A stretch of 8,734 nt of DNA, from NCBI GenBank assembly GCA_013416795.1, contig RQSC01001053.1, positions 37,352 through 46,085 on the forward strand, written 5' to 3'. The stretch is from Prasinococcaceae sp. CCMP 1430 (taxonomy: Eukaryota > Plantae > Prasinodermophyta). The translations under genes were made by a program, and so were the position numbers. The notes under the pieces were generated by a model. That model was not told the DNA's origin and ran no database searches. It saw only the letters and a list, made by a program, of their open reading frames with translations. This document shows, piece by piece, positions 1 through 8,734 of the stretch (within the stretch, counting starts at the first letter, position 1; each line of letters opens with the position of its first letter).

Positions 1-18
1 GGAGGCGGCTATGTAACA
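1..18 (-). repeat. First 18 nt of the 3' LTR (rest lies outside the window)
   Basis: ggaggcggctatgtaaca is identical to 8553-8570. On the minus strand it begins TGTTACA directly after the PPT. Confidence 0.93.
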
Positions 19-31
19 TTCCTCCCCCTCC
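19..31 (-). other. Polypurine tract (plus-strand primer)
   Basis: Minus strand GGAGGGGGAGGAA: 13 purines directly abutting the LTR TG. Confidence 0.92.
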
Positions 32-70
32 ATAAGGGTCTCGTCCTTGGGACGTAAAAGCGGGGATACC

Positions 71-3000
71 TTAGATCAGGGGGTAACGACCCTCAATTGA
101 GCCTGACTTTCTCGTGACCACACGCGAAGTACCAGCGGTGTTTGCCCTCGCACCGGAGTCGGGCAGACTAGACACGGCCCGCTGGATGGGTTGAGAACCC
201 ACAGAGGCCCAATACCGACGCACCATATCTCGGGCATTTACCAGGTCGGCTTCTGGCTCCCAAGAATTATGTTCCGGACCATAGCCAGTCCACTGCACCA
301 AGTACTCGGTTTTTGGGCGAGCTCGAGAACCGACTTTGCGGTGACTAAGCACCTTCTCGACCTCGAATTCCTCGTCCCCAACAAGGAATCTAGTCAAAGG
401 TGGCGGTCCCGAAGCCTCACCATAAAACGGCTTCAACTGGGACACGTGGAACACGTCGTGGATTCGTGAACCCACAGGAAGTTCCAACTCGTAAGCCACT
501 TTACCGATAGGTCGCACTACCTTGTACGGACCCATCCATCTAGGCATCAACTTAACGCCTCGTTGTCCCACACGGGAGCGATAATTTCTGGTGTCCAACA
601 GTACCCGCTGTCCTGGTTGTAACACCAGGGGTCGCCGGTGTCGATCGGTGGCAGATTTCACACGACCCTGGATACGTTGGTACCGAAGTCGTGCCTCATC
701 ACGTGGCAACGACCTCTCCTCCTCACCCTCGGGGGCTGGCAAAGCCAGTGGTGCGTCTCCTCCCCGCACTGGTGAAGGGGTGGGTAGTCGCTCTAACGCA
801 GACTGACGATCCTCGGCAGCGCGCAAGTGAGCTCGAGCGTCATGAATGGCGGTCGAGTAGCGACTGACCCAACGGGTAGCGGCAGGCACACGACTCAACC
901 GTGTGGCACCAATCGCCAGATCCATTGGATTCCGGGGTTGGTGACTGTATAGCATCTCGAAGGGTGACAGACCCGTAGCTTGCACCCATGCGCTGTTGAT
1001 CGCAAACTCTGCCGTGTCTAAGTAGAGGTCCCAGTCATTGCGATCTGCATTTACAAAATGCCGCAACATGTCTTCAAGGACTCGATTCATGCGCTCGGTC
1101 TGCCCATCCGTCTGTGGATGAAAGGCGGTAGACATGGCTAGTTTCGTACCAGCCGTAGCGCACACTTCGCCCCAGAACGCACTGGTAAAGCGTGGGTCTC
1201 TGTCAGAGACAATCGAGCCAGGGAAACCGTGCAAGCGCACGATCTCATGCATGAAGACCTTAGCGAAGCTTATCGCGTCAATTGTTTTCGTCGTGGCGAC
1301 CAAGTGAACCATCTTGGTCAACCGATCCACGAAGACAATGATAGCATCATGCTTTAACTTGGTCACCGGCAGATCAGTGATCAAGTCCATGGATATATCT
1401 GTCCATGGCTTCTCTGGGATGGGAAGCGGCTGTAGCAACCCTGGCGGCCTTCGATTCGCGCTCTTATTGAACTGGCAGTCTGGGCACTGCCGTACGAACC
1501 GCTCGACATCCTTTGTCAGGCCTTCCCAGTGGAAGAATCTTTGAACGGCTTTCACCGTTCGGTTAATGCCAAGGTGTCCACTGTACGGAGTTGAATGCAG
1601 CTCCTCCAGAATCTGCTTCCGTAACTTGGTGACATCAGGAATCACCATGCGGTCATCCTTGAACCAAAGGCCGTCTCGGAAAGAGAACCCTTCCGTCTGC
1701 AACAAGTCGGCCTGCCCGAACTTCGGGTCTAGTGCATACCCTAGCCTGACACCCTGACGTAGCTGGAGGACATCAGGATCCGGGTTCATCGGATAGTGCA
1801 CGAAGTGGGAACCGCCCACCCCAGTTTTGCCAAGTCCCTCTGGTTCAGTCGGATCAGGGTTGGCCGACCCTTCACCTCCTGTCGCGCCTCCGCCCCTCAA
1901 GTAGAGGCCGGCCAGGGAGACAACACTCTGGCCAGGCTTCACCCGGTTACCCTCAACTGGGAACCGGCTCAGCGGATCAGCCACGTTCATCCGCCCTGGG
2001 AGGTACTCCCAACGGAAATTGAAGCTGTGGAGGAACTCAGACCAGCGAGCCTGGCGCCTCGACAAGCGCGGCTGGGTCGAGAAGAACACGTTGGGGTTAT
2101 GGTCCGTCACAACCGTGGTCGGACCAATATCGTTCTCCAAATAGCAACGCCAGATTCGGAAGGCATGCACCACAGCCAGGAGCTCCTTCTCGGACGTGCT
2201 ATAGTTCAGCTCAGCGGGCTGAAGCTTACGACTCTCGTAGGCAACGGGTTTGCCATCTTGTAAGAGCACTGCTCCTACGGCATAATCCGAAGCGTCGCTG
2301 ATCACCGTGAATGGCTTGTCCCAGTCAGGGAGAGCCAGCACTGGTGGCGAGATCAACAACCGTTTCAACTCTTGAAACGCGTGCTCCTCTCTGTCCGACC
2401 AGACCCAAGGTCGAGTCTTGGACGTGAGAGCCATAAGAGGAGAAGCGACTCCTGAAAACCCCTGAATAAACTTCCGAAACTGGTTGGCCAAACCGAGGAA
2501 GCTCTGAACGTCTCGCACGTTCTGAGGAGTCGGCCATTCGGAGACTGCCTGGACCTTGGCCGGGTCCACACGAACGCCTTCTCCATCAACCACATAGCCA
2601 AGATACTTCAATCGGCCGAGATTGAAGTGACACTTTTTCATCTTGGCGTACAGCTTGTGATCTCGCAATTTAGCGAGCACATAGCGTAAATGTCTTTCGT
2701 GCTCTTCCGGGGTTCGACTGTAAATCAGGATATCATCCAGATAAATCAGTACGAACTCGCCAATAGCGTCTCGGAAGACATCATTCATCAGCCGTTGAAA
2801 CGTCGAGGGGGCGTTGGTCAAGCCGAAGGGCATTACCATGAACTCGTACAACCCAAACGGAGTTCGGAATGCCGTTTTCGGGACGTCCTCCTCTGAAATA
2901 CGGATCTGATGATAACCTTGCGCCAAGTCGAGTGCTGAGAACACACGAGCTCCACGGAGCTTGTCCAACAGGTCATCTATCCGGGGAAGCGGATAGCGGT

Positions 3001-4420
3001 TCTTGACCGTGAGCTTATTCACTGCTCGTAGGTCCACACAGAACCGTAGTGACCCGTCCGCCTTTTTGGCTAGCAAGACCGGCGAGCCAAAGGGCGAAGC
3101 ACTCGGACGTACCCAACCTTTTTCAAGGTAGTACGCTAATTGACGCTTGATCTCAGCGAGCTCAGGAGGTGAATACCGGTACATCGGCCTGAAAGGTGGT
3201 ACCGCTCCTGGCTCTAGAGGAATCACGTGATTCACGTCCCGCCAAGGTGGCAAGCCCGTGGGATTATCTTCAGGGAACACGTCCTTGAAATCCCGAAGGA
3301 CGGCTTGTAGCCGCTCACTTGGCAATAAGTTAGCGTTGTCGGTCGGCTCTGAGCTAGTCGATTCGTCCACCTCAACTGTGCGTAAGAGGACGACTGCTAG
3401 CTCGGTGCCTCGCTTGACCGAACGCTTCAGCTGCATAGCTGACAAAAGTCGGGGCTCGTGGGCTGAACTTACAGCCGGCCTTACGACTATGGCTAGCGCA
3501 GAGTATGTCTTGCTCGAAGACACAAATGAAAGTCGAGATGCAGAGTAGTCGACAACCGCTTGGTGGCGGGTCAACCACGCATCCCCCAGGATCATATCGT
3601 AGCTGGGGTTGAGGGTTACCACGTGGAACCGAACCGTTCCTGAGTAACCACCCAATCGAACCTTCAATTGAGTTGTTCCACACACGGGAACGCTCGTAGT
3701 CCCATCGGCTAACGTAACCGTTGAAGTGTTTTTACTAGAGTATTTGATGCCCGCTCGGCTACAAAAAACCGAACTGAGAAAATTGTCAGTGGCTGCGGTA
3801 TCCACCACCGCCCGGCAATTCGAGCCGGCCACCGAGGCATCAAACTGCATTGTTACGTGTGAACCATGGTTCACAGCCGATACACTAGGACTAGGCGGAT
3901 CATAGAAAACATGGCACCTGACGGGTGAAGCCACATTTTCGATCTCACCAGTGGATCTAAGGCGCATCACTGGGGCCCCTTTGTCTATTACATGCACCAA
4001 CTGCAATTTAGACAACGATCCATGCAACTTGCGGTATGCGGGAACAAAAATCAACGCCGACGTACAATCGGGTTGTGCACGTTTCTCCACATTATACAAT
4101 TGCCACACACGACTTGCATTACACGGCATTGTGAGATTCAACCAGCAAGCATGGCCCGCAAGCGAGGTTTGCACCAACTTGGCGTCAAAACCATTTACTG
4201 TACCACCCAAGGGCATACGAGTGCCACACACATCGAGCCAACCATCAAGGGGCAATTCTACACGCTGCATAAGTTCACTAAACGAACTAGCATCTAGTTC
4301 AAGTGCAGCTACAGGTGTGCCTAGCCCCGTACAAAAACTCTTACTCGTCTCTAAGCCACTTATATTTCCAACAAGAGAAGCCCCCGTTGGCCCGTCACTA
4401 ACGGGGCTCTCTAGTTTTCC
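71..4420 (-). CDS. pol: Pol polyprotein (MTase-like domain, aspartic protease, RT, RNase H, integrase, chromodomain), probably made as a Gag-Pol -1 frameshift fusion
   Basis: Open frame with stop at 71-73. The ORF-track start at 4642 is a TTG, and the residues before ~4420 are off-frame gag sequence. Motifs DTAA/ILG, YLDD, DASD/EKELLA/TDH, HHCC, D-D35-E, GPY and a chromodomain are present. Confidence 0.96.
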   Translation of the reverse strand, partial: GKLESPVSDGPTGASLVGNISGLETSKSFCTGLGTPVAALELDASSFSELMQRVELPLDGWLDVCGTRMPLGGTVNGFDAKLVQTSLAGHACWLNLTMPCNASRVWQLYNVEKRAQPDCTSALIFVPAYRKLHGSLSKLQLVHVIDKGAPVMRLRSTGEIENVASPVRCHVFYDPPSPSVSAVNHGSHVTMQFDASVAGSNCRAVVDTAATDNFLSSVFCSRAGIKYSSKNTSTVTLADGTTSVPVCGTTQLKVRLGGYSGTVRFHVVTLNPSYDMILGDAWLTRHQAVVDYSASRLSFVSSSKTYSALAIVVRPAVSSAHEPRLLSAMQLKRSVKRGTELAVVLLRTVEVDESTSSEPTDNANLLPSERLQAVLRDFKDVFPEDNPTGLPPWRDVNHVIPLEPGAVPPFRPMYRYSPPELAEIKRQLAYYLEKGWVRPSASPFGSPVLLAKKADGSLRFCVDLRAVNKLTVKNRYPLPRIDDLLDKLRGARVFSALDLAQGYHQIRISEEDVPKTAFRTPFGLYEFMVMPFGLTNAPSTFQRLMNDVFRDAIGEFVLIYLDDILIYSRTPEEHERHLRYVLAKLRDHKLYAKMKKCHFNLGRLKYLGYVVDGEGVRVDPAKVQAVSEWPTPQNVRDVQSFLGLANQFRKFIQGFSGVASPLMALTSKTRPWVWSDREEHAFQELKRLLISPPVLALPDWDKPFTVISDASDYAVGAVLLQDGKPVAYESRKLQPAELNYSTSEKELLAVVHAFRIWRCYLENDIGPTTVVTDHNPNVFFSTQPRLSRRQARWSEFLHSFNFRWEYLPGRMNVADPLSRFPVEGNRVKPGQSVVSLAGLYLRGGGATGGEGSANPDPTEPEGLGKTGVGGSHFVHYPMNPDPDVLQLRQGVRLGYALDPKFGQADLLQTEGFSFRDGLWFKDDRMVIPDVTKLRKQILEELHSTPYSGHLGINRTVKAVQRFFHWEGLTKDVERFVRQCPDCQFNKSANRRPPGLLQPLPIPEKPWTDISMDLITDLPVTKLKHDAIIVFVDRLTKMVHLVATTKTIDAISFAKVFMHEIVRLHGFPGSIVSDRDPRFTSAFWGEVCATAGTKLAMSTAFHPQTDGQTERMNRVLEDMLRHFVNADRNDWDLYLDTAEFAINSAWVQATGLSPFEMLYSHQPRNPMDLAIGATRLSRVPAATRWVSRYSTAIHDARAHLRAAEDRQSALERLPTPSPVRGGDAPLALPAPEGEEERSLPRDEARLRYQRIQGRVKSATDRHRRPLVLQPGQRVLLDTRNYRSRVGQRGVKLMPRWMGPYKVVRPIGKVAYELELPVGSRIHDVFHVSQLKPFYGEASGPPPLTRFLVGDEEFEVEKVLSHRKVGSRARPKTEYLVQWTGYGPEHNSWEPEADLVNARDMVRRYWASVGSQPIQRAVSSLPDSGARANTAGTSRVVTRKSGSIEGRYPLI
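209..367 (-). other. Chromodomain at the Pol C-terminus
   Basis: FEVEKVLSHR...EYLVQWTGYGPEHNSWEPEADL...VRRYW matches the chromodomain pattern (Y/F-E-V-E-x-I, YLVKW.GY, WEP). Confidence 0.93.
500..1680 (-). other. Integrase domain (HHCC zinc finger, DDE core, GPY/F)
   Basis: H-x6-H...C-x2-C at 1475-1597. D at 1385-1387 (SMDLI), D at 1202-1204 (SDRD), E at 1094-1096 (QTERMNR), with D-35-E spacing. WMGPYKV at 524-532. Confidence 0.95.
1964..2311 (-). other. RNase H domain
   Basis: FTVISDASDYAVGAVLLQ, YSTSEKELLAVV, VVTDH and NVADPLSR motifs typical of Ty3/Gypsy RNase H. Confidence 0.94.
2588..3190 (-). other. Reverse transcriptase core
   Basis: GWVRPSASPFGSP, LRFCVDLR, YPLPRIDDL, LDLAQGYHQI, KTAFRTP, MPFGLTNAPSTFQ, catalytic YLDD at 2732-2743, KYLGYVV. 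Confidence 0.97.
3518..3856 (-). other. Retropepsin-type aspartic protease
   Basis: RAVVDTAATDNF (catalytic Asp at 3800-3802), VTLADG flap, and YDMILGDAWL C-terminal motif. Boundaries are approximate. Confidence 0.88.
3893..4303 (-). other. Extra domain upstream of the protease resembling a degenerate Dam-like N6-adenine DNA methyltransferase
   Basis: L-x-L-D-x3-F-x2-L, WLDVCG, LAGHACWLNLTM (position of the W-x-NPPF motif), Y-x3-K-x3-P-x2-TSA-x3-VP, and VFYDPP. Recognised from memory of retroelement MTase domains, not by a search. Confidence 0.65.
4374..4420 (-). promoter_or_regulatory. Predicted -1 programmed ribosomal frameshift signal
   Basis: Heptamer G_GAA_AAC at 4420-4414 in the gag frame, immediately before the gag TAG. 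A stem CCCCGTT (4406-4400) / AACGGGG (4388-4382) starts 7 nt downstream. Pol is in the -1 frame. Confidence 0.8.
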
Positions 4421-5787
4421 GACTGTCTTGCCGTAGCTTGTGCGCCACCACGGGCTCCACCACGAAAGCCACGGCCTCCCCGGCCACCACGTCGACGACC
4501 TTGGAAGCTCACTCCATTCGACTGCACCCGTGCGGCCGCCTGCTCGGCGTTGACTTGCCGGTTGGCGTGGTCGGGCTGGAGACACTCGTTTCCAGTGTGC
4601 CCCGGCTTTCCGCACTCGAAACACAAGCGGTGGGTGAAGCAAAGCTGCCGCAGGGTGTCTGACCGTGGCTTCTTAGCCGGGTGAGACTTGGTGTCAGAGC
4701 GGGTTGCCTCGACAGTACCGGGTCGCTTGGTGCGACCACGGTTCTTGCCGGGACGGAAAACACCCCCCGACTTGGGAGGTGTGGGCACATGCCCATCACC
4801 CACTCCGCCTCCTGCTGGCGGGCCCCGCTGACGAGTTGGGTCATTCCGCTTCAACGGAAGTAACTCGTCATCCAGCCGGGCCAACGCATCCACCAATTTG
4901 GCCAAGCTCGAGACTTGCTCTGGAGAGAGGAGCTCGAGGGTCCGCAGTGGAGCCCAAAGGGCTTGACGCTGCGATTGCACAGCCTTACGGATGCGCAACT
5001 TGAGGGAGCCCTCGGACTGTTTCTCCTCGGCCCGTGTGATGCGGTTACTTGCCTCAAGGAGCCGTTGCACCGCCGTGGCCAAGCGCTCGTCTGGCTTGAT
5101 GTGCCACCGGTCAATGGCGTCCATGGCACGGCGGTCCGGGTCACCCATCCCGTAAGTGGCAACTAGCCACGTCTCCAAGTCAGCGAGCTTCGCTGTACGG
5201 GGGGCACCGCGCTCTGCCTCCAAGGCATCACGACGGTTGGACCAAGCCGCGTTCACCACCTCGCTGAGGCAGCGTTCGGCTGCCAACAGCTGTGTGTGTT
5301 CGGAAGCTGCCACTCCCGGCTCATCCAAAACGCCTAACTGACGTTTGAAGGTACTTATCCACCGACGCACATCGTCCGTGGGTAAGCCCTTGAACATGGG
5401 CACTTTGTCCGTGAGCTTGTACAGCTCTGGAGCAAAGATGACCCGTGGATTGAGCGGGATGGGACCACGTGGTCCCACGGTAGTGGTCGCTTCAAGCGGC
5501 ACTGCTACCGGTGGCCCGGTCGACATGACCGGTGCAGCACGCTCGGGGTGGGTACCTCCAGCCGCTCCCCGAAAGGAGAGGAGGTCCGCCTGGCACTCAG
5601 CGAGCACCTGCTCGGCCTGAGCGATCCCGAGCCTACTCCGGATGTCCGTGATGTACTCACGGACCATGGACGGCAAGTCCTCATCCGGGATGTGAAGGAG
5701 ATCTTCATCGTCTTCCTCCATGGGTTGATCGGCCTCCCTGGGTGCGGGGTTGTCGGTCGGGGTGTCGGCCTGCACGTTGCACGTCAT
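4411..5787 (-). CDS. gag: Gag ORF (capsid-like region, CCHC zinc knuckle, RGG tail); 4411-5769 is probably exon 2 of a spliced gag
   Basis: 458-aa ORF upstream of pol. P-x-F-x-G...W capsid N-terminal motif (PMFKG...DVRRWI), zinc knuckle CFECGKPGHTGNEC (C-x2-C-x4-H-x4-C), and a C-terminal RGG tract. Confidence 0.92.
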   Translation of the reverse strand: MTCNVQADTPTDNPAPREADQPMEEDDEDLLHIPDEDLPSMVREYITDIRSRLGIAQAEQVLAECQADLLSFRGAAGGTHPERAAPVMSTGPPVAVPLEATTTVGPRGPIPLNPRVIFAPELYKLTDKVPMFKGLPTDDVRRWISTFKRQLGVLDEPGVAASEHTQLLAAERCLSEVVNAAWSNRRDALEAERGAPRTAKLADLETWLVATYGMGDPDRRAMDAIDRWHIKPDERLATAVQRLLEASNRITRAEEKQSEGSLKLRIRKAVQSQRQALWAPLRTLELLSPEQVSSLAKLVDALARLDDELLPLKRNDPTRQRGPPAGGGVGDGHVPTPPKSGGVFRPGKNRGRTKRPGTVEATRSDTKSHPAKKPRSDTLRQLCFTHRLCFECGKPGHTGNECLQPDHANRQVNAEQAAARVQSNGVSFQGRRRGGRGGRGFRGGARGGAQATARQSEN

Positions 5788-5846
5788 TCATGAGTGCCCG
5801 TGCCAAGAAGGCATTAGAATACAGTGGAAAACATGATGGTTGGTCA

Positions 5847-5938
5847 AGCAGCCGGTCAGCCTGTGAGCCGGTCGGCCTGTCAGCCGGTCAGCCTATCACC
5901 CTGTCAGCCGGTCAGCCTGTCTGCCCGACAGGCTGACC
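5847..5938. repeat. Array of ~10 degenerate 8-mers (GTCAGCCG/GTCAGCCT) ending in a 12-bp inverted copy
   Basis: In-register units from 5847: agcagccg, gtcagcct, gtgagccg, gtcggcct, gtcagccg, gtcagcct, atcaccct, gtcagccg, gtcagcct, gtctgccc, then gacaggctgacc. Confidence 0.9.
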
Positions 5939-5965
5939 ATAGGCCAGCAAGAAAACATGCATAAC

Positions 5966-5993
5966 TTTCTCAATTCAACTCCGAATTGAGAAA
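5966..5993. repeat. Perfect 11-bp inverted repeat with a 6-nt loop
   Basis: tttctcaattc (5966-5976), aactcc, gaattgagaaa (5983-5993). Confidence 0.9.
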
Positions 5994-6885
5994 TTCAAAG
6001 TGCGTTAGAAACGGCCTGGACCTGGGCTATCTGTTGCACTAGACAGCGGCGTCTGATTCCAAGCACAGTGGTACCAAAACAGGCCTGATTGAACCAGTGT
6101 CACAGAACAGCACATGGCTGCCACAACGAGCAACCCGAGACAAAACAGCGAGTCTCACGCACAGCTCAAAGGCCCAAAACGTACGTGACTCAGAGAAAAG
6201 GTAACACAGCAAGGGCTTTACCGTGTGATCAAACGGGAGCTCACGAAAATAATGGAATACGAAGATATTAGACAAGACGTGCTTGAGAGTACACGGGTAA
6301 AAAGTGGGTCCACAGACCAGCCCACACACCCGGTATGATACAAAACGGCGGCGCTTGCCATTCTCAACTCCGTCATCCAAACAACGTGGGACCAAATTCA
6401 AATAAAAGCCTTGGAATGACTTAAGGAAAGGCCCAAAAGGTTCCCTCAGAAACATCACCAAAATGCGGTGAGCTCCATGCATCTAAGCAAGGGTAACCGG
6501 ATCAAAAAATTGGGTATCAGGAAAACCCGAACACCCAGCAAGCTTTAACGACGTCCAGCCGCCAGGAAAGAGCAGAAAATTGAGATCCGTTTGAAGCTAC
6601 TAGAAGCTTCATAAATACCCTCAGGAACACAGCAATATCTCCAAGAAATTACTCCAGAGCGACGAGCACAACTGTCCGTTCAAACTCAGATCTCAGAGAT
6701 TGCAAAAAACAGTCGCAGCCATATAACCCGAAACTCGACCAAACTTCCGGGCCAATTCTATCAAAGGTAGAGGCCACCCGAGAAGCTATCAAGACGTGGT
6801 CAAGATGAGCAATGTCCAAGGTAAACAAATACCAAAGACAAGGCTGAGAATCATTCGGATGGGTCCGGTAGCACGGCTGTCTCAA

Positions 6886-6954
6886 ATCAGCCTGTCAGCC
6901 TGTCACCCTGTTTGACAGGCTGACAGACAGGACTGACAGACAGGCCTGACAGGC
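6886..6954. repeat. Second GTCAGCCT/TGACAG cluster with forward then inverted copies; 14-bp hairpin
   Basis: atcagcct gtcagcct gtcaccct, then tgacaggctgacag acaggactgacag acaggcctgacaggc. ctgtcagcctgtca (6892-6905) is the reverse complement of 6913-6926. Confidence 0.9.
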
Positions 6955-7281
6955 AGCAACTTCAAACTCATGCTGCTGCTAAACATCTCATACCGACACA
7001 TGGTTATGAAAAGCAGAGAGTGGGCTTTCCCACTAGCCAACCCAAAAGGAATTCCATCCGACCAATTCAACGCCATGGGTATAAACGTTCACAGGGGTCA
7101 ATCGGGTAGAACAAGATTGGCCGAAAACACCCCACAAAATGGCGCAACGTGCTGAGTGAGCACAAAGAAAGAGAAATGGATCCCAAACGGGGAACTTCCC
7201 ATTCAGGAACCCAGCTATCCTTGGCTAAAATCTTGGGACCTGGATCGGTCCATACCGCACACACCAAGCCAATATACACAC

Positions 7282-7537
7282 GGCTAGTTTCTTGTAAAAC
7301 AGCCCTGTAAAACTGTAACTGGCAAGCTGGTTTGTACCAGCAGAGCGGCCATCAATACTCAGCAACCCCTGCATCATTCAAGGTGCAAATACAGCATGTT
7401 CCAGCCACCAGGCTTTACTCTTGGATGGGACAAACAGCAGTGTAAAACTCTGCCTATTCATGATGGGACCCCGGTCTCAAACTGGCCGGGTGTTCCAAGC
7501 ACTGAAACCTGAGCACCAGTTTTACAAGCAACTAGGC
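7282..7537. repeat. 256-nt segment bounded by a 19-bp imperfect inverted repeat
   Basis: ggctagtttcttgtaaaac (7282-7300) versus the reverse complement of 7519-7537, gcctagttgcttgtaaaac: 17/19 identical. Confidence 0.75.
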
Positions 7538-7839
7538 TGAAACACTTAATGGAACATAGCTCACACGAAACCGCACCAAAATAAGATTGGTTTGGCTCTA
7601 ACGAGGGGCCTTTACATCAGCTTTCAAACAAGCTTAAGGTTCCCTGGAGCAAACACACACCACGGCAACACGGCCTGCTGCTGTCCGAACAAATTTTCTG
7701 AGATTTTGCAACTGTAAAATTGGCTGTAACTCAGAAATTTGGGCCACTTTGCCCGCATGGTTTGAACAGCAAACAAGACAGCGAACGGAAAGAGGGAAGA
7801 GAAGGGAGAGAGAGTATGGCACAGCGCCATCTTTCTTAC

Positions 7840-8070
7840 CCCAGCCGGGTCGTTCCCGGCTGGCTGCTCCTCGGGTTCTTCATGCGGCTCCCGGGAAGCT
7901 CCAGCCCGAGCTGGGTCATCTTGGTGCTCCTCCCCCGTTGCCGGTGGGTTCGTCTCCATGGGTGACGCCCGTGAGTCCGTCTCCATGGGTGTTACCCGTG
8001 AGGTTGAAGGTGCAGCTCCCCCCGTCGCCTTGGCTGCCACCCCAACTCCAGCCCGTCGTCCACCCGCCAT
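7840..8070 (-). CDS. gag: Predicted gag exon 1: 77-aa low-complexity (A/G/P/E-rich) N-terminus
   Basis: The ATG at 8070 (ccATGGcg) is the first sense-strand ATG after the PBS. The frame stays open to the GTAAG donor, and the composition matches the start of exon 2 (ADTPTDNPAPREADQPMEEDDED). Confidence 0.7.
7951..8004. repeat. Two-copy 27-nt tandem duplication inside predicted exon 1
   Basis: cgtctccatgggtgacgcccgtgagtc / cgtctccatgggtgttacccgtgaggt (22/27 identical), encoding SRVTPMETD / SRASPMETN. Confidence 0.85.
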
Positions 8071-8236
8071 GGAAACTCGAACAAAATGGGGCTGGAGGTA
8101 GAGATGGTTCCCAGGAAGATGGGGACGGTGTTGCTGGTCTTCTTGGGACTTCAAACTCTGTCACGGCCTCAAAGACAGCCGGACAGCCCAAAGAACTCTG
8201 ATTTCACAAGAATGGAAGGCCCTCCCCGGACCTTGC

Positions 8237-8248
8237 GCTCCGATACCA
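8237..8248 (-). other. Primer binding site complementary to the 3' end of initiator tRNA-Met (plant/green-algal type)
   Basis: Minus strand TGGTATCGGAGC, 2 nt after the LTR CA. It matches the canonical TGGTATCAGAGC at 11/12, the difference allowing a G-U pair. Confidence 0.92.
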
Positions 8249-8250
8249 AA

Positions 8251-8570
8251 TGTTAGAAGGGGGACCGGGAGCCCAAGGAACCTCCTTCTTGGACCCGGCC
8301 CGTCCTCGAATACTATCACACAATACACAAGACAAGAGTGGGCATGGAGGCCACCACGGCCTCACGCTGACTCCCCCATGCCCGGGGTTGTTTCTGGATT
8401 TCCAAGTCCCCCCTCGATTGGTCCTCGAGTGGGCCTTATCCAGTCGATGCCTCTAGGTACTCCCGTATAGCTATACGTCGACCTAGCCCCACCTAGGGAG
8501 TAGACATCTAGGAGGGATCCACGGGTGTGAGCGGCCCGTGGTCCTCCTTTTGGGAGGCGGCTATGTAACA
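8251..8570 (-). repeat. Complete 320-bp LTR: 5' LTR of this copy and 3' LTR of the adjacent copy
   Basis: TGTTA...TAACA terminal inverted repeats. PBS abuts one side and PPT the other. The last 18 nt match window positions 1-18. Confidence 0.93.
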
Positions 8571-8583
8571 TTCCTCCCCCTCC
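8571..8583 (-). other. Polypurine tract of the adjacent copy
   Basis: GGAGGGGGAGGAA on the minus strand, identical to 19-31. Confidence 0.92.
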
Positions 8584-8627
8584 ATAAGGGTCTCGTCCTC
8601 GAGACGTAAGAATGGGGATACCCCAAC

Positions 8628-8734
8628 TCAGGGTGTAACGACCCTCAATTGAGCCTGACTTCTCGTGACCACACGCGAAGTACCAGCGGTGTTTGCCCTC
8701 GCACCGGAGTCGGACAGACTAGACACGGCCCGCT
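8628..8734 (-). CDS. pol: Partial Pol C-terminus of the adjacent copy (...RAVSSLSDSGARANTAGTSRVVTRSQAQLRVVTP*)
   Basis: Homologous to 71-183. A 1-nt indel changes the last residues and the frame stops at TGA (8630-8628). Frame assumed from copy 1. Confidence 0.7.
   Translation of the reverse strand, partial: RAVSSLSDSGARANTAGTSRVVTRSQAQLRVVTP

Follow-up and report, generated by a model that had tools for sequence, protein, structure and literature searches.

How does a retrotransposon express a gag gene whose two coding segments are separated by a long non-coding stretch, and what is the domain that its Pol protein carries ahead of the protease? Both questions are raised by the window, that is the whole stretch of 8,734 nt analysed here (contig RQSC01001053.1 of Prasinococcaceae sp. 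CCMP 1430). Taken as a whole, the explanation that we favour, and that we hold to be probable with a good share of doubt, is a chromovirus that would use a -1 frameshift, carry a Dam-derived domain and have its gag split by a candidate intron.

Layout and classification of the element

The window holds on its minus strand an intact-looking LTR retrotransposon (Table 1). In the pol ORF, Pfam recognises the order PR-RT-RNase H-IN, with RT at residues 526-684 and RNase H at residues 748-874, and a chromodomain at the C-terminus of the integrase. This set of domains identifies the element, at the level of its sequence, as a Ty3/gypsy chromovirus, as had been predicted; the LTR features are those of a chromovirus too, with TG...CA ends, a primer-binding site and a polypurine tract, one full LTR and 18 nt of the next being present in the window. 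Chromodomains are also found in nearly all the full-length best pol matches listed (40-47% identity), and the one of the window could direct integration to marked chromatin, as in other chromoviruses. The catalytic triplet of the protease is non-canonical at one residue, so that this particular copy may be inactive.

The window is one unit of this chromovirus plus an overlap of 183 nt. The unit reads, in order, LTR (320 nt), primer-binding site, gag, pol, polypurine tract and the start of the next LTR; it measures 8552 nt, versus 5741 nt in L006, the nearest relative. Both ends of the window, 1-183 and 8553-8734, form a direct repeat of 183 nt, 93% identical. The original prediction implied that such terminal repeats are the LTRs; this must be rejected, the repeat consisting of the pol 3' end, the polypurine tract and the first 18 nt of the LTR, and the sole complete LTR running from 8570 to 8251. 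As 8571..8734 so closely repeats the other end (Table 1), the window is of unit-length-plus, either tandem or permuted; permuted contigs occur also among the relatives (L006 and L010). The window has no flanks. Its LTR layout matches that of L004 and L005. As for the primer-binding site, tRNA genes were sought in the long contigs of relatives and none was found.

No family member of the window element was detected in the collections searched: an exact-product look-up gave no match, the gag search returned no relatives at E<=1e-3, viral_contigs contained no related locus and metagenome_contigs three distant pieces only (L001-L003). The joint conservation of splice sites, slippery heptamer and methyltransferase-like domain could therefore be assessed among distant relatives only: 61 of them are profile-positive for the domain, L006 has the heptamer, and none has the 2070-nt stretch, gag being continuous.

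Table 1. Features of the element; positions are those of the window
Feature	Position	Strand	Remarks
pol C-terminus and polypurine tract of upstream copy (internal region 3' end)	8571..8734	-	~93% identical to 19-183
only complete LTR, 320 nt, termini TGTTA...TAACA	8251..8570	-	between polypurine tract and primer-binding site
primer-binding site TGGTATCGGAGC	8237..8248	-	2 nt past LTR; 11/12 bases same as L004 counterpart
gag region, first AUG past primer-binding site to gag stop	4411..8070	-	two coding segments, ~2.07 kb non-coding between
candidate gag exon 1, 77 codons, acidic, Pro-rich	7840..8070	-	ends GG|GTAAGA
U-rich non-coding stretch, candidate intron GT...CAG, 2070 nt, phase 0/0	5770..7839	-	
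main gag ORF	4411..5787	-	458 codons from own ATG, 452 from candidate acceptor
candidate -1 slippery heptamer GGAAAAC	4414..4420	-	directly ahead of gag stop
stem-loop 3' of heptamer, candidate frameshift stimulator	4374..4412	-	
Pol ORF, 1523 codons open, ~1448 used after shift, internal stops 0	71..4642	-	
probable Dam-derived Pol N-terminal domain	3848..4411	-	homologous core ~3866-4183
aspartic protease (PR)	3503..3856	-	pol ORF residues 263-380
reverse transcriptase and RNase H	2021..3067	-	RVT_1 130 bits; RT_RNaseH 105 bits
integrase (H2C2 zinc finger, rve core, SH3)	425..1627	-	pol ORF residues 1006-1406
chromodomain	206..367	-	PF00385, 54.5 bits, residues 1426-1479
polypurine tract GGAGGGGGAGGAA	19..31	-	L004, L005: purine tracts ending GGAGGAA, same place
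3' LTR, first 18 nt, cut by window end	1..18	-	

The non-coding stretch inside gag

The main gag ORF encodes a CCHC zinc knuckle and an RGG-rich tail; its likeness to the gag of relatives is weak and located around the knuckle, and its own ATG (5787) directly follows a stop. The first AUG past the primer-binding site lies at 8070, 180 nt after the site, and opens the predicted ORF of 148 codons. The first 77 codons, which contain an in-frame 27-nt tandem repeat, have a coding score of 0.176 in frame versus -0.16 and -0.31 out of frame, a pattern identical to that of gag; the score is 0.097 for the next 71 codons. The GTAAG donor that ends these 77 codons occurs only once in the 148-codon ORF, and the composition flips exactly there: U makes up 32.3% of the stretch, versus 9.5% of exon 1 and 17.0% of gag. 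The acceptor, CAG|G, lies within the gag frame, 18 nt from the point where that frame opens. The GT-AG edges, both in phase 0, would restore a single reading frame across the 2070 nt, which hold 27-30 stops per frame. The splice signals of the original prediction (77 codons, donor, acceptor CAG, 452 codons in phase) are thus present in the sequence. The pyrimidine tract of the acceptor is poor (7/18), and 23 GT and 13 AG candidates make alternative splice pairs possible.

The stretch could be a phase-0 GT-AG intron. Gag would then start at the AUG 180 nt past the primer-binding site, the U-rich 2070 nt would be spliced out to give the mRNA of Gag and Gag-Pol, and the unspliced RNA would be the template for copying. 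These are the least certain steps of the mechanism, and we consider this reading a good possibility, a little short of probable. The AUG at 8070 sits at the gag start position of relatives, where gag begins from ~100 nt (L005) to ~840 nt (L004) after the LTR. Gag is uninterrupted in the 10 relatives out of 10 fetched or listed (377 to ~1184 aa; pol identity <=47%), and the stretch has no counterpart in any relative examined. Continuity of gag throughout this set means that the stretch is confined to the lineage of the window and may be an insertion; as all of them are distant, it may also be an intron peculiar to that lineage. Since no relative has the stretch, splicing is something that we infer.

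A recent insertion or rearrangement could thus have split gag, leaving a non-functional copy in which the GT and AG at the edges are chance picks. We judge this rather unlikely: the stretch is devoid of terminal inverted or long direct repeats, of any ORF matching a family and of a poly-A end, the flip of composition coincides with GTAAG, both edges are in phase 0, and ~1900 gag and pol codons are still open. Nevertheless several observations agree with an insertion, namely the lack of the stretch in relatives and the shorter unit of L006, the weak pyrimidine tract together with the many GT and AG candidates, and the non-canonical triplet of the protease. Besides, a retroelement might find it difficult to maintain an obligate intron in gag, as the spliced RNA would also have the primer-binding site and the polypurine tract.

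It was also considered that Gag could be translated without splicing from the internal ATG at 5787, via an internal promoter located in the stretch or an internal ribosome entry, the 148-codon ORF giving a small product or acting as a regulatory uORF. The long gag ORF does begin with an ATG of its own immediately behind a stop, and 458 aa would fit the size of gag in relatives (377-452 aa in L004 and L005). Such a start is unlikely, however, as 37 ATGs precede it between the LTR and 5787, as the gag of relatives starts where the first AUG of the window sits, and as only the first 77 codons of the 148-codon ORF, and not the next 71, score as coding.

Other readings of the stretch were rejected too. 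The stretch is not a decayed long gag, as tblastn with the gag of relatives, including the giant ones, found no match inside; nor is it a nested transposon, as it shows neither terminal repeats nor coding remnants. The claim that the 2-kb intron would be specially structured did not withstand sliding-window folding, the mean z being -1.21 in the stretch versus -1.67 in gag and -1.34 in pol. The ORFs of the stretch have no Pfam match, and Rfam gave, on both strands, two chance-level matches only. In the stretch, CAGCCTGT 8-mers, accompanied by local palindromes, fall into two clusters.

If the stretch is indeed an intron, it could be compared with those of Ogre, CRR, copia and BARE1, where splicing sets the protein output and unspliced RNA is kept for replication (PMC3735527). 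In these elements splicing was established experimentally; it occurs between ORFs, or removes pol and leaves a Gag-only RNA (PMC3735527). The candidate intron of the window resembles that of BARE1 by being U-rich between GC-rich exons (PMC3735527). It differs from all four by interrupting gag in its N-terminal part, which would make splicing a requirement for both Gag and Gag-Pol, and by not being common to relatives. Obligatory splicing would, if true, separate the translation of a retroelement from its replication, which is a long-standing question for LTR elements.

The gag-pol junction

Pol occupies the -1 frame with respect to gag in the window as in L004-L008; in the window it overlaps the gag end. 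The heptamer GGAAAAC is found with the same sequence and at the same position in L006 (47% pol identity), where the pol frame opens merely 13 nt ahead of the gag stop; the corresponding site of L007 reads AAAAAAC. A hairpin is predicted to start at most 5 nt from the gag stop in the window and in L004-L008 (6/6); for the window and L004-L006 the distance is 4-5 nt. Taken one by one these hairpins have z-scores of -1.0 to -3.5, that of the window being weak (-1.3). A -1 frameshift between gag and pol, placed at the gag end by the original prediction, is well supported by these comparisons: Gag-Pol would result from ribosomes slipping by -1 on GGAAAAC, immediately ahead of the gag stop, with the downstream hairpin as the likely stimulator.

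An A-rich heptamer ending gag, a short spacer, a stem-loop and pol in -1 recall the retroviral type of -1 frameshifting. The heptamer of the window departs from this type, being only near-canonical with regard to the X XXY YYZ rule and not strict: its first triplet is not homopolymeric, so that P-site re-pairing would require one G-U pair. Another departure is that the sister elements L009 and L010 do not frameshift and have an in-frame stop between gag and pol. Most Gypsy elements use +1 shifts (PMC3735527).

The domain ahead of the protease

The 188 aa domain preceding the protease has no match in Pfam or, by phmmer, among PDB sequences, even at E<=10 in both cases; it has none in PHROGs, and a word-indexed search within full-length pols gave none either. 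A full HMMER scan of 1.84 billion representatives returned four weak matches only, three to pol fragments or a small PF05869-like protein and one unrelated. In eight relatives the segment just upstream of PR scores 22.9-31.3 bits with PF05869 (Dam), reaching the cut-off of 28.1 bits in 4/8, the coverage being limited to profile positions ~19-88 of 169. The domain of the window does not reach the gathering score of PF05869; on the other hand, a profile made from the pre-PR segments of 77 relatives gives 54.6 bits on it, and a profile made from the eight PF05869-positive segments alone 37.1 bits (E 1.6e-11). Two relatives also have PHROG matches annotated "DNA methyltransferase". None of the named algal pols retrieved has the domain. 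The domain-bearing relatives are metagenome contigs.

The structure points in the same direction. The AF2 model of the window domain (pLDDT 75.7, pTM 0.69) matches by Foldseek phage DNA N-6-adenine methyltransferases in BFVD (E 7e-5 to 1e-3) and PCIF1, M.BceJIV and CcrM in PDB (E 0.02-0.06); the matches are modest, with a TM of ~0.5. The fold thus resembles PCIF1/CAPAM (PDB 6irv, prob 0.99, TM 0.50) and the phage enzymes (E down to 7e-5); unlike them, the window domain lacks the catalytic motif, its identity to them is 9-15%, and the enzyme fold is covered only partly. Sequence and comparison together indicate that this domain of ~110-190 aa descends from a prokaryote-type, PF05869-like adenine methyltransferase of the "DAM-LTR" elements. 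That the region would be just a fast-evolving transframe spacer, the Dam likeness of a few relatives being marginal noise, is very improbable: scores that straddle the cut-off, partial coverage of the profile and the lack of a direct match in Pfam, PDB and PHROGs for the window would agree with it, but the PHROG matches of two relatives, the adenine methyltransferase folds in two libraries, the motif W-L-N-P-P-F aligning in register and, in a published survey (10.64898/2026.05.21.726589), the presence of DAM domains in chromovirus-like LTR elements all oppose it.

The motif columns, which read W-[LIM]-N-[PA]-P-[FY] in PF05869-positive relatives, read W-L-N-L-T-M in the window, so that the conserved Asn-Pro-Pro-aromatic catalytic pocket is missing. 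As Asn-Pro-Pro-aromatic became N-L-T-M, we infer that the methyltransferase-derived domain is catalytically dead. Among the 61 profile-positive relatives, nine have [DNS]PP-aromatic and 43 neither form, while the other columns of the domain are retained in 53-59 of the 77 relatives. The domain might persist as a first Pol product with a non-catalytic function, for example spacing or regulation upstream of the protease, or binding of DNA or of a cofactor. The prediction of a dead Dam-like domain and a chromodomain at opposite ends of Pol is thus supported by the profiles of relatives, the fold, the N-L-T-M columns and PF00385.

Relation to other DAM-bearing elements

LTR retrotransposons carrying DAM were first reported in 2026, in a May preprint that includes a DAM-chromovirus-like clade from Chlorophyta (Fernandez-Moreno et al., bioRxiv 10.64898/2026.05.21.726589). 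As DAM-bearing chromoviruses are described there, the core combination is known. The supposition that the set of features seen in the window was undescribed consequently fails for DAM plus chromodomain; what stands is the loss of the motif and the possible intron, as variants. Judging from its sequence, the window element would belong to the DAM-bearing chromovirus group, with the catalytic motif lost. With the Chlorophyta clade, as the preprint presents it, the element shares the chromovirus layout and, in Pol, a PF05869-like domain and a chromodomain; it differs in that its domain is below Pfam detection. Membership of this clade would imply a chlorophyte as host, usually one with AMT1. The Asn-Pro-Pro-aromatic pocket is given there as well conserved, in contrast with the N-L-T-M of the window and its absence from 43/61 related domains. 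In the parts of the preprint consulted, the description of the clade mentions no frameshift, intron or domain position (10.64898/2026.05.21.726589).

It was suggested that DAM-LTR elements place 6mA on copies of themselves and thereby exploit the active chromatin of the host; the preprint also reports that even DAM domains with an intact motif brought no gain of 6mA in E. coli (10.64898/2026.05.21.726589). The window and its 61 domain-bearing relatives indicate that, in one chromovirus clade, most members retain the domain without its catalytic motif. This loss bears on the proposal: either the retained role of the domain is not methylation, or surveys by Pfam see only the minority that still looks like an enzyme. 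It is possible, though less likely than not, that the element represents a DAM-chromovirus lineage in which the captured domain is a conserved, non-catalytic first product of Pol across a large clade of environmental eukaryotes, and that in this member Gag and Gag-Pol would come from the spliced mRNA only, the unspliced RNA with its 2-kb intron being a replication template that yields just a 148-aa product.

According to the same preprint, LTR elements are inferred to have captured the DAM domain from DIRS-like elements (10.64898/2026.05.21.726589). The domain of the window is of the same family as the Dam-like methyltransferase of DIRS retrotransposons. Unlike DIRS, which rely on a tyrosine recombinase and lack an integrase, a chromodomain and such LTRs, the element of the window has a DDE integrase, an LTR, a primer-binding site and a polypurine tract.

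Organization of the element and of the window

All long ORFs of interest lie on the minus strand of the window (Table). Because Pfam finds protease, reverse transcriptase, RNase H, integrase and chromodomain in this order along pol, and a CCHC knuckle as its sole match in gag, the element is a Ty3/gypsy chromovirus, in agreement with the original prediction, C-terminal chromodomain included. Gag and pol have no internal stops and no frameshifts beyond the programmed one, and the Y-x-D-D of the reverse transcriptase and the zinc-finger pattern of the integrase are both present. The catalytic triplet of the protease (window 3503-3856) is non-canonical at one residue; among 39 aligned relatives, 32 carry the usual amino acid at this position and 4 that of the window. 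From the zinc knuckle to the slippery site, the C-terminus of Gag (4414-4520, minus strand) forms an Arg-Gly-rich (RGG-type) tail.

Table. Features of the element and their positions
Feature	Position	Strand	Remarks
Full LTR	8570->8251	-	320 nt; sole complete LTR in window
gag ORF	5787->4411	-	458 codons
pol ORF	4642->71	-	1523 codons
Domain ahead of protease	window 3848-4411	-	188 residues between shift site and protease
Aspartic protease	pol ORF residues 263-380		Pfam
RVT_1	pol ORF residues 526-684		Pfam, 130 bits
RNase H	pol ORF residues 748-874		Pfam
Integrase zinc finger + core + SH3	pol ORF residues 1006-1406		Pfam
Chromodomain	pol ORF residues 1426-1479		Pfam, 54.5 bits

Positions 1-183 and 8553-8734 form a direct repeat, 93% identical, which we considered and rejected as an LTR pair: on the minus strand it reads the last pol codons, the polypurine tract GGAGGGGGAGGAA, then the start of the LTR, TGTTACATAG... 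In the upstream copy the sequence from TGTTACATAG onward runs 320 nt and ends in ...TAACA; the primer-binding site TGGTATCGGAGC starts two bases past this end. Two related elements on metagenome contigs have a matching layout: ...GGAGGAA/TGTAAC...GTTACA, one base, then TGGTATCAGAGC in L004, and ...GGAGGAA/TGTAGC...GCTACA, one base, then TGG... in L005. The window thus comprises one full LTR and 18 nt of the next, and opens within the 3' end of a different copy, which makes it just longer than the 8552-nt period of a tandem or permuted array. Permutation of this kind is also seen in relatives on independent metagenome contigs: the ends of L006 are redundant over 168 nt, and gag of L010 wraps round the contig ends. 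Since the two overlapping pol 3' ends in the window differ at ~7% of positions, they derive from two distinct copies or from a mixed assembly.

Recoding between gag and pol

Gag/pol frameshifting is standard. In the window the pol reading frame is -1 relative to gag, and GGAAAAC stands directly 5' of the gag stop. L006, at 47% pol identity the nearest of the relatives, has the identical heptamer directly 5' of its stop, and since its pol frame extends no more than 13 nt upstream of the gag stop, the shift must occur at that site. Gag ends in AAAAAAC-TAG in L007, CAAAA-TAG in L005 and CAAAA-TAA in L004; pol of L008 is also in the -1 frame. A hairpin begins at most 5 nt from the gag stop in the window and in L004-L008 (z -1.0 to -3.5). 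Frame, shared heptamer and hairpins thus all agree with the -1 frameshift predicted at the end of gag. The clade has two recoding layouts, -1 shift and in-frame stop/readthrough, because in the related elements L009 and L010 (L009:3995 and L010:2174 regions) pol lies in frame behind TAG, not in -1.

A Dam-like domain without the catalytic motif

Taken directly, the domain ahead of the protease has no match in Pfam (E<=10), PDB sequences or PHROGs, nor in a word-indexed search; a full HMMER scan of 1.84 billion representatives returned only four weak matches (E 3e-5 to 9e-4), namely two pol fragments sharing this region, one 173-aa protein weak on PF05869 (Dam) and one unrelated. The pol search gave 2187 relatives at E<=1e-10, near-full-length matches showing 40-47% identity. 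A precomputed PF05869 domain occurs in 7 of the 120 relatives listed of these 2187; on rescanning it lies just upstream of the protease (25.5-31.3 bits, profile positions ~19-88 of 169), and P0082, a relative's pol protein, is an eighth positive with 22.9 bits. A profile of the corresponding segments of 77 relatives matches the window domain with 54.6 bits, and one restricted to the eight PF05869-positive segments with 37.1 bits (E 1.6e-11); the latter also picks up 61 of 124 fetched proteins. The domain is absent from the retrieved pols of named organisms (Haematococcus, Closterium, Nannochloris, angiosperms, a frog). A 40-row alignment gave an AF2 model (pLDDT 75.7, pTM 0.69, core near pLDDT 90) that matches best, in BFVD, phage DNA N-6-adenine methyltransferases (E 7e-5 to 1e-3, prob 1.00) and, in the PDB, PCIF1/CAPAM (E 0.017, prob 0.99, TM 0.50), then M.BceJIV and CcrM. 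The domain was thus rightly called Dam-like, as demonstrable only through the relatives' profiles and the predicted fold with its adenine methyltransferase matches.

A preprint on DAM-LTR retrotransposons (Fernandez-Moreno et al., bioRxiv 10.64898/2026.05.21.726589) gives the conserved DAM pocket as Asn-Pro-Pro plus an aromatic residue. Aligned in register, the motif is W-[LIM]-N-[PA]-P-[FY] in the PF05869-positive relatives and W-L-N-L-T-M in the window, so that the domain would indeed be "dead", its catalytic motif gone. Among the 77 relatives the four motif columns keep N in 20, P in 25, P in 37 and F in 12 (with P in 14); better kept are Y106 (56), K110 (55), P114 (59), S118 (57), P124 (56), G145 (53) and P173 (52). 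Nine of the 61 profile-positive relatives have [DNS]PP-aromatic, nine [DNS]AP-aromatic, and the majority (43/61) neither. On these counts, the rule in this clade is that the catalytic motif is lost and the fold kept, which suggests a non-catalytic role for the domain. In contrast, the preprint describes the motif as well conserved; this may reflect Pfam-based detection. It also reports that DAM domains with an intact motif did not raise 6mA in E. coli.

Among the DAM-LTRs of this preprint (May 2026) is a Chlorophyta DAM-chromovirus-like clade whose elements have chromodomains; the authors derive the DAM domain of LTR elements from DIRS elements. The set of chromodomain and DAM is therefore already known, and what stands of the combination originally thought undescribed is its variants: a domain that in the majority lacks the motif, and a possible intron splitting gag. 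Splicing of LTR retrotransposons is itself documented, for copia, BARE1, Ogre and CRR (PMC3735527).

Upstream of the related element on L005 (L005:1271-2983), on a presumably eukaryotic contig, a 570-aa ORF has a weak Cas12f1-like TNB (TnpB/Fanzor-type) Pfam match.

A candidate intron in gag

The 180 nt from the LTR to the ATG at 8070 contain no other ATG; this ATG starts a 148-codon ORF. GG/GTAAGA, after 77 codons, is the sole GTAAG/GTGAG among its 23 GT. These 77 codons score 0.176 for coding in frame and -0.16 and -0.31 out of frame, the same pattern as gag (0.228, -0.18, -0.34) and above the 95th percentile of windows (0.111) in the U-rich stretch that follows (5770-7839, minus strand); the next 71 codons score 0.097. 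From this candidate exon 1 through the stretch to the main gag ORF, U content goes from 9.5% to 32.3% to 17.0%, and GC from 68% to 49% to 63%. A CAG/G acceptor candidate lies 18 nt inside the opening of the gag frame, and both edges of the 2070-nt stretch are in phase 0. In relatives the distance from LTR to gag start ranges from ~100 nt (L005) to ~840 nt (L004), and L006-L008 have ~600-820 nt from pol stop to gag start. Within candidate exon 1 (7940-8002, minus strand), a 27-nt unit is repeated in tandem and in frame (2.3 copies, 83% matches), encoding a repeated nine-residue unit in an acidic, Pro-rich N-terminal segment.

We tentatively read these signals as those of a stretch removed by splicing, to which we give not quite an even chance: donor, acceptor, phase and coding pattern of the predicted spliced gag are present, but gag is continuous in every relative examined (377, 452, ~382, 761, 834 and ~1184 aa). 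Distant relatives keep the heptamer (L006) and the Dam-type domain, and none has the intron; gag, exact-product, viral-contig and metagenome-contig searches returned no closer family member or transcript. This continuity of gag, the unit length (8552 nt vs 5741 nt in L006) and the poor pyrimidine tract of the acceptor (7/18) would fit a disabling insertion, which we hold to be rather unlikely; the stretch has no transposon hallmarks, no family match and no resemblance to the gag of relatives. Expression of gag from its internal ATG on unspliced RNA is improbable, as 37 ATGs come first and scanning ribosomes would miss it.

Whether spliced or not, the stretch is not the specially structured intron predicted: by sliding-window z it folds no better than the coding parts (mean -1.21, vs -1.67 in gag and -1.34 in pol). 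Along the minus strand, 150-nt windows beat dinucleotide shuffles nearly everywhere (mean z ~-1.3 in pol, ~-1.7 in gag), in the coding parts as well as in the stretch. The only strong local structures of the stretch are two clusters of CAGCCTGT 8-mers; these CAGCCTGT/CAGCCGGT clusters (5849-5938 and 6887-6958) lie ~1 kb apart, and each holds a perfect 12-14-nt local palindrome, with the strongest fold z of the stretch (~-4).

The largest continuous Gags, ~1184 aa in L010 (L010:7254-8774 + L010:2-2176) and 834 aa in L009 (L009:1493-3997), have long N-terminal extensions with no family matches, and span about the length of the gag region of the window (3.66 kb).

Follow-up and report, generated by a model that had tools for sequence, protein, structure and literature searches.

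Directly ahead of the protease in the Pol polyprotein of a Ty3/Gypsy element from Prasinococcaceae sp. CCMP 1430 is a segment of ∼140 residues whose descent from a phage-type N6-adenine DNA methyltransferase (Pfam PF05869, Dam) is supported by comparison with related elements, and which has probably been kept as a pseudo-methyltransferase with a non-catalytic role in chromovirus Pol. This reading is preferred because the domain still appears to be folded, possesses near-invariant residues of its own and, in relatives, is under purifying selection similar to that on the protease. Chromoviruses that carry Dam are already known (bioRxiv 10.64898/2026.05.21.726589); what is new is a motif-less lineage, as a divergent variant of them. 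The element lies in a stretch of 8,734 nucleotides (assembly GCA_013416795.1, contig RQSC01001053.1, positions 37,352 to 46,085), referred to here as the window; nucleotide coordinates are those of the window and all features described are on its minus strand.

Judged from its sequence, the element is an apparently intact chromovirus, a classification that follows from the chromodomain at the C-terminus of its integrase. The gag ORF (4411..5787, with a TAG stop at 4413-4411) encodes 458 amino acids including a CCHC zinc knuckle near the C-terminus, and is overlapped over 76 codons by a pol open frame of 1523 codons (71..4642). Pfam matches give the order gag, −1 frameshift and Pol, the latter comprising the Dam-derived domain (pol 112-253, 3884..4309; delimited by profile, profile-profile and structure model), an aspartic protease (pol 263-375, 3518..3856), reverse transcriptase (RT; pol 526-684, 2591..3067), RNase H (pol 748-874, 2021..2401), an integrase with an H2C2 zinc domain (pol 1006-1061) and a DDE core (pol 1083-1176; together 1115..1627), and an integrase C-terminal SH3 domain (pol 1344-1406) followed by the chromodomain (PF00385, pol 1426-1479, E 1.1e-14; together 206..613). 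The catalytic aspartate of the protease is D281 of a DTA motif (3800-3802), and no tyrosine recombinase family is found among the Pfam matches to Pol. The RT groups with green-algal chromoviruses (Haematococcus, Closterium) in a clade with good support, its closest relatives being from metagenome contigs and these two genera. A single LTR copy is present in the window, in which neither a tRNA nor any Rfam family was found.

The ORF coordinates place pol in the −1 frame relative to gag. Directly 5′ of the gag stop, a candidate −1 frameshift heptamer, GGAAAAC (4414..4420), can be read from the sequence, and we infer slippage at this site, after which the pol frame would continue as GGA AAA CTA. 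A predicted RNA stem-loop located 5 nt 3′ of the heptamer (4323..4408; −32.3 kcal/mol, z −2.75 versus 200 shuffles) is a possible stimulator of frameshifting. Post-frameshift Pol corresponds to pol 77-1523 (4414-74) and begins with a leader (pol 77-113, 4304..4414) between the frameshift and the domain, which displays no conservation in the alignment and is probably disordered; the sole model covering it, a single-sequence AlphaFold model, was uninformative (pLDDT 34, <50 at every residue). The initial annotation had estimated that ∼170 residues, far more than a normal spacer, separate the frameshift from the protease. The long extra stretch is present, and its length is ∼186 residues, since Pol starts at residue 77 and the protease match begins at pol 263-268.

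Within this stretch the frame through 3893-4303 is intact and translates into 137 residues with no stop. The sequence blocks from which a Dam-like domain had been proposed are all found on mapping onto pol, namely LELDASSFSEL (pol 114-124, 4271-4303), WLDVCG (pol 135-140, 4223-4240), LAGHACWLNLTM (pol 161-172), NLTM (4127-4138), YNVEKRAQPDCTSALIFVP (pol 183-201) and VFYDPP (pol 245-250, 3893-3910). The further suggestion that WLDVCG occupies the position of SAM-binding motif I needs correction: alignment pairs the Asp that is invariant in the F-x-L-D-x-A-A block of Dam with D133 (4244..4246), in PLD, rather than with that of WLDVCG, and no G-x-G is present. The remainder of that block and the subsequent N-A-L-C are gone from the window.

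The domain is shared with many relatives of the element. With local profile searches it was recovered from 45 of 122 related chromovirus Pols, its distance from the protease being invariably 10-15 residues. P0121 (E 2.8e-5) and P0122 (E 4e-4), two fragments of Pol matched in a whole-library HMMER search, have the segment directly ahead of the protease. The third match of this large search, P0123, was rejected as spurious, being a repeat protein that was partially matched four times and lacks retroelement domains. Word-index searches with Pol 95-262 (full-length candidates) and with a 183-residue piece alone gave no match. The family alignment comprises 32 sequences including that of the window. 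Against a family HMM built without it, the window segment scored 59.0 bits (E 2.5e-20, one target), the best of 1000 shuffled controls reaching 6.6 bits against the same HMM. The significant HMM alignment of the window is limited to pol 154-252, and the N-terminal third, with LELDASSFSEL and WLDVCG, was placed by the multiple alignment and the structure model, without statistical sequence support.

All six residues that are near-invariant in the family (Y183, K187, P191, S195, A196, and D248) are retained in the window. The first five form a hallmark block, Y183-x3-K187-x3-P191-x2-T-S195-A196 (4055..4096), whose residues are conserved in 29-31 of the 32 chromovirus sequences and are not Dam-conserved positions. 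D248, kept in 30 of the 32, is part of a second hallmark, F-Y-D-P-P (3893..3907), with which the last strand ends, 12 residues ahead of the protease domain. This C-terminal motif, Y-Y-D-P-P in the family, was considered as a relocated catalytic D-P-P-(Y/F) and rejected, since it is not followed by a conserved aromatic residue and closes the last strand beside the protease.

In terms of sequence, the Dam assignment of the window itself is entirely transitive. Taken alone, its segment has no match in Pfam, NCBIfam or PHROGs at E ≤ 10, so that the HMMER comparison with PF05869 suggested in the initial annotation came out negative, and none among PDB sequences or, by tblastn, in phage genomes. Dam ancestry is upheld via the relatives, through profile-profile comparison, Pfam and PHROG matches of individual members, structure, and tblastn, four lines that use different methods and all depend on one shared family alignment. 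When aligned by hhalign with six verified PF05869 phage Dams, the 32-sequence alignment gave a probability of 97.5% (E 5.9e-12, 90 columns), which changed to 97.7% without the window and to 96.9% without the three members that hit Pfam, reversed or column-shuffled controls giving ≤1.1%. The curated cut-off of PF05869 is 28.1 bits; it is exceeded by L017 (35.0 bits, E 1.5e-8), a relative outside the 32-sequence alignment, whereas P0113 (27.6 bits) and P0089 (23.5 bits) fall below it. With E 2.8e-6 in a single-protein search, P0113 is alone among the 32 aligned members in reaching E ≤ 1e-5. Family members also match the PHROG phrog_111, 'DNA methyltransferase' (best E 1.7e-8), and tblastn with P0113 against phage genomes recovered almost only annotated dam genes. 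The family profile found among PDB sequences only a chance match to stathmin (E 10).

An AlphaFold model of the window segment (pLDDT 85.4, pTM 0.80) contains three helices (7-16, 41-45, and 62-78) besides seven strands, consistent with the alternating helix/strand appearance on which the initial annotation had remarked. Comparison of this model by Foldseek, also proposed there, points towards a methyltransferase fold: the top BFVD matches are phage and giant-virus DNA N-6-adenine-methyltransferases (probability 0.97-1.0, TM 0.5-0.62), but their E-values are marginal (1.6e-3 to 0.1) and matches to PDB structures are weak (best E 0.03), most of these being class I methyltransferases (CcrM, M.BceJIV, PCIF1) with no PF05869 structure among them. 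The marginal Foldseek values and the lack of a direct profile match for the window are what would be left to support a spurious likeness, in which the segment is an unrelated small alpha/beta domain or an extended pro-region of the protease. That explanation is close to refuted and extremely improbable given the hhalign result with its clean negative controls, the score of L017 above Pfam's curated Dam threshold, and the convergence of PHROG, tblastn, and BFVD matches on N6-adenine methyltransferases.

Descent from Dam has been accompanied by loss of the catalytic motif. As had been noticed from the sequence at the outset, NPPY/F is replaced in the window, where the degenerate motif IV N169-L170-T171-M172-P173 (4124..4138), directly preceded by a conserved W167-L168, aligns with Dam N-P-(insertion)-P-Y, that is, N169-L-(T)-M-P with N-P-P-Y-S. 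The degeneracy is common to all 32 aligned members and not peculiar to the window copy; the canonical tetrad (D/N)-P-P-(Y/F/W) is present in none of them (0/32), 30 different tetrads occur, all four positions vary freely, and only 11 of the 32 retain the LD-block Asp. Relative to the six reference Dams, the window retains of the Dam blocks only D133 and the L/I-x-P of a strand, the N-terminal D-x-W-x-T-P and the G-R-x-x-F of Dams being outside the aligned region. Near-canonical tetrads occur in relatives, namely NPPF in L019 (a partial domain at a contig end, with an in-frame stop), NAPF in L017, L018, and P0113 and HPPY in P0089; descent from an NPP(Y/F) ancestor is therefore indicated. Because the pattern used in a second metagenome scan was derived from the motif IV region, the matches of that scan are unusable for unbiased motif frequencies and show only that NPPF/NAPF members exist. 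On these alignments, the domain is most likely without canonical adenine methylation.

A methyltransferase that is still active through a non-canonical active-site loop, perhaps on another substrate (RNA:DNA hybrids, RNA or protein), would be in keeping with the retained fold and the purifying selection observed in relatives, and the window does keep N169, aligned with the catalytic Asn, and the Dam Asp at D133; it has also been suggested that the DAMs of transposable elements (TEs) may need an RNA:DNA substrate (10.64898/2026.05.21.726589). Such an enzyme is nevertheless quite improbable, as the multitude of tetrads, none of them canonical, is unlike the behaviour of a catalytic loop, the LD-block Asp is missing from most members, and the conserved residues are located elsewhere.

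The initial annotation had named dN/dS across copies as a check on retained function, with neutral evolution as the result that would speak against it. Estimates for the domain were obtained from three pairs of relatives, which themselves have degenerate tetrads and do not include the lineage of the window, and were 0.12 (CI 0.06-0.19), 0.31 (0.18-0.52), and 0.14 (0.07-0.22), compared with 0.11-0.21 for the protease and 0.05-0.08 for the RT. Purifying selection in relatives is thus about as strong as on the protease; close copies of the element itself were sought in viral and metagenome contigs, and none was found.

This absence of sister copies in which selection could be measured in the element's own lineage is one of several observations compatible with a functionless relic, a decayed Dam that persists only as an in-frame spacer, since a stop or frameshift would kill the enzymes downstream. 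The open frame alone is indeed no proof of constraint, because such a lesion there also destroys the protease, RT, and integrase. In addition, neither the catalytic tetrad nor most of the residues invariant in Dam have survived, the N-terminal third cannot be aligned significantly even with the rest of the family, the GC3 of the domain is the lowest in Pol, and its amino-acid sequence diverges 2-3 times faster than that of the RT, at approximately the rate of the protease-RT linker. A relic is nonetheless unlikely in view of dN/dS values of 0.12-0.31 in pairs whose tetrads are equally degenerate, the occurrence of the domain at a constant place in 45 divergent elements, the retention of all six near-invariant residues in the window, the 59-bit score of its segment with a profile from which it had been left out, and a model that is confident and compact (pLDDT 85).

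Lying in the Pol frame directly ahead of the protease, the retained pseudo-methyltransferase would be made only within Gag-Pol, and from this position it would also be packaged into the particle, with release by the protease probable. Its likeliest role may be to bind, or to serve as a scaffold for, the nucleic acid of the element or a host partner, for example a host 6mA writer, which would parallel the part played by the motif-less METTL14 and MTA9 beside active MT-A70 enzymes. A more far-reaching version, which is doubtful though conceivable, is that a large green-alga-type clade of chromoviruses, unseen by Pfam screens, uses the pseudo-methyltransferase as a scaffold that binds new cDNA and recruits the host 6mA writer AMT1, by which fresh insertions would be placed in permissive chromatin. 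If this scaffold reading is true, LTR elements would benefit from having captured Dam irrespective of any catalysis of their own.

Whether the captured domain writes 6mA itself or recruits a host writer was left undecided in the preprint (10.64898/2026.05.21.726589), and the element and its relatives constitute a natural experiment on these two possibilities, in which loss of the tetrad in all 32 aligned members together with purifying selection in relatives favours a non-catalytic contribution. Residues Y183, K187, S195, A196, and D248 are offered as candidates for that function. Screens that rely on profile thresholds undercount Dam chromoviruses: more than a third of the related Pols examined carry the domain, and among the Pfam-scanned segments only L017 is above the cut-off.

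The closest known systems are the DAM-LTRs, LTR retrotransposons that have repeatedly captured a prokaryotic Dam domain, in several lineages including green-algal chromoviruses (bioRxiv 10.64898/2026.05.21.726589), so that the presence of Dam domains in chromoviruses, about which the initial annotation was less sure than for DIRS elements, is now documented. In these elements the catalytic pocket is reported to be conserved and the Asn-Pro-Pro triplet to be present in almost all DAMs, although even motif-bearing TE DAMs added no 6mA in Escherichia coli; they were detected by hmmsearch at E ≤ 1e-5, and the copies in LTR elements are considered likely to derive from the DAM of DIRS elements (10.64898/2026.05.21.726589). 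Like the window element, DAM-LTR chromoviruses are Ty3/Gypsy elements with a chromodomain and a PF05869-type domain inside the polyprotein. They differ in passing the hmmsearch threshold, whereas the window domain lacks a Pfam match even at the most permissive E-value applied, and, as compared by description, in having Asn-Pro-Pro nearly throughout, whereas the canonical tetrad is absent from all 32 aligned members of the window family.

DIRS elements have the same prokaryotic Dam family inside a retroelement polyprotein. They encode a tyrosine recombinase and no protease, with the DAM accompanying RT and RNase H, whereas the integrase of the window element is of the DDE type and carries a chromodomain, a protease is present, and the Dam-derived domain sits ahead of it, unlike the DIRS arrangement (DIRS being compared by description). 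Phage and prophage Dams of PF05869, such as Klebsiella phage RaK2 dam and Pantoea phage PSKM gp40, appear similar in predicted fold and share with the window family a core of ∼90 columns made up of a helix, x-L-D, W-L-N, and a strand ending in L-V-P. Missing from the window are their D-x-W-x-T-P, A-A, N-A-L-C, P-P-Y-S, and G-R-x-x-F blocks and the threonine of T-D-T-x-W-F, while H-Y-x-x-C-K-x3-P-x2-T-S-A-C and Y-Y-D-P-P are blocks of the chromovirus family's own.

Two further comparisons concern position and fate of the domain. The betaretroviral dUTPase lies between NC and protease, is expressed by frameshifting, is packaged with Gag-Pro-Pol, and is catalytically active; its position at the gag-pro junction is analogous to that of the window domain, while fold and chemistry are unrelated. 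METTL14 (EPPL) and Tetrahymena MTA9 are N6-adenine methyltransferase folds without (D/N)PP(W/Y/F) that have been conserved as subunits for nucleic-acid binding or scaffolding, both being cellular proteins of the MT-A70 family paired with an active paralogue. They belong to a family other than that of the window domain, and the likeness consists in loss of the motif with the fold apparently kept.

The window holds one retroelement, a chromovirus on the minus strand. Its gag ORF (5787–4414, minus strand; 458 residues) contains a CCHC knuckle and ends at a TAG stop (4413–4411), directly 5′ of which lies the heptamer GGAAAAC (4420–4414, minus strand). The pol frame (4642–74, minus strand; 1523 codons) is offset by −1, and the 90 nt 3′ of the heptamer fold better than shuffled sequences (−32.3 kcal/mol, z −2.75). 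Entry into Pol is likely to be by −1 frameshifting where gag ends, as the heptamer at the gag stop, the offset and the downstream fold together suggest; Pol would then start at pol residue 77. Pfam matches on the same strand mark the protease (pol 263–375), RT (526–684), RNase H (748–874), integrase zinc domain (1006–1061), integrase core (1083–1176), SH3 (1344–1406) and chromodomain (1426–1479). About 186 residues separate the frameshift from the protease, and the Dam-like domain (pol 112–253) occupies most of this interval; the sequence blocks listed for it in the initial annotation, including NLTM at 4127–4138, are all present where that annotation placed them.

The window begins and ends with a direct repeat (1–183 and 8553–8734; 91% identical in its first 109 nt and 99% in the following 75) that comprises the final 37 codons of pol with the stop codon and a further 70 nt. 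What the window contains is thus a unit of 8552 nt and an overlap, and only one stretch with an LTR (about 5790–8552) lies between the end of pol and gag. Such an arrangement could come from a tandem array, from a circle with one LTR or from a collapsed assembly. A relative (contig L011) likewise has the permuted order, with pol before gag. Just upstream of gag, an 8-nt unit, CAGCCTGT, is repeated 9.6 times (5849–5925) in an array terminating in a short palindrome, GTCAGCCTGTC...GACAGGCTGAC, and a related unit of 13 nt, GACAGGCTGACA, recurs 3.4 times some 1 kb farther upstream (6914–6956). Non-coding positions 6001–7000, upstream of gag, show a plus-strand AT skew of 0.32–0.35 and lower GC (0.48–0.50), the sense strand of the element therefore being T-rich there. 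A low-complexity, Pro/Ala/Glu-rich ORF of 176 residues (7624–8154, minus strand) in the presumed LTR or untranslated region includes a 27-nt tandem repeat (7940–8002; 2.3 copies).

Searched alone, the domain segment of the window matched nothing in Pfam, NCBIfam or PHROGs at E ≤ 10, so the HMMER comparison with PF05869 (Dam, the phage-type N6-adenine DNA methyltransferases) proposed in the initial annotation returns no match. PDB sequences and two word-index protein searches with the domain region likewise gave none, tblastn against phage genomes gave chance matches only, and AlphaFold on the single sequence reached a pLDDT of 34. HMMER, run exhaustively over 1.84 billion representatives, yielded two meaningful matches, the Pol proteins P0121 (E 2.8e-5) and P0122 (E 4e-4); each is a protease(-RT-RNase H) fragment in which the matched stretch is directly N-terminal of the protease. 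A profile of these two and the window located the stretch in 33 of 120 Pol relatives fetched by RT region, and a profile from A1, a 32-row alignment of the chromovirus family carrying the domain, located it in 45 of 122 Pols, its C-terminal end invariably 10–15 residues before the protease. Against a profile built without it the window scored 59.0 bits (maximum of 1000 shuffles, 6.6 bits), with significant alignment to the family profile over pol 154–252 only. In an RT tree of 67 rows every carrier falls inside one clade (SH-aLRT 99), which also includes Haematococcus and Closterium chromoviruses; the family profile found no trace of the domain in land-plant elements or other named algal elements. 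All carrier sequences are from metagenome or Logan contigs; the probable host of the element is a green alga. The contig of P0122, one of the two closest domain relatives of the window, bears a degraded copy split into several ORFs and then a second, different Gypsy element (L007; 12,985 nt).

Descent of the domain from the Dam family is well supported, transitively, since the support comes through the family rather than from the window by itself. Scanned singly, three of the 32 A1 members match PF05869 (best 2.8e-6 and 27.6 bits, just below the Pfam cut-off of 28.1 bits) and three match PHROG 111, 'DNA methyltransferase' (best 1.7e-8); a member found later, on contig L017, scores 35.0 bits against PF05869, above the Pfam threshold. 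The related Pol P0113 gave 409 weak tblastn matches in phages, nearly all on annotated dam genes, and six of these genes, verified with PF05869 at 97–206 bits, served as reference Dams. With these, hhalign aligned the A1 family over 90 columns (probability 97.5%, E 5.9e-12), the probability being 97.7% when the window was left out, 96.9% when the three Pfam-matching members were left out and 72% for the window with its two nearest relatives; the window alone gave nothing, and reversed or column-shuffled controls reached ≤ 1.1%. Given the A1 alignment as input, AlphaFold predicts a compact alpha/beta fold for the segment of the window itself (pLDDT 85.4, pTM 0.80), and for this model Foldseek ranks DNA N-6-adenine-methyltransferases of phages and one giant virus first among predicted viral structures (probability 0.97–1.0, TM 0.5–0.62, E 1.6e-3 to 0.1) and PCIF1-like adenine methyltransferases next; matches in the PDB are weak and mostly to class I methyltransferases (CcrM, M.BceJIV, PCIF1, TehB). 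A Dam resemblance due to chance, conceivable for the window taken singly, is extremely improbable beside these family-level results. A metagenome contig (L027:2661–2951) codes for a true Dam (PF05869, 52 bits) with NPPY and GRLTF, and its string G-Q-H-V-W-L-N-P-P recurs in the chromovirus family; the ORF of 604 residues that precedes it matches nothing in Pfam.

In the hhalign alignment, W167-L-N169-L-(T)-M-P-C of the window pairs with Dam W-L-N-P-P-Y-S, the Asn being retained and the two prolines and the aromatic residue gone, which bears out the replacement of catalytic N-P-P-Y/F by N-L-T-M described initially. The Asp of WLDVCG, assigned there to SAM-binding motif I, is not the one that aligns with Dam; this is D133, in P-L-D, three residues ahead of the WLDVCG block. 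D133 and the Pro of 'L-x-P', whose Leu is Ile in the window, are the only other residues left in the window of those invariant in the six references; their D-x-W-x-T-P, A-A, N-A-L-C, T-D-T threonine and G-R-x-x-F are all missing from it. Loss of the catalytic tetrad, (D/N)-P-P-(Y/F/W), is common to the family and not private to this copy: the 32 A1 members have 30 different tetrads, the closest to canonical being HPPY, NAPF and NPPA. A pattern-biased metagenome scan for more members found NPPF in one (L019) and NAPF in two (L017, L018), pointing to an ancestor with NPP(Y/F); the proposed survey for relatives with intact NPPF thus yielded that one, and none among the 32 aligned. This sole canonical member found (L019:3–329) is cut by the contig end and has an in-frame stop within the N-A-L-C block.

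Close copies of the window's element were not found in the viral and metagenome contigs searched, and the dN/dS analysis envisaged across copies was made on DNA of four pairs of relatives (Nei-Gojobori per segment, bootstrap intervals), with synonymous sites saturated in the fourth and three pairs usable for the domain. In the Dam-like segment dN/dS is well below 1, at 0.12 (95% interval 0.06–0.19) for P0053/P0143, 0.31 (0.18–0.52) for P0068/P0069 and 0.14 (0.07–0.22) for P0099/P0104, the last near synonymous saturation; the same pairs give 0.11–0.21 for protease and 0.05–0.08 for RT. Their tetrads are all degenerate (NVQM, DSCS/DPFL, DLPV/DVPT), so that purifying selection clearly acts on a motif-less form of the domain in the relatives measured. 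Its amino-acid divergence is 2–3 times that of RT and roughly matches that of the protease and of the linker between protease and RT. An in-frame relic devoid of function in the window's own lineage would accord with an N-terminal third more decayed there than in relatives, and is unlikely, the window having all six of Y183, K187, P191, S195, A196 and D248, each found in 29–31 of the 32 members. Third-position GC over the domain and its leader (3893–4414) is 0.38–0.48, the lowest in Pol (0.55–0.71 elsewhere in pol; gag, 0.67); reduced constraint or a separate origin could explain this.

The domain would be made solely as the N-terminal part of Gag-Pol and carried with it into the particle, where its position makes release by the adjoining protease probable. 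Adenine methylation has most likely gone, because the residues for holding the flipped adenine and removing its proton are lost; an enzyme still active through an unorthodox loop, although it too might be kept by selection, is a very unlikely reading. Retention as a binding or scaffold module, for the element's nucleic acid or a host factor, is the reading we prefer. METTL14 and MTA9, motif-less MT-A70 partners, offer a precedent by analogy only.

Dam-type domains in non-DIRS LTR retrotransposons were first reported in May 2026, with a 'Chlorophyta DAM-chromovirus-like clade' among the carriers and derivation of the LTR-element Dams from DIRS elements (bioRxiv 10.64898/2026.05.21.726589). Such a domain in chromoviruses is therefore already known; a literature search found no further paper on it. 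Transposable-element DAMs added no 6mA in dam-deficient E. coli, and the domains were proposed either to methylate replication intermediates themselves or to recruit AMT1 of the host (bioRxiv 10.64898/2026.05.21.726589). The screen used there, hmmsearch at E ≤ 1e-5 (bioRxiv 10.64898/2026.05.21.726589), would miss the window's domain. Most of the family would probably be missed likewise, because precomputed PF05869 matches are absent from every carrier among the 120 Pol relatives and the few A1 matches obtained by scanning are weak. Nearly all the published transposable-element Dams are reported to keep the Asn-Pro-Pro triplet (bioRxiv 10.64898/2026.05.21.726589), whereas the window's family, compared by description, has no canonical tetrad among 32 members. 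What is new is a motif-less, profile-invisible lineage, kept by selection in relatives and set apart by description from the elements of that preprint.
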